The notes beneath the pieces were generated by a model that saw nothing but the letters and a program-made list of their open reading frames with translations, made no database searches and was not told where the DNA came from. Source: Candidatus Bathyarchaeota archaeon (lineage in GTDB: Archaea; Thermoproteota; Bathyarchaeia; Bathyarchaeales; Bathycorpusculaceae). From it: 64,000 nucleotides of DNA. Made by a program: the position numbers and the translations under genes. The stretch spans positions 608,001 to 672,000 of the forward strand of contig OY970340.1 of NCBI GenBank assembly GCA_963717465.1, read 5' to 3'. How positions within the stretch are numbered: position 1 is the stretch's first letter; each line of letters begins with the position of its first letter. Below are positions 1 to 64,000 of the stretch, piece after piece.

Positions 1-260
1 CGTCAATTAATGAGCCTTTAATCAACTGGCGTTCAATCGACGGTGACTACGCGCTTTCAGCCATCAGGCAAACTCATGGATGGGCTGCATATGCAACTGA
101 CAAGAGCATGATGGATTACGCACGTTTAATACGTGATAAAGAAGGCTTAAGTGTCCTTCCAGCGTCCACAGCCGGGTTAATAGCACTTTTGGATAGACAT
201 AAAAAGGAACCTTACCCTGGCGACCGATATGTGGTAATCCTTACTGGGCGCAAAGCGTGA
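1..260 (+). CDS. PLP-dependent fold-type II enzyme (threonine synthase-like), 3-prime part only
   Basis: Frame from base 3 reads INEPLINWRSIDGDYAL...EGLSVLPASTAGLIAL...YVVILTGRKA*, typical C-terminus of threonine synthase-like proteins. Confidence 0.75.
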   Translation, partial: SINEPLINWRSIDGDYALSAIRQTHGWAAYATDKSMMDYARLIRDKEGLSVLPASTAGLIALLDRHKKEPYPGDRYVVILTGRKA

Positions 261-1319
261 GCGAGGCATGCCAGCAAGAAAGAGCATTAGTCTACTGCGA
301 AAGAGAATATCTGAATGCAAACGGCAAGACAGCTCACGGACTTGTACGGTACACAACAAGATACCAAATCGTAGGCGTCGTTGATTCTACTGCTCCTGAG
401 GGAGACGCAGGAGAAGCATTAGATGGAAAGAAGAGGGGAATCCCACTATTCCACGATTTAGAAGAAGCAAGTGAAAAAACTAAGCCAGACACGTTTATAA
501 TCGGAGCAGTTTCTGAAGGAGGCATTCTTGCCAAAAGGCTACGATAAAGCAGTCATTTATGCTTTGCAGCAGGGCTTAAATGTTGTTTCAGGACTGCACC
601 AATTTATCTCGGATGATGAAAGGTTCACTTCAATAGCTGACAAAAACGGCTGCAAAATCACAGATGTCCGCAAAATGTTTAGAGACCACAAACGCTTCTA
701 CACAGGCGAAATTAGCAAAGTAGGTTCAACCAGAATTGCCACTTTAGGCACAGATTCAGCCATTGGCAAGAGAACCACAGCAGTCACGTTAGTCAACGAA
801 TTGAGGAAACGCAAACGCAAAGCTGACATGATTTACACTGGACAAACCGGATGGATGCAAGGTTGGCCACATGGAGCAGTCATCGACGCCGTGATAAACG
901 ACTTCGTTTCAGGCGAAATTGAAGGAGCAATAATCGATTCTTGGAGAGATGAAAAACCCGAATTCATAATAATCGAAGGACAAGGAAGCTTGGTTCACCC
1001 ATTCTTCCCAGGCGGATTTGAAATATTAGCTGCGGGACAAGTTCACGGCTTCACGTTGCAAGATGCCCCTGGCCGTCCATGCCTTGATGGTTTCCCAGGA
1101 TACCCAATGCCTGATCCAATGCGGGTGGTAAAGATAGCTAAACTTCTTTCACAACGCCCACTCGTTGGAATAAGCATCAACCATGAACACTTATCAGATG
1201 ATCAAGCTAAAAAAGCCAAGGCTAAGCTGCATAAGAGATTCAAGGTGCCTGTGGAAGACCCAGTAGTTGATGGCGTTTCACAGATCGCTGATGCCATCGA
1301 GAAACTCAGGGATGGTTGA
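257..1319 (+). CDS. DUF1611 / DgcN-like protein (frameshift near 530)
   Basis: GKTAHGLVRY, GTDSAIGKRTT, TGQTGWMQG and EGQGSLVHP motifs across ORFs 257-547 and 528-1319. Confidence 0.85.
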
Positions 1320-2767
1320 TGCAACGAACATTCAATGCTTCAATTCTATAGAGGTTCAAGACCCAGAAGATTAACGGAAAAGCTGTAAGCACCAAAATTA
1401 CCCTCGAAAAAGTTAATGGTAAAAGCTTCGTTTTTGATCTTCTCGTCAAGTACGAGGAAACAGTATCGATGGATCATTTGGCTTTTTTGAGATTGGCAGC
1501 GGTTATGCCTGTTCTCAATTACGGGCTTTTTACTGAAAAAATCACGTTAAAATATTCACTATCCAACTCTGATGTTTCGCTCTTGGAGGATCTTTTGGAC
1601 ATTTTCAGCAAAGACATATTCATCAACAAGCTGATACGTAGAAAGAACCCCTACATTCTACCTGAATTCAGATTATCAGAGGAAGACGCAACAGAAGAAA
1701 ACGCTAAGCCACTAGCACGCTTAATCCCAGCAGCTCTCACTGAGGACACGCCTCTGAGTTCAAAGCTTGATGCAAACTCATGCGGGGTGCTTTCAAGTAG
1801 CGGAAAAGAGAGCCTCTTGACTTACGCTATGTTAAAGGAGATTGGAGCAAAAGTTTATCCCTTGTACATCAACGAGAGTGGAGGACACTGGCGAACTGCA
1901 CTTCCGGCTTACCGTTACCACGCGGCAAACGAGCCTAATACTGGGCGAGTCTGGACGAACGTTGACAGGTTTTACAGTTTCATGCTGGATCATATGAGAA
2001 TCATTAGATCTGATCACAGACACGTTTGGTCAGATACTTACCCCATTCAGATTATGCATATTTCCAGTCTACGTGTTTGATTTGCTGCCAGTATTCGCGT
2101 CAAAGAAAATTGGCAACTTGTTGATCGGAAGTGAATTTGACGATCCCCGTATTTCTCCCTTCTACAAGGGAATAAAGCATTATTACGGCGTCTACGACCA
2201 AACGCAAGACTTTGACTTAAGAATGGAAAAATGGTACAAAAAGCGGATGCCGGAAATGCGCCAATGGAGCGCGGTTAGACCAGTTTCAGGACTCATTGTG
2301 GAGAGAATATTAACGAAGCGATACCCAGAACTTGCCAAGTATCCAGCGTTCATGTCACAGCGTCCACTTCCAAAGCAAAGACATTGTGCCATGCGGCGAC
2401 TGCAGCAAGTGTCTTGGAATTCAATTATTCCTTCGCGCTAACAACGTTAACCCCGCCATCATGGGCTACAGCAAAAAAGGATATCGACCTGTTCTCGAGT
2501 CGATTTGCAAAAGGCGGGCTGCGGCTTGATGAGGATGAACGTGAGCATGCTGCTTTTCTCGCAAGCAAACACGACTCCACGATAAAGGGCACGGAGCATC
2601 CTCATGTTGAAACCATCCACCTTAACAATAGCACAGGCGACTTGCAGCTTGTACCAAGGCAGTTTCGAGCGCCTATTTTGAAGATAATCAAGCAGTACAC
2701 AAATGGCTTTACGAAACTGGAAAAAGATGTTTGGGTGCCGACTAATGAGCCGCATCTAGAGGCTTAA
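1319..2767 (+). CDS. PP-loop ATPase with C-terminal Cys cluster, MurL/QueC-like (several frameshifts)
   Basis: SSGKESLL PP-loop, WSAVRPVSGLIVERIL, RSCHS and CGDCSKC spread over consecutive overlapping ORFs. Confidence 0.65.
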
Positions 2768-3224
2768 TCATGCGTATGGCGTCATGTGAACCGTTGTGCT
2801 CAAAGCGGTAGTAACCAGCAATTCTATGTTTGATCGTGTAACCAGCTTTTTGATATAGCTTGATCGCGGCATGGTTTCCTTCAGACACTTCTAGCTGAGA
2901 TATCTTCTTCCCATGCTCCTTCATGTCATTTTCAGCGGCCACAAGAAGCCTTCGCCCTACACCTTGCCTTTGAAAATGTGGGTCGACATCGATGGTTTCG
3001 ACGTTGCCGATTTGGCTGCGCTTGCGATAAGTAATGATGATGAATCCGTGTAAGGTGCCGTTTTCAGTTTCGACGAGAGTTGAACTGTTGGCTTTAAGGA
3101 TTAAATGTGCGAGTTGACGCTTAGAATAAGCCGTTAGTCCTGGAAAGGAAGCCTTCTCTATTTGGTAGATTGCTTCGATGTCGTCGATTTTTGCTAGACG
3201 AATTAACCTTCTGTTTTTTTCCAT
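2742..3224 (-). CDS. RimI-like GNAT N-acetyltransferase
   Basis: QRQGVG acetyl-CoA motif, LEVSEGNHAAIKLY, YY...DAIRM. Confidence 0.9.
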   Translation of the reverse strand: MEKNRRLIRLAKIDDIEAIYQIEKASFPGLTAYSKRQLAHLILKANSSTLVETENGTLHGFIIITYRKRSQIGNVETIDVDPHFQRQGVGRRLLVAAENDMKEHGKKISQLEVSEGNHAAIKLYQKAGYTIKHRIAGYYRFEHNGSHDAIRMIKPLDAAH

Positions 3225-3343
3225 ATGTCAAATTCTTGCAAGTTAAGGCTTGAACCAGGTTCTTGCAGTCAAATGAGAAAAGGGAGACTAACATATTTAT
3301 TTCGGCTTTAATGGTTCAATTATTGAATTAGAAGTGAAATGGC

Positions 3344-4280
3344 TTGAAAGAAGCAATCAAAGACCACGAATTCAAAGGCAAAATGAGCGTGAATGAGCTC
3401 GTCTTGCAGATGGATAAGGCTTGGGGTTTTACAGCTGGCAAACTTGCCGTTGGTGTAAACATCCTTGAAAGCATGATTAACGCCGAAAGGTTGCGTAAAG
3501 TTTCTTTCTTTTACGGGTAACCTTGTTGCTACGGGCACTCGCGGCGTAATAAGGGAGCTTGTGAAACGCAAACTCGTAGATGTCGTAATAACTACCTGTG
3601 GGACATTGGATCATGATATGGCACGTTGCTGGAAAGACTACTACAAAGGCAGTTTCGTAATGAACGATTCTAAACTGCATCAACAAGGCGTAAACCGCTT
3701 AGGAAACGTACTCGTCCCCAACGACAGCTACGGCATAGTGATCGAGCAGAAAATGCAAACTTTGCTAGGAGATTTGTATAAAGAGGGTAAACGTGAGGTT
3801 TCAGGCAGCGAATTAATCCGTGAAATCGGCTTACGCTGCTGCAATGAAAGCTCGATTCTTTATTGGGCAGCTAAAAACAAAATTCCAGTATTTGTGCCGG
3901 GCATAACTGACGGCGCAGTGGGTTATCAAACATGGTTCTTCAGTCAAGACCATGATTTCAAACTTAACTTACTTAAAGACGAAGGTGAACTCAACAACAT
4001 CATATTTGATTCCCCGAAAAGCGGAGCCTTAATCGTCGGTGGAGGAATCTCAAAACACCACACAATCTGGTGGAACCAGTTTAAAGACGGATTAGACTAC
4101 GTCGTTTACATCAGCACCGCAGATGAGTGGGATGGCAGTCTCAGCGGCGCAAGACCACGCGAAGCTGTATCATGGGGAAAAATTAGTGAAAAAGCCAAAC
4201 GCATAATGATCGAAGGTGACGCAACAGTGATCATGCCCATAATGACTTGCGCACTCGTTGATAGGCTAAAGAAAAAATAA
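3344..4280 (+). CDS. dys: Deoxyhypusine synthase (frameshift near 3490)
   Basis: SFTGNLVATG, GGGISKHH, DGSLSGARPREAVSWGK. Confidence 0.9.
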
Positions 4281-4373
4281 AAACAACCAATAGTCTTAAT
4301 ACCATTTTTTGATACATCATTTGCTAATATGCAATGCACAAGATTTATTTGATTAAAGTTTCAAGCGTAGCTC

Positions 4374-6312
4374 ATGAATGGAACTGATGATTCAACACTT
4401 GAATATGATGATCCATCACTTGAGTATGACCCTTGCAAAAAGCAGTATAATTTTCTTTTTGCAATAACTGGTTCGATGAGAATTGTCGCTAATGATGACA
4501 AAAATAGTATTTTTAAAAACTCAAAATACCCGAGAGAACTTCCAGAACTCGATAAACGACTTAGCTCAATATTTAGTGATATGTTTGATAGTTTTAAACT
4601 CAAAAATCTTCAAGAGTTTTTTACCTACTTTCAATCCTGTCCTTATGAGAATGTATTGGAAAGAATTGAAAGAAGAATAGAAGAGGAAAAGTCGAATAAT
4701 TTTATTAGTTACACGATTCCTTATCTGCCATGCAAAGCCATTGATTTCAAGGATAATAAAGAATATCAAGTTTGCAATTGGGATAATGAGAAACTGTATC
4801 TTAAAGCCGCAAATAAAATACACTCTTCAATAGTCCCAAACCTTGAAAGCGAACAAAAACGTTTACTTTTTAATGAGTATGTGATAGTCGATTCGGATCT
4901 TGAAGAATCAAAGTCAAATTCTTCTGACGATTGGAAAGTTGCTTACGATATACTTCTATGTCTTGGGCGCAGAAGAAGCGGTATTTTTTCGCGAAAACTA
5001 GCAGTGCGTGTATTCAACCTATGCCTACCAGTAGGTAGAATTAAACCGAAAGACCCTTTGAGCTTTTCCGAGAGTCAAAAATCTTTTCAAAGCGAAGTTT
5101 CGAGTTATGTCATAGTTCCTATTGTAACATTAAATATCGCTCCTCACTCTGCTTCCGACGAAAAACCGAAATATTTCAGAGATACAGTATCAGTCAGCAT
5201 TATAATGGCGCCAGTCGATGAGAAAAACGAAAAAGCTCGAAGGGTATCTGTACACGAAATTGCTCATATCCGATCCGATACCGAATTTGAACTTATCAAT
5301 TCACCGTTGAAAAGTTTTATCGATGAATTTAAAAAGAAAAATAAAGAAATAAATATAGATGATTTTACAAAATCAGGAAAAAGTCATTGTCTCTTAAGAA
5401 CAATTTGTAAAATTATGTTTTTTACTCTAGGAAAAGGATTTAAGAAAAATGAGAACCAGTCTGATATTTGGACAAATATTTTCGATCAAATTGAGTGTTC
5501 AACTCATTTTACCCAATCAATTTTTAGGTGATTCTCTTGATAATCTTACTATTAGTCAATTTTACACTTACCCGGATAAGTGCGTCATAAGAGAGGAATT
5601 AAGAAATATAATATCACCGGAAGAAATTCTTCCCGATAGGATTAAGCATCCTCATCCAGATACCATTAATTTTAAAAGTATACTTGTGATTGATAATGCA
5701 AAAATTGATTCAAACCATTTATCTTTTTATAAAAAAAGAGATTCAATGATTACCATATTCAAGGGTCGTGTAAATGAAGATTTCCCCAATTATTCAATGA
5801 AGTGGAGTTTATTTTGGAATCTTTACATGAGTATTAGCCTGTCATTCCTCCATGCAAAAATTGCATCAATCTACAAAAAACTTGAAAAAGACCACGAAGA
5901 ATCAGAAATGTTATGCACTATTGAAACTGACATGGTTCAGGACCTCGATGAATTTTATGACCTGGATATTAGACAGCCGCTCTATAAGGAATTTTATGAG
6001 AGAATGAAGAATATTGACGGCGTAAATCGAGACTTCAAAATGCTAAAAGAAAAACTCAAAAACCTTAAAAGCAATGCATTGTTAATAGAAGAAAAACGCC
6101 TTAATGAGCGTATTGAATCACTTACGGGTATCTCTGTTTTTGTTGGAATTGCTGGCGTGCTCCTTGGTTTATTCATAGCTATGAAGGAGCTATTGGGAGC
6201 TTTTATTGCAGGCATTATCGTGGTGATGTGTCTAATAATTTTCGTGCTGCGTAAGAAAATTAAAAAAGTCTTGACAGGAAAGCAGATTGCTCCACTTCAG
6301 CGAAAAAGTTAA
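4374..6312 (+). CDS. AT-rich hypothetical protein with C-terminal coiled coil and two TM helices (probably one gene, frameshift near 5520)
   Basis: ORFs 4374-5531 and 5449-6312 overlap; hydrophobic hairpin at the C-terminus; lower GC than neighbours. Confidence 0.6.
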
Positions 6313-6341
6313 AGAGGCTTGGTTGAAAAAAGTTAAAGTGT

Positions 6342-7406
6342 TTAGGTTACGTCTTTAAATATCCAGCTCATGTCTGGTCCTTTTCGTTTTTCTGGAACTC
6401 GCTCGCAGAGTGCGTGTGCTATTAGTGGTAGTGCGATTGTGGCGTCGCAGTAGCATACTGCTCTTGTCCCTGCTTGGCTGTTGATTTTGCCCCAGCTGAT
6501 TGCCTCTTCAAGTGTGCAGCCTGATAATCCGCCCCATTGTGGAGCGTCAGTGGTTATTTGTATTGCATACTTGTGTGGGTAGTAGTATTCTTGTAGGCTT
6601 TTTCTTAAGCCGCCTTTTCTTCCTTTCACGCCTTGATCTTGAGTCATCGGTGAAACTGAAATGGCTATGAGTTGTGTGAGGTCTTTTGGTACTCCACCGC
6701 CGATATAGACGACGCCGACATCCTTAGTTCTTGTTCCGATACTGATGAACTGGTCAAACTCTTTAACAGAGTCAAGAACAACGTTGTGCCCCTGATTCTT
6801 AGCCATAAGGAATGTTTCGCCATAGGCACTGTCAACCATTGCTGGACTGAAAATGGGGACCCCATTTTCTGCTGCGACTGCGCTTATGGCTGGAATTTTT
6901 TTCTTGCCAAGATACTTGCCAAGCAAGTATAGGAATTCTGCTGAAGTGTAATTATAATTAGTTTTCAGGGTCATGACGAAGTTTGTTACCACTTCTTCCA
7001 TTTTACGGTAATCTGTTTCTTTGCCGAAAACGTCGTAATACCTGTTCACGTCTGCTTTTAGCAACGCTTCATCATCAACCATGTGGCTGCCTTGCCAGTA
7101 ACCAAGACCCATGGCATCAACTATATCTTCGGAAACATTGGCGCCGGTGGAAACTAAAACATCGATGAAACGGTTCTCCATGAGCCAATTAATAATTGTC
7201 CATTGACCAGCGGTACTCATGGAACCGGCAAAACCCATGGCAATCGTTAAGTCTTTTTCCTTTAACATGTTTTCCCAAACATCAACTGCTTCCCCAAGTT
7301 TCCTTCCTTGATAAGCAGTTTTGCTCATTTCGGAAAGAAGCTGTGAAACACTTTTCTTTTTAACCTTAATAGGCTCAAGCTTCTTTTTGAAGTACATGTC
7401 ACTCAA
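6342..7406 (-). CDS. Deoxyhypusine synthase family paralog (possible homospermidine synthase)
   Basis: GGGVPKD, YAIQITTDAPQWGGLSGCTLEEAISWGK, CDATIALP. Confidence 0.85.
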   Translation of the reverse strand: MSDMYFKKKLEPIKVKKKSVSQLLSEMSKTAYQGRKLGEAVDVWENMLKEKDLTIAMGFAGSMSTAGQWTIINWLMENRFIDVLVSTGANVSEDIVDAMGLGYWQGSHMVDDEALLKADVNRYYDVFGKETDYRKMEEVVTNFVMTLKTNYNYTSAEFLYLLGKYLGKKKIPAISAVAAENGVPIFSPAMVDSAYGETFLMAKNQGHNVVLDSVKEFDQFISIGTRTKDVGVVYIGGGVPKDLTQLIAISVSPMTQDQGVKGRKGGLRKSLQEYYYPHKYAIQITTDAPQWGGLSGCTLEEAISWGKINSQAGTRAVCYCDATIALPLIAHALCERVPEKRKGPDMSWIFKDVT

Positions 7407-7575
7407 TTAATTTGCACCTCGAAGTAAATTATTGGGCTTGTATATGAAATTTGTCATTACAAGAACATTCAAAAAAAGAGAAACGTTTTTCAAAAGAATA
7501 TTAAACTTTGATTAGAAATAATGTATATCAAAAAACTTTAAACAACCCACTAAACACTATGCTTAGAGGAAAGTT

Positions 7576-8091
7576 ATGGGCAAGCAGAATACGCGGGCTA
7601 AGAAAGATCAGGAAAATTTGAAGGTTTTGTTTGCTCTGATAGCGCTTGGCGGCAAAAGCGATAGAGAGATTGCCAAGATCTTGAAAATGAGCAACGCAAC
7701 GTTGTCTAGGCGAAAAAAGAAGCTGGAGCAAGAGGGTTACATAAGGGAACACACGGTAATACCTGACTTCCACAAAATGGGACTAGAATTCATCGTATTT
7801 TCATTCGCAAAAACCACGGATGTAATAACACCAGCACAAGTTGAAGAAGCACAAAGCTTGATTAATAAACAGCCCGAAGTGCTATGCCTTCTGGAAGAGC
7901 GCAGCTTAGCAGGAACAAACTGGGTTGCCGTGTCCGTACACAAGGATTACAACAGTTACTTGGAACTATCTGAAAAATTGCAAAGAGAATCAACGTTCAG
8001 ACCAAATGTGGAAACGCACAGCTTCATGTTTTACACCGGCAAAAAGTTTCCAAAAACATTCTCACTACGAAACCTGGAAACACTATTCTAA
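7576..8091 (+). CDS. Lrp/AsnC-type winged-helix regulator
   Basis: SDREIAKILKMSNATLSRRKKKLEQEGYI...PDFHKMG. Confidence 0.8.
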   Translation: MGKQNTRAKKDQENLKVLFALIALGGKSDREIAKILKMSNATLSRRKKKLEQEGYIREHTVIPDFHKMGLEFIVFSFAKTTDVITPAQVEEAQSLINKQPEVLCLLEERSLAGTNWVAVSVHKDYNSYLELSEKLQRESTFRPNVETHSFMFYTGKKFPKTFSLRNLETLF

Positions 8092-8144
8092 ATATAAAAA
8101 CTTTCTATCATTAGGTCCAATGTTAATCACTGCCCGACAGCTCA

Positions 8145-8234
8145 GACCAGCTTAACCCAGAACTAGGCGCATGGTGCTTCAAAGCAAACCTAGCAAAAGT
8201 GTACTCAGCCAACATTGGACCAATGGGACCATAA
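8145..8234 (+). repeat. Orphan copy of the 3-prime end of the molybdopterin oxidoreductase gene
   Basis: 8166-8222 is identical (57 nt) to 10881-10937; encodes DQLNPELGAWCFKANLAKVYSANIGPMGP*. Confidence 0.9.
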
Positions 8235-8242
8235 ACCGAAAA

Positions 8243-8274
8243 TCTTTCCTTTTTCTTTCCTTTTTCCTTTTTTT
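8243..8274 (+). terminator. Oligo-T archaeal terminator after the gene remnant
   Basis: T-rich tract right after the TAA, as after the intact gene. Confidence 0.55.
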
Positions 8275-8632
8275 AAACTCCAGACTATGCCTGTTTATGG
8301 CTATGGCTATTTTAGAAGATGAAATAACGTACTAACTCGCATGCATAAGATAGACTGAGTTCTGCAATTTCCATAATATATGTTATATAAAGTGGCAGAA
8401 ACTGCAAAGAATTTGTTTTATATAAACAGAACCTTATTAGACCTTAAACATTATTAAAGAAAATAGTTCAATTATGTAACAATGTTACGGATTAAAAGAG
8501 AAAGTGTTCTGTTTTGTCGCAAAAAGCGTAATGCGCTTATTATCTAACCTTAAATAGCCATCAAACCGCATATAGGTTATTTCGTCCTAAAAACAAAATA
8601 AAAATGGGAGATAAACAAAGATAGGAGATTGA

Positions 8633-10949
8633 ATGATGAGTGTAAAGGTTGAAGATATAAAGAAATTCGATGGACAACACAGATGCGTCTGCGGTTTCTG
8701 CAGTACTGGATCTTGTCAATTGCTTGAAATAGTTCAAGACGGTAAGATCGTTAAGGTTGAGCCTGACTGGGAAAGCCCGTTTAATCCTGGGCCGTACTGT
8801 CAGAAGTGGAAGTACAGCTTAGAATACATTTACCACAAGGACAGGCCGAAGTACCCAATGAAGCGCATTGGCAAACGCGGCGAAGGCAAATGGCAAATAA
8901 TATCCTGGGCTCAGGCATATAGCGAAATATCAGCTAAAGTGAAGGAAATCGTCGCAAAATACGGCGGCCCATCCGTATGTGGCTTCTTTGGCACAGGCCG
9001 AGCCGCAAACTTAGGTCTAGGACTGGCTATTTTCCACGTATTAATAGGCAGCCCGAACTTTGGCTCTATAGCGGCTCAGACATGAGCCGGACCCACGAAC
9101 CAAGCCTTAGGATTAGGCTATGGCGTGGGAATAACATATGCAATGATTATCCCAGGTAAGACAAAAGGTATCTTTACAATTGGCACAAACCCAAGTGAGT
9201 CATGGACGTATTCATGGCCCGCATTCATTGCAGGATTAGAAGCTGGCACAAAAATGCTCAACGTCGACCCAAGATTCACGGAGACAACCAGACATTCTGA
9301 AATGTGGTTAGCGCTTAGACCCGGAACTGACACGGCCCTACTGATGGCTATAATTAATGTCATCATAGAAGAGGATCTATACGATCATGAATTTGTGGAA
9401 AAATGGACCTTTGGATTTGACAAGCTAAAAGAAAGGGCTAAACAGTATACACCTGAAAAAGCTGCGGAAATAACATGGGTTCCAGCTGAAAAAATCAGAG
9501 AAGCAGCCCGATGGATAGTGAAAAACCAGCCATGCACATTCCCATATGGCTATGCAATCGAATCAGCAGGCAGGAATTCTCTAAGCAATGTCCGCTCCAA
9601 ATATATGCTACCTGCATTAACTGGCAACATCGACATAGAAGGCGGCGAATACCTTCACGCAAAACCGAAATTCCACTCAGTTGTTGAATCAATGCACGAC
9701 ATAGTTGCGTTAGCAGATACGGATTCAATGATGAAACAGGTAGGAATAGACAACCATAGGGCGCTAAACTTCTATATTCATCCTCTGATGCAACAGGCAA
9801 GCCGATGGAAAAGGATACTGGGGTGACACTCACTCCTCAGGATCAAGAGGTCCAAACTTCTGCAACTTTATGGATACAATGGTATCGGAGAAACCCTATC
9901 CAATCAAGGCTATGCTATCCGGTGAAGTAGGTCCAATGAGGAATTATCCAAATATAAAGAAGGTTTATGAGGGTCTCAAGAAGCTTGAACTCTTCGTGTA
10001 CATTGAAGACGCTCAAATGACTCCTGAAGCCATGCTAGCAGACTACGTACTACCTGGCACCAGCCAATTCGAAAGACCTTCCGGCTATGCAACTCTTACT
10101 GGTCAAGGCGAGATTGAATTTGAGATTGCAGGAGACCGCGCAATGGCAAGCAAGATACCTGGTCTGTGGGATCTTGAAGACGATACGATCATATTCCGAA
10201 ACCTCGCTGTCGGAGTACTTGGTAAGGAATTAGTTGATAAAGTTTGGAAATGGAAGACTCCCGAGGAATTCCAAGACTGGTTCTACGAACCCGCAGGTTG
10301 GACTCGAAAACAAGTTATTGAGGAATGGAAAGGTGTACCACCATATGAGCCCAGATTCAAGAAATACGAGGAAGTTAACCCAGAGACTGGACTGGTTAGA
10401 GGCTTTGGTACTCCTGAGGGCAAAGTTGCGTTCTACTCGACTATTCTTGAGCAGATTGAATACGATCCGTTGCCGTATTATCAGGAATGCGCTTGGACAC
10501 CAATTAGTGCACCTGATATTGCAAAAGACTACCCATTCATTATGACTAGTGGAGCCAGATTCCAAGAAGCCCACCATGGCGAACTACGACACATCAGCTT
10601 AATGCGGCATTTGCGTCCATTCCCACGTGTAAAGATGCACCCACTGACAGCACGCAACATGGGTATCGGAGACGGCGAATGGGTCTACATTGAAACACCT
10701 GTTGGCAGATGCATGCAGCAAGTACGGTACGATTTCGGAGTTAACCCAAAGGTAGTTTCTCCTGAACATGGCTGGTGGAGACCAGAATTGCCAGCTGAAG
10801 AACCAACACTGTACGGATGGACAGACTGGAACATCGACGTAACAATTCCAAACGATGATGAACAACTCAGCCCAGAACTTGGCGCATGGTGCTTCAAAGC
10901 AAACCTAGCAAAAGTGTACTCAGCCAACATTGGACCAGTAGGTCCATAA
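8633..10949 (+). CDS. Mo/W-bisPGD oxidoreductase (DMSO reductase family, acetylene hydratase/catechol dehydroxylase-like) with in-frame TGA (candidate Sec) at 9083-9085 and one frameshift near 9810
   Basis: CGFCSTGSC...C 4Fe-4S motif, YPMKRIGKRGEGKW, VDPRFTET, WLALRPGTD, LTGNIDIEGG, ADYVLP, MHPLTA; no Tat signal. Confidence 0.9.
9092..9129 (+). promoter_or_regulatory. Putative bacterial-type SECIS hairpin directly downstream of UGA
   Basis: CCCACG/CGTGGG, CCA/TGG and AGCCT/AGGCT stems, bulged U, GGAU loop starting 25 nt after UGA. Confidence 0.7.
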
Positions 10950-10955
10950 ATTAAA

Positions 10956-10989
10956 TTTTTCCCTTTTTGTTTTTTCTTTTTTTTCTTTT
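10956..10989 (+). terminator. Oligo-T terminator
   Basis: Long T-rich tract right after the stop codon. Confidence 0.65.
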
Positions 10990-11276
10990 GACATAAGTTT
11001 AAGCAAAATTAAGATTACTTTGCCCAAACGCTTCTTGCCTCAGAACGTGTTTAGCCGTGATATATTTAGAGCCAGACGTAATTAGGCTTCTTTTAAGCTT
11101 CTTTAATATTATATCTTCATAATGAATATTCCAATTTGGAATTTATTTGAAGCTTTTGCAAAAATTTTTTATCAATTTTCCCATTAATTCAAACTATAGT
11201 TCTGAAATATCATGATTATAAAAACGATAAATCTTTATATAATATTTTTGACATATTAAGATAGCAGGGAAGGTAA

Positions 11277-11453
11277 ATGGTTAAGAACCTGAAAGTAGTT
11301 AGCGTCGAAACCGTCTATGAAGAAGAACATTACATTGTTCAAAGCTACAAGATTGATGAGGATAAAAATGACGCTACCGATTTTGACAAGGACGAAATAA
11401 AAGGAAACATGAAAAAAGAAGCATCTAAGCCGCTTCATTTACGTCGAATCTAA
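11277..11453 (+). CDS. Small hypothetical protein (58 aa)
   Basis: MVKNLKVVSVETVYEEEHY... preceded by GGGAAGGT and an upstream TATA-like tract. Confidence 0.4.
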   Translation: MVKNLKVVSVETVYEEEHYIVQSYKIDEDKNDATDFDKDEIKGNMKKEASKPLHLRRI

Positions 11454-11730
11454 TGAAGTAACGCAAATTAACACCTGATATGGTTGTAGTCACGGCGACT
11501 ATTGTAATTTCTCTAAAAGAAGAATCGCTAATCAATAAAGCGATGTGAAAAGTAAACAGAAGATAGGATAGTCATCGCCAACTAGGTTGCGTGTTTGGAA
11601 AACAATTAAGTTAAAAAGATGCGGATCTTTGCATGATTCGAATGGTTAATTCTATTCCTAATATGTGAACAATGCAGTGCTTAAAGTAAAATAGATTTGA
11701 AAGATTAAAAAAAAGTTTTGATGGTTGCGA

Positions 11731-12099
11731 TTATTTCTTGCTTACGAGCCGTTCTCCTATCGCACCATACATCCATGGTCTCGTCACGTTAAGATCAATC
11801 ACTTCAGACATTACAATTTTTCCTTCACTGACAAACTCTCGAATTTTGTCAACCACTTTAAGTGGGTCACCGTCTGTTTCAATCTCGTAGATTGCCAAAT
11901 AACGTGCAGGGGCTTCATATGGGCCTTGGTCACCTTCAGCTAACTTGAAACGTTGGGCAGCAACTATGCCAGGAACTTTTGTCACTTGTGGCAAGTGCTG
12001 AGTGTCATACCAGTCATTATATTCCTTTTCCATTCCTTCTGAAGGCCCAGAAAAAACTGTGTATACATACTTTTTCTTAAACGACATGCTATCTTCCAT
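11731..12099 (-). CDS. EthD/DUF4286-like dimeric alpha-beta barrel protein
   Basis: EYNDWYDTQHLPQVTKVPGIVAAQRF...YLAIYEIE. Confidence 0.75.
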   Translation of the reverse strand: MEDSMSFKKKYVYTVFSGPSEGMEKEYNDWYDTQHLPQVTKVPGIVAAQRFKLAEGDQGPYEAPARYLAIYEIETDGDPLKVVDKIREFVSEGKIVMSEVIDLNVTRPWMYGAIGERLVSKK

Positions 12100-12202
12100 C
12101 TCCCATTTTAGTCATAAAGATAGTTTACTTTTGGTATTAATGTTTTCTTTTATCATCAAACTAATCAATGAAATACTTAGCTGAGAAGCATTTGCTGACG
12201 GG

Positions 12203-14150
12203 TCACATTTTTTCAGGAGCTGTAACGCCAATTAATGTTAAGGCATTATGAAGTACAGTTTGGATTGCTTTTGTTAAGGCTATTCTTGCGTCGCTGAGTT
12301 CTTGTGAGTCTGCTTTAATCACGGGCAATGCATTGTAGAATGTGTTGAATTTGTCGGCTAAGGCATTTACGTAATCTGCGATCATGTTGGGTTTAAGGTA
12401 TTCTGTTGCTTCAATAAACATGTCTGGGAAACCTGCCAAAGCTAAGATTAATTCTCGTTCCAGTTTTTCTTTTAGTAATTCGAATCCTGGTTTTTCGGGT
12501 TCCCGTGCTGCTTTGCGTAAGATGCTGCATGCTCTAGCGTGGGTGTATTGGACGTAGGGTGCACTGTTGGTTTCAAAGTTTAGCACTCGATCCCAAGTGA
12601 AAACCACGGATTTTGAAGCGTCCACATCCACAAGCGAATATCGTACTGCTCCGATGCCTACGAAATCTGCAATTTTGCGCTTTTCTTTCTCGGTCAGCAT
12701 TGGTGATCGCTTGGAAACTTCTTCGTAAGCCCGTTGAACCGCTTCGTCTAAAACTTGGTCGAAAGTGATGTAGTGTCCTCTGCGGCTGCTCATTTTGTAT
12801 CCTGGAAGAGTAACCAGATTATAAGCGAAATGTACAAAATTATCTGCAAAGTCACCCTTACCAAGTGCGTAAAGAGCAAGTTTTAATTGCAATTGTGCAA
12901 GCGACTGCTCCATGCCGATAACGTTGACCACTTTCTCAGCCAAATTAAACTTCCATAGCGTATAAGCTACGTCACGTGTGGTGTACAGTGTGGTGCCGTC
13001 AGCACGAACAAGCGTTAATGGCGGAACCTCATAGTTTTCATGCAGGCCCAACTTGGGTTTTAATTTAAGTTGGTTAACAGCTTTTTCGCCGTCAAACTCT
13101 AAAACTCCACTTTCACTGAAAACGTAGCCTGAAGCTTTGAGTTTCCGTAAAACCTCAGATACTTGGCTGCTCCAGACGAAATCGCTCTCCCAATCCCAAG
13201 AATCATATGTAACTGACACACGTTTTTGCGTTTCTCTGAAACCGTCAAGACATAATTCGCTGACTTCCCGAATTAGCTGTTTTGCTTTAGGTTCACCTTC
13301 TTCGTATGCACGATTTAACCGGTTAATTTCCTCTTCAGGATTTTCATCTTTGCTAACCTGCATCAGAAGCGTTTCAAAAAGCACAGGGTATTTTTCTTTC
13401 AATTCGGAGGCGATGGAAAGCCACTCGTCAATTTCCTTATTTACTTTAGCTAAATCGTCCGCAGAATCTGGGTCAATTGCTTGGCGAACTCTTTTTAAAC
13501 GGTTGATTTCAACGATGCAACATGTAACCGTGTAGATTTTGCCAACGAACAAGTCGGCTTTTTCAGTGGGTTTTGGTCGACCAAGTTTGTCATAACCGTA
13601 GGCGACAACGCTGGATTGGCGACCAACATCATCAATGTAGTAGTGAGTTGAAACCGTGTGCCCCCTACATCTGAGAATGCGTGCTAAGGCATCTCCAAGC
13701 ATCGGGATTTCTTGCTTGTCCAATATGAATAGGATGCAGAGGATTAACACTTGTATGTTCGACGATGATTTTTTTAGGCTTATCGGTTTTAACGAAACCG
13801 TAGTTAGAATTCAACTGCTTAACTGAATTCAAAGTTAAAGCGGAGAATTTGGTAAAATCAACATAAAAGTTGATGTATCCTGCACCGGCAGTAGCAACTT
13901 TTTCAATTAATTTAAAGCTGGATTTATCGATGTTATCGACAAGTTGGTTAGCAATATCAAGAGGCTTTTGCCCCAGTTTCTTAGCTAACTCAAAGCAAAG
14001 TGAAGAAGCCAATTGTCCATACTCAATGTTTGGCGTCTTGCTCAAGTTTATGGTTGTATGCTTGGTTTCTGGAAAGGACTTTTCTAAAGCTTGAGCTAAT
14101 GCTGCTTCGCATTCTTGGCGGAACAGGGCAAAGGGGTTTTCAGTAGTCAT
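12203..14150 (-). CDS. argS: Arginine--tRNA ligase (frameshift near 13705)
   Basis: VEHTSVNPLHPIHIGQARN, KMSSRRG, PYVQYTHARACSILRKA. Confidence 0.95.
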
Positions 14151-14242
14151 CCGTTTTTTTTCTCCTTTAAGTTGCTAAACCTTAATAGCAAGTTGTATTT
14201 TAATTGAAGACAATCATTTATCTTGTATGGATTCGGAAAGCC

Positions 14243-15095
14243 ATGAAAACAACAATAATCTATTCAGAAAAATGTTTAGGTTATGGAATAAGGCACATTG
14301 AAGGACCATCACGAGTTAAAAAAGCTCATGATATACTGGAGCAGAAGGGGTACAAGTTCGTTGAGCCAACTCCAGCAACAGAAGAGCAAATTCTAAGAGT
14401 TCACGACAAAGACTACATCGATAACCTCAAGAAAGGTTCAGTTGAAGATGAAGATACGCCAGCATATAAAGACATTTATGAGTATGCAAGGCTTTCAGCT
14501 GGCGGAGCAGTTTTAGCCTCAAAAATAAACGGTTTTTCACTTATGCGCCCACCCGGACATCACGCTGGAAAAAACGGTAATGCTCTTGGAGCTCATACTC
14601 GTGGATTTTGCTACATCAATAATATAGCAGTTGCTGTTAAGACGCTTGGCAAGAAAACTTTGATTTTGGATATTGATGGTCATCACGGAAATGGTACTCA
14701 AGATATTTTTCAAGATGACAGTAACGTAACCTATGTTTCGTTGCATTGTTATCCGCTTTATCCGCATACTGGAGCAACTTCTGAAGGAAACTGCTTATAA
14801 TTTTCCTTTGCCAGCCGACTGCGGTGAAAAACAGTATTTAAAGACTTTTGATAAAGCTTTAAGCATGGTTGACGCAGACAAGTTTGAAGTGGTTGCTGTT
14901 TCAGCTGGTTTTGATACGCACAGGGGTGATTTAGCATCTTTGAATTTAATTGAAAAAAGTTATTGGGCTATTGGCAAAAGAATTGCTTTGCTAAAGAAGC
15001 CGACATTTTTTGTTTTCGAAGGCGGATACGTGGGTGAAAACAACGGTTTGGACATCGACATGTTTCTGAAAGGTTATGAAGAAAACATGGTTTAA
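14243..15095 (+). CDS. Histone deacetylase / acetylpolyamine amidohydrolase family protein (frameshift near 14795)
   Basis: RPPGHHAG, GFCYINN, DIDGHHGNGTQ, SAGFD, EGGY. Confidence 0.9.
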
Positions 15096-15129
15096 TCTTT
15101 ATTGAAAAAATGAAAATAATAAAAAGATG

Positions 15130-15747
15130 TTACTTGCGTTTTTGGGCTAAAGCTTTCTTGTTTAGGGCTTCAAGTTTTTCTGCTGCTTTTGTCGCTCTTT
15201 TTTCAGCATCTGCTAGCAAGGGTTTCCAGTCTTTGTTTTTAACGATGTTGGTTAACTTTTCCATTTGTTCAGGCAGCCTTGCCAGTGCATCGTTGAATCT
15301 TTTTTCTGCAGCTTCATCTGAATCCACAATTTCTAAGGCTTCTTCTGGGCAGGCTTCAATGCATTGTGGTTCTCCTTCGCATAGGTCGCAGGCAACTGCT
15401 TTTCCAGTATCAGTATGGATGTTGATTCCTCCGTGCTCGCAAGCTTGTATGCACCAATCGCAACCTTTGCATTTTTTATCGTTAATTATTAGTATGCCCG
15501 TGTTTTCTGATTGAATTATCGCTTTCTCAGGACATGCTTTGACACATTTCGCATCTTTGCAAAATCTGCATGCCAGAGTAAAATTAAAAAACGGCGTCAT
15601 CCGAACAACTCGTGCCCTGGAACGTATAGGATTCCAAACCAATTCGCCTTTTTCCAGAGCGCAAGCATACTCACAGATTCCGCAACCAGTACATTTGCCA
15701 GGGTCAACAGAAACAAATCTTCTCTTGCTTGACTTTGCAGATTGCAT
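15130..15747 (-). CDS. 4Fe-4S dicluster electron-transfer protein
   Basis: Four CxxC-type cluster motifs and a C-terminal helical tail. Confidence 0.9.
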   Translation of the reverse strand: MQSAKSSKRRFVSVDPGKCTGCGICEYACALEKGELVWNPIRSRARVVRMTPFFNFTLACRFCKDAKCVKACPEKAIIQSENTGILIINDKKCKGCDWCIQACEHGGINIHTDTGKAVACDLCEGEPQCIEACPEEALEIVDSDEAAEKRFNDALARLPEQMEKLTNIVKNKDWKPLLADAEKRATKAAEKLEALNKKALAQKRK

Positions 15748-16224
15748 TTTTCTAACAGACCTTTATGAGTATGGGAATATTTGTGTGCATCATTAGCTAA
15801 TAACCATTACTTAACAAAAACCATTTTTTGAAGGAAATTTCCATAAACTCAGGAATTGACGTGCGTTTCGCTTCTAAAAGTGGACATATCTTCCTTTTTT
15901 CAGATTTTTATAAGAAGCATTTGCAACACTATGTCCGGTGTTTGAAGGATTGCTACGGTGGCTTTCATTTTATAGATCACTTCGTAAGCTTCATCCACGG
16001 GTTTTAAGCCGATCTTGTGCGTAAGATCCCTGGTGGCAACGCACTGAAAAAGTAAAGCTCTTATGGTCTCTAAGATCTGATAAATCAGTTTTAGGCCCTT
16101 AAGAGGCTGGTTCAGTTGTTTCCCTACTTCTCGAAGAGGCCGCAATGGAGGGAGATCTTGGAGAAGGTTGGTGCTCTGTCTTTTCGGGAAGAAGTTCGCC
16201 ATCATCGAAACGCTTATGGTGTCG

Positions 16225-16363
16225 GGCAAGTCTACCACGACAGCTGCCCTTCGCTATAAGACATTTTCGAATTACTTTACTTCGATCTGTCCTGCGTTCT
16301 CTCAAGAACTCTTCGAATAGCCGCGACAAACCGATCAGGTCGATCTTCTTGAACAGAGTGTGA
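16225..16363 (-). repeat. Dispersed inverted copy of the alpha/beta hydrolase 3-prime end and downstream sequence (49783-49921)
   Basis: Shared cactctgttcaagaagatcgacctgatcgg...gagttcttgagagaacgca and ggcagctgtcgtggtagacttgcc. Confidence 0.85.
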
Positions 16364-16450
16364 CAAGTGTTGATGATTTAGGAGTAAAATATAGAAGTAA
16401 AAAGGATATATTTTTAGGTAAGAAAGTAAGATTATATTAAAAGATTATAA

Positions 16451-16742
16451 ATGACTCAGAATGAAAAAGCCGATCTTACAATTCTTAGCGCAAAAGGTCA
16501 AGTTGTCATACCTGCAAAAATAAGGTCTAAGAATGGGCTTGAAACCGAAAACAAAATTTCTCGTTTATGAATGCAACGACTCAGTAATTCTGAAAAAATT
16601 TGAAGAGCCTAACTTATCAAAAGAGCTTGAAGCCATATACAAAAGAGTTGATGAACGAATCGCAAAATATGGCGAGCTCTCAAACGACGAGATAAACCAG
16701 ATAATCCATGAGCATAGGCAGAAGAAAAAAAGTTCAAAGTGA
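16451..16742 (+). CDS. AbrB/MazE-type antitoxin (frameshift near 16530)
   Basis: LSAKGQVVIPAKIRSK continuing into GLKPKTKFLV. Confidence 0.8.
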
Positions 16743-16752
16743 CAATTGAAGA

Positions 16753-17163
16753 ATGAAAGTTGTCCTTGACACCAATGTTTTGGTTTCAGCGTTAATTAAA
16801 CCCGGAAAACCACGTGACCTCTTCAATAAATTGATAAAACATAAACAGCTAGTTTTATCCAAAGCTATACTCGAAGAGTTTCTGGATGTAATAGAAGACT
16901 CCAAGGTAGCAAAGTATACAAATGAACAAGATGTAACAATCTTTCTCAACATCTTGGGGAACGCTGCAAGAATAATAGAAATAAAATCCAAATTCAAAGC
17001 TGTCAAGGAAGACCCCAATGACGACGTTATTATTAGAACAGCATATGATGGAAAAGCTGACTTTATCATTTCAGGCGACAAGCACCTGCTTGCATTGAGA
17101 GAGTTCAAAGGGATAAAAATTTTAACTATTGATGAAATGCTCAGTGTGCTACACCATCTTTAA
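16753..17163 (+). CDS. PIN-domain toxin (VapC-like)
   Basis: VVLDTNVLVSA, DPNDD, IISGDKHLL. Confidence 0.9.
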   Translation: MKVVLDTNVLVSALIKPGKPRDLFNKLIKHKQLVLSKAILEEFLDVIEDSKVAKYTNEQDVTIFLNILGNAARIIEIKSKFKAVKEDPNDDVIIRTAYDGKADFIISGDKHLLALREFKGIKILTIDEMLSVLHHL

Positions 17164-17412
17164 CTTGACTAATTTGTGCTTCTTTTGTTCCTCGTTCTGT
17201 TTTTGCATTTTTACCAAGGACTTCGTGGACAAACAGGATGACTATGGTAATTGCTGCAAATACGGTGGCTGCAATGTAGAAGACATAATGTAAGGCTGCC
17301 TGCCGGAGGGAAACGACTTATAGATTGCTGTTCCAGCTTGTGACTGCCCGACGAGCACAGAAACAGTAAAAGTGCTAAAGCACAGCACCAACAATAGGTG
17401 CGCCAATGCTGT

Positions 17413-17480
17413 TGCGGAGGGTGGGATTTGAACCCACGAACTCCTGCGGGATAGGAGCCTCAGTCCTACGCCTTTTGGCC
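17413..17480 (-). repeat. 3-prime fragment of tRNA-Leu(GAG), att-like
   Basis: Matches 18915-18981 with one substitution and one extra T; lacks the 5-prime acceptor strand. Confidence 0.9.
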
Positions 17481-17550
17481 GTAATGACAAAAGTCCTAAT
17501 CGGCGAAACGTTAAAATCTATAGTTACAGTTATATAAACCTGGTGATGCT

Positions 17551-17751
17551 TTGCCGACTACTGTTCAGGTAGATGAAAGGACTCTTCAAATGCTCAATAA
17601 AGCTAAAAAGGAAATGAAAGCGAAAAGCCATGATGAAGTCATAAAAAGGCTGCTCACCGAGCGAAAAAAGATTCCTGGCTCCATGTTTGGTTCAAACCGC
17701 AAGCTTTCTTCTTTCACAGAAGAGGATCGGGCGGAGTTTCATGAGTTTTAA
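17551..17751 (+). CDS. VapB-type antitoxin
   Basis: MPTTVQVDERT...SHDEVIKRLL...SMFG; overlaps the PIN gene start. Confidence 0.8.
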   Translation: MPTTVQVDERTLQMLNKAKKEMKAKSHDEVIKRLLTERKKIPGSMFGSNRKLSSFTEEDRAEFHEF

Positions 17752-18151
17752 TTTTGTAATTGATTCTTACGCTTGGATTGAGTATTTTAAAGCTTCCAAA
17801 ATGGGCGAAGTTGCAAAGGAATACATAGAAAGTGAGCACTCAGTTACGCCAACAATTGTGGTTTCAGAGATTAGTCGAAAACTGCTGAAGGATATTAGGC
17901 TTGGAAACGAAACTCGCGAAGGACGACTTCAACGGTTAGAGTTTATAAGATCAACGAGCCGGGTAGCGGAATTGGATTTTGAAACCGCAGTTGCAGCAGG
18001 AGAAATTAATGAAGAACTGAAAGAACAGGCAAAGGGATGGGGCTTAACAGATTCAATTATACTATGCATCGCCAGAAACTTGGGCGGAAAAGTAGTCACA
18101 GGTGATGAACATTTTCGCGAATTAAGCGAAGTAATATTCATCAAAAAATAA
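17741..18151 (+). CDS. VapC PIN toxin
   Basis: VIDSYAWIEYF, WGLTDSII, VTGDEHF. Confidence 0.9.
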   Translation: MSFNFVIDSYAWIEYFKASKMGEVAKEYIESEHSVTPTIVVSEISRKLLKDIRLGNETREGRLQRLEFIRSTSRVAELDFETAVAAGEINEELKEQAKGWGLTDSIILCIARNLGGKVVTGDEHFRELSEVIFIKK

Positions 18152-18181
18152 ACCCGATGTTGTAGATTAAGTGCCCTTTGT

Positions 18182-18240
18182 TGGTGTTGAGAATGGGATT
18201 TGAACCCACGAACCCCTCGGGATAGGAACCCCAATCCTGC
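18182..18240 (-). repeat. Degenerate 3-prime fragment of tRNA-Leu
   Basis: tggtg...tgggatttgaacccacgaacccct.cgggatagga retained; acceptor and anticodon arms decayed. Confidence 0.8.
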
Positions 18241-18255
18241 TATCACTAGGTATTG

Positions 18256-18645
18256 CTATTTTAAAAATACGACATTTTCAAGGTTCTTGAAGTGTTCATC
18301 TCCAGTTACTACGTCAGCTTTTTTAACTAATGCTGTTGCGTAAACTATCGAATCAGCCATGCCCCAGCCATTTATCTCTTTTTTCAAACGAACATTTACC
18401 TTAGCGGATTCTACAGCGATTAACTCATCCAAATATACTAGAGCACTTCTTTCTTTTATGAAAGACTTCTGCTTCTCGGCAAGCTCGCGACCTTCTACTT
18501 TTAGGGTTTTAGAGTAAACTTCTGCCAGACATATGGTTGGAGTGATTTTTTCTTCTGAATTTTCAATGATTGCTTTCGTTTTCTCACCTGTTTCTGTACC
18601 CATAAAATACTCAAGCCAAGCGTACGAGTCAATAACGTATCTCAT
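18256..18645 (-). CDS. VapC PIN toxin
   Basis: VIDSYAWLEYF, WGMADSIV, VTGDEHF. Confidence 0.9.
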   Translation of the reverse strand: MRYVIDSYAWLEYFMGTETGEKTKAIIENSEEKITPTICLAEVYSKTLKVEGRELAEKQKSFIKERSALVYLDELIAVESAKVNVRLKKEINGWGMADSIVYATALVKKADVVTGDEHFKNLENVVFLK

Positions 18646-18836
18646 TAGTAGCGATCCTTATGGTCTCTGAGATCTGATAAATCAGTTTTTTTCATGGTAC
18701 CGAACATGCTTTCAGTCTTCTCAAAGTGCTCAATCAAAATTTTGTTTATTTCATTAGAAATATTTCGAGCCCCAGCTTTCTCTTTAAGCCGCTGATAAAC
18801 ATCATCGCGCAAAATAACTGTTGTTTTCTTTGACAA
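18645..18836 (-). CDS. VapB-type antitoxin
   Basis: KTTVILRDDVYQRLK...SMFG; abuts vapC. Confidence 0.8.
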   Translation of the reverse strand: MSKKTTVILRDDVYQRLKEKAGARNISNEINKILIEHFEKTESMFGTMKKTDLSDLRDHKDRY

Positions 18837-18911
18837 GCCATCACCATAAACATCTATGTTTTACTAACTTTTAAAAATTTCATCCTGAAAAACGGGAAAC
18901 AAGAAATTTAA

Positions 18912-18999
18912 TGGTGCGGAGGGTGGGATTTGAACCCACGAACCCCTGCGGGATAGGAGCCTCAGTCCTACGCCTTTGGCCATGCTGGGCGACCTCCGC
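18912..18999 (-). tRNA. tRNA-Leu(GAG), CCA encoded
   Basis: GCGGAGG acceptor, TAGGA-CTGAGGC-TCCTA anticodon arm, long variable arm, GGTTCAAATCC, ACCA end. Confidence 0.95.
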
Positions 19000-19149
19000 T
19001 TTAATGCTTATGCCTAAAGCGTTTTTGGGAAATATAGAATCATTCAGCCCATTTAAAGGCTTTACCGTAAAATTCCATGCTAACAGGACAACGTACTTTA
19101 GGCCCCTGCTTTGGCAGGCGAAAAGCGCCACGAATCTGGCAAAGATCAG

Positions 19150-20349
19150 TTATTTTACGGCTCTGATTACTCCTTCAATCTTGTTTAACTCGTCGATCAC
19201 GTTTTGTTCGACTCTTTGGTGCACAAGATAAACAGCCGTTGCATAACCCTGTCCTATTTGCCTAGATGGGTTTTCTCTGATGTTAACTCCATGGTCTGCA
19301 AGGACTTTGGCTATTTTGGCGAACATGCCTGGTTTGTCTTCGTGATAGATGAATAATTGGTAGGTTGGTCGCTGTTCTTGTTCGATGTTTTCTCCCGCGT
19401 TTACGGTGTTTGAAAAGTCTCCGTGTAGCAAGTAGTCGATTATGACTTTGGCCATTTCCACTGATGTTTTCTTCTGGGCTTCAATCGTGGATGCACCTAG
19501 ATGAGGAGTAAAAATAACATTATCCAATTCTCTCAGCTTGGAGCAAAATTGTGATTCTTCTGCCGATGGCTCTTCTTCAAAGACATCTATTGCTGCACCT
19601 GCTATGCCTCCCGCTTTCAGAGCATTGTACAATGCTTTTTCTTCAACGTTTGCTCCGCGGGCTGTGTTAATCAGAAAAGAGGTTGGTTTCATGAGCCATA
19701 GCTCTTTTTCTTCTACGATGGGTTGGTTTCCGCTAACATGAATGCTAACGTAATCAGCTTGAGACAGGACCTCTTCTTTTGTCACCTGTTTTATTCTCGA
19801 GGATGGCTTTGCAACTGGATCGTAACCTATTATTTCCATGTTAAAGTTGCCTACGAGTTCGCTGAGGCGTTGACCTATTCTGCCACACCCAATAATGCCA
19901 AGAGTTTTTCCTGAAAGTTCTGTTCCCTCAAAACGCTTCTTTCTCCAAACGCCCTCTTTAAGAGAATAATATCCTTGAGGCACTTTTCTTGAAATATCAA
20001 GCATTAACGCAAGCGCCAATTCTGCAGTTGCATTAGTGTTCCCAAAAGGAGCAGACTTAACGACGACTCCTTTTTCTGTGGCGGCTTTTATGTCAATGTT
20101 GTCTACTCCAACGCCGGCTCTCCCCACGATTTTTAATTTACCTTTTACACCAGCCTCAATCACTTCCTTGGTGACTTTGGTTGCGCTTCTTACAACTAAC
20201 GCATCAAATTCTCCAATCTGCGCTCGAAGAGAAACAGGGTCTCGCTTTTGTTTGTCTGCTTCAATTGCAGCTTGTTGAAAAAGTTTTATTCCTTCCTCAT
20301 CCATGCCATCATTCAGTAACACTTTCATACAGATCAACCATAGATTCAA
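19150..20349 (-). CDS. serA: D-3-phosphoglycerate dehydrogenase with ACT domain
   Basis: [37 protein letters not shown]. Confidence 0.9.
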
Positions 20350-20408
20350 TAACTAGTTGTATTCCGAAAATTTAGTTATTGCTGCCTTTTAACCTGTTCC
20401 TTCCAAAA

Positions 20409-20994
20409 CTAGCGAGATATCAAGAAAAGCCCAATATCAGCAAACAAGTTCGGCAAAAAACTTACTCTATTTTTCTTTCTTATGAACCCTGAGCGCTCAA
20501 TGTAAAAATTCCTTTTTTTGCAATACTCCTCAAAATCTGCAATGGCTAAAAAATGCAGGTTCGGAGTATCATACCATTCATAAGGCAACGCCTTCGTCAC
20601 AGGAACTCTGCCTTTAAAGAAAATCTGAAGCCTCGCAGATACATTCACAAAGTTTGGAAAGCCCACAATTGTTTTTTTCCCCACTCTTAAAGCCTCCTTG
20701 AGCACTAAATCAGGCTTTTTCACCTGTTGAAGTGTTTGATTCAAGATAACGTAATCAAAGCTTCCATCAGCAAATTCACTCAATCCCGAATCAATATCCT
20801 CCTGAAAAACACTCAGACCCAACGCTACACAATGCTGAATTGCTTGATCACTTAGCTCGATTCCTTGCGCCCTAACCTGCTTTTCCGTGATCAGAAGGGT
20901 TAGGAGCTCACCGTCGCCGCAGCCGAGATCAAGCACAGAAGAGCCATTTTTGATCCATTCTGAAATTATTTTATGCTCCATTTTGAAGCGTGTA

Positions 20995-21017
<23 letters not shown>
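20409..21017 (-). CDS. metW: Methionine biosynthesis protein MetW
   Basis: [29 protein letters not shown]; follows metX. Confidence 0.92.
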
Positions 21018-23489
<2,472 letters not shown>

Positions 23490-23534
23490 TCATGCTCCTT
23501 TTTTGTTTTTAGGTTGGTAAGACATTATCATCCG

Positions 23535-23547
23535 ATAACGCCGTTAT
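23535..23547. promoter_or_regulatory. Palindromic operator ATAAC-GCC-GTTAT
   Basis: Perfect 5-bp inverted repeat between metY and the HTH-CBS gene; recurs at three other promoters in the cluster. Confidence 0.7.
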
Positions 23548-23609
23548 ATGCTTTTTTGCAGCTTTTATTCCAAAAAGAATATGAGCAACCAGCAACAAAA
23601 CGCATAGTC

Positions 23610-24164
23610 ATGCTTCCAACAGCAGAAGATATCAGTCGAAAACGCCGCCAACTAGGCCTAAAACAAGCAGAACTCGCTAAAATGGCAGGCGTAAGCCAAT
23701 CCTTAATAGCCAAACTTGAAGCAGGAACCATCGACTCTTCATACACCAAAGTAAAAACCATATTTGATGTTCTTGAGCGATTAGAAGCAAAAACAAAAAT
23801 CCAAGAACGAAAAGTCGTACCCAACAGAGTAATCAGCATACAAAAAGATGAACCAATCTCAAAAGTCGTCCAACTCATGAAGGAACATGGCTACTCACAA
23901 ATTCCAGTATTTAACCGCAATCAGTCTGTAGGAAGCATTTCAGAAAAAACCATTCTACGGCAGATTTTAGACGGCAACGATTTGACCCAAATATCCGATC
24001 TACCCGTAAAAGAAATCATGGAAGAAGCCTTTCCACAAGTTGCAGAAGACGCCCCACTATCCCTAATTTCAAGCTTACTTCAGACCTATCAAGCAGTACT
24101 AGTAGCAAAACAAGGATCAATAGTAGGCATCATAACAAAAGCCGATTTGCTAAGGATCGTTTAG
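23610..24164 (+). CDS. XRE-HTH plus CBS-pair regulator
   Basis: GLKQAELAKMAGVSQSLIAKLEAG, YSQIPV, GIITKADLL. Confidence 0.9.
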   Translation: MLPTAEDISRKRRQLGLKQAELAKMAGVSQSLIAKLEAGTIDSSYTKVKTIFDVLERLEAKTKIQERKVVPNRVISIQKDEPISKVVQLMKEHGYSQIPVFNRNQSVGSISEKTILRQILDGNDLTQISDLPVKEIMEEAFPQVAEDAPLSLISSLLQTYQAVLVAKQGSIVGIITKADLLRIV

Positions 24165-24187
24165 CTCAACTCAAACAACTAAAAGCT

Positions 24188-25405
24188 CTATCCAAGAGCA
24201 GTCATGAACCTGTCAATTTCCTCACGAGTATTGTATATGTAAAAGCTTGCACGGGCAGAAGACGGCAACGTGAAAGTTTTATGCAAAGGTTGTGCACAGT
24301 GAAAGCCGCTTCGAATGGCTATGCCATAGTTATCGAGTACAAGTGCGACATCGTGAGATGAAAGACCCTCAACATTGAACGCGATGATTCCACTGCTAAA
24401 AGCTTTATTGCTATGCCCATAAATGGTGACACCTTTGAGTTCACCTAATCTTTTGAGGGCATAATCAGTTAACAGCCTTTCATGAGCCAAGACTTCCTTT
24501 AGCCCTATTTCTTGCAGGTAATCAACTGCAGCACCCAAGCCTATAGCACCGGCAATGTCAGGAGTGCCAGCCTCAAACTTTTCAGGCAGCACAGCATAAG
24601 ATATGTCACACTGCTCTTTCTCCTCATCGAATGACACCTCTTTTATCATGCTCCCGCCACCGTGGAAGGGCGTTAACTTCTCAAGAACAGATGTTTTCCC
24701 ATAAAGCACACCTATTCCAGTTGGACCAAGCATCTTATGACCGGAAAAAGCCAAAAAATCAGCATCTAAATCCTGGACATCCACGGGCATGTGCGGAACA
24801 GATTGAGCGCCATCAACCATCATCAACGCGCCATAATTATGAGCCAACCGGGCTAACTTTTTAATGTCATTGATTTCTCCAGTTACGTTTGAAACATGCG
24901 TTAAAGAAACAATCTTAGTCTTCGATGACAACTTCTTTTCAAAATCCCCATAATCAAGCGAGCCATCGCTCTTAATATCCACATATTTTACCTTAAAGCC
25001 TCTGATTCGAGAAAGAATGTTCCATGGAACAATGTTGCTATGATGCTCCATCAGCGAAAGCAAAACTTCATCGCCTTTCTTTAGCGAATGAAGCCCCAGC
25101 GAGTAAGCTACTAAGTTGATCGCTTCAGTAGTTCCTCTGACAAAAATGATTTCACCGGTTTCCTTGGCATTTATGAAACGGGCAACTTTTTCACGCGCTT
25201 GCTTTTCCATTTCTGTTGCTTCCAAGGCAAGAGTGTGAACACCTCTACTGATGTTGGCGTTGTGTTTTTCGTAGAAATCTACTATTGCTTTGATTACTTG
25301 CATTGGTTTTTGAGAAGTAGCTGCATTATCAAAGTAGATTAAAGGGTAATTGTTGATTTTGCGTTTCAGTATTGGAAAGTCTTCTCTAATCTTGTTAACG
25401 TCCAT
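24188..25405 (-). CDS. sufS: Cysteine desulfurase, SufS type
   Basis: YFDNAATSQKP, EHHSNIVPW, FSGHKMLGPTG, RSGFHCAQP. Confidence 0.95.
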   Translation of the reverse strand: MDVNKIREDFPILKRKINNYPLIYFDNAATSQKPMQVIKAIVDFYEKHNANISRGVHTLALEATEMEKQAREKVARFINAKETGEIIFVRGTTEAINLVAYSLGLHSLKKGDEVLLSLMEHHSNIVPWNILSRIRGFKVKYVDIKSDGSLDYGDFEKKLSSKTKIVSLTHVSNVTGEINDIKKLARLAHNYGALMMVDGAQSVPHMPVDVQDLDADFLAFSGHKMLGPTGIGVLYGKTSVLEKLTPFHGGGSMIKEVSFDEEKEQCDISYAVLPEKFEAGTPDIAGAIGLGAAVDYLQEIGLKEVLAHERLLTDYALKRLGELKGVTIYGHSNKAFSSGIIAFNVEGLSSHDVALVLDNYGIAIRSGFHCAQPLHKTFTLPSSARASFYIYNTREEIDRFMTALG

Positions 25406-25438
25406 GCAATTACCCTTTCTAGTAGGTTATTTTGATAA

Positions 25439-25451
25439 ATAACATCGTTAT
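25439..25451. promoter_or_regulatory. Palindromic operator ATAAC-ATC-GTTAT upstream of sufS
   Basis: Same motif as 23535. Confidence 0.7.
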
Positions 25452-25537
25452 ATAAATGTTCTTTAAATGACCAACCAATTCCCTTAGATCCACAATGAGA
25501 AAAACAATTTGAACCATGAAATTTATTAAGTTAAATT

Positions 25538-25550
25538 ATAAGACTGTTAT
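25538..25550. promoter_or_regulatory. Operator variant ATAAG-ACT-GTTAT upstream of the HTH gene
   Basis: One mismatch to the motif; lies between a TATA-like tract and the ATG. Confidence 0.6.
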
Positions 25551-25565
25551 AAAGGATAAGGTAAA

Positions 25566-25907
25566 ATGAGTGCTCGATGCGAAACTATTGGCAAGTTCGT
25601 AATGCCTGTTTTTAGGTCACTTGTTGCAAAAGAACTTGTGAACACCTATCATTTAACGCAAGTTGATGCCGCCAAGAAGCTTGGAACAACCCAAGCTGCA
25701 ATAAGTCAATACCTTACTTCAAAACGGGCAATCAAAGGCAGTGAACAATTCGTTGCGTTGTTGCCGAAAATTCAGGCTAAAGCAAAAGACACTGCCGAGC
25801 GTCTTGTTAAAAATGAAGTAAGCTGGAAGAATGTGACAGCAGATTTTTGTAAACTCTGCCTAACATTCTGTAAAGAAGATCAAGCAAGCCAAGATTATAA
25901 CATCTAA
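25566..25907 (+). CDS. Small archaeal HTH transcriptional regulator with Cys residues
   Basis: RCE...LTQVDAAKKLGTTQAAISQYLTSKRA...FCKLC. Confidence 0.85.
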   Translation: MSARCETIGKFVMPVFRSLVAKELVNTYHLTQVDAAKKLGTTQAAISQYLTSKRAIKGSEQFVALLPKIQAKAKDTAERLVKNEVSWKNVTADFCKLCLTFCKEDQASQDYNI

Positions 25908-26056
25908 CTACCGTTCTTTAAGCAGATTGTTGTAGTCATCCCAAACTGCAGGAGTTCGTTAACGGAGCTTCAATTTTGGTATTTGCGGCTCAAATAATTG
26001 GTAATTGTAGATTTACTTGCTAAGCTGTTTACCATAAGAGTTTTAAGCAACAATCT

Positions 26057-26069
26057 ATAACAGTGTTAT
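26057..26069. promoter_or_regulatory. Palindromic operator ATAAC-AGT-GTTAT upstream of cysK
   Basis: Extends to TATAAC/GTTATA; just downstream of a TTTTAAG TATA box. Confidence 0.7.
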
Positions 26070-26094
26070 AATTATTGTAAAAGGTGAAAAAGAC

Positions 26095-27048
26095 ATGCAA
26101 ATATCAAACAACGTATTAGACACAATAGGCAAAACACCCCTAGTACGCCTAAACCGATTAGTTGAAGGCTTAAACGCCACGGTTGTCGGCAAACTAGAAT
26201 CCAGAAATCCAGGTGGAAGTGTTAAAGACCGCATATGCCTCAGCATGATAAATGAAGCTGAAAAACAGGGACTAATCAAAAAAGAAACCGTTATCATTGA
26301 ACCTACAAGCGGAAACACCGGTATAGGCTTAGCCATGGTAGCAGCCGTAAGAGGATACAAACTTATCTTGGCAATGCCTGAAACCATGAGCATCGAGCGA
26401 AGAAATCTGCTAAAAGCCTACGGTGCACAACTCGTTTTGACACCAGGATCGGAAGGGATGAGCGGGGCAGTCAAAAAAGCGGAAGAACTTGCCAAAAACA
26501 CGCCGAATAGTTTTGTTCCCCAGCAATTTAAAAACTTTGCAAACCCGAAAATTCACAAGGATACGACTGGACCAGAAATTTGGAATGATACTGATGGAAA
26601 AGTGGATATTTTAGTTTCAGGTGTCGGCACGGGAGGCACTATAACAGGCGTTGCACAGTACATTAAATCGTTAAAACCAACGTTCAAGGCGATAGCTGTT
26701 GAGCCAGCGGCATCACCAGTGCTGAGCGGTGGAGCTAAAGGACTGCATAAAATTCAAGGCATAGGCGCGGGCTTTATCCCAGAAGTGCTGAAACTTGACT
26801 TAGTCGATGAAATATTCAAGGTAAAAGATGAAGAAGCGATACAAACTGCACGCCAATTAGTACAAAAAGAAGGCTTGCTCGTAGGAATATCTTCAGGAGC
26901 AGCTGCGTTTGCTGCACTAGAAGTAGCCAAGAGAGCAGAAAACAAGGGCAAACTCATCGTGGTTATTCTTCCTGATACTGGAGAGCGATATTTGAGCACT
27001 GTGCTATTCCAAGAGCCGCCTGCGCCAGACAATAGTCCAAAGATTTAA
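26095..27048 (+). CDS. cysK: Cysteine synthase A
   Basis: [40 protein letters not shown]. Confidence 0.97.
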
Positions 27049-27112
27049 AACCTAAAAACAATCTGTTTCTTTATATTCTTCTTTTGCGCCTTAAAAAGGG
27101 AAGTGAATATAA

Positions 27113-28171
27113 ATGGCAAGAAAGGTCGGTAAATCGCTTCCGAAAAAGTGTAGGGAATGCAAAGAAAGAGACTTATCTTCTGACTGCTGGAACCCTGAGA
27201 AAATGCTGAGCACTCTTATGCAGAATGTTGATACAGTAGAGAAGAATTGGCTTGAAGCAAGCTTACCGCTACTTGTGGACCAAATAATGGCCAATTATGA
27301 TAGGTTTGGAGGAATGGATCATCTTGAAGGAAGAGACCTCCCATCGAAAGATGTAGTTATTTCAGTCCTTGAAGACTTGTTCATGGTTCTTTTTCCAGGT
27401 TACATTGGGAAAGCAGAAATTACTAAGGCCAACATAAAATATCAGCTTGGAACGACCTTAACTTCAATTTATACAAGACTCACAGGCGAAGTTGAAAAAA
27501 GCCTCAAGTATATTTGTCGAAAAATCAGCGAGTGCCCTGAGGATATATGCCAGAAAAGAGCTCAAGTAGTAGTTAAAGAACTGCTGGAGAAAATACCTGA
27601 AATACGCTCTAAATTGAGTGGTGACATTGAATCAGCCTTCAGCGGGGACCCCGCTGCTACGAGCACGGAAGAAGTGATACTTAGTTACCCATGTGTTCTT
27701 GCAATAACAACTTACAGAATAGCCCACGAACTCTACCTTAGAGGAGTACCGTTAATTCCAAGAATAATGAGCGAGCACCTGCATTCATTAACGGGCATTG
27801 ATATTCATCCTGGAGCAAAAATAGGCAAAAACTTTTTCATTGATCACGGTACAGGGGTTGTAATCGGAGAAACAACTGAAATAGGGGATAACGTGAAACT
27901 TTACCAAGGAGTAACATTAGGTGCCCTAAGTTTCCCAAAAGATGAAAAAGGAAACATCATTAAAGGAAGAAAAAGGCATCCAACTGTTGGAAACAACGTT
28001 GTAATCTATTCTGGAGCAACACTTCTGGGACCTGACGCAGTTATAGGAGATAATGTGGTCATAGGCGGAAACGTTTGGGTTACAGAAAAAGTGGAACCAG
28101 ATACAAGAATAACCTTAGCAACCCCAGAACTAAAATACAAAAAAGAAAACCACAATAAAAAAAGCAAGTAA
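27113..28171 (+). CDS. cysE: Serine O-acetyltransferase (long form)
   Basis: [42 protein letters not shown]. Confidence 0.93.
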
Positions 28172-28178
28172 ATCTGTC

Positions 28179-28622
28179 TTAAATCAATCTAAAGTTTTCT
28201 TTTACACTTGTCAGTACTACATGCGTGTTTGTTCGTTCAATGTGAGCCATGGACAGCAACTTTTTAGTGAAGTGGCTTAGTTCTTCTCTATTCTTAAACT
28301 TTGCAACTATCATTGCGTCTGTTGATCCAGTGACATCGTATACGCCGCAGACGTTTGGAATTTTAGCTATTTCGCTTTCCATTTCCAAGAGTCTGCCTTT
28401 TGAAACAGTAATCTCGGTTATAACAGTCAATTGGTAACCAAGTTTTTCATGATCCAAAATAGCTGAGTATCCTTTGATTAGACCCTCATCTTCCATTTTC
28501 TTGATTCTCGAAAGAACCGTGCCGACCGAAACGCCAACATTCTTTGCGATTTGTCGGCTTGAGAACCTTGCATCTTCTAAGAGGCTTTGCAGGATTTTAA
28601 CGTCTGTTTCATTTAAATTCAT
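28179..28622 (-). CDS. Lrp/AsnC family regulator
   Basis: DARFSSRQIAKNVGVS...YDVTGSTD. Confidence 0.92.
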   Translation of the reverse strand: MNLNETDVKILQSLLEDARFSSRQIAKNVGVSVGTVLSRIKKMEDEGLIKGYSAILDHEKLGYQLTVITEITVSKGRLLEMESEIAKIPNVCGVYDVTGSTDAMIVAKFKNREELSHFTKKLLSMAHIERTNTHVVLTSVKENFRLI

Positions 28623-28821
28623 AAATCATCTCACCTTGCACATTTTTTCAGCTATACACACTTTTTAGTGACATACTTCTAATTATCTCCATATTATCTT
28701 AATAAAAGTTTAGCTTAATCAAGTAACCAGTTTGATAAATAACTGCAAGCAAATATTTCTTAGCATATATAAAGAGCAATCTTAAATTACCACGTTAAGA
28801 CCCAATAATCAGCGTGCGAAA

Positions 28822-30372
28822 ATGCAAGTAAAATACGACACTATACTCGTGCTCGACTTCGGGGGGCAATACTGCCACTTAATAGGTAGAAGAATCAGGG
28901 AACAAGGAGTCTACTCAGAAATAGTTCCACACGATATAACACCGCAAGAAATTAACGCTTTAAACGAGAAGTTCAATGTTAAAGGCTTAATTTTCTCAGG
29001 AGGACCCTCAAGCGTTTACGAGCCAAACGCTCCAAAAATTGACCCAAATATTCTAGAAGTCAACTTGCCAATTCTTGGCCTCTGCTACGGGCATCAATTA
29101 ATAGCTCAATTGTCAAAAGGCAAAGTTGAACCAGCAACATGCAAGGAATACGGGATCGCCCAAGTATTAATCGACAAACCCGTTGGCGTGTTAGAAGGTT
29201 TAAGCCAAAAAGAAAAGGTTTGGATGAGCCATGGGGATACTGTGTTCAGCTTACCCGTAGACTTTGAAGAGTTGGCGCATACTGAGAACTGCCCAGTTGC
29301 AGCCTTTAGACACAAACAAAAGCCCATTTACGGTTTACAATGGCATCCAGAAGTTATTCACACCGAAAACGGCGAACGTATGCTCCACAATTTTATCTTT
29401 CAAGTCTGCAAGTGCGAAGCTAACTGGCAAATGGAAGACCTAATAGAAAAAATGGTTAAAGAATTAAAAGCTGAAGTTGGCCAAGGCACAGCCATAATTG
29501 GCCTTAGCGGAGGCATCGATTCAAGCGTTGCCACAGCCATCGCAGCACGTGCATTGGATAATAGGTTAACAGCGGTTTTCGTTGACCATGGTTTCATGCG
29601 AGAAGGTGAGCCTGAATCGATTAGAGAAACGTTTCAGAAATTCAACATTAACTTCATAGTTGCCAATGCCCAAGAAAGATTCATGCAGAAACTTGAGGGC
29701 GTCAGTGAACCTGAAAAGAAACGCAAAATAATGGGAGAAGAATTTATTCGCGTTTTCGAAGAGGAAGCCCTCAAATCAGGAGCAGAATACCTTATTCAAG
29801 GAACAATTTATCCTGACAGAATAGAATCGGGGTTCCGAAAAAACTCGGATAAAATAAAAAGTCACCACAACGTGGCAGGGCTTCCTGAAAAAATAAAATT
29901 CAAAAAAATCCTGGAGCCTCTGCGCGACTTGTACAAAGATGAAGTGCGAAAGGTTGCCAGAATGCTTAATCTGCCAAATGAAATAGTTATGCGGCAACCG
30001 TTTCCTGGACCTGGACTTGCAGTTCGAATAATCGGTGAATTGACACTTGAGAAAGTTAGAATCACGAAGAAAGCTGACAAGATAGTCAGAGAGGAAATTG
30101 AGAAGAATGGCTTAGCTGAAAACCTTTGGCAGTACTTTGCCGTCTTAACAAACACTAGAGCAACAGGGGTTAAAGGTGATGCTCGAGCCTATGGCTACGT
30201 AGTTGCCGTTCGAACCATGGAAAGCCGTGAAGCCATGACTGCTAGCTTTGCAGAAATTCCATATCCAATTCTGGAAAAAATCTCAACTCGAATAACAAAC
30301 GAAATCCGCGAAGTCACGCATGTGGTTTACGACATAACTCATAAACCGCCCGCAACTATCGAATGGGAATAG
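28822..30372 (+). CDS. guaA: GMP synthase (glutamine-hydrolysing)
   Basis: LDFGGQY, GLCYGHQ, QWHPEV, SGGIDS, KPPATIEWE. Confidence 0.97.
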   Translation: MQVKYDTILVLDFGGQYCHLIGRRIREQGVYSEIVPHDITPQEINALNEKFNVKGLIFSGGPSSVYEPNAPKIDPNILEVNLPILGLCYGHQLIAQLSKGKVEPATCKEYGIAQVLIDKPVGVLEGLSQKEKVWMSHGDTVFSLPVDFEELAHTENCPVAAFRHKQKPIYGLQWHPEVIHTENGERMLHNFIFQVCKCEANWQMEDLIEKMVKELKAEVGQGTAIIGLSGGIDSSVATAIAARALDNRLTAVFVDHGFMREGEPESIRETFQKFNINFIVANAQERFMQKLEGVSEPEKKRKIMGEEFIRVFEEEALKSGAEYLIQGTIYPDRIESGFRKNSDKIKSHHNVAGLPEKIKFKKILEPLRDLYKDEVRKVARMLNLPNEIVMRQPFPGPGLAVRIIGELTLEKVRITKKADKIVREEIEKNGLAENLWQYFAVLTNTRATGVKGDARAYGYVVAVRTMESREAMTASFAEIPYPILEKISTRITNEIREVTHVVYDITHKPPATIEWE

Positions 30373-30432
30373 AGCGAGCCATAACTGTTTTATAAAGACA
30401 AGTTGAATATTGAAGCACGTCTGAAGGTGAAA

Positions 30433-31521
30433 ATGCTGAAAGCTGTGATATTAGCAGGCGGGTTTGCAACCAGACTCAGACCATTAAGCTGTGCCAGACC
30501 CAAAACACTTTTCCCAATAGTAAATAAACCGTTATTAGAGTGGATTTTTGAAAGACTCGCCAAGAGTAACGTGCAAGAAGCGATAATGGCCGTCAACGCA
30601 CTAACACAATTTTATCTTAAGCAGCAAAAAACACAGAAACACGGTTTAAGAATAAGGTTTTCCGTTGACCCCAAAACGCCTCTGGGAACGGGTGGACCGA
30701 TAAAAAAGGCTGAAAAATTCATCGGACGAACCGAACCTTTTCTTGTCTTAAACGGAGACATATTTACGGACATAAATTATGTTGAACTGGTAAATGCTCA
30801 TAAAAAAACAGGGGCGTTAGCGACATTAGCTCTCTGCAAAGTTGAAGACCCTTGCCAGTTTGGCGTTGCAGATTTAGACGAAAATAACTGCATAAAAAGA
30901 TTCGTGGAGAAACCATCCAGAGACAAAGCACCCTCTAACTTGATAAACGCTGGAGTATACGTTTTCAACCCTGAAGTTCTTGACTACATCCCAAAAGGAA
31001 AAGCAGTCTCAATAGAACGAGAAGTTTTTCCTAAACTAGCTGAAGAAAACAAGTTGTACGGACACTTAGTTAACGGGTTATGGATGGATATAGGTAAACC
31101 TGAAGAGTATTTGGAAACAAACAAGATAATTCTGGATTCTCTAAACAATCCTCAAAATTACAGTAAAGCCCAAAATTACGAAGTTAAAATGCCGATCGCT
31201 CTGGATAAAAAAGTTGTCATTGGCGAAAAATCAGTTATAGGACCATACGCTATCCTAGGAAAAAACGTTACAGTTGGAAAACATGCAAAAATAAGAAACT
31301 CAGTCGTTTTTCCAGACACAATAATTGGCGATGGCACAGTAATAGATGGCGCCGTAATCGGTGAAGGTGCAGTACTGGGGAAGAATGTTAAGGTTAACAA
31401 GGGATGCATGATTGCAGATCGTGTTAAAATAAAAGACAACGTTAACTTAACAGAGGAATCTTCGGTCTGCCCAGCTAAAGAGGTATCTGAAAACATTTTA
31501 AAAAGAAATATCATTTGTTAA
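30433..31521 (+). CDS. Sugar-1-phosphate nucleotidyltransferase with left-handed beta-helix (mannose-1-P guanylyltransferase-like)
   Basis: LAGGFATRLRP...PK, PLGTGG, FVEKP, WMDIG. Confidence 0.9.
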   Translation: MLKAVILAGGFATRLRPLSCARPKTLFPIVNKPLLEWIFERLAKSNVQEAIMAVNALTQFYLKQQKTQKHGLRIRFSVDPKTPLGTGGPIKKAEKFIGRTEPFLVLNGDIFTDINYVELVNAHKKTGALATLALCKVEDPCQFGVADLDENNCIKRFVEKPSRDKAPSNLINAGVYVFNPEVLDYIPKGKAVSIEREVFPKLAEENKLYGHLVNGLWMDIGKPEEYLETNKIILDSLNNPQNYSKAQNYEVKMPIALDKKVVIGEKSVIGPYAILGKNVTVGKHAKIRNSVVFPDTIIGDGTVIDGAVIGEGAVLGKNVKVNKGCMIADRVKIKDNVNLTEESSVCPAKEVSENILKRNIIC

Positions 31522-31543
31522 TAGTAAGAGTTGAAAAAGAATT

Positions 31544-32911
31544 ATGAGTTCAAAGAAACTTTTTGGAACGAATGGAATTCGTGGATTAGTTAACAAGGAA
31601 TTAACCCCTGAAATGGCCATCAAAGTCGGCTCATCGATTGGAACTTTTTTTAAAAGAAAAGACTTGCTTGTAGGCTACGATGCGCGCACAAGCGGACCAA
31701 TGTTTTCTAAAGCAGTTATTTCTGGCCTAACATCAACAGGATGCAATGTGTATTTAGCTGGAATGGCACCGACACCCGCACTTCAATTTGCAATTAAAAA
31801 TCATAAAATGGACGGTGGAGTAATAATAACTGCATCACACAATCCTCCAGAATACAACGGCATCAAAGTCATCTGGAAAGATGGAATAGAAACTTCTCAT
31901 GAACAAGAAGAAAAAATAGAAAACATTTACTTTAAGGAAAAGCAGGTTCTTGCAGAATGGAATAGGCTCGGAGAAAAACGGGAATTACCTGCAATAAACG
32001 AGGAATACATTGAAGCAATAAAAAAACATGTCAACACTGCAAAAATAGCAAGCAAACAATTCCATGTTGTTGTAGACGCTGCTAATAGTGTTGGCGGTCT
32101 CACAGCGCCCATATTGCTTCGGGATTTAGGCTGCAAAGTTACAAGCTTAAACGCCAACATTGATGGAACTTTCCCCGGCAGGTTGCCTGAACCACGTCCA
32201 GAAAGCTTGGGTGATTTGGCTTCAACTGTAAAAGCCATAGGCGCAGACATGGGTGTGGCCTTTGATGGCGACGCGGACAGGTCAATATTTGTCTCAGAAA
32301 CAGGCGAAATTTACATGGGAGACAAATCATTCGCGATAATTTTGAAGCAATTCCTCATCGAGAATCCACATTCGAAAATTGTTACTCCAGTTAGTTCTTC
32401 AACGCTAATCAAAGATACTGTTGACGCTTACAAGGGCGAAATAGTGTGGACTAAAGTGGGAAGCGTTACGGTTTCCCAAAAAATGAAAGAAATAAAAGCC
32501 AAACTTGGTGGAGAAGAGAACGGCGGAGTTTTTTATGGTCCACATCAAGCAGTCAGGGATGGAGCAATGACAACTGCTTTAATTCTTAATATTATGGCTA
32601 AGACTGGAAAGAAACTTTCAGAGTTAGTGGACGAGCAACCGCAATACTTTATTGAGAAAGGAAAAGTTGAATGCCCTGAGGATAAGAAAGAGCCGCTTTT
32701 GAAGAAGTTGCTTGATCAAGTGAAAAATGAAAACGTAACTACGATTGATGGGGTGAAGATCTGGTTCGACGATAAAAGCGCGATTCTGATTAGACCAAGC
32801 GGTACAGAGCCTGTTTTTAGGTTATACGCGGAAGCTAAAAAGAAAGAAAAAGCATTAAAGCTAGTTAGCAACTACAGTTCAATTCTTACACGAATCATAA
32901 AGACCCTGTAA
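31544..32911 (+). CDS. glmM: Phosphoglucosamine mutase / phosphomannomutase
   Basis: FGTNGIRG, ITASHNP, FDGDADR, RPSGTEP. Confidence 0.85.
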   Translation: MSSKKLFGTNGIRGLVNKELTPEMAIKVGSSIGTFFKRKDLLVGYDARTSGPMFSKAVISGLTSTGCNVYLAGMAPTPALQFAIKNHKMDGGVIITASHNPPEYNGIKVIWKDGIETSHEQEEKIENIYFKEKQVLAEWNRLGEKRELPAINEEYIEAIKKHVNTAKIASKQFHVVVDAANSVGGLTAPILLRDLGCKVTSLNANIDGTFPGRLPEPRPESLGDLASTVKAIGADMGVAFDGDADRSIFVSETGEIYMGDKSFAIILKQFLIENPHSKIVTPVSSSTLIKDTVDAYKGEIVWTKVGSVTVSQKMKEIKAKLGGEENGGVFYGPHQAVRDGAMTTALILNIMAKTGKKLSELVDEQPQYFIEKGKVECPEDKKEPLLKKLLDQVKNENVTTIDGVKIWFDDKSAILIRPSGTEPVFRLYAEAKKKEKALKLVSNYSSILTRIIKTL

Positions 32912-32933
32912 GCAATAGGCATTATTTAGAAAA

Positions 32934-34289
32934 ATGGAGAATTTCCACTTTATGCCCTCGATGTTAACTGTAAAATCGGACGATGTCGATTCAAACGAGA
33001 AACGTTCAAAGTACACGGTAAGCGTTATAGAATGCAGGCAAAAAGGCGTTCTATACGCTAATGCTTTTGCGCAGGCTGGATTCAAGGTCATATGCGTTGA
33101 CCCTGACCAAAGCATAGTAAAAAAGTTGACAAGGGGAAAAGCTCCTTTTTCAGAAGTGGAAACTGAAATTCAACTGAAAAATCTTGTTAACGCCGACAAA
33201 ATATTGGCTTCAAACGATTTAAAAGAAACAGTTGCAAAGAGCGACATTATAGTGTTGACTTTAAACGGTAAACTTGATGACAAGAAGAATCCGAATTATT
33301 CTGAAGTGGAGAATACCTGCAAGCAAATAGGAGCCGTTTTACGTCAGGGCTCAATGGTTATTTATGAGGGTATTGCGTGTTTCGGTTTTATTGATGAAAT
33401 CGTTAAGGAATCATTGGAAAATTCTTCAGGTCTGAAAGCTGGAACAGGCTTTGGTTTGGCTTATGCGCCTATCCAAATGCTGGGAAGTCAACCCGTGAAG
33501 TCAATAACTAATACTGAGTTAATGCTAGCGGCGACTGATAAAACAAGCTTGAACTCTGCGTCAATCATACTGCAGACAATATCAAAAAACATTAAACAGG
33601 TAAAAGAAATAAAAACACTTGAATTAGCGACCCTTTTTATGCTTGCAAAAAAAGATACAGACACCGCCTTAGCCAATGAACTGGCAATTCTATGCGAAAA
33701 CGCAGGAACAGATTTTTTTGAAGTCTCCAAGCTCTTCAGCAATGGAGAACCAAGCTTTTACCCTGCAATTGCAGATGGAGACAAGAACAAAGAGTATTTC
33801 CTTCTTGATAGCGCTGAAAATTTAAACGTTAAACTTAGAATCCCCGCACTTTCTAGGCAAATAAACGAGGAAATGATGAAGCATGGAGCTTTCTTAGCGC
33901 AGGATGCTCTTAGTAGTTGCGGCAAAGCATTGAGGAGAGCAAGGATTGCAGTGCTCGGCGCTGTCAACTCTAAGGCTACAGCAAGCGCGTTTGTTAAGAT
34001 TTTAGAAGGCAAAGGCGCAAAGACAAATATTTATGACCCAGCCATGGCAGAAACGGATGAAGCATCGCAAAATTTCAAGAGAAATATGACTGAAGCAGTG
34101 GAAGGAACCGATTGTGTCATCTTGTTATCAGATACAGATCAGTTTAAACGTCTAAATTTAAAGAAACTTAAAGCTCAAATGAAAAATCCAGCAGTGATCA
34201 TAGATTTAATTGGTTTAATTGAACCAGAAAAAGTTGAGGCAGAAGGCTTCATATACCGAGGATTTGGAAGAGGGAACGGTAAACATTGA
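32934..34289 (+). CDS. UDP-glucose/GDP-mannose dehydrogenase-fold protein lacking catalytic motifs
   Basis: Three-domain layout recognisable (LENSSGLKAG, ALANELAILCE, YRGFGRG) but the GxGxxG, PER and GGxC motifs are absent. Confidence 0.75.
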   Translation: MENFHFMPSMLTVKSDDVDSNEKRSKYTVSVIECRQKGVLYANAFAQAGFKVICVDPDQSIVKKLTRGKAPFSEVETEIQLKNLVNADKILASNDLKETVAKSDIIVLTLNGKLDDKKNPNYSEVENTCKQIGAVLRQGSMVIYEGIACFGFIDEIVKESLENSSGLKAGTGFGLAYAPIQMLGSQPVKSITNTELMLAATDKTSLNSASIILQTISKNIKQVKEIKTLELATLFMLAKKDTDTALANELAILCENAGTDFFEVSKLFSNGEPSFYPAIADGDKNKEYFLLDSAENLNVKLRIPALSRQINEEMMKHGAFLAQDALSSCGKALRRARIAVLGAVNSKATASAFVKILEGKGAKTNIYDPAMAETDEASQNFKRNMTEAVEGTDCVILLSDTDQFKRLNLKKLKAQMKNPAVIIDLIGLIEPEKVEAEGFIYRGFGRGNGKH

Positions 34290-35237
34290 AGAAACTTGGA
34301 GTAGCAGTAATAGGAACAGGTTTTTGGGGAAAAAACCACGCAAGAGTCTACAAGGAGTTACCATCAACTGAACTTGTAGCAGTATGCGACGTCAACCCTG
34401 AAAGGGCAAAAATCACAGCTGAACAGTTCGGCGTAAAAGCTTACACCAATAGCACACAACTGCTGAAAAACAAAGAAGTTGAAGCATTAAGCGTGTGCGT
34501 GTGGTCAACACATCTTGCTCAAGAAGCACTCAAAGCCCTTCACGCGGGAAAACATGTACTAGTAGAAAAACCCATGGCGACTAACACTAAGCAAGCTCAA
34601 AAACTTGTGGAAACCGCCAAGCAAAACGGCCTTCACTTGACTGTTGGGTTTTTGATGAGGTTCATTCCCGGGTCTTGTACAGATCCATGAAGCGGTTGAA
34701 AACAAAAAAATCGGCGAATTAGTCTGCGCGACAGCCAAACGTGTTGCTCAGTGGCCTGAAAGAATAGGCGATGTTGGAGTAGTAAAAGACACAGCAATTC
34801 ACGATATTGATGTCATGCGCTTCATATCAGGTAAGGACCCGGTAACAGTTTACGCTAAAATGGGAAGCAGACGGATAAAGAAATTTGAGGATTACGCTCA
34901 GATAATGTTAACTTATGAAGGTGGAGAAACTGCATTCATCGAATCCAATTGGCTTACTCCCTACAAAACGAGATTGTTAACTGTTACTGGAAGTGAAGCC
35001 ATAATGAAGCTGGATTATATTACGCAGGATCTTTGGATTGAACGTCAAAAAGAAACAGTGCAACCAAGATACCCACAGCAAGAGCCGCTGAAACTTGAGC
35101 TTCAACACTTCTCAGAGTGTATATTGGAAAAGAAAAAACCACTTATAAGGGGAGAAGACGGCGTAAAAGCCTTGCAAGTTGCTGAAGCAGCAATCGTATC
35201 ATCAGCAAAAAACAAATCGGTGAATTTAAAGAATTAA
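34286..35237 (+). CDS. Gfo/Idh/MocA oxidoreductase (frameshift near 34675)
   Basis: IGTGFWG, HVLVEKP, DTAIHDID. Confidence 0.88.
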
Positions 35238-35245
35238 TCTTAATA

Positions 35246-35515
35246 TTATTTTAAGCTGAAAGGTTTGCCTTCTGCAACAATTTTTGCTGGTATCTTATCT
35301 TTCCATTTTTTCAAAAACGGTAAGTCTTCAGTTTCTTTTCGCAATTCATCGGGCAACATTTCGGGGATTTCATCTCTTATAGGGTACCATCGTAAACATT
35401 TTGGGCAAACGATTAAGCCTTCCACTATTTCCTCTTTTTCCTCAAAAACATGAAGCTCAAGTGGATAATACTTATCGATTGGGCAAGCGAGAATATCCAT
35501 TAACTTACGTTTCAT
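35246..35515 (-). CDS. Trm112 family protein
   Basis: LMDILACP...CPKCLRWYPIRDEIPEML. Confidence 0.9.
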   Translation of the reverse strand: MKRKLMDILACPIDKYYPLELHVFEEKEEIVEGLIVCPKCLRWYPIRDEIPEMLPDELRKETEDLPFLKKWKDKIPAKIVAEGKPFSLK

Positions 35516-35550
35516 TCCAAACCACAATAAAAGTTAACGCTAAATGCTTA

Positions 35551-36405
35551 TTAAAACTTGCTTGGTAAACCAGCTACGCGAATATCTAAAACAGTCTGAT
35601 ACCAGTTCGGCCCAGTGCTTCGCACAATACGCGAAAAGCAAAACTCGTAAGCCACGCCTAACTCATCAAGCTTCTCAGCGACCTTCAGTGAGGTCTTTGC
35701 AGTGGGATCCTCTTTTTTGGTTGCATGTTCAAAATCGTAATAGTGAATCCATCCACCCGAGGGTTTAACGGCTAACAATGCATAAGGCAGATATTCGAGC
35801 GCTTTTTCGGGCAAAGGCATCAAAACCCGGTCTGCAACCCCTTTCAATTGTGCGTTGACAATTTCTTTTGAATCTCCTAACAACGCAACCACTTTATCAT
35901 CAACGTGATTAAGAACAACGTTCTTTTTCATGTATTCAATCGCGGTGGGATTAATATCAATAGAAAATATCTTGAAGCCGGCTGCTTTCTTAGCAATCAT
36001 TATGGAGAAACAGCCTACACCTGCAAACATGTTAACAACGGTCTCACCATGCTTAACTAGGCTTGCAATACGTGACCGCTCATGCGAAAGTCTTGGTGAA
36101 AAATAGCAGTTCTCAACATCCACCGTAAAAGCGCATCCGAATTCCCTGTGAACAGTAACGGGATTGTCTTCTCCAGACAAACACAGCAACTTTCGAACTC
36201 TAAAATCTCCGTTAATGGGACTGACTTGAACAAAAACCGTTTTTACATTCTTGTAAACCAACTTGATGGCTTCTGCTGCTTTTTTGGCGACTTCAAGATT
36301 ATCATCTGGCACTTTTATAACAGCAATTTTTCCAATCACATCGTATGAACTGTAAATTTTACCTTTCGCCTCATCGCAGAGATAATTTTGCAGCCTTTTC
36401 CTCAA
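35551..36405 (-). CDS. Trm5/Taw2 family tRNA modification SAM-dependent transferase
   Basis: YFSPRLSHER, NMFAGVG, DINP, ADRVLMPLP. Confidence 0.88.
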   Translation of the reverse strand: MRKRLQNYLCDEAKGKIYSSYDVIGKIAVIKVPDDNLEVAKKAAEAIKLVYKNVKTVFVQVSPINGDFRVRKLLCLSGEDNPVTVHREFGCAFTVDVENCYFSPRLSHERSRIASLVKHGETVVNMFAGVGCFSIMIAKKAAGFKIFSIDINPTAIEYMKKNVVLNHVDDKVVALLGDSKEIVNAQLKGVADRVLMPLPEKALEYLPYALLAVKPSGGWIHYYDFEHATKKEDPTAKTSLKVAEKLDELGVAYEFCFSRIVRSTGPNWYQTVLDIRVAGLPSKF

Positions 36406-36718
36406 GATATATCCATCACCAACAAAGTCATTGGAAACGTTTAAAAGAACTTTACCAAAAGAAAACGATGATTTTCAAATGCATCGCTTTTTTAGCATCG
36501 TGTTGAATAGTGCCAAGCTATGCTCATAAACGTATATCGCTAAAATTCAGAGCATAACAAGTTATAGCCAAGCGAGATGGATTTTTATGATCATACGCAT
36601 TAATTCAAATTCGCTTCTCTTGAGTGAACAAATGTTTAGAAGTTTATGTGAAGCTTAAAAAAGCGTAGTCTTTGCCTTCCGAAAATCTTTTAAACACATC
36701 GGTATTAAGTGTGGAACT

Positions 36719-36916
36719 GTGAAAATCATGCCGTCACTTGATAGTGCAAAAAAGAAGACTGAAGTAGAAGCAAAAAAAGGCGTTGAAGGATTAAAGAAAG
36801 TCGAGGCTAAGGTTGTTAAGGAAGCCAAAGTAGTTGGCGCTGACGCAAAGAAAGCAGGCCACAAACTTGTTGACGAAACGGAAAAAGCAGCAAAGAAGGT
36901 AAAGGAAAAAGTTTAG
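36719..36916 (+). CDS. Small Lys/Glu/Ala-rich amphipathic protein
   Basis: Own TATA-like box, downstream T-tract, repetitive helical composition. Confidence 0.65.
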   Translation: MKIMPSLDSAKKKTEVEAKKGVEGLKKVEAKVVKEAKVVGADAKKAGHKLVDETEKAAKKVKEKV

Positions 36917-37070
36917 CCCTGTCTACTTTCTATCCTTTTTTTTAACATTGCCACTCACGGGAAGTAGATAACTGACTATTTTGCTCAAAAACTAAAAAAG
37001 GCGCAAAAGAAAGGGCAAAATCAAACTAATGGAAAAATAGGCATTTTTACGCTCAATTAAAAACATAAAT

Positions 37071-37838
37071 ATGGCGGTTAGCAAAAAGAAAAAGGCTGTT
37101 ACAGTTGGTGCTTTGATGGTTGTTCCAGTTGATGTTGAACTAGTGGCTCAAGATGCAAACAAAGCATCTAAAAGAGGAGACCTCATAATCGTAATCGACA
37201 TTATCAGAGCTACAACTAGCATCATAGCCTCACTTGCTAACGGAGCGAAATCTGTTGTTCCTATCCAGACCATTAAAGAAGCCAAGCTATTACGCAATAA
37301 ACACACTAACTACCTTCTTGCGGGGGAACGAAATGGCGTTAAACCCAAAGGATTCGACTTGGATAACTCCCCCTTGTCGCTTATTAAAGAGAATGTAGAG
37401 AGTAAAAATCTCATTATAACTACTACTAACGGAACAAAAGCTTTAGTCAAGTCAAAGAGGGCAAAATGGGTTATAGTAGGTGCCTTCGTCAATGCTGATG
37501 CAGTTGCTAAAAAAAGTGTGGAGATTGCCAGCAAGAATGAAGTCGGCATATCATTTGTGCTGGCTGGTCAAGACAACCATTTTGCAGTAGAGGACTTTAT
37601 TTGCGCTGGAGGAATCATTGAAAGGCTTCCAAATAACATTGTTGAGCTTTCAGACAAGGCGTTAGGAGCACTATTAGCCTTCAATGGTGCTAAGCAAACT
37701 CTACAAGAGAACATCCGCAAAAGCAAACATGCTCAAGAATTACTGAAAATCGGCTTTAGCAGAGACATAGAGTTCGCTTGCCACATGGACTTTTACAATT
37801 TAGTACCATTTTATCATGATGGAAAAATAACTTTGTAA
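37071..37838 (+). CDS. comB: 2-phosphosulfolactate phosphatase family protein
   Basis: VIDIIRATT, GER, DNSP, TTTNGT, EDFICAG. Confidence 0.88.
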   Translation: MAVSKKKKAVTVGALMVVPVDVELVAQDANKASKRGDLIIVIDIIRATTSIIASLANGAKSVVPIQTIKEAKLLRNKHTNYLLAGERNGVKPKGFDLDNSPLSLIKENVESKNLIITTTNGTKALVKSKRAKWVIVGAFVNADAVAKKSVEIASKNEVGISFVLAGQDNHFAVEDFICAGGIIERLPNNIVELSDKALGALLAFNGAKQTLQENIRKSKHAQELLKIGFSRDIEFACHMDFYNLVPFYHDGKITL

Positions 37839-38093
37839 AGTGGGTTAAAATCGTGCACTTTTGCACTCCTGCTAATTTTCGAAACATTGTACAACGACTA
37901 AAAATACTTTATACTTGTTCGAAAAATCGCTGAAAACTTTAGAATATTGACAAAATATCAGCCCATTCTATTTTCCACACCAGAGCTAGGGCTTTTTCTT
38001 GCAGAAAAGAGGGCATGGATAAGGGCAGAATATTACGAATTTTTCGGAAAGTTTAAAAGCAAAATACTTTCCTTTGTAGGAAGAGGCGTTTCC

Positions 38094-38255
38094 ATGGAAA
38101 AGTCAGGAATAGTTTATGAGTGCATGAGATGTGGATCCAGAGTTCCATCGGAAGAACTGGAGCTTAGAGGCGGAGAAACTAAGTGCATTATTTGTGGTTA
38201 TAGGATTCTAAAAAAGGTTAAGCCGCCGGTAGTGAAACGTGTCCAATCACGCTGA
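38094..38255 (+). CDS. rpoP: RNA polymerase subunit P (Rpo12)
   Basis: YECMRCG...KCIICGYRILKK. Confidence 0.9.
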   Translation: MEKSGIVYECMRCGSRVPSEELELRGGETKCIICGYRILKKVKPPVVKRVQSR

Positions 38256-38308
38256 AAAAGACTTGCCTTTAACAAAGGCAAGTAAGCAATGTTTTTGCTG
38301 CCTTAATT

Positions 38309-38635
38309 TTAGTAGTAGTCGTCACCAAGTTTTCGGAGTGCTTTCCCTTTAATCTTCACCGGTTTTGATGTGTTAAAGTCTTCGTCTTCTGGCGCCCTTT
38401 CAACTGTTTGCCGCTTTACTGTTTCACCGCATATGCCTTTTGGCAATAGTCTGCGTTTTGAGCACATCGAATATGTGCAGTTTGCAAGGTTGCAGATTTC
38501 TTCGGTCCATCTACACCAAACAGTGTCTCGGCGGAAGTAAGCAGAGTTTTTACCACATTTAAAAGATGGGCATGTTGGGGAACAGGTTTTTGATTGAACC
38601 AACAGATACACCTCAATCTTCCAATCAAAATTCAA
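38309..38635 (-). CDS. Cys-rich hypothetical protein (start uncertain)
   Basis: Eight Cys residues in a compact domain. Confidence 0.65.
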   Translation of the reverse strand: MNFDWKIEVYLLVQSKTCSPTCPSFKCGKNSAYFRRDTVWCRWTEEICNLANCTYSMCSKRRLLPKGICGETVKRQTVERAPEDEDFNTSKPVKIKGKALRKLGDDYY

Positions 38636-38702
38636 ATTGTACAGTTCTTATTGTTTGAGAGATTTCTGGTTTACTAATAATATAAACTTTTTTATGTAAA
38701 AG

Positions 38703-40805
38703 CTATTTTTTTACGTTTAGGCTTGTTGTGGAAACCACTTTTCTTCGCCTAAAGATTTCGATGAACAAAAACAAAAGTAAGGAGGCTAAAACCAAAATGA
38801 ATGCTGTAAAGGCGTTGGTTGCAACCATGAATGAACCTAAGCTAATGAATTCACCCATTTTGATTGGAACAGTCGTTGAGCCATCGATCGTCAGGCTTAC
38901 TGTCTGATAATTATTCTCCATTCCTGAAGGATAGGCCACTACTTGCATGCTGCCGCCAATAAAATTGTAGAAAGTTACCGTTCCATTACTTGATGTTATG
39001 GCTGATTTCACCTCATTTCCAGGACCAGAAAGCGTAACATTCGCGTTTGCTACCGGTTGGCCGAAGAAGTCAACAACCTTTACCGTAACTTGAATACCAT
39101 ACAGGGAGCATTGAACTGTGATTTGTGAGTCGTTGAAAACTTCAATATTAGTTTGTTTAAGCAAGACATCTCCTGAATAAACGCTTAACTGGTACATTCC
39201 AAACGTAACTGGCAGACTGACTACTCCATTAGTGTTTGTTGTTCCGTTTTGGAATATGCCGTTTGTTAATTCAATAAGAGTTAGATGGGCGTTAGGGATT
39301 GGGGTAGAAGTGCTGTCAAGTATTGTTAACGTTAAATTTTGAGTTGGACAAATAATGGTTACGTCAGAAACTGGTTGCAACGGAAGACTAGAAATTGTGT
39401 TATTACCGATGTTGAAGACTTCCCCGTAGATTGAAGCGTTGATTATGTAATTGATACCCGTAAGTGTTGAATTGTAAACGTAATTTCCATTGTCGTCTGT
39501 TTGACCCTGCACAGTCGTGTTATAGCTTGAACCATTCGTGCTTGAGACGTATTGGAAAGTTAAAGTCAAGTCGATACCGCGCATTAAAACGCCATCTGCA
39601 TTTTCAACTGTTACGTTAATGTCAGTTAAATTACAGGTCAAATCATAAGTGGCTGCTCCAGTTATGGTCTGATTTAATTGACCAACTTGCACTACACCAA
39701 GATAATAAGCAGTTATGACAACGTCGCCTAACTCGAGATTAAAACTCGCCAGTCCATCACTTCCACTAGTCGCATTGTAAGTGATGTTCGTTGCTAAATC
39801 ACATGCTTGGACATCTATTGAAGGTACAACTTCGCCTGCCAAATTGAAAGTGTGCACTTGAATTGGGTAACCTGATATGTAAAATACTTGGGTGTCGTTT
39901 ACGGTTTTGTTTGTGGTTTGAGAAATTATTGTTACGTTATACTCGTCTATTGGCGCGTTGGGGGGCACAGTCCAATCTGTACTAATTATTCCAATACTTG
40001 ACGCTTTCAAATCTTCAGTGAGGAATGTAGTGTTTGTATCTGTGTCAGTTATTGTTAGTGTTGCATTCTCGCCTGATTGATAGCCTGCAGCTTGAATTTG
40101 AACTGTATCGTTTCTATGATACTGTGTTGCGTTAGTTAATCCAATAGTAAACTCGTCGTAAGCCAGACTGCTGGAATAGTTAAAATATGCAATGTAAGTT
40201 CCGACGTAATTTGTTGTTGCATTACTAAAATCATCTGGAAATACAATTTGTTGTTGAGCAGTTCCATTTGCGGATGTGCTCGATAAAGCAACAGCAGTAG
40301 AATTTGTGCCCAAAGACGAAGGAAGCACTACTGTTACATTAGCAGCATATGAAGTGCCGACTTGTCCTCCAGTCACATTTACATTTAATGCAACACTGTT
40401 TCCTTCCTGCAGTTGCAAAGGCGATGAAGGAACAATTGCTTCAATGTTGTAGCCGATTGTTACTGTAAAGTTTACGTTTGCAGTGTCACCCGTTGTAATA
40501 TCTTGAAGCGTTACATTGTAGGTGCCGCCTGAAATCTCGGGAACAGTGAAAACGGAGACCGCTGCATACGACACTGAAGTGTTTGTTAACACTAAATCAT
40601 TATTGAACAAAATATGGTATTGACCGTTTTCAGTTGTGATGTTTCCTTGCAGAGTCACGTTTGTGCCCACGTTTCCACTTGACGTGCTAAGTTGACCGAT
40701 TGCTGTACTCACACTCGTGGCAGATACATCTGGGATGGGTAATAACAGTAAGACTCCTGAGGTCAATATCAGGAAGCAAATTAAAGCAGCCAAACGTTTA
40801 TGCAA
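38703..40805 (-). CDS. Secreted, membrane-anchored surface glycoprotein with carboxypeptidase-regulatory-like repeats
   Basis: Signal peptide, many N-x-S/T sequons, beta-rich repeats, C-terminal TM plus basic tail. Confidence 0.8.
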   Translation of the reverse strand: MHKRLAALICFLILTSGVLLLLPIPDVSATSVSTAIGQLSTSSGNVGTNVTLQGNITTENGQYHILFNNDLVLTNTSVSYAAVSVFTVPEISGGTYNVTLQDITTGDTANVNFTVTIGYNIEAIVPSSPLQLQEGNSVALNVNVTGGQVGTSYAANVTVVLPSSLGTNSTAVALSSTSANGTAQQQIVFPDDFSNATTNYVGTYIAYFNYSSSLAYDEFTIGLTNATQYHRNDTVQIQAAGYQSGENATLTITDTDTNTTFLTEDLKASSIGIISTDWTVPPNAPIDEYNVTIISQTTNKTVNDTQVFYISGYPIQVHTFNLAGEVVPSIDVQACDLATNITYNATSGSDGLASFNLELGDVVITAYYLGVVQVGQLNQTITGAATYDLTCNLTDINVTVENADGVLMRGIDLTLTFQYVSSTNGSSYNTTVQGQTDDNGNYVYNSTLTGINYIINASIYGEVFNIGNNTISSLPLQPVSDVTIICPTQNLTLTILDSTSTPIPNAHLTLIELTNGIFQNGTTNTNGVVSLPVTFGMYQLSVYSGDVLLKQTNIEVFNDSQITVQCSLYGIQVTVKVVDFFGQPVANANVTLSGPGNEVKSAITSSNGTVTFYNFIGGSMQVVAYPSGMENNYQTVSLTIDGSTTVPIKMGEFISLGSFMVATNAFTAFILVLASLLLFLFIEIFRRRKVVSTTSLNVKK

Positions 40806-40981
40806 AGTAATCGTTCTCCAATCTGTATTTTATTTTATAACTGACGATGGATAGTATTTTAAACTTGCCTTTCATTAGCTGAGATGTTACCTTTCTTTCT
40901 TTAGAACACAATTTGGAAAGCAATATAATACTGAAAAATTACTCTTAGAAGGACCTAGAAAACTCGGTGAGAAAGTAAATC

Positions 40982-41938
40982 TTGGAAAATACAATTCCAT
41001 CTCAGCTTATTCAAGCATTAAAAAAGCAAAAGTACCATATAATAGGCAATCATTCAGCAGTTAAAAGGTGCAAATGGTTTTATGAATCCTTAATTAACGA
41101 CAGAACATGCTACAAACAAAAATTCTACGGCATTAAAAGTCATCAATGCATACAGATGACGCCTTCATTGTTCTATTGCACTCAACAATGCCTTTTTTGT
41201 TGGAGAGCTCAAAGCGGAGACTTGCAAGTTACATGGGATGAAATGAAGATGCCTGTAGTTGACGCGCCGGAGAGGATTGTTGAAGGAAGCATTAAAGCGC
41301 AAGAGAAGATTCTGAGTGGGTATAAGGGCAACGTCAAGATTAATTGGCATAAGTTTACAGAAGCTTTAACGCCAAAGCATGTAGCTATAAGTTTAACTGG
41401 GGAGCCAACTCTTTACGAGCCTATTGGTGAATTAATCAGAAATTTTCACAAAAGAAACTTTACAACGTTCCTAGTGTCTAACGGAACTCTCCCTCACAGG
41501 CTTGCAAATCTTAGTGAAGAACCAACGCAACTGTACATCTCCGTCTGTGCACCCAACGAGCAGATTTACAAGCAGGTTTGTCGTCCTCAATTAATGGACG
41601 CTTGGAGTAAACTGAATAAGTCCTTAGAGTTGCTTAGCAGTTTTAAATGTCCAACTGTAACTCGGATGACGTTGGTTAAAAATCTTAATATGAGCAATTT
41701 TGATGAATATGCGAGACTTATAGCGAAAGCTAATCCGACTTTTATTGAAGCTAAAGCGTACATGCATATTGGTTTCTCAAATCTTCGGTTAAGCTTTGAC
41801 AGCATGCCTCAGCATTTTGAAGTGAAAGATTTCGCAAAGAATTTAGCTGAAAAGACTGGATACAACATCATTGATGAAGCAGTTGACAGCAGAGTTGTAT
41901 TATTAAGTAAACTGGAGCGACCTTGTATTAGCAAATAA
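40982..41938 (+). CDS. taw1: 4-demethylwyosine synthase (radical SAM)
   Basis: HSAVKRCKW, CYKQKFYGI, CTQQCLFCWR, SLTGEP. Confidence 0.93.
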   Translation: MENTIPSQLIQALKKQKYHIIGNHSAVKRCKWFYESLINDRTCYKQKFYGIKSHQCIQMTPSLFYCTQQCLFCWRAQSGDLQVTWDEMKMPVVDAPERIVEGSIKAQEKILSGYKGNVKINWHKFTEALTPKHVAISLTGEPTLYEPIGELIRNFHKRNFTTFLVSNGTLPHRLANLSEEPTQLYISVCAPNEQIYKQVCRPQLMDAWSKLNKSLELLSSFKCPTVTRMTLVKNLNMSNFDEYARLIAKANPTFIEAKAYMHIGFSNLRLSFDSMPQHFEVKDFAKNLAEKTGYNIIDEAVDSRVVLLSKLERPCISK

Positions 41939-42076
41939 TGCAGGCGCTTGCATTAGCAAATAATTCATTTGGATAATGTTTTGAAACAAATTAAAAAACA
42001 TCGTATGTCTTGAGGATAACTTTAAATACTTTGGAATTAACTTGCAAACAAGTTTAATTATCGGTCGGTTGCGGTC

Positions 42077-42271
42077 ATGGTAAACGAAGGGAAAGGACGC
42101 TTATTCAGGAGAAAAGACGGCAAGTACTTAATCTACATTCCAAAAGATTTAGCGGAAGACAGCATGTTCCCATTCAAAGGGGCAGAGTCAATATTCGTAA
42201 AAGTAAGTTTTAAACTGGGAAACAACCAACTTTTAATAGAAAAATGGAATTCAGAACAAACGGCAGCATAA
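42077..42271 (+). CDS. Small AbrB-like hypothetical protein
   Basis: GKYLIYIPKDLAEDSMFPF; upstream TATA. Confidence 0.65.
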   Translation: MVNEGKGRLFRRKDGKYLIYIPKDLAEDSMFPFKGAESIFVKVSFKLGNNQLLIEKWNSEQTAA

Positions 42272-42349
42272 TAACAAACTAAAAAAAACAGCTTACATAA
42301 TTATTTTATCTGTAATTAGCTAATCATTATTCGGATTTAGGGTGAAAAC

Positions 42350-43009
42350 TTGTCTAGTCTAAAGTCAGTTCTGAAAGAAGTAAGAAAAGAACTCATGCAA
42401 AAAGATGAGATCAGGGAAGAAACCCACGACAGCATGCGGAAAGCAACTAGCCTATCAAAGCAGGCGATACTTCTTCTGCACCAAAAAAAACAAGAAGAAG
42501 CCGCGGGACTAATAGCAGAGGCTAAAGAAAGAATTTCCAACCTCCAAATCATGGCGAAAAAATATCCTGAAATTATTTACGGAGGTATGTTCAGCGCGGC
42601 TCTGCAAGAGTATTCAGAGGCCAACATATTTTTTGTGTTAATCAAGGAGTCACGCTTCGTGACGCCTAAAGAAATCAATGTGACCTCAGTGGATTACTTG
42701 CTTGGCATGGGAGATGTCGTGGGCGAGTATAGGCGCCAAGCCTTGGATGCATTACGCGAAGGTGATGCGGAGAAAGGAGAAAAATGCCTTGAAATTATGG
42801 ATGAGATATTCATAGAGTTAATGGCTCTTGACGAGGCATACATGCTAGTACCAGGATTAAGAAGAAAAACTGATGTTGCAAGACGAATCATCGAAATAAC
42901 TCGTGGAGATATAACTCAAGAAGTTAGAAGAAAATCACTAGAAGACTTCTTGAAAAAGTTCGAGTTTCCCAGCAAAGTAAAAAAGCAGGCTAAGAAAGAC
43001 CACGATTGA
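42350..43009 (+). CDS. Translin family protein
   Basis: ALQEYSEA, YLLGMGDVVGEYRR, LRRKTDVAR. Confidence 0.88.
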   Translation: MSSLKSVLKEVRKELMQKDEIREETHDSMRKATSLSKQAILLLHQKKQEEAAGLIAEAKERISNLQIMAKKYPEIIYGGMFSAALQEYSEANIFFVLIKESRFVTPKEINVTSVDYLLGMGDVVGEYRRQALDALREGDAEKGEKCLEIMDEIFIELMALDEAYMLVPGLRRKTDVARRIIEITRGDITQEVRRKSLEDFLKKFEFPSKVKKQAKKDHD

Positions 43010-43673
43010 GCCGCCATTTAAAGTCAGATTTTCAGTTAAAAAAGCTCGCAATGCGCAGAGGCTTTTATGCCAAAAAATTATATCCGAAGATAGACTGCCT
43101 CAAAAAATAAGAACCGTCGCCGGCGTAGACGTGTCATACTTTGGCGACAAGTGCATCGGCTGCGTCACAGTTTTAGATTTTGATTCTCTTGAACTTTTGG
43201 AAACGCAGACTGCAATCTGCCCAGTTAGAATTCCCTATATCCCAACTCTGCTTTCGTTTCGTGAAATGCCGCCAGCAATTGCTTGTATCAAGAAATTGAA
43301 GCTTAATCCAGACGTCCTCTTAGTCGACGCGCAAGGATTCGCTCATCCATACCGGTGCGGATTTGCCAGTCATCTCGGATTAGCTTTAAGCAAAGCTACT
43401 GTTGGAGCGGCAAAGAGCAGGTTAATCGGTGAACCAGTTAAAGTCAATGATAGAGTCTTATTGATTGATAAGGATGAGATTGTGGGGGCAGTGGTAACAA
43501 CTAAGCAGGGTTTAAAACCATTATACGTGAGCGTGGGTCACATGGTTTCCCTTGAAACAGCAATAAAAATCGTTAATCACTGTTCAAGAAGCCGCATTCC
43601 TGAGCCTCTGTTGCAAGCTCACAGGTTAGCAACGAAGGAAAGAAGACTTTTAGAAGAACACGTTAAAGTTTAG
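43006..43673 (+). CDS. nfi: Endonuclease V (frameshift near the N-terminus)
   Basis: AGVDVSY, PYIPTLLSFRE, DAQGFAHP, GAAKS, PEPL. Confidence 0.92.
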
Positions 43674-43694
43674 ACAAAAACATTATCTTAAGCG

Positions 43695-44054
43695 TTGACT
43701 ATCGCAAATGTGGTGGATGAGAAAATGGCTGAAGTTACATTTGGAGATTTTCAGAAATTGGATTTTCGCGTTGGGAAAATAATTGAGGCATCACCTGTTC
43801 CAGATAGCAAGAAATTGATTCGGATCATGGTTGATTTTGGATCGGAGAAAAGGCAAGCAATAGCAGGACTCTTAAAATGGTATAAGCCTGAGGATTTGAT
43901 TGGAAGAAAATGTGTTTTCTTGTTGAATTTGCAGAAGCGTATGTTAGCAGGTTTGGAATCTCAATGCATGATTTTAGCTGCTGAGGATGAAAATGGCAAT
44001 GTAACTGTGCTTATCCCTGAAAAGGATATAACAGAAGGAAGTAAAGTCGGCTAA
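43695..44054 (+). CDS. tRNA-binding OB-fold protein (MetRS C-terminal/Trbp111-like)
   Basis: DFQKLDFRVGKI...GLESQCMILAA. Confidence 0.88.
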   Translation: MTIANVVDEKMAEVTFGDFQKLDFRVGKIIEASPVPDSKKLIRIMVDFGSEKRQAIAGLLKWYKPEDLIGRKCVFLLNLQKRMLAGLESQCMILAAEDENGNVTVLIPEKDITEGSKVG

Positions 44055-44163
44055 TTTTCAGCTTTAGGGTCATAGAATTCGCCAGTTTTATTTCTTCAAA
44101 TCATGGAAAAGTAAATTAAGAATGCAAAACAAGTTAAGCCTACATTTATTTGGTGAGTAATTC

Positions 44164-45171
44164 ATGGCGACAAGCGAAGAAGCATTAATGTGGGTTGAAA
44201 AGTACCGTCCTAAAACTCTAAATGAGGTTGTGGATCTAAAGGACATTGTTGAGAGTCTCAAGGCTTTTTTGAAAAACCCAAAAACAATGCCGCATCTACT
44301 GTTAACTGGTATACCTGGCACGGGAAAAACAACTGTTGCCCTCTGCATTGCCCATGAATTGTTCGGTTCAAATTGGAAATCTTTTACGCTTGAGTTGAAC
44401 GCTTCTGATGAGAGGGGAATTGATACTGTACGGGATAGGGTAAAGGATTTCTCGCGTTATAGTCGTTCAGGTTTTGGCGATGTCCCGTTTGCCTTGATTG
44501 TGCTTGATGAATGTGATCAGATGACTGGTCCAGCTCAAACTGCGCTTAGAAGAATAATGGAGATAGGTTCCCGAACATCCAGGTTTATTTTGATTTGTAA
44601 TCAATCGAGCAAGATTATCGAGCCGATTCAGAGCCGTTGTGCAGTATTTCGGTTTTCGAAGCTTGATAGGAATGCGATGGTAGAGCATTTGCAGGTTATT
44701 GCTAAGAGGGAGAAGGTTAATTTGTCATCTGAAGCGGCGGAGAGAATAGTTGATTATTCTGAGGGTGACTTAAGGCATGCTATTAATGCTTTGCAGACGG
44801 CAGCTGTGTACAAGGAGCAGGGAGGCGTGGTGGATGAGAAGACTGTTCTTCAAGTAATCGGTGAAGCCAGTCCGAAGCAGGTTCAAATGATGCTAAATAA
44901 AGCCTTGAATGGTGATTTTATTGAAGCGAGAAAGATAATGTATGATTTGATGGGTTCGTTTGGTTTTTCTGGTTCGGATATTATTCGTCAGATGCAGCGG
45001 GAGCTTTTCAAGTTATCTTACATTTCGATGGAGCAGAAGGCGGAATTGAGTGATATTATCGGTGAATACGATTATCGTTTAACTCAAGGAGCCAACAGCG
45101 ACATACAGTTAAGCGCGTTGTTAGCCCAGTTTGCCAAAATTGGGAAGGCATCCAAAGGGGAAGATACTTGA
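44164..45171 (+). CDS. rfcS: Replication factor C small subunit
   Basis: WVEKYRP, GTGKTT, LNASDERG, IQSRC. Confidence 0.96.
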   Translation: MATSEEALMWVEKYRPKTLNEVVDLKDIVESLKAFLKNPKTMPHLLLTGIPGTGKTTVALCIAHELFGSNWKSFTLELNASDERGIDTVRDRVKDFSRYSRSGFGDVPFALIVLDECDQMTGPAQTALRRIMEIGSRTSRFILICNQSSKIIEPIQSRCAVFRFSKLDRNAMVEHLQVIAKREKVNLSSEAAERIVDYSEGDLRHAINALQTAAVYKEQGGVVDEKTVLQVIGEASPKQVQMMLNKALNGDFIEARKIMYDLMGSFGFSGSDIIRQMQRELFKLSYISMEQKAELSDIIGEYDYRLTQGANSDIQLSALLAQFAKIGKASKGEDT

Positions 45172-46397
45172 AAGATGACCTTTTATGGGTTGAAAAGTAC
45201 AGGCCACATAAGATAGCTGACGTTGTTGGTAACGATGAAGCGAAAGCGGCGTTTATTGAATGGTTTAGGAATAAGCGGCATACGAAAAAAGCAGTCTTGC
45301 TTTATGGACCTCCTGGTGTAGGGAAAACTACGCTTGTTAATGCTGCCGCTAACGAGTTTGGCTTTCGAGTTATCGAAATGAACGCGAGTGATACGCGTAC
45401 TGAAAAAGCAATAAATAAAGTTGCGGGCAAAGCAACCTCATACGTCGGCTTAGACACTTTCTCGTCTGATAGCAAAGGCAACGTAGTTTTTCTTGACGAG
45501 GTGGATGGCATCGCTGGGAATGAGGATCGAGGAGGAGTTTCCGCAATAATAGAGATAGTTGAGAATTCCAGGGTTCCAGTGATTATGGCTGCTAATGATC
45601 CTGATATTGAAAAGCTTAGACCGTTAAAGAAAGTTTGCGCCTTGATTAGGTTCCAACAAGTTCGTTTACCCCTAATAATTTTGACGCTGCAGAAGATTTG
45701 TAAAAGTGAAGGCGTGAAAGCAGAATTTAAGGCGCTTGAAAAAATTGCGTTGAACAGTCGAGGCGACGTACGATCTGCAATTAACGATTTACAAAGCTTA
45801 AGCGAAACAGACAAGACGCTTACAATGAAGGATACGGAAATGCTTGGCTTTAGAAACCAAGACATGAACATGTATGAAACGCTGAAACAGTACTTTTCGG
45901 CAAAATCCTTCAATGATGCTTCAATCTTGCTGAGCCGCTCAAACGTTGACTATGACGATTTAATGTTGTCGATTGGCGATAATTTGCCCAAGCGCTACAT
46001 TGACGTAGTTGACTTAGCTGCTAGTTATGAGTTTGTTTCTCAAGCGGATGTTTTTCGGGGAAGAATCGGTACTGAGAGCTGGCATCTGTTAAAGTATTAT
46101 TTTAATTGTCTTGCTCAGGCTGCAGCGGTTTCGCCTGAAACGTATAAGCCTTTTGATTTTATTATGCCGCCGATTAGGATTATTTCTTTGTTTTGGAGTA
46201 AGGGTAAACGGACCATGCTTGATAGTATATGTGGCAAGATAGGAGCACGGTGCCATGTTTCCAAAAGAACTGCCAAGGAAGATTTTGTTCCCCTTGTTAA
46301 GAGCATTCTTCAAAGAAGAAAAACTGACCCGATAATTGGCTACTTTGAGTTTACGCCTGAAGAAGTTGATCACTTACTAAACATGAACAGGTTTTAG
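45168..46397 (+). CDS. rfcL: Replication factor C large subunit
   Basis: WVEKYRP, GPPGVGKT, EMNASD, DEVDG. Confidence 0.94.
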   Translation: MKDDLLWVEKYRPHKIADVVGNDEAKAAFIEWFRNKRHTKKAVLLYGPPGVGKTTLVNAAANEFGFRVIEMNASDTRTEKAINKVAGKATSYVGLDTFSSDSKGNVVFLDEVDGIAGNEDRGGVSAIIEIVENSRVPVIMAANDPDIEKLRPLKKVCALIRFQQVRLPLIILTLQKICKSEGVKAEFKALEKIALNSRGDVRSAINDLQSLSETDKTLTMKDTEMLGFRNQDMNMYETLKQYFSAKSFNDASILLSRSNVDYDDLMLSIGDNLPKRYIDVVDLAASYEFVSQADVFRGRIGTESWHLLKYYFNCLAQAAAVSPETYKPFDFIMPPIRIISLFWSKGKRTMLDSICGKIGARCHVSKRTAKEDFVPLVKSILQRRKTDPIIGYFEFTPEEVDHLLNMNRF

Positions 46398-46409
46398 GAG
46401 GAAAAATGG

Positions 46410-46730
46410 ATGGTTGTTCTGAACAAGAAATCTTTCAAATTGCCGCGGATTGAAAAAGAAAAATTTGTTTCGCTGATGAGGATGGGAGTGGAGTATAATC
46501 GGGAGCAGGGCGTTTATTCGTTTAGCAGTTATAATAATATTGAAAAAGTCATTGATGCGCTTTCGGATATTTTGAAGATTGAGGTGCTTTTCTCGCAGAG
46601 TTGTACGGTTTGTGGAAAAGATTTTCCTTGCTCCGATTGCAGCTATTGTGATTTGTGTTCTACTAAGAATCTTCCTTTCAGTTGTGTATGTCCCCAGTGC
46701 TTGATTTTGGAAGAAGCGGTTAAGAACTAG
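46410..46730 (+). CDS. Hypothetical zinc-finger protein
   Basis: C-terminal CxxC repeats. Confidence 0.7.
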   Translation: MVVLNKKSFKLPRIEKEKFVSLMRMGVEYNREQGVYSFSSYNNIEKVIDALSDILKIEVLFSQSCTVCGKDFPCSDCSYCDLCSTKNLPFSCVCPQCLILEEAVKN

Positions 46731-46970
46731 TTTTGTTAGGGCTTATTGATTTGTCTTGCTTTCTTTTTTTAACTGCGTAACCTGCAAAATCATAGAAATT
46801 CCTTCAAATTCAAAATTTGGAATGGCCTGAAAATCTCGGAAAACCCAGCAGCAGAAGGGGAAAGTATAAACAAAGTGAAAAAAGTCTAGAAATTGGTTCT
46901 CCTGCAGGCTGCCCTTTCTAACCCTGGAAGAACAAAGGATACGAAAGGCTCGAGGCCTTGCAGTTTTAAT

Positions 46971-47055
46971 TGGAAATGTCCAGAAATGTCCTGAAAACGA
47001 GGAAAACCCATGAATAACATGGAAAATCTGGAAAAAATCCTGGTAATTCTGGGAG
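46971..47055 (+). repeat. Degenerate 9-10 nt tandem repeat (consensus about CTGGAAAATC)
   Basis: tggaaatgtc cagaaatgtc ctgaaaacga ggaaaaccca ... tggaaaatc tggaaaaaatcc tggtaattc. Confidence 0.5.
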
Positions 47056-47194
47056 CAGTATTGTGAATGCTGAAAAATTATAACGGTGTGATGTTTCTGT
47101 GTGAAACTGAAAAGATGGAGCGCAGAAAAGTTGTTATTCTGGAGATAATTATGAGTGTTCAAAGTCATTTTTTGGAAATGTTTAATTTTTTTCT

Positions 47195-47662
47195 TTGGGT
47201 TATATTATTGTGGTAAGCATGGAGTATGAATTGCTTTTTAAGGTGCCAAAGAATGATGCTCACAGGTTGCGTAAAGAAGCTGCGGTTAAGTTTCTAAGTT
47301 TAATTGCTGCGGGCAAACCTAAAGACGGCTTAGTTTTCTTTGCTTCTAATTGCTTAACGCATAATCCCTATACTGTTGGCGACATGGATGCGTTGACAGA
47401 TGCGATGATTGAGGTGCAAAAACGTGGCAGTGAAGGAATAGTGAAGGGTTCAAAAGCTAACTTTAAACTTTCTATACGGCGGGTGCTCGCTGAAGGAGAC
47501 CTTGTTGCAGTGCACACGGTACTATCCGGTTCCAACCCGGGTGAAGGCGGGTTGCGGCAGATTCATCTTTTCCGTTTCAAACGTAACAAGATTGTTGAGT
47601 ACTGGGACATCACTCAGTTCATTCCTGAAGGGGCGCCCAACGCATCTGGAGCATTTTCTTGA
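47195..47662 (+). CDS. SnoaL/NTF2-like protein
   Basis: HNP, RVLAEGDLVAVH, FRF...KIVEYWD. Confidence 0.82.
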   Translation: MGYIIVVSMEYELLFKVPKNDAHRLRKEAAVKFLSLIAAGKPKDGLVFFASNCLTHNPYTVGDMDALTDAMIEVQKRGSEGIVKGSKANFKLSIRRVLAEGDLVAVHTVLSGSNPGEGGLRQIHLFRFKRNKIVEYWDITQFIPEGAPNASGAFS

Positions 47663-47707
47663 GACCTCGAGGTTATTTTGCAAGACTTTGGTTGTTTGTT
47701 AAGTTTT

Positions 47708-48052
47708 TTACCAGCCATGTTTGATGATTGATGGTGTTAGAGGATGCTTATTTTCCTTGATTTTTTTGTGGCGTTTAAACTTGTTTATTTTGACTACGTT
47801 TTTTTCAAGAGTTGCCCAGTAAGCGTTGTTCAGGTTTTTGTGGTAAACGAACTTGTTCACGATCCTTTCCAGTTCTTGCGGGGAAACCTGTTCTGCGTTT
47901 AACTCTAACCCTTCGTGGCTTGATGATGAGTTTAGGTTAAACTGAGAGTGCATGAAACTTGAAAGAGCCTCTTTCTCGCCTTGCAGATCGCCCATGTCCA
48001 CCTTTAAATGAGATTCATGTTTGAAGACCAATTTTATCGACGACAAATACAT
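47708..48052 (-). CDS. Ribosomal protein eL22-like paralog, copy 1 (probable start near 47995)
   Basis: L..F core and VSPQELERIVNKFVYHKNLNNAYW resemble the eL22 KKFL...L..Y segment; recognised by eye. Confidence 0.5.
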   Translation of the reverse strand: MYLSSIKLVFKHESHLKVDMGDLQGEKEALSSFMHSQFNLNSSSSHEGLELNAEQVSPQELERIVNKFVYHKNLNNAYWATLEKNVVKINKFKRHKKIKENKHPLTPSIIKHGW

Positions 48053-48984
48053 GGAGCTATAACTATTAAAGTATGCTTAAAATTGACCTGTTTGAAATCA
48101 TAACGCTAATACGCCAGTTGAAGCAGTCAAACCTGCAACAGCCCACTATTGAAGATTGAAAGAATTGGTAAAAATCAGGAAATTCCGAGAAGTGAGTGCA
48201 TGGAAAATTTTGAAAGAAATCAAAAGACATGTAGTTCACGCTCTCCTAACGCTAGGAACGCTGTAGCGGAAGAGCTCCTAACATTTGGAGATGGAAAGAC
48301 ATTAGCATCTCCATTAAGAGAGGGCGAAGGAGGGATATAAAAAAACGCTCCTGATTGTTAGTAGTAAAATTTGCAAAAAGTGCAGTAAAAGTGATTTTCT
48401 TGGATAAGAATCTGCTCAAAAAACGCCTCTTTTAGTTAAAACTCGAAGGAAATAGTTTTACGCTTAAGGAAATTTTTGCAGAAACATCCATCAAATTCGC
48501 GTGCCATACAGCTACCGCTTATCGAAAACGTGCTCAAGAGCCACTTAGCAGGGCTAAGAATTGTCGCGTGCAACTATACCATAAAGCCAGCTTCAAGTGT
48601 TCTCAAGCCAAACGCGATCGAGCACGCATCACGGCTTTGACCCCAAACGTGCGGTCGTTATCGCCAATTTTCCCTTTCTCCGCAACTTTCCTTTTTCTTT
48701 TTGAATGTTGCAATCTCTGGAGCGGCGGGTCCGGTGGAATTCACCTAAAAAATTAAGCGAATCCTCGTTTAAGAACCGCTATCAATAGGGTGGCGATCAT
48801 ATCTTCATTATGATGTGAACATTTATAGTCGTAAGTTACCTATCTTAGTCAGCGGAATGGAACCGCTAAGTATAACTTAAAAGGAAACCGCAAACTCGAA
48901 GATATTCGAGAATGCGGGTCTTTACTCCTGAGCCAGTGTGTTTGAATGCGGGTCAAGAAATTATGACTGAAGGATTAGACACTT

Positions 48985-49875
48985 ATGAAAAGGCCATTTG
49001 AAGTAGATGTCTCAGAATACCCGTTCAGGGACAATTGGCTGTCTTATCGTGATGGGTATATTCATTATCTTGATGAGGGAAAAGGACCTACCGTTCTGCT
49101 TCTTCACGGAAATCCCACGTGGTCGTATATTTACAGAAATATCATTAAGGAATTGCGAGGAGAATGTCGCTTAATCGCTTTGGATTATCCGGGATTCGGG
49201 ATGTCAAAAGCACCTTCTCAATATGGGTTTACACCCCAAGAACAATCAGAGGCGGTCCTCGAATTGATCCGTCGCTTGGAATTAAAGAACATCGTCCTTG
49301 TGGTTCAAGATTGGGGTGGACCCATTGGTATGAACTATGCAGTTCAGAATAGATCGAACCTTCGCGGCCTTGTGGTGATGAACACTTGGGCATGGCCCGC
49401 ATCCTTTCTTCAAAGACTATTCTCCCTTGTGATGGGAGGATGGCCCCTCGGGTACTGGCTTCAAACACACCGAAATTACTTTGCAAAAGCGATGTTACCC
49501 GATGGGATTTTCCACAAGGAAAAGGTTACACCTAGTTTGAGAAAAGCTTATACCGACCCATTCCCGACGGTGGACTCAAGAAAACCCACTTATATTTTCC
49601 CGGGGCAAATCCGAAAAGCGCATGCGTGGCTGGGAAAGATTGAGTCAAAACTCCCGATTCTTAGTGACCTGCCAACACAAATTCTCTGGGGGGATAAGAA
49701 CGATCCAGGTTTCGGACCTAAAGAACTGAAAAAGTGGCAAGGATTTCTCAAGATGCAGGAAACTGAGACCCTTGATGATGCCTCGCACTCTGTTCAAGAA
49801 GATCGACCTGATCGGGTTGTCGCGGCTATTCGAAGAGTTCTTGAGAGAACGCAAGACCAAGTCGAATCAAAGTAG
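48985..49875 (+). CDS. Haloalkane dehalogenase-like alpha/beta hydrolase
   Basis: HGNPTWSY, DYPGFGMS, QDWGG, HSVQED. Confidence 0.88.
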   Translation: MKRPFEVDVSEYPFRDNWLSYRDGYIHYLDEGKGPTVLLLHGNPTWSYIYRNIIKELRGECRLIALDYPGFGMSKAPSQYGFTPQEQSEAVLELIRRLELKNIVLVVQDWGGPIGMNYAVQNRSNLRGLVVMNTWAWPASFLQRLFSLVMGGWPLGYWLQTHRNYFAKAMLPDGIFHKEKVTPSLRKAYTDPFPTVDSRKPTYIFPGQIRKAHAWLGKIESKLPILSDLPTQILWGDKNDPGFGPKELKKWQGFLKMQETETLDDASHSVQEDRPDRVVAAIRRVLERTQDQVESK

Positions 49876-50019
49876 TTCGAAAAGTCTCATAGCGAAAGGC
49901 AGCTGTCGTGGTAGACTTGCCGATAGAAGTTTTGGTGATGATTTAAAGGATGAGCATACATGTCAACGTATGCTGTGTGGCCTCGTGTCTCTTTATTGAT
50001 GACCTAAAAGACAGAGGAC

Positions 50020-50373
50020 CTATGCTCTTGATCTGGGAATGTACCAGCTGTGTTCATAAGGTGAATACATGATTGGCTTCAGAGGATGCTTGTTTTCTTT
50101 GATTTTTTTGTGGCGTTTATACTTGTTTATTTTGACGACGTTTTTTTCGAGTCTAACCCAGTAAGTGTTATTTAAGTTCTGATGGTAAAGGAACTTGTTA
50201 ACGATCCTTTTCAGTTCTTGAGGGGAGACTTTTTCTGTATTTAACTGCAATCCTTCGTTGCTTGATGAGGAGTTCAGATTAAACTGAGAAAGCATAAAAC
50301 TTGAAAGACCTTCTCTTTCACCTTTCAATTCACCCATGTCCACTTTTAAATGTGATTCATGTTTGAAGGTCAC
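50020..50373 (-). CDS. Ribosomal protein eL22-like paralog, copy 2
   Basis: Close paralog of 47708-48052, including upstream sequence. Confidence 0.5.
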   Translation of the reverse strand: MTFKHESHLKVDMGELKGEREGLSSFMLSQFNLNSSSSNEGLQLNTEKVSPQELKRIVNKFLYHQNLNNTYWVRLEKNVVKINKYKRHKKIKENKHPLKPIMYSPYEHSWYIPRSRA

Positions 50374-50578
50374 ATTTCATCAACAACCAGTACATTGAGC
50401 TTATGGCTATTAAAAGCTATTTAAGCCTCCACCGTTGAACTCAATACAATAAACACGCGGGATGATTACTCCTGAATTAGTTTTCGAAGCATATAGAAAT
50501 CCAGAATTCTTAAAACACGAGTTGCCTGTAAGGTAATTCTTATCTAGTTATTCATGATTAACATTTGTTGCAGAGTGC

Positions 50579-51835
50579 TTGTTTATGACAGAAGAACATA
50601 CACCCTTAACTGTTGCTCTAGCTCAACTTGAACTTGCAGCTAAAAAATTAAAACTTGAATCTGGAATCCACAAGATGCTTAGTCAACCGAAACGTTCCAT
50701 ACTGGTCTCAATTGACATTCGTATGGATAACGGGTCTATCGGCGTTTTCAACGGGGTTCGGGTTCAGCATTGGGATGTGCGTGGACCATTCAAAGGCGGG
50801 ATCAGGTATTATCCGAACATTACTCTTGATGAGGTTACTGCTTTGTCTATGCTTATGACTTGGAAGTGCGCTATTGCGGATATTCCGTTCGGTGGAGCAA
50901 AAGGCGGAGTCTGTGTTGACTCAAAAAAATTAAGCAAGCATGAACTTGAACGATTAACCAGAAGATACGTCAGCTTAATTTTCGATTACCTTGGACCGCA
51001 TAGGGATATTCCAGCGCCAGATATGTACACTGACGGTCAAACTATGGCTTGGATTATGGATACGTACAGTCAGTTTAAGGGTTACAGTGTTCCCGAATGT
51101 GTAACTGGCAAACCTGTGGAAATCGGCGGTTCAGAAGGCAGAATCCAAGCTACAGGCAGAGGCGTAATACACTGTGTTAAGCAAGCAGCCACGCAGATGG
51201 GTCTCAAACTTGGGAACGCTGAAGTTGCAATCCAAGGCTTTGGCAACGTTGGGTACCATGCAGCAGTTACAGCCAAAGAAATCGGCTGCAAAGTCGTTGC
51301 TGTAAGCGATTCAACAGGCGCAATCTACTGCAAAGACGGCTTAAACCCGCCTGATGTACTTTCGCATAAGGAGAAAACGGGTTCAGTGCAAAACTACAAG
51401 AACTGCAAAAATATGACGAATGAAGAACTTTTAGAACTCAGATGCGATGTGCTGATACCTGCTGCCTTAGAAAACCAAATCACCCGAAAAAACGCTGACA
51501 AAATCAAAGCTAAAATGGTGGCAGAAGCAGCAAACGGACCAACAACACCAGAAGCAGACAAAGCATTATACGAAAAAGACGTTTGCCTAATCCCAGATAT
51601 TTTAGCTAACAGCGGCGGAGTAACAGCAAGCTACTTTGAATGGGTACAAAACTTAACCCGCGAACACTGGACACTCGAAGAAGTCAACAAAAAACTAGAA
51701 GTAAAAATGACAAAAGCATACGACGACGTTCAAGCCCTAGCAAAAAAAGAAGGCTACGACATGCGCACAGGAGCACTAATGCTAGGCGTCGGAAGAGTTG
51801 CAAACGGAATAAAAACACTGGGATTGTGGCCTTAA
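50579..51835 (+). CDS. gdhA: Glutamate dehydrogenase
   Basis: GPFKGGIR, FGGAKGG, PAPD, QGFGNVG, EAANGP, SYFEWVQ. Confidence 0.95.
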   Translation: MFMTEEHTPLTVALAQLELAAKKLKLESGIHKMLSQPKRSILVSIDIRMDNGSIGVFNGVRVQHWDVRGPFKGGIRYYPNITLDEVTALSMLMTWKCAIADIPFGGAKGGVCVDSKKLSKHELERLTRRYVSLIFDYLGPHRDIPAPDMYTDGQTMAWIMDTYSQFKGYSVPECVTGKPVEIGGSEGRIQATGRGVIHCVKQAATQMGLKLGNAEVAIQGFGNVGYHAAVTAKEIGCKVVAVSDSTGAIYCKDGLNPPDVLSHKEKTGSVQNYKNCKNMTNEELLELRCDVLIPAALENQITRKNADKIKAKMVAEAANGPTTPEADKALYEKDVCLIPDILANSGGVTASYFEWVQNLTREHWTLEEVNKKLEVKMTKAYDDVQALAKKEGYDMRTGALMLGVGRVANGIKTLGLWP

Positions 51836-51884
51836 CTGAAAGAAAATTGAGACATGCCCCCCTTGAGTGTAATAATGCTTGCTT

Positions 51885-52604
51885 TCAGTGGGGAACCTGT
51901 ATGGTTTTGGCTGTATATGGCGCCATTATTATGACTGAAGTTTGGGGCATTCCTTCTTTGACTTTTTGTTCAAACTGTTGTTTCTGTTTGTCTGATCCAT
52001 GCATAGTTATCGCGACGGCTGGCTTAACATCAATTACCATTTTGTAGGCGTTTTCAGGTGAAGCTGTTGGGGACAATCTTCCAACAGGAACAATGGCTAC
52101 TTGAGAAGGATAATCTTTGAGGTTCACGTACCCAGAGTCGCCTGCATGAAACAATGTTATGTCGTCCATTTTTATTTGATAGAGCATTATTGGGCCACGA
52201 TGAATTCCCTGGATGGCTGTCGCAGTGACGTCGCCTAAAGTGTAGGTTTTGCCGTTCTCTGCGCTTACAAGTTTATCAGAGGGCAGTTTCCCCTTAAGTT
52301 TGTTGGCCACTTTAGGCTCGGCAAGAACTGAAGCCGCCGTTGCCTTGAAGATCGCTTGCGTTTTTCCTGACGAGAAATGATCTGCATGGTCATGCGTAAA
52401 AAGAACCAGATTAACAGTCTTTAGGGCGCTTACTTCGTCATCCTTCAGCATCCCTGCAGGGTCAAACAGGACTGCTTGGTTAAGGCTTCTTATGATGAAA
52501 CCTGATACACCTAAATAAAAAACTGCGAGCTCATTTTTCTGCAGGGGCAAGGCGTAGAATCTACCAACCTCGTCTGCTTTGCTTTTTCTAAACATTTCCG
52601 TCAC
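51885..52604 (-). CDS. MBL-fold metallohydrolase
   Basis: THDHADH, FHAGDS, MH. Confidence 0.85.
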   Translation of the reverse strand: MTEMFRKSKADEVGRFYALPLQKNELAVFYLGVSGFIIRSLNQAVLFDPAGMLKDDEVSALKTVNLVLFTHDHADHFSSGKTQAIFKATAASVLAEPKVANKLKGKLPSDKLVSAENGKTYTLGDVTATAIQGIHRGPIMLYQIKMDDITLFHAGDSGYVNLKDYPSQVAIVPVGRLSPTASPENAYKMVIDVKPAVAITMHGSDKQKQQFEQKVKEGMPQTSVIIMAPYTAKTIQVPH

Positions 52605-52756
52605 CAGCTTCTCTTCGAGAGAATCAACTATAAAAAATTAACGCATGCTTGACGACCTGCCGAACTCTTTTGTTGCCACTTAACGCGATTTCTCCTTCGG
52701 CATTGCAATCGTGCTTAACTCGGTTCCATAAATTAACTGAAATGAGCGAGCGAGGT

Positions 52757-53470
52757 CTATTTTTTCCTTGAACCCATTTTTTCGGTAATTTTGATAAACT
52801 GGCTAGAAGGCTTAGCTGTTCCAGCCGTGCTCTTATCAACGGCATCAGCTAATCCTTTTATTTTCTCCATCGGAATTGTTACAATAATGATGTTCTGGTC
52901 CCATCCTGCCATTCTCCTTGCACTTATGTCACCAACAGTAACATTGAAGTTACCTGACACAAGCGGGTAGGTTATGCTGCTCCAACAAAGCGACCCCCTC
53001 ATCTCAAACGACGGAGTCTTGCCATCCCAGAACTGAGCCAACGTAACAAGTCTCGAAACCTGTTCTGCATTCACAAGGAAGATAACTAAATCGGGCACAA
53101 AGACGTTTTTGCTGATCGGATAAAGAAAGACCTTGCTTGCAATACCAATAAGTGGTTTAGCAATCTTCTCAGATTCAATACGCGACCGAGTCGCCGTCTT
53201 AACATCACACCAAAGCTTCTCCCCTTCAACAAGAAATTTAAGCGGTATCTCTACTCTTTCAACAAGCCCAATATGGGTTCTTCCTCCAGGGCAAGAGCAG
53301 GTCTCCTTGGAGAGCATTATCACTTTGCCATCAGCAGCCTCTAATATACCATTACATACAGTATATTGACCCTCAGCAAGCTTGGCTGTAGGGAGATCAT
53401 CGGTGTATTTAACTCCCACTGCTTCCCTTTCAATACCCAGCGCCTCTCTTATTTTCTTAACCGCCTCCAT
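52757..53470 (-). CDS. DUF169 family protein
   Basis: AVGVK...C...CPGG...G, PDLVIF, C...GDISAR. Confidence 0.8.
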   Translation of the reverse strand: MEAVKKIREALGIEREAVGVKYTDDLPTAKLAEGQYTVCNGILEAADGKVIMLSKETCSCPGGRTHIGLVERVEIPLKFLVEGEKLWCDVKTATRSRIESEKIAKPLIGIASKVFLYPISKNVFVPDLVIFLVNAEQVSRLVTLAQFWDGKTPSFEMRGSLCWSSITYPLVSGNFNVTVGDISARRMAGWDQNIIIVTIPMEKIKGLADAVDKSTAGTAKPSSQFIKITEKMGSRKK

Positions 53471-53696
53471 CTTTAAACCATCCTTGAAACTTTAAGGAAA
53501 TACTAGACATGTCGCACATAATCAATTTTTCTCTTCACGCGCTACCTCATTCTTCACTTGCTATTTGCGACTAAATCGAGAGGTCAAAAGTCCTGTGTGC
53601 CAGTAGCAAACGCGTTATAGAAACTTAATCTGGCAAGAGGAGATGGAATTTAACTGGTGGGGATTTGCACTAGCATCGTGACACGCCATAGTGCGT

Positions 53697-53766
53697 TGGA
53701 GTGGACTGACGGGGATTTGAACTCCAGACTTCTTGCTTACAAGTCGAGCGTCCACACCAGGCTGAG
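53697..53766 (-). pseudogene. Degenerate tRNA fragment (tRNA-Ala-like), possible att remnant
   Basis: Reverse complement CTCAGCCTGG...CGCTCGACTTGTAAGC...GTTCAAATCCCCGTCAGTCCACTCCA; stems imperfect, 5-prime end missing. Confidence 0.6.
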
Positions 53767-53834
53767 GTTGAAGCAATCTGCATAATTCTTAAGTACTACT
53801 GCCGTACTACCCCTTTTATGGACGGAATTTAATT

Positions 53835-54116
53835 TTGGGCGAAGAGGTTAAAGTTACAAGAAAATACCAAGTCACCATACCAGAAAGCGTACGTTCCAGA
53901 ATTGGAATTAAAATTGGCGACAAACTCGTTGTAAAATCTGAGGACAAACGCATAATAATGGAGACGACCGCTCATATTAGCAATCCTTCCGATACGCTCT
54001 GGAATCTTTTTGGCAAACCTATGGACATCGACGCGACTCGGCTCGTTGAAGAATCCTGGAACCAACCACACCTCACACAAAAAAGAAAGCGGCCAAGGAA
54101 GCAGAAGGAACACTAA
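53835..54116 (+). CDS. AbrB/MazE-type antitoxin
   Basis: KVTRKYQVTIPESVRSRIGIKIGD. Confidence 0.88.
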   Translation: MGEEVKVTRKYQVTIPESVRSRIGIKIGDKLVVKSEDKRIIMETTAHISNPSDTLWNLFGKPMDIDATRLVEESWNQPHLTQKRKRPRKQKEH

Positions 54117-54551
54117 TTGAGTTACTACGTTGACACTAACATTTTTGACTATTCTGCTTTGGCTCACCCAATCTACGGCAAAGCCTGCAAGCGCATAATC
54201 GACGACATCCAGAACAAAAAAATCGAAGCGAACTGCGGCTTTCTAGTTCCCATAGAACTCCTCGGTTCCCTCGCGAGGATAAACCCTGAAAAGGCAGCCT
54301 TAGCGCTTACGGCGTTTTTCTCACTACCCATAAACATGATACAAATCGACGAAAGAATACTTCAAACCGCAGCCACCATAATGCAAGAATCAAACGTAAG
54401 CTACGACGCTGTTCACGCCGCATGCATGAGGAATAGAGGCTTAGACACGATAATAACAGAAGATTTCGCAGACTGGAAAAAAATCAAAAACGTCAAAATC
54501 ATCCGACCCCTTGAATACTCAAAATTGGCTAAAGTCAAAAAGACTACTTGA
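54117..54551 (+). CDS. VapC PIN toxin
   Basis: YVDTNIF, YDAVHAA, IITED. Confidence 0.88.
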   Translation: MSYYVDTNIFDYSALAHPIYGKACKRIIDDIQNKKIEANCGFLVPIELLGSLARINPEKAALALTAFFSLPINMIQIDERILQTAATIMQESNVSYDAVHAACMRNRGLDTIITEDFADWKKIKNVKIIRPLEYSKLAKVKKTT

Positions 54552-54626
54552 GTGAACAGGGGAATTTGAACCCTATGCACATTAGTGCAATAATGCTTAA
54601 TCTTCAAGCACTTTTCTTTTCTCAAC

Positions 54627-55162
54627 TTAGGCTCTTTTAGCCTTTCGTATCTGCATTTCCTCAGTTAATAGCCAAGTCTTGCCATTGTCATGTGTTTCTT
54701 CAGAACGCCACCGAAAAGACACTGACGTAATTTCAGAAAAATCCACTTCTCTGGAATGTCACTGTTTTGAAGTTCAAGAACAATTTCATCTTTGACCTTG
54801 CGGCCAATAAACATCTGCACTAAGCCTTTAAGAGGAGATAGCCAAGTACTGCGCCAAGCATCAATCTTGGAATCATAAAACCGAATCGTTGTCCCGAAAA
54901 GAACCATTTTGTCTTGGCCTTCAGGACAGCCCATCCAAACATCCTGAATTGCTGACCCGTTTAGAATCCAGCCGAAATGAACCTGCCCTCTCATCTGAAC
55001 CCACGTGCCATCCGCCTGAACATAGCGCGCCTTAACAATATCCCAGTCGCCAATAAACTGGCCAAAAAGCATCAACTTATCAGCGAATTTTGGATCAGGG
55101 CCTTCTGCCGCTAATCCTTCTATTTTCCAATTACCAATCGGTTGCTTAGACATAGTTACCAC
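54627..55162 (-). CDS. Hypothetical beta-barrel protein (DUF1579-like), frameshift near the 3-prime end
   Basis: FGQFIGDW, FGWILNGSAIQDVW, GTTIRFYD. Confidence 0.65.
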
Positions 55163-55399
55163 TTAGACCATAGGTCCTGAATTGTATGCTTCTCAAAGCG
55201 GAATTAAATCTTCCTCATTTTCACTGACGAAAGCAGCTCAACTCTTTTGATATCGCCTGTAAGGAAACCAATACTGCCATCTTTCAATATAGTTGAAAAG
55301 CGATTGGTAGATCAGTGCTCCTTTGCTTAAGATTCGCTTTTACGCAACCCTTAAAACAGTTTTTGCATTATCTGTTGAACCCCACAAAAGCATTCAGAC

Positions 55400-55972
55400 T
55401 TGGGAGGAAGAAGGGACATGCCAGAGAAAATATCCACGTTGGATTTCTGCTTTGAGAATTCGCTTGTCAAAATAGTGGCGAACAGAAATCAACCTGAAAT
55501 TAAACTGGCAGGATTAAAGGTAGGTCCCTTTGACGAAGGAAACGAGTATGAAATTTATTATTGGGCAGCAAAAGAGTTAGCTGCTGCTGGAATAGTTCAT
55601 TTTCGAGAGGATGACTGTTTAGATTCAACCAAACTCTACAAGATCCAGTGGAAAGAAGGCGTACAAATACCTGGACAAATATCCGACTTACCAGAGGATT
55701 TTTACCCGAAACTTCGCCGCTACTTAGCAGACGCAAAAGAAGAACTAACTAAACAACCGATAAAAGCACAGGAATTCGAAAAGACAAAGCATTTGGCTCA
55801 GGACATACTGCAGTTGCGTCTAAAGAAAATAATTGCTTTAGCCTCTGCACCCACACAAAGCGATCAGCTGCGAAAAAAATTCACACCTGAAGAAAAACTG
55901 ATTTTCGAGCAACTCTGCAAACTAATCAACGAGTGGAAAACCAAGATTCTGGAAATTGAACTCGGCAGGTGA
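55400..55972 (+). CDS. GINS23 (Psf2/Psf3-like) subunit
   Basis: N-terminal B domain (GPF...YW.A), LPEDFY, RLKKI, TPEEK; directly upstream of MCM. Confidence 0.82.
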   Translation: MGGRRDMPEKISTLDFCFENSLVKIVANRNQPEIKLAGLKVGPFDEGNEYEIYYWAAKELAAAGIVHFREDDCLDSTKLYKIQWKEGVQIPGQISDLPEDFYPKLRRYLADAKEELTKQPIKAQEFEKTKHLAQDILQLRLKKIIALASAPTQSDQLRKKFTPEEKLIFEQLCKLINEWKTKILEIELGR

Positions 55973-58015
55973 ATTTGATGGCTAAAGAGTTAGAGATGGT
56001 TGACCCTCAAGAACTTTTTCTCGAATTTTTCAAGAAGGAGAAATACCGTCAAAGAATCTCGCAAATGTCGATCACTGGAAAAACATCAGTCACCGTTGAC
56101 TTCGAGGAGCTTTACGGATTTGACCATCAACTCGCAGAACTCCTGCTAAACAAGCCTGAAGAATACCTGCAGCACGCTGGAAACGCAGCCTACGCGCAAC
56201 TGAGGATTCAAGATCCAGAATACGCAGAAAAAATAGAAAAAGTAATAGTTAGAATTCGGCAACTACTTGGAAGAGAACAGCTGCGAAAACTCGGCTCAAA
56301 ACAAATGAGCAAACTAATAATGGTTGAAGGCATAGTAGTCAGAGCCACACCAGTACGCCCAATGGTTTTGCAAGGAGCATTCAAATGCAAAAGATGCGGA
56401 ACAATCAACAAAGTAGAACAAACAGGACAATTCCTCAAAGCACCCGCAGTCTGCGCAAGCACCTGATTGTGGAAAAGATGGACCATTCGAATTCGTCCAG
56501 GAAGAATCAACATTCATAGATTCACAAGACATACGTCTACAAGAAAGACCCGAAGAACTCCCACCAGGACAACTTCCACGCACCCTAAGCGTTAAACTTG
56601 TCGGCGATGAAATAGTGGATGTTGCAAGACCAGGCGACCACGTTTCAATAGTCGGAACCGTACGAGCCTTCGCCCCTTCACTAATGGGAATGGGAAAACT
56701 CCGCACATTCATCCTCCAATTAGATGCAAACTCAATAGAAGTCTTAGGAAAAGAACCAGAAACATCACCTCCAACCCCAGAAGAAGAAGAAAAAATCAAA
56801 GCTCTCTCAAAAGACCCATGGGTGCACAGAAAAATAATCAGATCAATCGCACCCTCAATCTTCGGCTATGAACACATTAAAGAAGCAATAATGTACCTGC
56901 TTTTCGGCGGAGTATCAAAAAGCCTTCCAGACATAACCATAAGAGGAGAAATGAATGCTCTTTTAATCGGTGATCCAGGCACAGCCAAATCACAACTCTT
57001 ACAGTACATAGCAAGAATAGCGCCAAGAGGATTATACACTTCAGGAAGAGGAACAACCGCAGCAGGCTTAACCGCCGCAGTCGTCCGAGAAAAAGGCGGA
57101 AGCATGTCGCTGGAGGCGGGAGCTCTCGTGCTAGCCGACAAAGGAATTGCCTGCATTGACGAAATGGATAAAATGCGTCCTGAAGACCGAGTTGCAATCC
57201 ACGAAGCTATGGAACAGCACACGGTTTCAGTTGCAAAAGGAGGCATCGTCGCCACTTTGAACGCTCGAACCGCAATTCTTGCAGCAGCCAACCCATCTTT
57301 AGGCAGATATGAACCGAACAGGACAGTTGCAGAAAACATTTCACTGCCAGTCACTATCCTGTCACGATTTGACTTGATTTTTGTTTTACGAGATGTGCCT
57401 AACAAAGATTCAGACGGAAAAATGTCAAAACATATTCTTGAAATTCACCGAAAAGGAGAAAGCCCCGTAGAAGCACAAGTAGATTCAGACTTATTGCGAA
57501 AGTATGTCAGTTACGCCAAAGGAATTAAGCCAGTGTTAAGTGAAGAAGCTGAGAAACGACTAAGCAACTTCTACTTAGCCATGCGTGGAGCCAGTGAAAC
57601 AGAAGGTTCACCAGTTGCAATTACTGCACGTCAACTTGAATCACTTGTCCGAGTATCTGAAGCAAGAGCACGTGTCGCTCTACGAAAAGAAGTAACCGCT
57701 GAAGACGCTGAAGCAGCAATCGCAATAATGAAACGGTCCCTGGAAGAAGTTGGAATAGACTTATCCTCATACAAAGTTGACATCGACCTAATCATGACGG
57801 GCAAACCAAAGAGCATCAGAGACAGATTACACATAGTTATTTCAGTACTGATGGAAATGGAGAAAGAAAGCGGCATAGTTGAAAAAGACAGACTAGTGAC
57901 TGAGTTGGAGACAAAACACAACATTCCAAGAGGCGAAATTGAACGCATGATAAGCCAACTACTACGCGAAGGCACAATCTATGAACCACGAGAAGGATGC
58001 CTAAAGAAAACCTAA
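55969..58015 (+). CDS. mcm: MCM replicative helicase (frameshift near 56460)
   Basis: Zn finger, GDPGTAKSQ, IDEMDKM, LSRFD, TARQLE. Confidence 0.97.
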
Positions 58016-58054
58016 AAACAAGCAATAAAACAGCAATACGAAATGCTTAGGATT

Positions 58055-58828
58055 TTAAGAAATATAAGTGGTTTTTTTATCTTCTTCTTTTCTTGTTTCT
58101 TCTGCTTGAATAGCTCTTTTTTCTTCAATCTGTTGCAGGCGAGTCACCATGGTATCAGCTTTTGCGATTTCCTTATCTAAGCCAGTTAAGTCTAATTCAA
58201 AGTTGAAAGCTGACCTCAAAATTCCAAAACACTTTTTGCCGCCAAAGGATCAGGCAGATAACCTCGTGTTTCACCTAAAAGGCAAAGAGCATCAATTTTC
58301 TTGAAACGAGATAACCCAAGTATTAATCCTGCTGTGCCCACAATTGGACTTCCAGAACTGCTTAATACTGCTCCTGCTTGAATAGCTTTATCCAAGAGTT
58401 CCTTTGAGGTTGCTGCAATGTACACTTTTGGTTTTTCTTTTGATTCCATTCGATAGCCGCCTATAGTCACGATTGTTTTCACGTTATGTTTTTGCGAGAA
58501 ATCAAGCATTGTGTCGGCGATTTCGTATTGACCTTCAATTGTTTGCGATTGGCTATCTCCAGTGAATAGGATTAAATCGTTTGTTTCATTAGGGTTTTTC
58601 CAGATAGTAGAATGTTCCACGCAGCAGACGCACATTTCCTTTTTTGTTAACAAGAACAAAATATGGAAAGTGCGGAGAATAAAGATGAGCGATTCTTTTA
58701 GCGTTTAATTGTTTGATTAGGTAACGGATGGCTATTTTGCCTACAAGCCCTAATCCTGGAAGCCCTTCAATAAGAACGGGATTATTTGGTTCGATTTGCT
58801 CGAATTCTTTAATGTATGTTTCCTTCAT
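58055..58828 (-). CDS. PAC2 family proteasome assembly chaperone (two frameshifts)
   Basis: EGLPGLGLVGK, GDSQ, IGGY, CLLGET.GY..DP. Confidence 0.88.
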
Positions 58829-58994
58829 TCTGAACTGCACTCCTTTTCATAGCCATTCGATACTTTAGATACTTGTCATCAGGCGAAAATTTTGCTGGAT
58901 GCGGAATTCGAACGTTACCACCACAATAAGGGCAATTATTCTTGTTTAACGTGTACTTTTGGCATTTAACGCATTTTCGTAAAAGCCAAACCAA
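58809..58994 (-). CDS. nop10: H/ACA RNP protein Nop10
   Basis: CxxC..YTL...CPYCG...HPAKFSPDDKY. Confidence 0.93.
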   Translation of the reverse strand: MVWLLRKCVKCQKYTLNKNNCPYCGGNVRIPHPAKFSPDDKYLKYRMAMKRSAVQNEGNIH

Positions 58995-59780
58995 CTATTT
59001 TTCCCTTCTAAAAGTGCCTTGTCCGCCAGCTTTGGTGATGTTTGACAAAACATTTTGTGCAGATTTTTGCAGAACATCTTCTGCTCGCTTGTAATCTTCA
59101 GCTAATGCTTCAATGCTGTATTTTGGTGCTGCAATAACATAGAATCTTACCGCCGCATTTTTCTTTTCAGACTTAGCTTTTAGGAATGCATCTTTTATAA
59201 TTTTTACTCCGTTAGGTTTCATGCAACGAATTTCAAGAACACCTTTCACTTTAACCATTTTAACCTGCATTCGTTCTTCAGCTACTTCTGCAAAAGCTTT
59301 GGCAATATTTTCGGGAACACCAATTTTCGTTAACGCTTCAGGCCCATCAATAACTGACTTTTTCAAAGCCCTCATACAATCCAAATTTTTCTTCCACTAA
59401 TGCTCCTGCTTTCTCATAAACTTCATCAGTGGTCAATCCAACTTTTTCTGCAACACCCCGGAGTAGCGCTTCTGCTTTTCTTTCTTTTTTCCACGAAAGA
59501 ACTTTTTCGATTCTTTCTCTTTTAGTAACTCGTCCTAAGCGAAAGGTCAATGTGTCCTTTTTCTAGGTCAACTCTTAAAACTTTAAGAACCATTTTTTGT
59601 CCTTCTCGGACAAAATCTCTGATGTTTCTTATCCAAGAAGAAGAAATTTCAGAAACATGAAGCAAGCCCTCGTTTATCGTACTCGTCAAGTTTAGCGTAA
59701 GCACCATAATCAGTTACAGTTTCTATAGTGGCAATTATTAAATCTCCAGTTTCTGGCCATTCAGGCTTACGCTCAGCCAT
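58995..59780 (-). CDS. eif2a: Translation initiation factor 2 alpha (frameshifts)
   Basis: S1 domain, HVSEISSSWIRNIRD, GHIDLSL, AAPKY. Confidence 0.93.
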
Positions 59781-59795
59781 TTTAAATTTCACTTC

Positions 59796-59993
59796 TTATT
59801 CGAGAACTGCTTGAATTTCCCCTTTAATTTTTGCTTTGCCGCCTGTTGGTTCAGCAAGTGTTTCACCGCACACGTTACAGGTGACTTTGTTGACGGCGTT
59901 GCTGAAGACTAATTGTTCGTTTCCGCATTTTAAGCATTTTACTCGCAGGAAGCTACTTTGTGGTTTGGGAATAAACTTGTTCCATTCAGTCAT
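59796..59993 (-). CDS. rps27e: 30S ribosomal protein S27e
   Basis: [13 protein letters not shown]...CNVCG...PTGGKA. Confidence 0.95.
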
Positions 59994-60010
59994 AACTTTT
60001 TCTCCATTAA

Positions 60011-60286
60011 TTATTGAATAACCAGTTTTCTTAGGCGAATTCCATCTTTATGCCGCATGAAACCACAGACTTTGCATTTTAAGCGCAGAGTTTGTTTTTT
60101 TGTGGTTTTAGCGAATTCTCTTTGAAGAGGATATTTTTGTCCACCGTACCCTTTTTTTTCTCGTTCATGGTGGCGTTCGCCTTTAGCTAAGGCTCTTCGT
60201 TTTCCAGCCTTGTATAGAGTAACTGCGTGAACTTGATGAGTTTTGCATTTCGGACAGTAAGTCTTAACTTCCTTGGGAACATTCAA
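60011..60286 (-). CDS. rpl44e: 50S ribosomal protein L44e (eL42)
   Basis: TYCPKCKTH...GYGGQ...KTTKK...C..CG. Confidence 0.95.
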
Positions 60287-60502
60287 TTTAAACACACCGA
60301 CTTTGCATAGAAGTAACGTACGCATTCTTATACTTTTTCGCTTTTTAACAAAAAAGCATGTTTTAGACGTGTATTTTCACTTTTACGGAGATTGAAGAAC
60401 ATCTCCATTTGAAGGCTGCTTAAATAAGCAAGTACTTTTTTCAATGTATCCATGCATGATTAATGCTAATAACATGTAAGGAAAAAGACCTCTTAAGGAT
60501 TC

Positions 60503-61051
60503 TTAAGAGGTTTCAATTAATTCAGCTATGCCTTGTTTAACCAAGAGTTTAGCGTTTTCAATAGGCACAGAAGCAACATCCTCTACTGCAAACGGTCCAT
60601 AGGTCTTCATATCAGCACCTATAATTGCTGGAACGGTTTTCGCGAACCGCAGACTTGCTCGTTTATGAGGCACCTCCACGTCAACCTTTGAAATTTGCCC
60701 CTGCAAAAGTCCTTTAGCGAATTTTTGATAACCATCCGTAAAAGGAACAAAAAGCTCAAAAATCTTGGCTTCTTCGAGAGCCAAAAGTTCCGAGTTTACT
60801 TTTTGACTGTCATGCGTCATCTTAACAAGCTTCTTGTACCGCAGCCAAACCAGTTCATTAAGCATGCGCTTAACATGCGTCAGTTCATGTTCAAGCAACG
60901 TTGCTTTGATCGATTTTCGGTCAAGCATTCTGTTCTCTTCTTTGATTCTTTTCAAGTAATCAGCAATTCGAACATAGAAATCAGATGGCAAGGCTCCAAG
61001 CGCATGATCTTGGGTTTCGCGTTGCCAAACAGCATACAGTTCATCATACAT
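60503..61051 (-). CDS. GINS15 (Gins51) subunit
   Basis: LPSDFY, RYKKL, C-terminal B domain IIGADMKTYGPF; follows priS. Confidence 0.85.
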   Translation of the reverse strand: MYDELYAVWQRETQDHALGALPSDFYVRIADYLKRIKEENRMLDRKSIKATLLEHELTHVKRMLNELVWLRYKKLVKMTHDSQKVNSELLALEEAKIFELFVPFTDGYQKFAKGLLQGQISKVDVEVPHKRASLRFAKTVPAIIGADMKTYGPFAVEDVASVPIENAKLLVKQGIAELIETS

Positions 61052-62279
61052 TCAATTTGTCACCTCTGCTCTACCTTTGCAGATAAGCATAACTGCGGCT
61101 GCTACGGGCAAATCAACTGTTTCATTTTTGTAAGGACCCAAGGTTTCTCCGCCCAATCTAAATTCTGGAGCATCAGAGACTAACACTTTCGCTTTTCCCT
61201 TTTTAAAAACTACGGCTTCAGTGAAGGGATCAAAATCATGCAAATGCTTAGCTGGAAACTCGATTTTTTTTAATCCAGTCTTACCATGTAAAGTTCCATT
61301 CATTCTAATTAAGCGATGAATATCCGTCGTGACAACAGTGTCAATCTTTGAGGTTTGAGCTTCTTTAACATGTAGAGCCATCTTTTTCCATGAACTATCA
61401 CCAAGTTTATTCACGCCGCCCCAGACGCCATCTGTTAAACTCCTTTGTAATATTTTTTCTTTATTTCCAACAATTAAACTGGTAGTAGGCTCTTTCAACC
61501 CAATATTTTTTAAGTCTTCCTTTGTGGCATTACGGATAAAAACTTGCATGCCATCCTTAATCCGCTTATCCCACCCAGCATCAGCCAGCTTGAATCCTTG
61601 GGAAGACTTTTTCGCTTTTACCTTACTATCTTTTTCAAACAATGATAAACCTACACCTGTAACGTAATCAGCAATTTCTTTTCTAGCCAAGCCATCCAGA
61701 GTTCTTATTGATTCGTCTTCAACATGCACATGATAACCACGGTGACCAGAAAAAAACACGCGAATTTCGTCTAAGCTGAACCCAAAATCTTTTTCCAACA
61801 TGTCTATCAGCTTGCCAGTCTCCTCTCTAGCTGACTGCAAACAAAGATCACAAGGCCAAGTTTTAGTTTCAAATTTTTGTCCTTCACACGCAGGGCAAAC
61901 TTCCGGAGCTAATCCTTTACCGCTAAAGCCACATTTCCCGCATTTGAATTCGTCATGGATTTTGTTGCAGAGGGTGGGAATGTGGTCAGCGTCGATGTCG
62001 AAAACTAAGTCAGCGCCAGTCCAGCCTTTCTTTTCCATATCGTAGTCTGGGTTTTCATAATAAGCGCATGAATGGTAAACGTCTGATGGCGCAAACTGTC
62101 TCAGTACCGCCATAAAATCTTCGATCTTGTTAAATCTTTTATGCCTAATCATAAAACGCTCTTTAAACATTAAATAAGCAAATTCTCGTTGATTCAAAGT
62201 AACCGGCGAAGGAATACTTAGTAGAGGAATCGCGGTAATATTCACAAAATTTTGAATAAACAAAGTCTCGAGAAGACAT
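61052..62279 (-). CDS. priS: DNA primase small subunit (frameshift near the N-terminus)
   Basis: REFA, LVFDIDAD, FSGHRGYH, IDTVVTTDIHRLIR. Confidence 0.95.
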
Positions 62280-62456
62280 TACCACTTCCTCTTTCAACGC
62301 CCGTTACTAATGGATTAGAACAAGAATTTAACTTATTCCACATTACCTGCGAATTCACAAATCACTATTTAGTTGAAAAGAATTTTCAAATTAGCCATCC
62401 TTTAAGGTTAAGCATTACAACTGTTGAAGCGAAAAAGCATGAGTCAATGTGGTATG

Positions 62457-63197
62457 TTAGTTGTTAAGTAATACTTTAAGGATGTAGGATAAGTAGCTTT
62501 TAAATTCAACTGATGTTAGCTTTGATTTTCCACGTTTCCTGTTTACGAAACAAATTGGAGATTCATTAACTTTGAAATCCCTTATAGACGCTTGCCTTAT
62601 TGTTTCAATTTGAATTTCATAGGTTTGACTATGCAAGCTGCTAATAACAACTTTTAGAAAATCCGTAGAATAACATCTGAAACCGCTAGTGCAATCATGA
62701 AGATCTAAATTGAAACAAAATTGGGCGATTGCGTTTGCTGTACGGCTGATGACTTTTCTGGTTAGGGGCCAACCTCTTATTTCGCCACCTTTAATGTATC
62801 TGCTTCCTATCGTAATGCCGCAGCCATTTTTCATTGTAGATACCAATTGAGGTATTACTTGTGGATTATGTGAATAATCAGCATCCATCGTAATAACATA
62901 CTTTGGAACATGAGGTAAATTCAGGAAAATCTTGAAACCATCTGTTATGGCGGAGCCTAAACCTAATTTTTTAGGTCTATTATAAAGAAGAATATTGCCA
63001 TATTCCTTTTGCAAATTTAATACTTTTTCAGCTGTTTTATCTGGACTTGAATCATCAATAACTAGAATGCTAGTTTTAAATTTTAAATTTTCAATTTCAT
63101 GAATTAAATTCTCAATATTTTCCTCTTCACGATAAGTAGGAAGAAGTACACCAACCTCTGAATCAACCGCCAAGTTACCATTTACCGCGTAACCCAT
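62457..63197 (-). CDS. Polyprenol-phosphate mannose synthase-like GT2
   Basis: PTYREEEN, DDSSPDKT, MDADYSH, DCTSGFR. Confidence 0.88.
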   Translation of the reverse strand: MGYAVNGNLAVDSEVGVLLPTYREEENIENLIHEIENLKFKTSILVIDDSSPDKTAEKVLNLQKEYGNILLYNRPKKLGLGSAITDGFKIFLNLPHVPKYVITMDADYSHNPQVIPQLVSTMKNGCGITIGSRYIKGGEIRGWPLTRKVISRTANAIAQFCFNLDLHDCTSGFRCYSTDFLKVVISSLHSQTYEIQIETIRQASIRDFKVNESPICFVNRKRGKSKLTSVEFKSYLSYILKVLLNN

Positions 63198-63525
63198 GAA
63201 TACCTACTCACTCAGTTAGTACCTAGTTGCTGTATTAGCAAGTTTACATTACCTTATAAATCTTAACAAATATAAGAAAAGAAGAGACCGCTATAAAGCT
63301 TATTTCTCGTTTATAATACGTTTATGTTATGCATGGGACAGCAAATTTGCGACCGGAAAACATCGCTAACCTAGCAACTTACTAGTTAATATGCGGTATC
63401 GAATATATCAATCTTCTCAGACTTTAGCACAGACTTTAGTAACTTTTAACTTATACTAAAGTAATCAGACAGTAGATGGCTGTTGCAAATGCAGGTGAGT
63501 TAGTATTCCTGTAACCATATCGGAC

Positions 63526-64000
63526 ATGGCGAAATACCCTTTCTTGCCACAAGCAAGAGACCATATTGCTAAGTCTGAATTAGACTATAGAACGCTTGTT
63601 GAGTTGCCTCGCGTAAGAGAGAGAGCAAAACAAAGAATCAAAGCATCTTTCGATCCATCACAACTGTCTACTCAGCTCATGAATGATGAAACAGAGATAG
63701 CATCCTTTCCTTTAGCTATTTTATACGTTGCCGGAGTAGGTGATCGCAGGTTAATTGAACGTTTTGCCTTATTCGAAGCACAACGTATTAACAATCATCT
63801 CAAAGAAGAGCAACGGGCAGATGTAATTCTTGAAATCGCCAAAGCATTCAAATGGAAAATAAATAACGATAAGAACGGGCAAGTTTTAGCTTCCTTTTCT
63901 AAATACCTTGAGAGTACGGCAAAGGGAAGGCTGTTGCATGTTCCCAAATGGAAACTAGTAAATAGAGCACTTGATAAGGGGTGGGTTTCAGTAACTCCCG
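63526..64000 (+). CDS. priL: DNA primase large subunit, 5-prime part
   Basis: MAKYPFLPQA...RAKQRI...EIASFPLA...RFALFEA...KWKLVNRALDKGWV. Confidence 0.85.
   Translation, partial: MAKYPFLPQARDHIAKSELDYRTLVELPRVRERAKQRIKASFDPSQLSTQLMNDETEIASFPLAILYVAGVGDRRLIERFALFEAQRINNHLKEEQRADVILEIAKAFKWKINNDKNGQVLASFSKYLESTAKGRLLHVPKWKLVNRALDKGWVSVTP

Follow-up and report, generated by a model that had tools for sequence, protein, structure and literature searches.

Among solved structures, acetylene hydratase (AH) of Pelobacter (Syntrophotalea) acetylenicus (2e7z) comes closest to the enzyme considered in this work, and does so along its entire length. The bis-MGD class closest to AH is that of the catechol dehydroxylases (Dadh and Cldh of Eggerthella/Gordonibacter), which comprises many substrate-specific paralogues and is said to occur in aromatics-degrading anaerobes, 'even Archaea' (PMC7028382). 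As for selenocysteine (Sec) in the role of the Mo/W ligand, the MopB entries in the table of a 2026 review appear to be formate and formylmethanofuran dehydrogenases only (PMC13188914).

Two ways of marking a Sec codon are of importance here. The bacterial element (bSECIS) is modelled in the same review with an apical loop of 3–9 nt, an upper stem of 4–16 bp, a spacing of 16–37 nt and an MFE of -7.5 kcal/mol or lower; in addition, the first or the second nucleotide of the apical loop is a G (PMC13188914). The archaeal SECIS elements presented in section 5 of that review and in PMC11227280 are located in untranslated regions.

For diverse Bathyarchaeota, a system that encodes Sec and includes a fusion of PSTK with aSelB has already been published (Mukai et al., PMC8762117), the fusion being proposed there as a guard against cross-talk between Sec and SepRS-SepCysS, and Sec use in this group is also reported in PMC9499178. 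Thus the taxonomic novelty of Sec that a previous sequence-only reading of this DNA had claimed was overstated. As SECIS does not appear in the main text of PMC8762117 and selenoprotein appears a single time, the selenoproteins and their recoding signal are not described in that text; its supplements (a tRNA-Sec figure and a gene cluster) may cover selenoprotein genes.

We analyzed a gene within a stretch of 64,000 nucleotides (the window). Our best explanation, with a probability of roughly 0.8 and based on comparison of sequences, is that it encodes a Sec enzyme decoded by archaeal machinery, that the signal is likely an in-gene hairpin, and that a frameshift in this copy is artefactual.

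The gene and its enzyme family

The region 8633–10949 (+) corresponds to one gene for a cytoplasmic Mo/W-bisPGD enzyme of ~771 aa, predicted to be single-subunit (Table 1). As the sequence-only reading had described, the ORFs 8633–9085 and 9125–9826 lie in the same frame and the TGA at 9083–9085 is the sole break between them; the stop-to-stop frame 9086–9826 is open. The read-through product is ...LIGSPNFGSIAAQT-U-AGPTNQALGLGYG..., and beyond GSPN it has no further Cys, again as noted before. This frame ends with the TGA at 9824–9826, and the C-terminal 386 codons are found in the next frame (stop-to-stop 9789–10949).

Table 1. Features of the gene and its surroundings (positions in the window).
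Feature	Position	Strand	Basis
Codons 1–150: [4Fe-4S] motif and start of molybdopterin domain; without signal peptide	8633..9082	+	
In-frame TGA, codon 151; proposed Sec as protein ligand of Mo/W	9083..9085	+	AH/FDH alignment, homologues, paralogues
Candidate in-gene SECIS, 38-nt hairpin; apical loop 9108–9114	9092..9129	+	MFE, covariation, synonymous-site conservation
Post-Sec frame, molybdopterin domain, up to the frameshift	9086..9808	+	ORF frames, Pfam
Site of surplus base (+1 frameshift)	9797..9808	+	Paralogue DNA alignment; related contigs
C-terminal part in +1 frame: end of molybdopterin domain and dinucleotide-binding domain; stop TAA 10947–10949	9801..10949	+	Open frame 9789–10949; Pfam
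T-rich tract, terminator-like, directly past the stop	10950..10990	+	Sequence
Winged-helix regulator (HTH_24/MarR-like), 171 aa, directly upstream	7576..8091	+	Pfam HTH_24, E 1.3e-7
Remnant of a further family copy: its final 35 codons and stop	8127..8234	+	tblastn
Single-copy arginyl-tRNA synthetase (ArgRS), split by a frameshift; control outside the gene	12206..14150	-	Pfam domains over two overlapping ORFs

The Fe4S4, molybdopterin and dinucleotide-binding domains follow each other in the order of the MopB / DMSO-reductase superfamily, to which the protein belongs. Its N-terminal part matches PF04879 at residues 19–68 (E 6.4e-8) and PF00384 at residues 71–293 (E 8.6e-18), and its C-terminal part matches PF00384 and PF01568 (E 9.8e-12). 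The motif C20-x2-C23-x3-C27...C56 aligns with the cluster cysteines of AH, and the intact paralogue P0002 can be aligned with AH from end to end (E 1.6e-104, residues 18–763 vs 4–725). The gene also resembles AH in size, in the position of the [4Fe-4S] motif at the N-terminus, in the lack of a signal peptide and of a partner subunit gene at the locus, and in the ligand column. The enzyme is placed in the AH-containing branch of the superfamily.

The differences from AH concern three points. The ligand is Cys in AH but is encoded by UGA (Sec) here; Asp13 of AH, which stands beside the second cluster cysteine and which we take to be essential for catalysis, is replaced by Ser24 in this gene and by Ser in P0002; and the genome contains eleven paralogues, most of them with a regulator alongside. 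In particular, HTH_24 ORFs adjoin paralogues p1, p3, p7, p11 and p12, and a similar small regulator is located beside most of the copies. The loss of Asp13 together with the presence of eleven regulated paralogues makes acetylene hydration an unlikely function.

The Sec-containing formate dehydrogenases (FDH; FdhF/FdhA) and FwdB share with this gene the Mo/W-bisPGD cofactor and a metal-ligating Sec at the same column, but their motif is U-H-x-P in Table 1 of PMC13188914, whereas here it is U-A-G-P; moreover, the similarity is limited to the N-terminal half. Assignment to Sec-containing FDH/FwdB was rejected by this motif and by a score of 234 bits with TIGR01591 (Fdh-alpha; cut-off 666), and neither acetylene hydration nor formate oxidation is expected. 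Assignment to PhsA/PsrA was likewise rejected (NF012032, 253 bits vs cut-off 694; no signal peptide before the cluster motif), and the protein passed no NCBIfam equivalog.

Bacterial loci homologous to the gene at 33–43% identity were found largely in Eggerthellaceae/Coriobacteriia, Clostridia, Peptococcaceae and Geobacter. A likeness to catechol dehydroxylases is suggested by these taxa and by the statement in PMC7028382. The latter enzymes differ in having a Cys ligand, and Dadh is multi-subunit while no partner genes accompany the gene studied here. With these comparisons in mind, the chemistry may be suggested, as a speculation only, to be a hydration or a reductive dehydroxylation that is substrate-specific and acts on aromatics of plant origin.

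The UGA at the metal-ligand column

The sequence-only reading had put the TGA at the position of the Mo/W ligand, and alignment bears this out: Cys141 of AH 2e7z ('AMYMCIGNT'; E 2.6e-53 for the N-terminal part) falls in the same column as the TGA, as does the 'x' (Sec) position of the F420-dependent FDH 9t1s. The same reading had proposed to check the pairing of Cys with TGA. All 108 full-length (680–800 aa) homologues possess Cys at this column, and TGC or TGT was found in each of the 25 external homologous loci that aligned. All 11 paralogues containing the region carry one in-frame TGA at codon 150–152, with conserved flanks, a recurrence that exceeds chance; they are 47–88% identical in protein, and eight of them are otherwise uninterrupted frames of ~770 codons. 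In other assemblies, all nine N-terminal gene calls stop one residue short of the ligand column, and close relatives are annotated there as post-TGA pieces of ~560–607 aa.

If the UGA were a true stop, the locus would be a split gene, with a 150-aa Fe-S piece and a separately started 620-aa piece, or a member of a pseudogene family. Gene callers in all sources do split it there, and the second piece might begin with the GTG at 9125. However, such a split would leave the enzyme without its sole metal-ligand residue; the break falls exactly at this column in every paralogue and every foreign fragment, the 13 codons between TGA and GTG are conserved in frame, and eight copies are free of any other defect. 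A true stop is thus extremely improbable.

Global reassignment of UGA was rejected, since TGA is an ordinary stop elsewhere in the genome and terminates 202 out of 861 long ORFs. It should be mentioned that a homologue in the relative G300 also contains a TGA, but at a Trp column (GENK*QRISW) and with Cys as the ligand, and G300 is not a second Sec lineage. A search of genome and metagenome contigs for close-relative DNA of the N-terminal part returned only homologues with 31–44% identity. Among the sequencing runs, no RNA run is listed for the gene, and the DNA runs share at most 0.14 of words.

The genome, a single contig with an estimated completeness of 88%, was found to contain the Sec machinery that the sequence-only reading had suggested to look for. 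It includes two tRNA-Sec genes (scoring 71.8 and 61.8 bits in Rfam, where the gathering score is 47), SepSecS (488.9 bits vs cut-off 224.85), SelD (240 bits, above the cut-off and with its own in-frame TGA) and two ORFs, of 732 and 730 aa, in which PSTK is fused to aSelB; on selB the higher-scoring fusion reaches 270.9 bits (cut-off 242.25). In the 732-aa ORF, PSTK occupies residues 9–241 and selB residues 278–647, and the 730-aa ORF has the same layout. The best solved relative of the higher-scoring fusion is the archaeal SelB 4ac9 (E 2.4e-79), which the SelB part matches to the end (chain 19–478 of 482); the bacterial SelB 4zu9 is matched only over residues 9–300 of 582, and the bacterial C-terminal SECIS-binding domains are thus missing. 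Named homologues of the fusion with ~70% identity come from Candidatus Bathyarchaeia/Bathyarchaeota, in agreement with the earlier guess that the DNA belongs to a Bathyarchaeon.

Like the system described for Bathyarchaeota (PMC8762117), this genome has fusion ORFs and SepSecS together with a tRNA-Sec whose acceptor stem contains a U.U mismatch; to that system it adds a second, divergent pair of fusion and tRNA-Sec. This second pair was not found in nine other Sec-positive congeners. Decoding would follow the archaeal route: it would rely on tRNA-Sec, PSTK and SepSecS, SelD would provide the selenophosphate, and the PSTK-fused archaeal-type SelB would carry out the delivery.

The UGA could in principle be decoded as a different residue, if Sep-tRNA(Sec) were converted to Cys-tRNA(Sec) or if the UGA were read through by a near-cognate tRNA, so that Cys or another standard amino acid would be inserted. 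Cross-talk between Sec and SepRS/SepCysS is indeed discussed for these lineages, but the PSTK-SelB fusion is proposed to prevent it (PMC8762117). Both SepSecS and selenophosphate synthetase score above their cut-offs, and if Sec offered no benefit, one would hardly expect UGA to be retained in 11 paralogues where TGC or TGT would suffice. We consider decoding as a standard residue very unlikely.

From the Cys/UGA pairing, the paralogues, the stops in foreign gene calls and the machinery, we infer that the UGA of codon 151 is very probably read as Sec, which would replace the metal-ligating Cys of all Cys-type relatives. This gives strong support to the proposal of the sequence-only reading that a non-FDH enzyme of AH type contains a recoded UGA.

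The frameshift in this copy

The sequence-only reading had set the nonsense codon against frameshifts seen elsewhere in the window. The TGA is indeed present in this sequence, but the same gene is also frameshifted, which that reading omitted. The DNA alignment of paralogues places a surplus A at 9799/9800, and all four related metagenome contigs (96–98% identical, from three runs) lack one base at 9806. The comparison with these contigs covers 40 of 498 differences, none of which falls at 9083–9085.

It may be supposed that the family is Sec-encoded while this copy is a real, recent pseudogene, whose protein would be truncated after about 397 residues. The site contains no long homopolymer, three of the 11 copies are frameshifted in the assembly (this gene, p2 and p13), and family copies do decay, as indicated by C-terminal remnants of further copies at 8127–8234 and at genome positions 1076144–1076551. 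The former is 77% identical to C-terminal residues 352–386 (tblastn), and its translation ends with ...ELGAWCFKANLAKVYSANIGPMGP*. Against this stand the four contigs without the extra base and the clean remainder of the gene, an open frame of 386 codons whose 386 residues share 88% identity with paralogue p10. Furthermore, the essential ArgRS gene ~3 kb away, the sole such locus in the genome, changes frame at ...HIGQARNP/MLGDALAR..., and the genes for UvrB, a DegT-type aminotransferase and an OYE-like protein are likewise split; breaks of the same type in these genes point to assembly errors. The completeness of 88% estimated for a genome in one contig is in line with such errors. Thus a pseudogene appears unlikely, while an assembly artefact near 9797–9808 is the likely cause of the frameshift, and the real gene is probably intact.

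The hairpin downstream of the UGA

A 38-nt hairpin (9092–9129) begins 6 nt past the TGA and has an MFE of -19.9 kcal/mol, the lowest among 758 windows of the gene. It folds in all 11 copies (-16.0 to -22.2 kcal/mol), starting 6–7 nt past the UGA. In the alignment of the copies 89% of cells are paired, compared with 23–47% when the partners are slid; five pairs have changed on both sides, and the covariation score was reached by none of 500 shuffles, a test that is inflated by the relatedness of the 11 paralogues. Identity of synonymous codons is 0.79 at the hairpin vs 0.57 +/- 0.075, rank 1 of 752 windows. The upper stem shows compensatory changes that are synonymous. Little variation is seen among the pairs of the lower stem, whose codons specify the conserved G-P-T and G-V-G; therefore, part of the conservation could operate at the level of protein. 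Among the genomes of 119 congeneric species, none yielded a close relative of the family, so that cross-species covariation is unavailable for it.

The same layout was revealed outside the family. For the unrelated gene hdrA-mvhD, a comparison of 843 windows puts the two regions of greatest stability 6 nt past its two UGAs, and the arms of an hdrA hairpin are identical in ten out of ten Sec-positive congeners while its loop and flanks vary. In total, the stem base lies at +6 in 12 of 13 folded UGA sites, the exception being paralogue p9 with +7. The UGA of SelD is followed by weak structure (-9.2 kcal/mol over 60 nt).

Comparison with bSECIS revealed that: (i) the element is likewise an in-coding hairpin just past the UGA, and its 7-nt loop, 8-bp upper helix, 22-nt distance from UGA to loop and energy all lie within the consensus of PMC13188914; (ii) the loop UAGGAUU agrees with the bacterial G rule only on a generous reading, in which U.U and A-U are counted as pairs that close a GGA triloop, and the hdrA loop AAGUAUA does not agree with it; (iii) in contrast to bacteria, the host is an archaeon with a PSTK-fused archaeal-type SelB devoid of the bacterial C-terminal domains, and the stem base is kept at a near-fixed +6.

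Folding energy past the Cys codon was tried as a discriminator and rejected: 26 loci, which included p13 of this genome and bacterial loci of different base composition, gave -13.9 +/- 4.1 kcal/mol, with seven of them at -16 or below. Four archaeal Cys loci of the same class gave -6.5 to -10.7 kcal/mol. Comparison with Rfam gave no match to SECIS or another family close to the gene (E <= 10), and within 4 kb on either side of the 11 copies no hit reached the gathering score. Within the genome, a covariance model of the hairpin recovered the 11 copies on which it was trained and no others; it is therefore uninformative on other genes.

An eaSECIS-like pattern (a stem-loop in the 3'-UTR that combines a GAA_A bulge with three S-S pairs) was found in none of the 11 copies within 300 nt past the stop, with a search pattern of our own and of uncertain sensitivity. 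Oligo-T tracts are present 15–45 nt past the stop in all 11 paralogues, and the T-rich tract that directly follows the stop of this gene leaves little room for a 3'-UTR element.

Sec could be inserted even if the hairpin were not the SECIS but a by-product of conserved codons or a pausing structure, the signal being located in the 5' or 3' UTR or acting in trans. The near-invariant lower stem that encodes conserved residues, the lack of a comparable hairpin in SelD, the UTR location of published archaeal SECIS (PMC13188914; PMC11227280), the uncertain sensitivity of the 3'-UTR pattern and an archaeal-type SelB with no known hairpin-binding domain are all in accordance with this possibility. 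It is opposed by the peak of synonymous-site conservation, by the compensatory synonymous changes of the upper stem, by the T-tracts right after the stop codons, and by the +6 layout at both UGAs of hdrA-mvhD, with one hairpin invariant in its arms across ten species. On balance a signal elsewhere seems rather unlikely, and we favor, with some reserve, the hairpin 9092–9129 as the SECIS; the recoding signal would then reside in the coding sequence, in the bacterial position despite a non-bacterial SelB. Such an in-gene arrangement appears to have been described for bacteria and not for archaea.

Taken together, it can be tentatively hypothesized that Sec-using Bathyarchaeia mark Sec codons with in-gene hairpins anchored at +6, which are read by the PSTK-aSelB fusion or another partner and replace a UTR element. 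This would be a third arrangement for Sec recoding, with archaeal machinery and a bacterial signal position, and here it would serve an 11-copy family of non-FDH, non-FwdB enzymes with Sec-ligated W/Mo, perhaps acting on plant-derived aromatics in peat. The second divergent PSTK-SelB/tRNA-Sec pair, present only in this species among ten Sec-positive congeners, may serve this family.

Bathyarchaeia are abundant in peat and sediments, and because automatic annotation halves every copy, these enzymes are invisible in metabolic reconstructions of the group. A Sec-ligated enzyme of the AH/catechol dehydroxylase branch in 11 copies would, if true, extend selenium-metal chemistry to other reactions. 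Of more weight than the enzyme family are the +6 hairpins, which as SECIS would contradict the textbook placement of such archaeal elements in untranslated regions. They also make it testable how a SelB of archaeal type, for which no RNA-binding domain is known, recognizes its codon.

Reading frame, ligand column and paralogues

The ORFs at 8633–9085 and 9125–9826 of the window share one frame, and the stop-to-stop frame 9086–9826 is open, so the TGA at 9083–9085 (codon 151) is their sole separator, as the sequence-only reading had described. Read-through gives ...LIGSPNFGSIAAQT-U-AGPTNQALGLGYG.... Pfam placed Fe4S4 and molybdopterin domains in the N-terminal part of the gene, and the remainder of the molybdopterin domain and a dinucleotide-binding domain in 9789–10946. 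The C-terminal 386 codons lie in the next frame; thus, besides the nonsense codon correctly recognized earlier, the gene has a +1 frameshift that the earlier reading had left implicit.

When the N-terminal part is aligned with acetylene hydratase (AH, 2e7z; E 2.6e-53), the TGA is located opposite the Cys of AMYMCIGNT; in a Sec-containing F420-dependent formate dehydrogenase (FDH) it is opposite the Sec position. P0002, the protein of an intact paralogue 82–88% identical to the subject gene, aligned with AH end to end (E 1.6e-104), while its second-best solved relative, thiosulfate reductase, matched the N-terminal half only (E 3.1e-56). The ligand column was analyzed in those 109 of 122 proteins that measure 680–800 aa (P0002 and 108 homologues, without short fragments and two long fusions), and all 108 homologues have Cys there. 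The ligand codon was TGC or TGT in all 25 external homologous loci aligning to the short query. The assignment of the UGA to the Mo/W-ligand position is therefore upheld, and the expected Cys/TGA pairing is found at this column.

Searching the same genome with tblastn revealed 11 copies covering the TGA region (47–88% protein identity), one copy, p8, with Cys instead of TGA (35% identity), and two C-terminal remnants (see the table). Each of the 11 copies contains a single TGA at codon 150–152; eight (p1, p3, p6, p7, p9, p10, p11 and p12) are otherwise uninterrupted and three (the subject gene, p2 and p13) are frameshifted. Genome-wide, TGA acts as a regular stop codon and terminates 202 of 861 long ORFs. 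In the protein collection, all relatives of 63–79% identity are annotated as pieces of ~560–607 aa starting after the TGA, and full-length relatives occur only at ≤43% identity. A 150-aa N-terminal query matched nine N-terminal pieces in other assemblies (NCBI, ENA and Logan), and in every one the last residue is that directly preceding the ligand column; a tenth, more distant match has Cys there.

Compared with the paralogues, the subject gene has a surplus A at 9799/9800, and one letter at 9806 is absent in all four related-strain contigs (three runs; 96–98% identical over 196–632 bases); either placement restores the frame. The frame of arginyl-tRNA synthetase (ArgRS) changes at ...HIGQARNP / MLGDALAR... 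(window ~13668–13750), and UvrB, an aminotransferase and an OYE-like gene in paralogue neighbourhoods are likewise split. The split single-copy ArgRS indicates indel errors in the assembly, a single 3.05-Mb contig. Given these split genes, the related contigs and an estimated completeness of 88%, the +1 frameshift is probably an assembly error.

Features of the enzyme family and of other interrupted genes
Feature	Location	Strand	Remark
C-terminal remnant, 35 codons + stop	window 8127–8234	+	between regulator gene and subject gene
Second C-terminal remnant of the enzyme family	genome 1076144–1076551		
Arginyl-tRNA synthetase	window 12206–14150	-	sole copy in genome, frameshifted
hdrA-mvhD fusion	C1:1519860–1522430	-	two in-frame TGAs at canonical Cys/Sec positions

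The hairpin downstream of the UGA

A 38-nt hairpin, a candidate in-gene SECIS, starts 6 nt after the TGA (9092–9129; -19.9 kcal/mol) and is the most stable of 758 windows of 44 nt in the subject gene (mean -6.5 ± 3.2). The same fold was found in 11 out of 11 copies (-16.0 to -22.2 kcal/mol). In the 11-sequence alignment 89% of cells can pair, versus 23–47% with partners slid by 1–3 columns, the lower stem being nearly invariant and encoding conserved residues; RNAalifold recovered the outer and apical helices. Five pairs are altered on both sides, and the covariation score was reached by none of 500 shuffles of these paralogues, which are not independent of each other. Compensation is clearest in p10 and p11, where TTA/TTA is replaced synonymously by CTA/TTG, and in p9, where the changes extend over different residues. 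Codon identity at shared residues, expressed as the fraction of codons that match and calculated for seven intact close paralogues and the N-terminal part of the subject gene (p2, p13 and p9, a divergent copy, being excluded), is highest in the window of 15 codons from codon 153 (0.79 versus 0.57 ± 0.075; rank 1 of 752).

Hairpins also begin 6 nt after each TGA of the hdrA-mvhD fusion, which is unrelated to the subject gene (-25.8 and -22.8 kcal/mol; the two most stable regions of 843 windows). Across the 10 Sec-positive species of the genus, the TGA of hdrA and the two 16-nt arms show no differences, with variable loop and flanks. The exception is SelD (C1:951702 in genome coordinates), where the structure downstream of its own in-frame TGA (codon 14, ...VHG-U-SCKL...) is weak; this UGA may be decoded in another way, or the signal for it may be located elsewhere.

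Archaeal SECIS elements are described as located in 3'-UTRs (PMC13188914, 2026; PMC11227280, 2024), and the accessible text of these papers does not mention Bathyarchaeia. Rfam revealed neither a SECIS nor any other family near the subject gene or around its paralogues, and our own pattern search of the 300 nt after the stop found a GAA_A-type stem-loop in none of the 11 paralogues; T-rich tracts lie 15–45 nt past the stop in all of them. In the searched literature on selenocysteine, selenoproteins and SECIS elements in Bathyarchaeota (Bathyarchaeia), neither a Bathyarchaeial selenoproteome nor an archaeal SECIS inside a gene was described.

Selenocysteine machinery and distribution among relatives

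The genome proved to contain tRNA-Sec, SepSecS, SelD and PSTK-SelB genes. ARAGORN detected two tRNAs with anticodon TCA. Both pass the Rfam tRNA-Sec model (71.8 and 61.8 bits versus a gathering score of 47), and their acceptor and T stems comprise 9 and 4 bp, respectively. Both genes (L001 294–380, L002 339–426) carry a U.U mismatch within the acceptor stem; a U6:U67 mismatch is described for a wetland lineage of Bathyarchaeota in the accessible part of PMC8762117. Another ARAGORN prediction, 98 nt long and tRNA-like (C1:904785–904882, minus strand), has the four-base anticodon ccgg and was assigned to no amino acid. SepSecS (488.9 bits, cut-off 224.85) adjoins the first tRNA-Sec, and SelD scored 240 bits (cut-off 125). 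In two ORFs (732 and 730 aa) an N-terminal PSTK is joined to SelB behind it; the longer one scored 270.9 bits for selB (cut-off 242.25) and matched archaeal SelB 4ac9, its best solved relative, through the chain end (E 2.4e-79). Named homologues at ~70% identity to the fusion are labelled Candidatus Bathyarchaeia or Bathyarchaeota. Such PSTK-aSelB fusions correspond to the type already reported from diverse Bathyarchaeota, as far as the accessible text of PMC8762117 and PMC9499178 goes, so the earlier list of Sec-using archaea (Methanococcales, Methanopyrus, Asgard) was incomplete.

SepSecS exceeded the cut-off in 10 of 120 genomes of the genus. Each of the nine other Sec-positive genomes has a single PSTK-SelB; a second (C1:2827366–2829723), 54% identical to the first and directly adjoining the second tRNA-Sec, is present among the ten only in this genome. 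It co-occurs with the 11-copy enzyme family, likewise unique to this species in the genus set: with the subject gene as query, no member of the family appeared at E ≤ 1e-20 in the 119 other species genomes. In a sample of 401 genomes of the class, homologues occurred in 102 other genomes; among the matches listed (37 more lie beyond) identity was ≤44% and none had TGA at the ligand. A Cys-type homologue from another family of the same order (G300:C50, locus ~1200–1260) has TGA where its relatives have Trp (GENK*QRISW), which could reflect a nonsense mutation, an error of sequencing or translation of UGA as Trp.

Possible function

As the earlier reading had proposed, the enzyme is not an FDH, since it has the motif U-A-G-P instead of U-H-x-P and scores 234 bits with the Fdh-alpha model (cut-off 666). 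None of the NCBIfam equivalogs was passed by the protein, and where AH has Asp beside the cluster, the subject enzyme has Ser. The protein lacks a signal peptide, and no gene for a partner subunit lies beside it. Most copies are accompanied by a small winged-helix (HTH_24) regulator of their own, four adjoin a 660-aa OYE-like FMN/FAD oxidoreductase, and corrinoid, MttB-like or MtmB-like methyltransferase genes are located near five. These neighbours hint at the metabolism of methylated or aromatic compounds. The bacterial homologues retrieved were largely from Eggerthellaceae/Coriobacteriia, Clostridia, Peptococcaceae and Geobacter, and AH-related catechol dehydroxylases are described in such taxa in the accessible part of PMC7028382. 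By analogy, it can tentatively be suggested that the enzymes might carry out substrate-specific transformations of aromatic compounds.

Follow-up and report, generated by a model that had tools for sequence, protein, structure and literature searches.

A hairpin that directly follows an in-frame UGA codon inside an archaeal coding sequence raises the question of how that codon is read. The locus lies on the forward strand of the window, which is the whole analysed stretch of 64,000 nucleotides from a Candidatus Bathyarchaeota genome. Reviews up to 2026, in the excerpts available, place archaeal and eukaryotic SECIS elements in untranslated regions (UTRs) and only bacterial ones in coding sequences (PMC13188914, PMC9499178, PMC11227280). 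The first-pass annotation described the hairpin as a bacterial-type SECIS element and proposed that this archaeon may use a horizontally acquired, bacterial-style selenocysteine (Sec) system.

The gene at positions 8633–10949 codes for an acetylene-hydratase-like W/Mo-bisPGD oxidoreductase, with an in-frame TGA (9083–9085) at the column of the metal-ligand Cys. The first part of the coding sequence (8633–9799) holds the Sec codon and matches the Pfam families Molybdop_Fe4S4 (6.4e-08) and Molybdopterin (8.5e-18) as well as acetylene hydratase 2e7z (E = 3.1e-53). The second part, which continues in the +1 frame from 9801 to the stop codon TAA at 10947–10949, matches Molydop_binding (9.8e-12) and the end of Molybdopterin, and is colinear with paralogs of the gene (tblastn, 100% over query residues 393–771). 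The domains of the DMSO reductase superfamily, in which the ligand at the conserved column is Cys, Sec, or Ser, are all present: PF04879 (Fe4S4), the molybdopterin oxidoreductase domain PF00384, and the dinucleotide-binding PF01568. Alignment, paralogs, and the Sec machinery of the genome indicate that the TGA is read as selenocysteine (residue 151 of the protein), in a column that is an invariant Cys in 11 of 11 full-length homologs. The best solved relative is the W-bisMGD enzyme 2e7z of the same superfamily, to which an intact paralog aligns over its full length (query residues 18–763, E = 1.6e-104). Acetylene hydratase likewise has an N-terminal Fe4S4 motif, and residue 151 is aligned with the Cys of its MYMCIGNT segment, which we take to be the W ligand. 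However, the identity to 2e7z is at most about 35–40%, and Sec here replaces Cys. All matches of the enzyme to the NCBIfam models Fdh-alpha and PhsA are far under the cut-offs.

The division of the coding sequence into two parts is caused by a one-base insertion at 9799–9800 (AA instead of the A of paralogs), as determined by pairwise DNA alignment to two paralogs, which ruled out a placement in the AAAA run at 9809–9812. Read in the frame of 8633, the sequence reaches a stop codon at 9824–9826, and no stop interrupts the frame of 9870 from 9789 onward. At the insertion, contigs of the metagenome runs X1, X2, and X3 are one base shorter (position given as 9806). Either the window copy as assembled is a broken gene, or the extra base is a consensus error. 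Upstream of the gene, a TATA-like box CTTAAATA at 8549–8556, a putative promoter element, is conserved 5' of most paralogs, where AACCTTAAATA-like boxes recur. It is preceded by a palindromic motif TTTTGTCGCAAAA at 8512–8524, a candidate operator that is common to paralog promoters; inspection by eye of the sequences upstream of the 11 paralogs identified TTTTGT(C/G)GCAAAA-like motifs in most of them, about 25 nucleotides 5' of the TTAAATA box. A Shine-Dalgarno-like GGAG (8624–8627) is positioned 6 nucleotides before the ATG, and TAGGAGAT is found ahead of the start codon in most paralogs. Oligo-T tracts resembling archaeal terminators (10956–10999) directly follow the stop codon. Both the archaeal expression signals and the terminator immediately after the gene had been pointed out in the first-pass annotation and are indeed in place. 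The 3' end and terminator of another paralogous copy remain upstream of the gene at 8145–8274, as an 81% direct repeat with 10860–10989 and a tblastn match at C1:616127–616231 of the genome to query residues 737–771. Three contigs of RNA run X8 lie on the stretch, and the two that are 151 nucleotides long (9845–9995 and 10028–10177) differ from it at 6–7 positions each. A claim of expression from this run was rejected, because the contigs are too few and because of these differences. The share of words is small (≤0.15) in all 10 sequencing runs that contain the stretch; therefore, no claim is made about habitat.

The TGA could be a real stop, which would make the genes split or dead, or a near-cognate tRNA could decode it with no selenium involved. 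TGA is an ordinary stop codon elsewhere in the genome, where it ends 350 of 1381 long open reading frames (ORFs), and frameshifts are present in three of the 11 copies of the gene in this genome, including the one in the window. However, the other eight copies are intact but for a single in-frame stop, which is the TGA exactly at the catalytic Cys column, and neither half of the gene alone would hold the cofactor-binding domains. Furthermore, the Sec machinery of the genome is complete, comprising SepSecS (488.9 bits), two tRNA-Sec, a Sec-containing SelD, and two fusions of PSTK with aSelB. Both of these readings of the codon are extremely unlikely.

The hairpin is 38 nucleotides long (9092–9129) and is separated from the UGA by an unpaired spacer of 6 nucleotides (9086–9091), so that it starts at nucleotide 10 counted from the U of UGA. 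The lower stem is formed by CCCACG (9092–9097) and CGTGGG (9124–9129). The middle and upper stems are formed by residues 9100–9107 pairing with 9115–9119 and 9121–9123, namely CCA (9100–9102) with TGG (9121–9123) and AGCCT (9103–9107) with AGGCT (9115–9119). When the segment 9083–9135 is folded with RNAfold, this hairpin is the minimum free energy (MFE) structure, with −19.9 kcal/mol, 77% of the ensemble, and a z-score of −3.43. The coordinates, the pairing of the stems, and the distance from the UGA given in the first-pass annotation are thus borne out, but the bulged U, the closing A–U pair, and the GGAU tetraloop that it described are not. Instead, the MFE structure has a seven-nucleotide loop UAGGAUU (9108–9114), an unpaired AA (9098–9099), and a bulged A (9120); the other arrangement is possible as an alternative but is not predicted. 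Two of 200 dinucleotide shuffles fold as stably as the window hairpin, and 0.57% of 3000 random 57-nucleotide coding windows of the genome reach −19 kcal/mol or lower.

All 11 paralogs in the genome have both the TGA at the ligand column and the hairpin. Standard pairs occupy 89% of the pair cells across these copies, as opposed to 23–47% with slid partners. At five pairs both bases have changed, a number that 4 of 500 shuffles also attain, and none of 500 attains the covariation score of 0.187; the kinship of the paralogs inflates the significance of both values. Some of the double changes leave both amino acids unaltered, as in two copies where TTA>CTA is matched by TTA>TTG. The covariation is drawn entirely from paralogs, because no close Sec-type orthologs were found in the order, in other relatives, among GTDB representatives, or in metagenomes. 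Of 61 genomes of the order, counting this one, five had matches, and none exceeded 48% identity outside this genome; nine other SepSecS-positive relatives yielded no Sec-type ortholog. The best matches to the enzyme among GTDB representatives and on metagenome contigs have 44% identity each.

It is conceivable that the hairpin is a by-product of a conserved GC-rich peptide and recent duplication and has no role in recoding. The peptide 3' of Sec (AGPTNQALGLGYGVG) is GC-rich and structure-prone, and its synonymous recodings already average −13 to −15 kcal/mol; those of the window copy average −13.2 kcal/mol compared to a genome background of −8.5 kcal/mol. Recodings as stable as the native sequence number 27 of 1000 for the window copy and none of 1000 for the paralog p2797k, but five of the 11 paralogs, with 51–138 of 1000, are not past the 5% tail. 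In addition, most paralogs are 70–85% identical, and their conservation is partly inherited. On the other hand, the compensatory double changes, two of them synonymous on both sides, are not accounted for in this way, and the divergent copies, with 42–70% identity, hold the stem with other letters.

Hairpins at the Sec codons of unrelated genes also argue against a by-product. Hairpin-filtered scans replaced a codon-usage screen of all in-frame TGAs, which had given 824 mostly spurious candidates. The genome-wide scan considered TGA triplets with coding sequence on both sides and a hairpin starting at nucleotides 9–12. The best 12 of its 50 matches are HdrA, MvhD, and 10 of the paralogs; the hairpin starts at nucleotide 10 in nine of these 10 and at nucleotide 11 in p1822k. 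The hairpins of HdrA and MvhD in this genome also start at nucleotide 10, as does that of an MtaA-like gene, in which the hairpin follows the second TGA and the first TGA is ambiguous. The gene of the window is thus not the only one in the genome to combine a UGA with a hairpin. The two Sec codons of hdrA-mvhD are 1.4 kb apart and have separate hairpins, and recodings as stable as the native sequences number 0 of 1000 for HdrA and 7 of 1000 for MvhD. Orthologs of HdrA and MvhD in four relatives keep both TGAs, each with a hairpin of −20.7 to −30 kcal/mol. By contrast, the Cys-containing paralogs of HdrA and MvhD from the same or related genomes adopt other folds with −5.5 to −14.2 kcal/mol, even though their peptides are near-identical. 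The SelD genes of three more distant relatives have a hairpin at nucleotide 10 as well. In this genome, SelD lacks a hairpin at this position; 361 of 1000 of its recodings are as stable, and only a longer structure at nucleotides 24–89 is possible. Among 16 loci of HdrA homologs from relatives, seven TGAs occur in six loci, none of them at Sec columns. Of 401 genomes searched across the phylum, 11 have SelD; all 11 belong to the same order, and they add no Sec-containing SelD to those already known. The hairpin is kept, with compensatory changes, in all TGA-containing paralogs, and it is not seen in Cys homologs, in support of the first-pass annotation on this point. A mere by-product is very unlikely.

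The position of the hairpin next to the UGA and inside the ORF is bacterial-like, as was recognized at the outset. The bacterial SECIS (bSECIS), with E. coli fdhF as its prototype, is likewise located within the coding sequence, as a stem-loop that immediately follows the Sec UGA. Bacterial SelB recognizes it by means of C-terminal winged-helix domains, and the Sec is produced by SelA. The bSECIS consensus of Zhang and Gladyshev, as quoted in an excerpt of PMC13188914, has a loop of 3–9 nucleotides, an upper stem of 4–16 base pairs, a distance of 16–37 nucleotides between the UGA and the loop, and an MFE of −7.5 kcal/mol or lower. The window hairpin lies within these quoted ranges, with its loop of seven nucleotides, an upper stem of eight base pairs with one bulge, a distance of 22 nucleotides, and −19.9 kcal/mol. 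The quoted rule also places a G in one of the first two loop positions; the MFE loop UAGGAUU has GG at positions 3–4, and a G would come first only if a pair A27–U32, which is not predicted, closed a GGAU loop. Unlike bSECIS elements, the hairpin is preceded by a fixed unpaired spacer of 6 nucleotides and matches no Rfam family (no match at E ≤ 10 for 9040–9180), and it occurs in a genome without SelA and without the winged-helix domains of SelB.

The acquisition of a bacterial-type Sec system together with the gene, including SelA, winged-helix SelB, and bSECIS, would agree with the in-gene position and the loose geometric fit of the hairpin (PMC13188914, in excerpt), and the nearest homologs of the enzyme outside the genome are mostly labelled bacterial. 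However, the machinery is not of this type. SelA is absent, with a best score of 20.5 bits against a cut-off of 267.9 in a genome with an estimated completeness of 88%, and SepSecS and PSTK are present. The two SelB-like proteins each join PSTK to aSelB and contain the archaeal domain III (aSelB_III). Neither matches the SelB winged-helix Pfam domain, and the SelB model matches positions 2–338 of 581 only. For the aSelB part, the alignment with archaeal SelB 4ac9 extends over the whole length, that with bacterial SelB only over a part corresponding approximately to domains I–III; no extra RNA-binding domain was found in the aSelB part. Close homologs of the enzyme in other species have Cys at the ligand column; no Sec-bearing bacterial donor is seen, because TGA does not occupy the column in any of the 80 homologs from other species that are closest among the GTDB representatives. 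Moreover, the same kind of hairpin is present in the selD of relatives and in the native hdrA-mvhD, which adjoins the Sec gene cluster in relatives. The proposal of a horizontally acquired bacterial-style system is thus not supported and is almost certainly wrong.

PSTK and aSelB are encoded by one ORF in all 10 SepSecS-positive genomes of the order. An atypical Sec-encoding system with the same fusion has been described from diverse Bathyarchaeota and one Archaeoglobus (PMC8762117); the word SECIS does not occur in its text, and therefore the signal is not addressed there. Unlike that system, the genome analysed here contains another, divergent copy of the fusion, with degenerate GTPase motifs, as well as a second tRNA-Sec.

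The look-up of SelA and of a winged-helix SelB thus found neither, and SelB is archaeal in type, yet the scans of the flanks gave no candidate for a SECIS in the UTRs. The 300-nucleotide 3' flanks of 14 selenoprotein genes contain no kink-turn-like AUGA-helix-GA candidate, in a scan that demands seven contiguous pairs and would be escaped by irregular elements. Runs of at least five T start 5–30 nucleotides 3' of the stop codon in 11 of the 14 flanks, and no 9-mer is common to more than three of them. An Rfam gathering scan of the whole window, which is the sole check covering 5' UTRs, found only a tRNA. The 3' flank of the gene gave five chance-level Rfam matches (E of 2.1–8.6), none to a SECIS family, and six selenoprotein loci with a total of 22.7 kb matched no family at E ≤ 1. 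The Rfam library includes curated SECIS models. The earlier remark that the gene leaves little room for a 3' SECIS is consistent with the absence of a candidate and with the oligo-T right after the stop codon. According to excerpts of PMC11227280 and PMC4989117, the eaSECIS of euryarchaea, with a GAA_A bulge, and the eSECIS-like elements of Asgard archaea, with an AUGA_GA kink-turn, lie in the 3' UTR, and for one gene in the 5' UTR. They likewise serve the PSTK/SepSecS/aSelB pathway and, in part, the same selenoproteins (SelD, HdrA, and MvhD/FrhD), as far as these sources extend. By contrast, the hairpin described here lies in the coding sequence and has no AUGA, and its unpaired AA varies among the paralogs. 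A GAA_A motif formed by this AA and the bulged A was considered and rejected, on the grounds that the AA lacks conservation and that the bulged A does not lie across from it.

The hairpin might be merely an enhancer similar to the Sec redefinition element (SRE) of SEPN1, with the true SECIS elsewhere on the mRNA (in the 5' UTR or far downstream) or provided in trans. The SRE is spaced 6 nucleotides from its UGA. Eukaryotic SEPN1, as presented in an excerpt of PMC2248747, has its SECIS in the 3' UTR, and its SRE, a stem-loop 3' of the UGA, stimulates read-through. The SRE is likewise a stem-loop of the coding sequence shortly after the Sec UGA that promotes recoding, and a SECIS in the 5' UTR has been reported for fdhA of M. 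jannaschii (PMC9499178, in excerpt). The SelD gene of this genome demonstrates that the hairpin at nucleotide 10 is not universal, and no sequence motif common to the hairpins of different families, such as a shared protein-binding site, was found by eye. However, the SRE acts beside a 3'-UTR SECIS, whereas the scans of flanks, T-runs, 9-mers, and Rfam families found no distal candidate here, and each of the two Sec codons of hdrA-mvhD has its own hairpin. A role as an enhancer alone is unlikely.

The hairpin is most likely a local, SECIS-like signal in the coding sequence that evolved within an archaeal system, rather than part of a transferred bacterial one, because hairpins recur at archaeal Sec codons, the machinery is archaeal, and the close homologs elsewhere have Cys. 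Judged jointly from the sequence, the product of the gene at 8633–10949 is probably a cytoplasmic W/Mo-bisPGD enzyme that belongs to the acetylene-hydratase branch; its UGA at the ligand Cys would be read as selenocysteine, with the hairpin at 9092–9129 as the local recoding signal and equivalent of a SECIS. An excerpt of PMC11227280 lists seven selenoprotein families for Asgard archaea, and this enzyme class is not one of them. We infer that the hairpin is required for Sec insertion, and what reads it can be outlined in the same conditional terms. While the UGA occupies the A site of the ribosome, the foot of the stem would be positioned approximately at the mRNA entry channel. From there the hairpin may tip the balance from termination towards Sec-tRNASec, brought in by the archaeal elongation factor, here a fusion with PSTK. 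Conceivable mechanisms are binding of the factor or of an adaptor and stalling of the ribosome, alone or in combination. As reported in PMC9499178 (in excerpt), archaeal SelB does not bind SECIS.

No published description of an in-gene hairpin signal of this kind was found in the literature searched. It is possible, and is put forward tentatively, that the clade with the PSTK-aSelB fusion uses a third archaeal Sec signal: a sequence-variable hairpin in the gene exactly 6 nucleotides after the UGA, which would be sufficient without a UTR element and would be read by the fusion protein or the ribosome. On this view, the second PSTK-aSelB copy, with its degenerate GTPase motifs and its own tRNA-Sec, might be a hairpin-binding adaptor analogous to SBP2. 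An archaeal PSTK/SepSecS/aSelB system that marks the UGA locally would break the division between UTR and coding-sequence signals, and would be a simpler setting in which to study the tasks of an archaeal SECIS. If the signal is local, searches based on SECIS elements in UTRs would overlook whole selenoproteomes, here eight intact W/Mo enzyme genes and three frameshifted copies (as assembled). With a local signal, it would also be enough for a Cys codon to become UGA, along with a few mostly silent changes downstream, to create a new selenoprotein, which would explain how an 11-copy family of W/Mo enzymes and an MtaA-like enzyme became selenoproteins in one genome.

The gene at 8633–10949 on the forward strand encodes a molybdopterin-type oxidoreductase, in which Pfam recognizes an Fe4S4 domain (E = 6.4e-08), a molybdopterin oxidoreductase domain (8.5e-18), and a dinucleotide-binding domain (9.8e-12). 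The NCBIfam scores for formate dehydrogenase alpha (210 bits, cut-off 666) and PhsA thiosulfate reductase (194 bits, cut-off 694) are far under the cut-offs. The closest solved structure, with an intact paralog as the query, is that of acetylene hydratase (2e7z), matched by residues 18–763 with an E-value of 1.6e-104; thiosulfate/polysulfide reductase (2vpw, 3.1e-56) lies well behind it. The frame of the gene is broken twice, by the TGA codon at 9083–9085 (residue 151) and by a frame change between approximately 9789 and 9826. Residue 151 aligns with a cysteine that is invariant across the 11 full-length homologs compared (about 40% identity), and with the cysteine of the MYMCIGNT motif in 2e7z, a residue that we take to be the tungsten ligand. 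A tblastn search of the organism's genome, which is one 3.05-Mb contig (C1), identified ten further paralogs with identities of 42–85% and one Cys-type relative with an identity of 31%. The column of residue 151 is occupied by TGA in 11 of 11 paralogs; it is the sole in-frame stop in eight of them, and three, including this copy, additionally contain a frameshift. Otherwise TGA is an ordinary stop codon, terminating 350 of the 1381 genomic ORFs of at least 250 codons.

In a DNA alignment with two paralogs, this copy contains an additional A at 9799/9800 (GCAAGC instead of GCAGC), which shifts the frame so that the first frame ends at 9824–9826. If one base is skipped, the gene again reads as a protein of 771 residues that is colinear with the paralogs. 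The site is spanned at 92–99% likeness by contigs from three metagenome runs of two studies, and all three lack one base there (run X1, record 5; X2, record 13; X3, record 22; omission aligned at 9806). The insertion is therefore a consensus or assembly error or a strain-private change, and the frame is open in close natural relatives. The two other frameshifted paralogs, C1:133145–130832 (excised loci L048/L050) and C1:2799584–2797289 (L047/L052), contain single-base insertions at different places, GCG[A]AGC and AGG[T]TCG. The neighboring genes are archaeal in character and include a deoxyhypusine synthase (Pfam, 7.6e-88) and an HTH/MarR-type regulator. The TATA-like element that the first-pass annotation had noticed near 8549 is CTTAAATA at 8549–8556, and the oligo-T terminator that it had described was likewise found, as T-runs directly after the TAA stop at 10947–10949. 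The palindrome TTTTGTCGCAAAA (8512–8524) lies about 25 nt upstream of CTTAAATA, and similar motif pairs upstream of most paralogs suggest a shared regulator. The HTH/MarR-type gene, 7576–8091, is located just upstream of the palindrome. Between the regulator gene and the promoter, positions 8145–8274 are a 130-nt, 81% copy of the 3' end and terminator region of the gene (10860–10989), presumably a leftover of an earlier paralog copy or a duplication junction.

The hairpin that follows the TGA codon, 9092–9129, has the arms proposed in the first-pass annotation, and it is the minimum-energy structure of 9083–9135 according to RNAfold, at −19.9 kcal/mol and with 77% of the ensemble; 2 of 200 shuffles are equally stable (z = −3.43). 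However, the apex is predicted to be a 7-nt loop, UAGGAUU, and not the proposed GGAU loop closed by an A-U pair with a bulged U; the stem is interrupted by an unpaired AA at 9098–9099 and a bulged A at 9120. With the U of UGA as nucleotide 1, the stem begins at nucleotide 10 and is separated from the codon by a 6-nt spacer. The same hairpin follows the TGA in all 11 paralogs, with energies of −16 to −24.5 kcal/mol. When the structure predicted for this copy was imposed on an ungapped 60-column alignment of the paralogs, standard pairs filled 89% of pair cells, as opposed to 23–47% when the 3' partners were slid by 1–3 columns. Both sides have changed in 5 of 14 pairs (reached by 4 of 500 shuffles), and the covariation score of 0.187 exceeds the mean of the shuffles (0.120) and is equaled by none of the 500, although the shuffle control overstates the significance because the alignment rows are paralogs. 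Two double changes, Leu TTA to CTA with Leu TTA to TTG in two copies, are synonymous on both sides, and the most divergent copies keep the stem with other letters (GGUU/AACU) or with a register shifted by one. The encoded peptide is itself structure-prone: in 1000 recodings with the peptide fixed and synonymous codons resampled, the energies average −13 to −15 kcal/mol, compared to −8.5 for random coding windows, and the paralogs lie within only the 0–14% tail of this null, with this copy at 27/1000. None of the 40 listed of 145 base differences in the metagenome contigs falls within 9089–9150, and the flanks vary, at most a hint that the hairpin region is spared.

The same arrangement recurs at other Sec codons. 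Every TGA triplet of the genome was scanned and kept if a hairpin starts at nucleotides 9–12 and the frames on both sides are open with coding-like codon usage. This yielded 50 sites, the best 12 of which are ten of the paralogs and both TGAs of an HdrA-MvhD fusion, an 858-residue ORF on the minus strand at C1:1522496–1519923 (L213:924–3497). Its Sec contexts are FPTLDCSI-U-IEGPRM and FMCNW-U-GYAGAD, and each has its own hairpin starting at nucleotide 10, with energies of −25.8 and about −23 kcal/mol, which are equaled by 0/1000 and 7/1000 recodings. A T6 run is located about 15 nt past the stop of this ORF. SepSecS was detected in 10 of 151 sampled genomes of the organism's order; of the nine others, four contain a Sec-type ortholog of the fusion (81–86% identity) with TGA at both columns, and a hairpin of −20.7 to −30 kcal/mol follows every one of these TGAs. 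By contrast, Cys-type copies from two of these same genomes, G135 and G138, and from two other SepSecS-positive relatives form unrelated folds of −5.5 to −14.2 kcal/mol. The G135 and G138 copies encode nearly the same peptide as the Sec type (IEGPKMVD versus IEGPRMVE); this comparison is the best control that nature offers.

The selenoprotein SelD, which has one in-frame TGA, departs from this arrangement in part. SelD genes of three more distant Sec-using relatives have a hairpin beginning at nucleotide 10; those of the organism (361/1000 in the recoding null) and its nearest kin have none there. The organism's gene (C1:951702 onward, L027) and its G135 ortholog have at most a possible longer structure, approximately 24–89 nt after the UGA, with differing inner sequences. 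A PSTK-aSelB gene begins about 70 nt after SelD. Eight genomes of the same genus (G027, G048, G052, G064, G068, G084, G092, and G108; L293–L300) have a Cys-type SelD, and the search across the order detected no SepSecS in them; they may use selenophosphate otherwise or be incomplete. A 412-codon ORF on the minus strand at C1:2824225–2822990 (L292:91–1326) contains two in-frame TGAs, in the contexts PFVISF-U-EEPY and FMMS-U-GCPMGH, with a hairpin at nucleotide 10 after the second and an ambiguous fold after the first. A weak Pfam match to URO-D, below the cut-off (E = 0.0077), extends across both TGAs, and this MtaA/URO-D-like ORF is possibly a new two-Sec methyltransferase-like selenoprotein.

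The first-pass annotation had suggested a horizontally acquired bacterial Sec system, which the machinery of the genome does not support. SelA was not found in the genome (best score 20.5 bits, cut-off 267.9), and SepSecS is present (488.9 bits) together with two tRNA-Sec genes (71.8 and 61.8 bits; ARAGORN anticodon tca). Two ORFs of 744 and 740 residues join PSTK to aSelB in the order KTI12/PSTK, EF-Tu GTPase, domain 2, archaeal SelB domain III (PF21440), and a Tsr1/BMS1-C-terminus-like stretch, and neither has a match to the SelB winged-helix domain. Archaeal SelB (4ac9; E = 1.3e-79, chain residues 19–478 of 482) matches the aSelB part of the first copy from end to end, whereas the match to bacterial SelB is limited to residues 13–306 (4zu9) or 11–266 (5lzb) of the query, roughly domains I–III. 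The Sec system is therefore archaeal in type. The fusion occurs in all ten SepSecS-positive genomes of the order, and only the organism's genome contains two copies. The second, on the minus strand at C1:2829585–2827363 (L028:364–2586), shares 54% identity with the first, and its G2–G4 GTPase motifs appear degenerate by eye (EMPGN, SKID). It adjoins the second tRNA-Sec (L028:2639–2724), which differs from the first at few positions, with a seemingly compensated change at position 2 of the acceptor stem, as judged by eye. The text of PMC8762117 reports the PSTK-aSelB fusion from Bathyarchaeota and one Archaeoglobus and does not contain the word SECIS.

Archaeal SECIS elements are placed in UTRs by PMC11227280, PMC9499178, and PMC13188914. 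The main texts searched contain no description of a SECIS within an archaeal coding sequence; the supplements of PMC11227280, PMC8762117, and PMC11291895 could bear on this. Among the 3' flanks of 14 selenoprotein genes, 11 have a run of at least five T starting 5–30 nt past the stop, and no 9-mer is common to more than three. A crude scan requiring seven contiguous pairs found AUGA-helix-GA candidates in 0 of 14 flanks of 300 nt, with 0.29 expected from 14 random pieces. In Rfam searches, no family matched the hairpin (E ≤ 10) or six selenoprotein loci with a combined length of 22.7 kb (E ≤ 1), and the 3' flank had no match to a SECIS family; for 5' UTRs, the coverage was that of the gathering-threshold scan of the window with Rfam. 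The hairpin is probably the local signal that serves functionally as the SECIS. It is rather unlikely that it is an enhancer resembling the Sec redefinition element, working with an undiscovered distal element; PMC2248747 describes such a stem-loop for SEPN1.

In the geometry general to recoding stimulators, a stem that starts 6 nt past a UGA in the A site lies approximately at the mRNA entry of the ribosome. With UGA in the A site, the base of the hairpin would thus be positioned about at this entry site, where it could delay termination, bring in the PSTK-aSelB:GTP:Sec-tRNA complex or an adaptor, or have both effects. The hairpins have no sequence motif in common, and their spacing is constant in unrelated genes; this combination fits a role set by position. 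The loops are rich in G and A (UAGGAUU, GGAA, and GAGA), which may leave room for loose recognition.

No Sec-bearing donor of the enzyme family was seen among the 80 best loci from genomes of other species, the metagenome loci, or the nine other Sec-using relatives. The column of residue 151 contains TGA in none of the 80 loci and TGC or TGT in 63, and the printed context of the remaining 17 has a Cys one or two residues off the column. The best metagenome loci are at most 44% identical to the enzyme, and the enzyme family was found in none of the nine relatives. Given this distribution, the change from Cys to Sec and the expansion of the family look lineage-specific, and the hairpin probably arose in place.
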